6,092 bases of DNA from a virus, in IMG/VR virus record IMGVR_UViG_3300020041_000032, positions 1-6,092 of that record; one strand, written 5' to 3'. Position numbers and translations under genes: made by a program. Below, piece after piece: positions 1 to 6,092 of the stretch (positions are counted from its first letter, which is position 1; every line of letters begins with the position of its first letter). Under the pieces are notes generated by a model. The model saw only the letters and a program-made list of their open reading frames with translations. It was not told the origin of the DNA and made no database searches.

Positions 1-109
1 CGGTATATCCCAAACGAAGTGGAGCCATGGAGGCCGAAGACGCGCAGCGTCCCAGCCGTTAAGGCTGTCGGCCGGCGAAACGTAGTAGTTTTCGCGCTCG
101 AAAGTACCG
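1..109. repeat. Terminal direct repeat, copy 1; assembly overlap of a circular genome (unit length 5983 nt)
   Basis: 1..109 (cggtatatcccaaacgaagtgg...ctcgaaagtaccg) matches 5984..6092 base for base, and the match runs to the last base of the window. This is the expected signature of a circular contig written linearly. Confidence 0.95.
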
Positions 110-122
110 TCTTTCGAAGCGC
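39..122 (+). other. Cluster of four adjacent GC-rich stem-loops in the large noncoding region; function unassigned
   Basis: Hand-paired. 39-43/47-51 is gacgc/gcgtc (5 bp, loop gca). 53-57/63-67 is cagcc/ggctg (5 bp, loop gttaa). 76-81/88-94 is cgaaac/gttttcg (6 bp, one bulge). 94-104/111-122 is gcgctcgaaag/ctttcgaagcgc (11 bp, one bulged A117, loop taccgt). Overlapping palindromes cggccg and gccggc lie at 69..76. Confidence 0.7.
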
Positions 123-141
123 AGAGTAATATTTTTAAATT

Positions 142-342
142 ATGGATAATTTCGATTTTAGGCCTAGGTTTTCTCCTGTTGTTGATAGCGTTTCTTATTG
201 CTATTCCGTTGGCGCATACAGAGGTAAAAAGCGAGTTGTTGTTGCTTGGTTTGCCGACGAAGGTTCTGCGAGAGATTATCTCGTTCGCTGTTGTCTTGAT
301 TATCCTAGTATTAAATTTGATTGTCTTCGAAGTATTTTCTAA
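142..342 (+). CDS. Hypothetical small protein (66 aa, 5 Cys), immediately upstream of Rep
   Basis: ATG at 142. Third codon positions are strongly T-rich, as in the recognisable genes. The TAA stop (340..342) overlaps the Rep ATG (342..344) as TAATG. I recognise no motif. Confidence 0.55.
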   Translation: MDNFDFRPRFSPVVDSVSYCYSVGAYRGKKRVVVAWFADEGSARDYLVRCCLDYPSIKFDCLRSIF

Positions 343-1412
343 TGCCTTGTTTATCTCCCATATGGATACGTAATCGGCGCTATTTCGACAAGAAGTACCC
401 TTGTCGTAATGGTTCTGACGTCGCCAAGTCGGCTTTAGCTCTTCGTCCTTGGGATGTCGCCCGCCAGTGGCTGATGGTTCCTTGTGGAAGGTGTGAAGAC
501 TGCTTGCGTCGTCAGCGTAATGATTGGTTTGTTCGCCTTGAGCGCGAACTTGCTCGCTGTAAGGCCGATTCTCGGCAGGCTATTTTTATTACGATAACAA
601 TATCACCGAAGTACTACGATGAAGCATTGCTAGATCCTTCTAAGTTTATCCGACGATGGAATGAGCGTATTCGCCATAAGATCGGTCACTCCTTTAAACA
701 TGTGTTTTTTCAGGAGTTTGGCACCCACCCAGAAACAGGACCGGCTCCACGTCTTCACTTCCATGGTTTTCTCTTTGGAACCGATTGTATGTACAATGAC
801 ATTCGATCAGCTGTTCGTGACCTTGGTTTCGTGTGGTTGGCGAAAGCAACCCACAAGCGTGCCCGTTACTGCGTTAAGTATGTTACTAAACAAATTCAGT
901 TTAACCCCGAGGAAATCTCGGATAAATTCGTTACTTTAAATGGAAAAATTACACCTTTGGCTAATCTCCTCCAACATCACCGCTATACGCGAAAATTCGT
1001 ATCTGCTGGCGTTGGTGATTTTCTTGGTTATATGCCTCGCCCTTCTGCTCGTGTTTCGTCGTGGTCTTATTTCGATTTTGAGAAGCGCATCAATTATAAT
1101 TACTCGATTCCTCGATACTATCTTAGATATCTTAAACAGGAGGACGAGGTTTCGCGTTCGATTGCCGCTGCTGATGCTTATGCACGTTTCAGCAAGTCTC
1201 CTCTGGTTAAGCGTATTGTGTCTCTGTGTGTTGAGCGGTTCGGTCTCAATTCCTCCGTATCCCGTAGAGAGACGTATACGTGGGAGCAAAAGCAAATGAT
1301 GCGTTTTTCTGCTTCCTCTCGCAAGATGCCTGATTTTGAACCTCCTGCCTGGTTGGATTTGGACATTCTTCAGTTTTGGAGAGATCATTATAAACTTCAA
1401 CTAATTATTTAA
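342..1412 (+). CDS. VP4: Rolling-circle replication initiation protein (Microviridae VP4 / gpA-like HUH endonuclease)
   Basis: The ORF-track start at 321 is a TTG; the first ATG is 342, giving MPCLSPIWIRNRRY. Motifs present: CGRCEDCLRRQRNDWFVR Cys cluster, motif 1 FITITISP, HUH motif LHFHGFLF (HFH at 756..764), and two-tyrosine motif YCVKYVTK (Tyr codons at 867..869 and 879..881). Stop TAA at 1410..1412. Confidence 0.93.
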   Translation: MPCLSPIWIRNRRYFDKKYPCRNGSDVAKSALALRPWDVARQWLMVPCGRCEDCLRRQRNDWFVRLERELARCKADSRQAIFITITISPKYYDEALLDPSKFIRRWNERIRHKIGHSFKHVFFQEFGTHPETGPAPRLHFHGFLFGTDCMYNDIRSAVRDLGFVWLAKATHKRARYCVKYVTKQIQFNPEEISDKFVTLNGKITPLANLLQHHRYTRKFVSAGVGDFLGYMPRPSARVSSWSYFDFEKRINYNYSIPRYYLRYLKQEDEVSRSIAAADAYARFSKSPLVKRIVSLCVERFGLNSSVSRRETYTWEQKQMMRFSASSRKMPDFEPPAWLDLDILQFWRDHYKLQLII

Positions 1413-1415
1413 TTT

Positions 1416-3239
1416 ATGGGAAAACAACCTTTTATTTCTCACGTTGTAAATGGTTACTCTCGCTACGATGTTCCTGAGAGTAAGGCTTTTACATGCACAC
1501 CGGGTATTTTGTATCCGGTGCGAATCGATTTTATTAATTCCCGTGACCGCGTTTCTATTGAGCAGGGTATTGACGTTCGTAGTAACCCGCTTGCCGTCCC
1601 GACGTTCAATCCCTACACTATTCGTTTGCATCGTTTTTGGGTGCCGCTTCAGTTGTATCACCCGGAGTTGCGGACAAACAGTAGTAAGTTCGATATGAAC
1701 GACCTCTCCTTGAATTGGATTAATGCGGTTCCAGGAATTCCTTCGTCCGGCGCGACGCCTTCGGTTACTTCAACTTTTTCTAATTCGCTTATGTATTGGT
1801 TGCGCGTGTCTAACCGCGTCGTTAATTTCAGTACGCCCGCTTCAACTTCCGGCATTGTCCTTCCCTCGGGTATTGTTGGAGGTGTTTGGGCTAATGCTGA
1901 TACGTATCTCGCCTATTGGGATATCGTCCGAAATTACTATGGTTATTCGCAGTGGGGACTCTACTCCTTTGCTTGGCCCGCCTCTTGGTATTACACCGTA
2001 ACAGGTCGCTCTACTGCCTCTAACGGCACCTATGTGTTTAATTCGAATTCTTCGGATGCTTTTTTCACCCAACGTTATGGTAATCTTGAATTCCTTGACG
2101 CCTATTTTGAGAGTCAATTTTATCCTGCCGCTGTAGCGTCTTCCAATAATACCTATTGTCGTTCTGCTTTGCTTCGACAGATTATCGCCTCCGATATTGC
2201 ATCTTCCGGTGCTGCCGCCGGTGCTGTCGGTGACGGTTATCCGGTTGCGGCTCAACCGACCTCGCTTCAGATTTGGGGTAGTTCGGCTCCCGTCGGCCAG
2301 TTTAGTTCGCTTGACGATACAAAGGGCCTCGCCGAGCCTATTGTTTTTAATCTTGCCCATCCTATGGCTGTCGTCCCGTCCAATCCTGACCGATTTAGTC
2401 GGCTTCTTCCTATTGGTAGTAGCTCCGCCGTTTCGATGACTGGCGTTCAAACTATTCCTCAGTTGGCTATCGCTTCCCGTCTTCAGGAATACAAGGATTT
2501 GCTTGGCGCCGGTGGCAACCGTTATAGTGATTGGTTGGAGACGTTTTTTGCTTCGAAGATTGAACACGTCGACCGTCCGAAGCTCTTGTTTAGCGCTTCG
2601 CAGACCGTTAATGTTCAAGTGGTTATGAACCAGTCCGGATTCAACAATTTTGGAGGTGATTCGTCCGTAGGTCCGCTCGGTCAGCAAGGCGGTGCTATTG
2701 CCTTTAACGACCGCCTCGGTCGTCGTCAGTCTTATTACTTCCGCGAGCCTGGCTATATGATCGATATGTTGAGTATTCGGCCTGTTTATTTCTGGTCGCA
2801 GATTAAGCCCGACTATTTGAATTATCGAGGTTCGGATTATTTCAATCCGATTTACAACGATATAGGTTATCAGAGCGTACCTAATTGGCGTTTTGGCAAT
2901 CTTGTCGGTGGCGTCGTTGAATCTACTTTTTCGCAAGAGCCTTGCTTTAATGAGTTTCGAGCCTCTTATGATGAAGTTTTAGGGCAAATCTCTAGCACCG
3001 CAGGAAATGTCTCCGGTCGCCCTCTTTATGCTTACTGGGTGCAGCAACGTCAATTAAATTGGAGTTCCTATTGGCCGTCAAAGGCTGATTATGCGCCCGC
3101 CCTTTTTGTCGATTTGTCGCAGGTTAATTCTCCTTTCTTTTCGGATGTAGAAGATAATTTCTTTGTGAATATGTCTTATGCTGTCCAGAAGAAGAATCTC
3201 CTCAACAAAACTTTTGCAACCCGTTTGTCTAATCGTTAA
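1416..3239 (+). CDS. VP1: Major capsid protein (Microviridae F / VP1 family), 607 aa
   Basis: It is the largest ORF. The N-terminal region (SRYDVPESKAFTCTPGILYPVRIDF...TIRLHRFWVPLQLY) has the layout of microvirus F/VP1 proteins: an SRS-FD-like segment, G-x-L-x-P, then an FxVPxRL-like segment. Position after Rep and size fit. ATG is 3 nt after the Rep stop. Confidence 0.93.
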   Translation: MGKQPFISHVVNGYSRYDVPESKAFTCTPGILYPVRIDFINSRDRVSIEQGIDVRSNPLAVPTFNPYTIRLHRFWVPLQLYHPELRTNSSKFDMNDLSLNWINAVPGIPSSGATPSVTSTFSNSLMYWLRVSNRVVNFSTPASTSGIVLPSGIVGGVWANADTYLAYWDIVRNYYGYSQWGLYSFAWPASWYYTVTGRSTASNGTYVFNSNSSDAFFTQRYGNLEFLDAYFESQFYPAAVASSNNTYCRSALLRQIIASDIASSGAAAGAVGDGYPVAAQPTSLQIWGSSAPVGQFSSLDDTKGLAEPIVFNLAHPMAVVPSNPDRFSRLLPIGSSSAVSMTGVQTIPQLAIASRLQEYKDLLGAGGNRYSDWLETFFASKIEHVDRPKLLFSASQTVNVQVVMNQSGFNNFGGDSSVGPLGQQGGAIAFNDRLGRRQSYYFREPGYMIDMLSIRPVYFWSQIKPDYLNYRGSDYFNPIYNDIGYQSVPNWRFGNLVGGVVESTFSQEPCFNEFRASYDEVLGQISSTAGNVSGRPLYAYWVQQRQLNWSSYWPSKADYAPALFVDLSQVNSPFFSDVEDNFFVNMSYAVQKKNLLNKTFATRLSNR

Positions 3240-3250
3240 TATTACATTTT

Positions 3251-3547
3251 ATGGCACTAGATTGGATGATTGAAGACCGTGAAGGTTATGTTTCCCGCGG
3301 ACAGCGTATTCTTTCTGTTCTCGATGGCTCTGGCTCTGTCGATGTTCTCCCTGGTCGTCCGGATGTCGAGGCCTCCTCGTCTGATTTCGACAAGGGTGAA
3401 AGGTTTAACCCTGAAATCGATTTTGACCCTAATTCGTTTTCTCGTATGGATAAGTTTGATGGTCTCGAAGTTGGTCAGGAACTTATTGACTCTCAGCTCG
3501 ATAATCTTAAGCCTAGTCCGCCGTCTCCTAATCCTGAAGAAAAATAG
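3251..3547 (+). CDS. Hypothetical acidic protein (98 aa, D/E-rich, C-terminal PSPPSPNPEEK); possible scaffolding-type protein
   Basis: ATG at 3251, 11 nt after the capsid stop. T/C-rich third positions mark this as the primary frame here. The composition is strongly acidic. I recognise no conserved motif, so the scaffold role is inferred only from acidity and position next to the capsid gene. Confidence 0.6.
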   Translation: MALDWMIEDREGYVSRGQRILSVLDGSGSVDVLPGRPDVEASSSDFDKGERFNPEIDFDPNSFSRMDKFDGLEVGQELIDSQLDNLKPSPPSPNPEEK

Positions 3548-3569
3548 TATATCCTTTACTTGACGATAT

Positions 3570-3872
3570 ATGCTACGTGCGCGGACCCCTTCTGCGAGAG
3601 TTCGTGAATCGCTGAAGGTTATTGGTAACGACTGCAGGAGAGGCCGCGCATTTTTCTATCGTTCTTTAAATTTTACTATCATGTCTGATACTAAACTACC
3701 CTTTTACAAATCTAAAGCCTTTTGGACGCTCGTCTCGTCCATTGTCGCTGCTTTGGCTGCCTTTTTCTTGTCCTCGTGTTCCGCACAGGCAAAGGTTGCT
3801 CGAACAGGTGTTCATATTGATACTGTTCGCGTAGACTACATTATTCGCTCGAACAATTTTTCGATTCCGTAA
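3570..3872 (+). CDS. Small membrane-targeted protein, putative lipoprotein (100 aa from ATG 3570; 63 aa from ATG 3681)
   Basis: From ATG 3681 the product is MSDTKLPFYKSK-AFWTLVSSIVAALAAFFL-SSC-SAQAK. That is a Lys-containing n-region, a hydrophobic h-region and a lipobox L-S-S-C (Cys codon 3777..3779), leaving a 31-aa mature peptide. The upstream 37 codons (3570..3680) are Arg-rich and coincide with a long hairpin plus T5 run, so the shorter form may be the real one. The stop at 3870..3872 is 1 nt before the VP2 ATG. Confidence 0.6.
   Translation: MLRARTPSARVRESLKVIGNDCRRGRAFFYRSLNFTIMSDTKLPFYKSKAFWTLVSSIVAALAAFFLSSCSAQAKVARTGVHIDTVRVDYIIRSNNFSIP
3578..3655 (+). promoter_or_regulatory. Long imperfect hairpin followed by TTTTT; candidate terminator/attenuator or ssDNA structural element
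   Basis: Hand-paired 3578-3595 with 3634-3650: 15 Watson-Crick pairs, 1 G-T wobble, 1 mismatch (3588/3641) and 1 bulge (A3585). The 38-nt interior can form further short stems. T5 lies at 3651..3655. Confidence 0.45.
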
Positions 3873-3873
3873 T

Positions 3874-5154
3874 ATGAGACTCATTGATTTCAAGTCCTAC
3901 GTCGAGCCTGTTTCTACAGGTGCTATGCTTGGCGCTGCTGGCATTTCCGCTGGTGGTCAGGTCGCCTCTGGCCTATTCAAGCCCTCGCTCAAGAGGCAAT
4001 GGAAATATCAGCAGAAGCAAATGAAGCTTCAACAGCAGTACGCTTTGGAGCAGATGCAAAAACAAGGTGAAATCAACTATGCTAACTGGCAGAAACAGTT
4101 TGATTATGAGAATGCTTACAATGACCCCACGAAGGTTTTCGATCGTTACTTGAAGGCCGGCATTACCCCTGCTGCCGTCTTAGGTTCTTCAGGCGTTGGC
4201 GTCAATGCTACTATGTCTGGCGGTTCTTCGGGCTCCGTTGGTGCTTCCGGCCCTTCAGGCGGCTCTTTTGACTTCTCCAGTCCTCTGCCTCCTGGCGCTG
4301 GTTCTGCCGCTGCAGGTGTCGCTCTCGAGGCCATGGGTGTTAATTCGACTATCGAACGCAATAAGGCTGCCGCTAATCTCGATAATGCCCAAGCTGATGA
4401 CATTCGTAACAAGATGCCCACTAGGGAACAAGGCCAGGCCCTTATCGAGCTCGAGAAGCAACTAAAGCGAGCTAACATTGGCAGTCAGTCTTCGCTCGCT
4501 CGTTATTATGGTGAGTTGGCTATCAATCAGGAGGCTTACAACAAGTATGCAGACCTCGCTGCCACCTATGATTTTCAGCGTATTCAGGCCGCTTATGCTG
4601 AACAGGTTGAGCGCACTAAGCGTATTCGTGCTGAAAACGATGCTGAGATTCCTCTTCTCGAACAGTCTGCTGCCGCCAACCTTGCTTATCTTTGCGCTGT
4701 CGCCGATGCTGCTAAAGCTTCCGCACGTGAGTCCCGTTCTCATGCTGATATTCTTGACATTCAGCAGAAGGATATGCAACGCATGTTTGAGGTCACTTGG
4801 GAAACTCCTGTAAAGGTTCCCCTGATCAACGAGAAGGGTGAACCCTCTGGAGAATTTGAGGAGATTACAGGTCGCGAATATTATTCTTATCTTCGTGGCC
4901 TTGAGCTTGGTGAAGGTCGCCAGAGCCTGTCCGGTAACTGGTTTTCCATTCGCAAGAACAAGAACGCTCTGTTTTATGATGTTACAAAGGCTTTTGCTAC
5001 TGCCGCAGGCATCGCCGGTGCTTCCTACGTTGGTCGCAAGGCCGCAGGCCCTGCCGGTCCCGAAGGCTATGAGGAAGTGAGGGAGATTTACGGCCCATCG
5101 GGAACCCCGACTGCTAGCACCTATACTCGTCGTAACTATCATGAGAGAAATTGA
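3874..5154 (+). CDS. VP2: Minor capsid / DNA pilot protein (Microviridae VP2, gpH-like), 426 aa
   Basis: It is the second-largest structural-size ORF, downstream of the capsid gene as in VP1-VP2 gene orders. It has a Gly/Ala-rich N-terminus (GAMLGAAGISAGGQVASG), a Q/K-rich segment and a Gly/Ser-rich tract (about 4180..4325). A long Ala/Gln/Glu-rich helical region follows, consistent with H/VP2-type pilot proteins. The call rests on architecture and synteny, not on a recognised motif. Confidence 0.65.
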   Translation: MRLIDFKSYVEPVSTGAMLGAAGISAGGQVASGLFKPSLKRQWKYQQKQMKLQQQYALEQMQKQGEINYANWQKQFDYENAYNDPTKVFDRYLKAGITPAAVLGSSGVGVNATMSGGSSGSVGASGPSGGSFDFSSPLPPGAGSAAAGVALEAMGVNSTIERNKAAANLDNAQADDIRNKMPTREQGQALIELEKQLKRANIGSQSSLARYYGELAINQEAYNKYADLAATYDFQRIQAAYAEQVERTKRIRAENDAEIPLLEQSAAANLAYLCAVADAAKASARESRSHADILDIQQKDMQRMFEVTWETPVKVPLINEKGEPSGEFEEITGREYYSYLRGLELGEGRQSLSGNWFSIRKNKNALFYDVTKAFATAAGIAGASYVGRKAAGPAGPEGYEEVREIYGPSGTPTASTYTRRNYHERN

Positions 5155-5159
5155 ACATC

Positions 5160-5208
5160 TTTTTCGACTTTTTAAACTTTACGGATTGTTTGTTTTTGCT
5201 TATTTTTG
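5160..5208 (+). promoter_or_regulatory. AT-rich spacer with phased T-tracts and a TAnnTTTG motif; candidate internal promoter
   Basis: This is the only AT-rich intergenic spacer (5155..5234). T-tracts lie at 5160-5164, 5169-5173, 5178-5180, 5189-5191, 5193-5197 and 5203-5207, spaced about 9-11 nt. TATTTTTG at 5201..5208 fits the Bacteroidota -7 consensus TAnnTTTG, 27 nt before ATG 5235. Such matches are expected a few times by chance in this T-rich genome. Confidence 0.3.
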
Positions 5209-5234
5209 CATCGTAAACCAATAACCTCTTTATT

Positions 5235-5555
5235 ATGAAAAAGACTAGAGTTTCAACTATTTCTCAGTTGTCAACTGACGCTGTGGAATACTTGTTCTTT
5301 GAGTGGCTTCGCCGTCGAGGTGTATTTTCTGCTTTTAGATCAAACTGCGGGTTTGATAAGAGCCGCAATAACTCATTTCGAACTGTGCTTCGTAATCGAA
5401 TTCAATGTGTATTGCATTCGCCTTATGCAGGCATAGGCGATCTTATTTCTACGAGTTTCATATTCGCTCACACACCCGAAGGCCTTGCCTTTTGGTTTGA
5501 TTTGTCCTTCGCTTGGCGTCGTTTTTGTGCTGACTTTCAAAATAATTTTAAATAA
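5235..5555 (+). CDS. Hypothetical protein (106 aa, basic, Phe/Trp-rich)
   Basis: ATG at 5235 after the 80-nt AT-rich spacer. It is the longest ORF in this segment that starts outside another + strand gene. Third positions look less T-biased than in neighbouring genes. No recognisable motif. Confidence 0.55.
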   Translation: MKKTRVSTISQLSTDAVEYLFFEWLRRRGVFSAFRSNCGFDKSRNNSFRTVLRNRIQCVLHSPYAGIGDLISTSFIFAHTPEGLAFWFDLSFAWRRFCADFQNNFK

Positions 5556-5562
5556 TATCGTT

Positions 5563-5886
5563 ATGTCGCATATTCATGTTGTTATTCGTCGTATTAACCC
5601 TGCTATAAAGGTCGATCTTGTCCAGGTAGGCTGTCTTGAAGATGGCCAGTTTAAGACACTTCCTCTTGACACTCTTAAGGTTGCTCCTTTTTCGAAGTAT
5701 GTAGAGTGTTCCAGCGTTTCTGATTCGCCCTACATCGAGCATCATTCTGTTTCGGGTCTGATCGCATCTCTTATCTCGTATCCGAATTTTGCGATCGAGT
5801 TTTTCGATAATACTCTCGTTCTTATGTTTGACTTTGATTTGCCTGATGATGAAAGCTCGTCGGAAGAAGAAGGGAAAGGGCACTAA
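5563..5886 (+). CDS. Hypothetical protein (107 aa) with acidic C-terminal tail (DDESSSEEEGKGH)
   Basis: The ORF-track start at 5485 is a TTG inside the previous gene. The first ATG is 5563, 7 nt after the upstream TAA (5553..5555). Third positions are T-rich. A terminator-like hairpin follows downstream. Confidence 0.6.
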   Translation: MSHIHVVIRRINPAIKVDLVQVGCLEDGQFKTLPLDTLKVAPFSKYVECSSVSDSPYIEHHSVSGLIASLISYPNFAIEFFDNTLVLMFDFDLPDDESSSEEEGKGH

Positions 5887-5931
5887 AGTAGTGACCCGTC
5901 CGCTCGGTGGAAGAGTCCTTTGACTCACTAG

Positions 5932-5966
5932 GCCCCAGGAGATATCCCCTTCTCCTGTGGGCTTTT
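5932..5966 (+). terminator. GC-rich stem-loop followed by TTTT; intrinsic-terminator-like, or a stem-loop displaying ATATCC in its loop
   Basis: Hand-paired 5932-5941 (gccccaggag) with 5952-5962 (ctcctgtgggc): 10 bp with one bulged T5958, plus an optional A5942-T5951 pair. The loop contains atatcccc. TTTT at 5963..5966. It lies 46 nt after the last CDS stop. Confidence 0.55.
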
Positions 5967-5972
5967 GTATTC

Positions 5973-5987
5973 ACCGGCTTTGCCGGT
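5973..5987 (+). other. Perfect 6-bp hairpin (accggc ttt gccggt) spanning the linearisation junction
   Basis: accggc (5973..5978) is the reverse complement of gccggt (5982..5987), with loop ttt. GTATATCC follows at 5986..5993. Confidence 0.6.
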
Positions 5988-6092
5988 ATATCCCAAACGA
6001 AGTGGAGCCATGGAGGCCGAAGACGCGCAGCGTCCCAGCCGTTAAGGCTGTCGGCCGGCGAAACGTAGTAGTTTTCGCGCTCGAAAGTACCG
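5984..6092. repeat. Terminal direct repeat, copy 2 (identical to 1..109)
   Basis: See copy 1. The 109-nt identity ends at the window end. Confidence 0.95.

What the first reader, a model, noticed from the sequence alone, without database searches (positions are those of the whole stretch)
3681..3872. Small lipoprotein-like gene wedged before the pilot gene: candidate lysis or superinfection-exclusion factor
The 63-aa product has a canonical signal-peptidase-II architecture: Lys-containing n-region, an 18-residue hydrophobic core, and lipobox LSSC with Cys33. The mature peptide is only 31 aa. Outside the phiX174 group (protein E), lysis functions of microviruses are largely unassigned. Small phage lipoproteins elsewhere act in lysis (o-spanins) or receptor blocking (T5 Llp, Cor). 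A lipoprotein in a 6-kb ssDNA phage is therefore a plausible uncharacterised host-envelope effector.
Basis: partly seen in the sequence, partly recalled or inferred. Interest (0 to 1): 0.7.

Follow-up and report, generated by a model that had tools for sequence, protein, structure and literature searches.

The report
Conserved tiny lipoprotein of gut microviruses
A 63-residue lipoprotein-type membrane protein sits just before the DNA-pilot gene and is the most strongly conserved gene of this gut microvirus and its relatives. It is the best, still untested, candidate for how these phages breach the host envelope.

Summary
ORF 3681-3872 encodes a 63-aa precursor with a basic n-region, an 18-residue hydrophobic core, lipobox LSSC, Cys33 and a 31-aa mature peptide. 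The 100-aa form is wrong: its extra 111 nt are a conserved, structured non-coding element.

The gene is real. It is syntenic in every intact relative examined and ends 1 nt before VP2. It has the lowest dN/dS of all eight genes (0.066). The module is found only in microviruses: 64 clusters at 50% identity, 267 unique sequences, and a Cys fixed 22 residues after a K-x-F-W motif.

Three findings were unexpected:
- The signal peptide is far more conserved (71%) than the mature peptide (32%).
- The mature peptide exists in several unrelated ~30-aa types.
- In sister lineages, one of them an Alistipes prophage, the module is the 5' end of a ~190-aa overprinted ORF that ends in a J-like DNA-binding tail.

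Function is not established. My best guess (about 0.4) is a lysis or egress effector that works like colicin lysis lipoproteins. It is not a homologue of them.

Rivals are superinfection exclusion, a packaging-linked membrane tether, and an accessory role to a second membrane protein. That protein is a newly detected gene overprinted in Rep (940-1299).

The parts
3681..3872 (+). Complete prolipoprotein gene (63 codons plus TAA).
   Evidence: Searches give the ORF. It is conserved in 81/83 genomes. dN/dS is 0.066-0.071, the lowest of 8 genes.
3681..3776 (+). Signal peptide, residues 1-32. The n-region is MSDTKLPFYKSK. The h-region is AFWTLVSSIVAALAAFFL. Lipobox positions -3 to -1 are L-S-S.
   Evidence: The sequence is. 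The core K-x-F-W...C has a fixed 22-residue length in 262/267 unique modules. It is 71% identical among 48 cluster representatives, against 32% for the mature part. dN/dS for the h-region plus lipobox (codons 13-33) is 0.058.
3777..3779 (+). Cys33 codon (TGT), the predicted lipidation and cleavage site.
   Evidence: Invariant in alignment A1. It is the defining end of every module collected by the search pattern.
3777..3869 (+). Mature 31-aa peptide CSAQAKVARTGVHIDTVRVDYIIRSNNFSIP. The conserved core is G-[VIL]-H-x-D-T-V-R-V-D-Y-I-I-R-S. No acidic residues follow the Cys.
   Evidence: Core residues 43-59 have dN/dS 0.013. Positions +2 to +6 carry no D/E in 262/267 modules. This means there is no Bacteroidota surface-export signal CS(D/E)2 (PMC6222051).
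3554..3669 (+). Conserved structured non-coding element directly upstream. It reads CTTTACTTGACGATATATG, then a GC-rich closing stem (GTGCGCGGAC 3577-3586 pairing with GGCCGCGCA 3642-3650) around a variable inner hairpin, then TTTTTCTATCGTTCTTTAA. It is a candidate terminator or attenuator, promoter or complementary-strand origin. It may set expression of the lipoprotein-VP2 pair.
   Evidence: There is no codon periodicity, and diversity is about 0.09 against 0.46 at neighbouring third positions. Of 19 predicted pairs, 11 show compensatory changes in 9 diverse relatives. The DNA fold is -17.7 kcal/mol with z = -2.2. There is no Rfam match.
3870..3876 (+). Junction TAA-T-ATG. The stop of the lipoprotein gene lies 1 nt before the VP2 (pilot) start, a likely translational coupling.
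   Evidence: The spacing is 1 nt in 69 of 81 genomes and 2 nt in 4. No Shine-Dalgarno-like sequence precedes any gene of the window.

Best explanation
The ORF is a genuine core gene of a large clade of Bacteroidales-associated gut microviruses. It encodes a 63-aa prolipoprotein.

Inferred pathway:
1. The basic n-region and the 18-residue helix insert the precursor into the inner membrane.
2. Cys33 is diacylglycerylated.
3. Signal peptidase II cuts between S32 and C33.
4. The 31-aa lipopeptide has no acidic export signal after the Cys, so it stays on the periplasmic side (inner-membrane outer leaflet or outer-membrane inner leaflet).

Proposed function (inferred, not shown): late in infection the lipopeptide acts together with the released signal peptide to destabilise the envelope, so that virions can escape. 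The signal peptide is unusually conserved and rich in small-xxx-small residue motifs.

This is how colicin lysis (bacteriocin release) lipoproteins work. Both their ~28-aa lipopeptide and their stable signal peptide are toxic to the producing cell.

The structured element upstream and the 1-nt coupling to VP2 would keep expression low and late.
For: Shown:
- The lipoprotein architecture is canonical and conserved.
- Purifying selection is the strongest in the genome. dN/dS is 0.066, against 0.119 for Rep, 0.135 for capsid and 0.288 for pilot. Amino-acid identity to the window is 87%, against 74% for capsid.
- The family is restricted to microviruses. A profile search of 1.84 billion representatives finds 64 clusters, and all ten contigs looked up are microviral contigs of 6 kb or less. 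The one genome hit is an Alistipes prophage.
- No gene of the window matches a muralytic enzyme family.
- None of 147 module-bearing loci encodes an M15 peptidase. The Bacteroides fragilis microvirus phiHBP1 and four other M15-carrying microviruses lack the module.
- The signal peptide is 71% conserved against 32% for the mature part.

From the literature, on colicin lysis proteins:
- They are 47-aa precursors with a 19-aa signal peptide.
- They are lipid-modified and sorted by Lol.
- They activate outer-membrane phospholipase A and are lethal when over-expressed. The reference list of the same paper cites titles reporting that the signal peptide itself causes host cell death or lethality.
- In the ColE7 operon a terminator lies between the immunity gene and the lysis gene (PMC2896534).

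Inferred:
- In sister lineages the module heads an ORF overprinted on gene X immediately 5' of a J-like peptide. This resembles the arrangement of E inside D before J in phiX174 and G4.
Against: - No experiment and no homology supports the function. Pfam, including the colicin lysis family, gives nothing at E <= 10. PHROGs, NCBIfam and PDB give nothing significant.
- Known single-gene lysis proteins evolve fast, whereas this is the slowest-evolving gene of the genome.
- A second membrane protein exists: ORF 940-1299, 119 aa with two hydrophobic segments, overprinted in Rep. It is supported by a drop in Rep synonymous divergence from 0.62 to 0.22 exactly over the overlap. It is at least as good a lysis candidate.
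- The fusion of the module to a J-like basic tail in about 30 clusters is not explained by a lysis role.
- The M15-versus-module exclusivity comes from loci that were chosen by those very features, and the two groups are phylogenetically distant.
- The AlphaFold model of the mature part has low confidence (pLDDT 48-58).
- Processing by Lgt and LspA was not predicted with a trained predictor and has not been shown.
Confidence: 0.4

Rival explanations
1. Superinfection exclusion or receptor masking. The periplasm-facing lipopeptide binds a host envelope protein used for adsorption or DNA entry, or binds the incoming pilot protein. It would block later microviruses or protect progeny from debris, as T5 Llp and Cor do.
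For: - It is a small phage lipoprotein with no surface-export signal.
- Relatives include an integrated prophage in Alistipes, where exclusion would pay.
- The mature peptide comes in several unrelated ~30-aa types on a constant signal peptide. This could reflect switching between targets.
- The gene is adjacent and coupled to the pilot gene.
Against: - Exclusion genes are usually accessory and patchy. This one is present in every intact genome of the clade and is the most constrained gene.
- Within type A the peptide core is nearly invariant (dN/dS 0.013), while capsid and pilot, the host-recognition proteins, diverge to 74% and 58% identity.
- The conserved signal peptide is not explained.
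Confidence: 0.15
2. Membrane tether linked to genome packaging or assembly. The module anchors a phage process, such as ssDNA synthesis, packaging or an egress site, to the inner membrane. In sister lineages this is done in one polypeptide that ends in the J-like DNA- and capsid-binding tail. In the window lineage the two parts were split into separate genes.
For: - About 30 clusters carry 172-223-aa ORFs built as module, non-conserved overprinted linker, short Pro-containing hydrophobic stretch, then a basic tail ...RRGGRRGK.RPK.TK.IPLGGSHL.
- The window has the same type of tail as a separate 24-aa ORF with its own ATG (5849-5923). It resembles G4 J, MKKSIRRSGGKSKGARLWYVGGTQY.
- Several lineages have no possible start codon for the tail alone.
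- Core-gene behaviour and very strong constraint fit a role in the replication cycle.
- In both arrangements the module is next to a DNA-associated virion protein (VP2 or J).
Against: - A Sec- or lipoprotein-type signal puts the following sequence in the periplasm. The tail could reach the cytoplasm only if the 13-17-residue hydrophobic stretch acts as a stop-transfer segment, which is untested.
- J is needed at about 60 copies per virion in phiX174 (from my own knowledge). That is hard to reconcile with a membrane-anchored precursor.
- With the amino-acid sequence of X held fixed, an open +1 frame is not very improbable per lineage (P = 0.15-0.56; 0.74 for L083, where only 48 codons of X were scored).
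- In four lineages a GTG precedes the tail, so the fusion may be incidental read-through.
Confidence: 0.2
3. Uncleaved signal-anchor membrane protein, working like phiX174 E. The conserved helix itself binds and inhibits a conserved inner-membrane enzyme. The Cys and the lipobox-like residues are part of that interface and are not a lipidation site.
For: - The hydrophobic segment is the most conserved part of the family (71% against 32%), with invariant F, W, A, F and C at fixed spacing.
- Sister-lineage versions are overprinted ORFs with a basic C-terminus, as E is.
- A few variants carry Glu at -2 (LESC, MEGC), which is disallowed in the PS51257 pattern.
Against: - 255 of 267 unique modules satisfy the full lipobox pattern. 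All modules collected have a small residue before the Cys at the end of the helix, and a basic n-region. This is the signature of Lgt and LspA substrates and is unlikely to be kept for another reason.
- The N-in orientation implied by the lysines is opposite to that of E (from my own knowledge of the MraY-E-SlyD structure).
Confidence: 0.1
4. Spanin-like or outer-membrane-disrupting accessory. The overprinted two-TM protein (940-1299) does the primary killing as a holin- or E-like protein. The lipopeptide only completes envelope rupture at the outer membrane.
For: - Both membrane proteins co-occur. The overprinted ORF is present in 76 of 82 window-like genomes.
- Long-form lineages mostly lack the overprinted ORF (24 of 27). 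Instead they extend the module to an N-terminal lipoprotein signal plus a C-terminal hydrophobic segment with a basic tail. This is the architecture I recall for the unimolecular spanin T1 gp11.
Against: - No endolysin is detectable. Spanins are needed only after murein degradation (established knowledge).
- The 31-aa mature peptide has none of the proline-rich or coiled-coil-partner features of o-spanins.
- There is no i-spanin-like partner gene embedded with it or adjacent to it.
Confidence: 0.1

Closest known systems
Colicin lysis proteins / bacteriocin release proteins (Kil, Cel, BRP; Pfam Lysis_col)
   Same: Both are very small prolipoproteins. The colicin proteins are 47 aa with a 19-aa signal peptide and a ~28-aa mature lipopeptide; here the figures are 63, 32 and 31. 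Both are encoded by a mobile element that must get particles or proteins out of a Gram-negative cell. In both the signal peptide has a function of its own. In ColE7 a terminator-like hairpin lies just upstream of the gene (PMC2896534).
   Different: There is no sequence relationship: no Pfam hit at E <= 10. The element here is a phage, not a plasmid, and the hosts are Bacteroidales, not enterobacteria. The signal peptide here is longer and far more conserved. The mechanism (activation of phospholipase A) is untested. Sister lineages carry a long C-terminal extension.
phiX174/G4 lysis protein E
   Same: Both are small membrane proteins of a microvirus whose conserved part is the N-terminal hydrophobic helix. 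In sister lineages the ORF is overprinted on the gene immediately upstream of the J-like gene and has a basic C-terminus, like E inside D before J.
   Different: In the window the gene is not overprinted but free-standing. It has a lipobox and an invariant Cys, which E lacks. Its predicted orientation is opposite. No sequence similarity was found.
Spanins: o-spanin Rz1 and unimolecular spanin T1 gp11
   Same: Both are phage-encoded lipoproteins acting in lysis of Gram-negative hosts. The long-form relatives have the u-spanin layout of an N-terminal lipoprotein signal plus a C-terminal hydrophobic segment.
   Different: There is no endolysin, holin or i-spanin partner in the genome. The mature peptide is only 31 aa. 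The short form has no C-terminal anchor. There are no PHROG lysis or spanin hits.
Exclusion lipoproteins T5 Llp and phi80/N15 Cor
   Same: All are small phage lipoproteins facing the periplasm that act on the host envelope.
   Different: Llp and Cor are accessory genes of large dsDNA phages and are tied to one receptor (FhuA). This gene is a universal core gene of 6-kb ssDNA phages. It has several unrelated mature-peptide types and a conserved signal peptide. No homology was detected.

Membership tests
Bacterial prolipoproteins (signal peptidase II substrates; PROSITE PS51257 rule) | Lipobox [LVI][ASTVI][GAS]C at the end of an uncharged hydrophobic stretch. | tested here: met
   The window has AALAAF-FL-S-S-C33. 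It is the only ORF of the window that passes. The pattern is kept in 255/267 unique homologues. The rule was applied as I recalled and coded it.
Bacterial prolipoproteins (signal peptidase II substrates; PROSITE PS51257 rule) | Cys between residues 15 and 35, and a K/R among the first 7 residues. | tested here: met
   Cys33 and K5 meet the rule. The 100-aa form, with Cys70, fails it.
Bacterial prolipoproteins (signal peptidase II substrates; PROSITE PS51257 rule) | Actual diacylglyceryl modification and globomycin-sensitive cleavage. | not testable with these tools
   This needs labelling or mass spectrometry.
Bacteroidota surface-exposed lipoproteins | Acidic export signal after the Cys: CS(D/E)2, K-(D/E)2 or Q-A-(D/E)2. 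| tested here: not met
   Positions +2 to +6 are S-A-Q-A-K. There is no D/E at +2 to +6 in 262/267 modules. The motif definition comes from PMC6222051.
Colicin lysis / bacteriocin release proteins (Pfam Lysis_col) | Sequence membership in the family profile. | tested here: not met
   A Pfam scan of the 63-aa protein, two variants and two long forms at E <= 10 lists no Lysis_col hit.
Colicin lysis / bacteriocin release proteins (Pfam Lysis_col) | Very small prolipoprotein (about 45-52 aa precursor, about 28-aa mature lipopeptide). | tested here: met
   The precursor is 63 aa and the mature peptide 31 aa. The size class is the same, but the signal peptide is longer. The comparison value comes from PMC2896534.
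Colicin lysis / bacteriocin release proteins (Pfam Lysis_col) | Causes quasi-lysis or lethality through phospholipase A and a stable signal peptide. | not testable with these tools
   This requires expression experiments.
Two-component spanins (Rz/Rz1 type) | An o-spanin lipoprotein gene embedded in, overlapping or adjacent to an i-spanin gene (N-terminal TM plus periplasmic coiled coil), within a holin-endolysin cassette. | tested here: not met
   The neighbours are an acidic 98-aa ORF and VP2. No endolysin, holin or spanin family hit was found for any ORF.
Unimolecular spanin (T1 gp11 type) | An N-terminal lipoprotein signal and a C-terminal transmembrane domain in one chain. | tested here: not met
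   The window protein ends 30 residues after the Cys without a second hydrophobic segment. Long-form relatives have a 13-17-residue hydrophobic stretch before a basic tail, which is inconclusive for them.
phiX174 E-type lysis proteins | A gene overprinted within another gene, and an N-terminal TM helix that is the active part. | tested here: inconclusive
   The window gene is free-standing and not overprinted. Long-form relatives overprint gene X. The helix is the most conserved part, but its activity is untested.
Llp/Cor-type exclusion lipoproteins | Sequence homology to Llp or Cor. | tested here: not met
   No Pfam, NCBIfam or PHROG hit was found. PADLOC gives only a weak hit to the candidate family PDC-M02A (E 0.003-0.01).
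Llp/Cor-type exclusion lipoproteins | Blocks infection by binding the phage receptor. | not testable with these tools
   This requires host challenge experiments.

The most novel reading that the evidence does not exclude
This would be the first lipoprotein-type single-gene lysis protein. Its nearly invariant signal-anchor helix, with Cys fixed 22 residues after K-x-F-W, would target a conserved Bacteroidales inner-membrane machine. Candidates are a step of murein-precursor synthesis or export, or the Lgt/LspA/Lol lipoprotein pathway itself. The interchangeable ~30-aa lipopeptide would tune the activity. In sister lineages the same module would be physically coupled to the J-like DNA-binding tail, linking lysis to genome packaging.
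Probability: 0.12. Interest if true: 0.85.

Novelty: new variant of a known kind. Interest (0 to 1): 0.66.

Why it matters
How microviruses other than the phiX174 group leave their hosts is an open question. These phages are among the most abundant in mammalian guts.

This work pins down a short, universally present, extremely constrained membrane-protein gene. Annotators often miss it: it is unannotated in MG945784, MK765655, MT135342 and MG945272, and it is swallowed by a mis-framed VP2 feature in MG945498.

Together with the overprinted gene in Rep, it gives two concrete candidates. They can be tested by inducible expression and by rebooting synthetic genomes.

If the lipoprotein is lytic, its target would be a new vulnerability of Bacteroidales envelopes. 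If it is not, the most conserved protein of these phages has a function that no current model of the microvirus life cycle contains.

Tried and rejected
1. The 100-aa reading (ATG 3570) is rejected. It shows no codon periodicity, and in-frame stops occur in many relatives.
2. Homology to known families gave nothing usable. Pfam, PHROGs, NCBIfam and PDB sequences gave nothing significant. The weak phrog_14165 hit (E about 0.01-0.02) and the PADLOC PDC-M02A hit (E 0.003-0.01) were not pursued.
3. The AlphaFold2 model from a 25-sequence alignment gave a confident helix only for the signal peptide and pLDDT of about 50 for the mature part. It was judged uninformative, and no fold search was run.
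4. A search for cellular homologues or dsDNA-phage lysis-cassette contexts found none. All contexts are microviral.
5. Rfam and consensus promoter/terminator scans of the upstream element found nothing.
6. The idea that the J-like tail of the long forms always has its own start codon is rejected. A GTG is present in only 4 of 19 distinct tails, and 6 have no candidate start codon within six codons upstream.
7. The idea that the long ORF must be under strong selection to stay open is only weakly supported per lineage.
8. Literature searches found no paper combining 'microvirus' with 'lipobox'. Nothing relevant came up for Microviridae + lipoprotein + lysis.
9. A helical-face analysis of variable positions was looked at and dropped as unconvincing.
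Full report
**What the window is.** The 6,092-nt window is a complete microvirus genome with all genes on the + strand.
- Rep/VP4 is 321-1412, major capsid VP1 is 1416-3239 and pilot VP2 is 3874-5154 (PHROG and Pfam hits).
- An acidic 98-aa ORF (3251-3547) lies where others have proposed a VP3-like scaffold for Alpavirinae (PMC3394797).
- ORFs of unknown function are 5235-5555, 5563-5886 and 142-342.
- The nearest GenBank records are uncultured Microviridae from pig, civet, rodent, lemur and tortoise faeces, at 67-78% nucleotide identity.
- No gene has a Shine-Dalgarno-like leader, and all leaders are A+T-rich. This fits a Bacteroidota host (inference from established knowledge).
- A relative carrying the same protein module is integrated in Alistipes montrealensis.

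**The observation.**
- It has K5/K10/K12, an 18-residue hydrophobic core (A13-L30), lipobox L-S-S-C33 and a 31-aa mature part.
- It is the only ORF of the window that meets the PROSITE PS51257 rules as I recalled and coded them. Shuffled windows give 0.15 such ORFs on average, so the pattern alone is weak evidence.

**Conservation makes the case.**
- tblastn finds the protein in 81 of 83 genomes (80 loci fetched by capsid similarity, 2 GenBank relatives and the window). The two misses are contigs broken at that spot.
- Six further GenBank relatives all carry it directly before VP2. In four of them it is unannotated, and in one it is hidden under a mis-framed VP2 feature.
- The stop codon lies 1 nt before the VP2 ATG in 69 of 81 genomes.
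- Third-position diversity is 0.47, against 0.12 and 0.07 at positions 1 and 2.
- dN/dS is 0.07 overall and 0.013 for residues 43-59, with pS 0.63.
- Against the window, the gene has the lowest dN/dS (0.066) and the highest amino-acid identity (87%) of all eight genes. Rep is 0.119, capsid 0.135, the acidic ORF 0.134 and pilot 0.288. Synonymous sites are near saturation, so the ratios are rough. The ranking agrees with the plain identities.

**The 100-aa form is not real.**
- The 37 upstream codons show equal diversity at all three codon positions (0.093/0.091/0.105).
- In 25 of 68 genomes an in-frame stop lies 2-23 codons before the ATG.
- The stretch from about 3554 to 3669 is instead a conserved non-coding element. 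A GC-rich closing stem (3577-3586 with 3642-3650) encloses a variable inner hairpin and is followed by TTTTTCTATCGTTCTTTAA.
- Of 19 predicted pairs, 11 show compensatory changes among nine diverse relatives.
- Rfam has no match. Its role (terminator or attenuator, promoter, or complementary-strand origin) is open.

**The family.** A word-indexed search found 391 clusters at 90% identity. One GenBank MAG protein is already auto-named 'lipoprotein [Microviridae sp.]'. A full profile search of 1.84 billion representatives found 64 clusters at 50% identity. All ten contigs looked up are microviral contigs of 6 kb or less.

Across 267 unique modules:
- The distance from the K-x-F-W motif to the Cys is exactly 22 residues in 262.
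- The PS51257 core pattern holds in 255.
- No acidic residue occurs at +2 to +6 in 262.

The Bacteroidota surface-export signal CS(D/E)2 is therefore absent, and the lipopeptide should face the periplasm (PMC6222051).

Two features are unusual for a lipoprotein:
- Among 48 cluster representatives the signal-peptide core is 71% identical, but the 27 residues after the Cys are only 32% identical.
- The mature peptide comes in several unrelated ~30-aa types on the same signal peptide. Type A has G-[VIL]-H-x-D-T-V-R-V-D-Y-I-I-R-S. Types B and C have H-[YR]-V-x-Q...T-I-T-Y-E-Q/D. There are others.

**Three genomic arrangements**.
1. A short form directly before VP2. This is the window and most relatives.
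2. A short form a few hundred nucleotides before Rep.
3. A long form of 172-223 aa directly before Rep.

In the long form the module is followed by a non-conserved S/T/P/L-rich stretch. That stretch is the +1 frame of a conserved gene X. Next comes a short Pro-containing hydrophobic stretch, and then a very basic tail ending ...IPLGGSHL.

The window keeps an equivalent tail as a separate 24-aa ORF with its own ATG: 5849-5923, MKARRKKKGKGTKVVTRPLGGRVL. It overlaps the 3' end of 5563-5886. The same kind of ORF is found in 81 short-form loci. In length, charge and its C-terminal ...GG-x-x-hydrophobic end it resembles the J proteins of G4 and phiX174.

Whether the long ORF is translated as one chain is unresolved:
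- The frame is open in all sampled lineages, while the third frame has 5-8 stops.
- With X's protein sequence held fixed, P(no stop) is 0.15-0.56 per lineage where all of X was scored (0.74 for L083, where only 48 codons of X were scored).
- Only some lineages have a GTG that could start the tail on its own.

**A second membrane protein.** ORF 940-1299 lies in the +1 frame inside Rep, starts with ATG and encodes 119 aa. It has two strongly hydrophobic segments and a basic C-terminus.
- It is open in 76 of 82 window-like genomes.
- Rep's synonymous divergence falls from 0.62 to 0.22 exactly over the overlapped codons 207-326 and recovers to 0.53 afterwards.
- This is good evidence for dual coding. 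In position it resembles gene K of G4 and phiX174, and in architecture a holin or E-like protein.
- Most long-form lineages lack it (24 of 27).

**What the protein most likely does.** Shown: it is a conserved, translated, microvirus-specific prolipoprotein-type gene. Inferred: Sec insertion, lipidation at Cys33, cleavage after S32 and a periplasm-facing 31-aa lipopeptide.

For function I favour an envelope-destabilising lysis or egress role that works like colicin lysis lipoproteins. Those are 47-aa precursors with a 19-aa signal peptide. They are lipidated and Lol-sorted, activate phospholipase A and are lethal when over-expressed. Papers cited by that source report that the signal peptide itself is lethal. 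In the ColE7 operon a terminator precedes the lysis gene (PMC2896534).

Points in favour:
- The size class matches.
- The signal peptide is functionally constrained.
- The genome has no detectable muralytic enzyme.
- The 147 module-bearing loci have no M15 peptidase. The M15-carrying microviruses examined lack the module, including the cultured Bacteroides fragilis phage phiHBP1 (PMC13064476).
- The long form resembles the arrangement of E in D before J.

Points against:
- There is no homology and no experiment.
- The exclusivity sample is biased.
- The constraint is far stronger than in known lysis genes.
- The rival candidate 940-1299 exists.
- The J fusion is unexplained.

I put this explanation at about 0.4.

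**Rivals.**
- Superinfection exclusion (0.15). It fits a periplasmic phage lipoprotein and the variable mature peptides. It does not fit universal presence, or near-invariance while capsid and pilot diverge.
- A packaging- or assembly-linked membrane tether (0.2). It is suggested by the J fusions and the core-gene behaviour, but it needs an untested two-span topology.
- An uncleaved E-like signal anchor (0.1). It would explain the conserved helix but not the near-universal lipobox.
- A spanin-like accessory to 940-1299 (0.1). It is weakened by the absence of an endolysin.

**Comparison with known families.** The protein meets the sequence definition of a bacterial prolipoprotein.
- It is not a member of the colicin lysis family, the spanins or Llp/Cor by any profile tested.
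- No solved structure is related.
- It lacks the Bacteroidota surface-export signal.
- I found no paper describing it.

I therefore class it as a new variant of a known kind: a small phage- or plasmid-encoded envelope lipoprotein, here in ssDNA microviruses, with an unusually conserved signal peptide and modular mature peptides.

**Limits.**
- No trained signal-peptide predictor was available.
- Most related genomes come from a few gut metagenomes.
- dS is near saturation.
- The host of the window lineage is inferred, not shown.
- All functional statements are inference.

Noticed in passing
window 940-1299 (+ strand, +1 frame inside Rep/VP4 321-1412): This is an overprinted 119-aa ORF with an ATG start, two strongly hydrophobic segments and a basic C-terminus. 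It is open in 76/82 window-like genomes. Rep's synonymous divergence drops from 0.62 to 0.22 exactly over the overlap. It is probably a real membrane-protein gene and a rival lysis candidate. It has no family hits.
   Followed up: partly
window 5849-5923 (+ strand), overlapping the 3' end of ORF 5563-5886: A 24-aa, highly basic ORF, MKARRKKKGKGTKVVTRPLGGRVL, has its own ATG and is conserved in 81 short-form loci. In length, charge and C-terminal ..GG-x-x-hydrophobic motif it resembles G4 J (MKKSIRRSGGKSKGARLWYVGGTQY) and phiX174 J. It is probably the DNA-binding packaging protein of this clade.
   Followed up: partly
window 3554-3669: This non-coding element is more conserved than neighbouring synonymous sites. 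It forms a GC-rich closing stem around a variable inner hairpin, followed by a T-rich conserved tail. Compensatory changes occur in 11 of 19 predicted pairs. It has no Rfam match, and its function is unknown.
   Followed up: partly
L083 1512-2114; L084 634-1218; L143 8001-8609 (Alistipes montrealensis prophage); about 30 clusters, P0123-P0165: In sister microvirus lineages the lipoprotein module is the 5' end of a 172-223-aa ORF. That ORF overprints a conserved gene X and ends in the J-like basic tail ...IPLGGSHL. Several lineages have no separate start codon for the tail. The meaning is unexplained.
   Followed up: partly
L038, L040, L042, L047, L048, L134, L145 (and similar), gene just before VP2: Variant lipoproteins have the same signal peptide but an unrelated mature peptide (CTARHYVVQSASSVKSGDTTRTTITYEQIGNFKRP). 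Several of them (L038, L040, L042, L047, L048, L134, L145) have lipobox L-E-S-C. A Glu at -2 is outside the canonical pattern.
   Followed up: no
GenBank records MG945784 (L001), MK765655 (L144), MT135342 (L146), MG945272 (L148), MG945498 (L147): The lipoprotein gene is present but not annotated in these records. In MG945498 it is covered by a 'similar to VP2' feature read in another frame.
   Followed up: yes
L150 (Bacteroides phage phiHBP1, PV598014) and L151-L154 (bajarodmic viruses 1011, 66, 1107, 1152): Microviruses that carry an M15 peptidase have VP1 followed directly by VP2 and lack the lipoprotein module. Some have tiny hydrophobic ORFs instead, for example MVYILVLVLVVIKLIIILCFRKKK... 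in L152 3245-3367.
   Followed up: partly
window 3681-3872 product, residues 27-61: The protein gives a weak PADLOC hit to the candidate defence family PDC-M02A (E 0.0097). The long form P0127 hits the same model region (E 0.0028). This may be chance similarity of lipoprotein N-termini.
   Followed up: no
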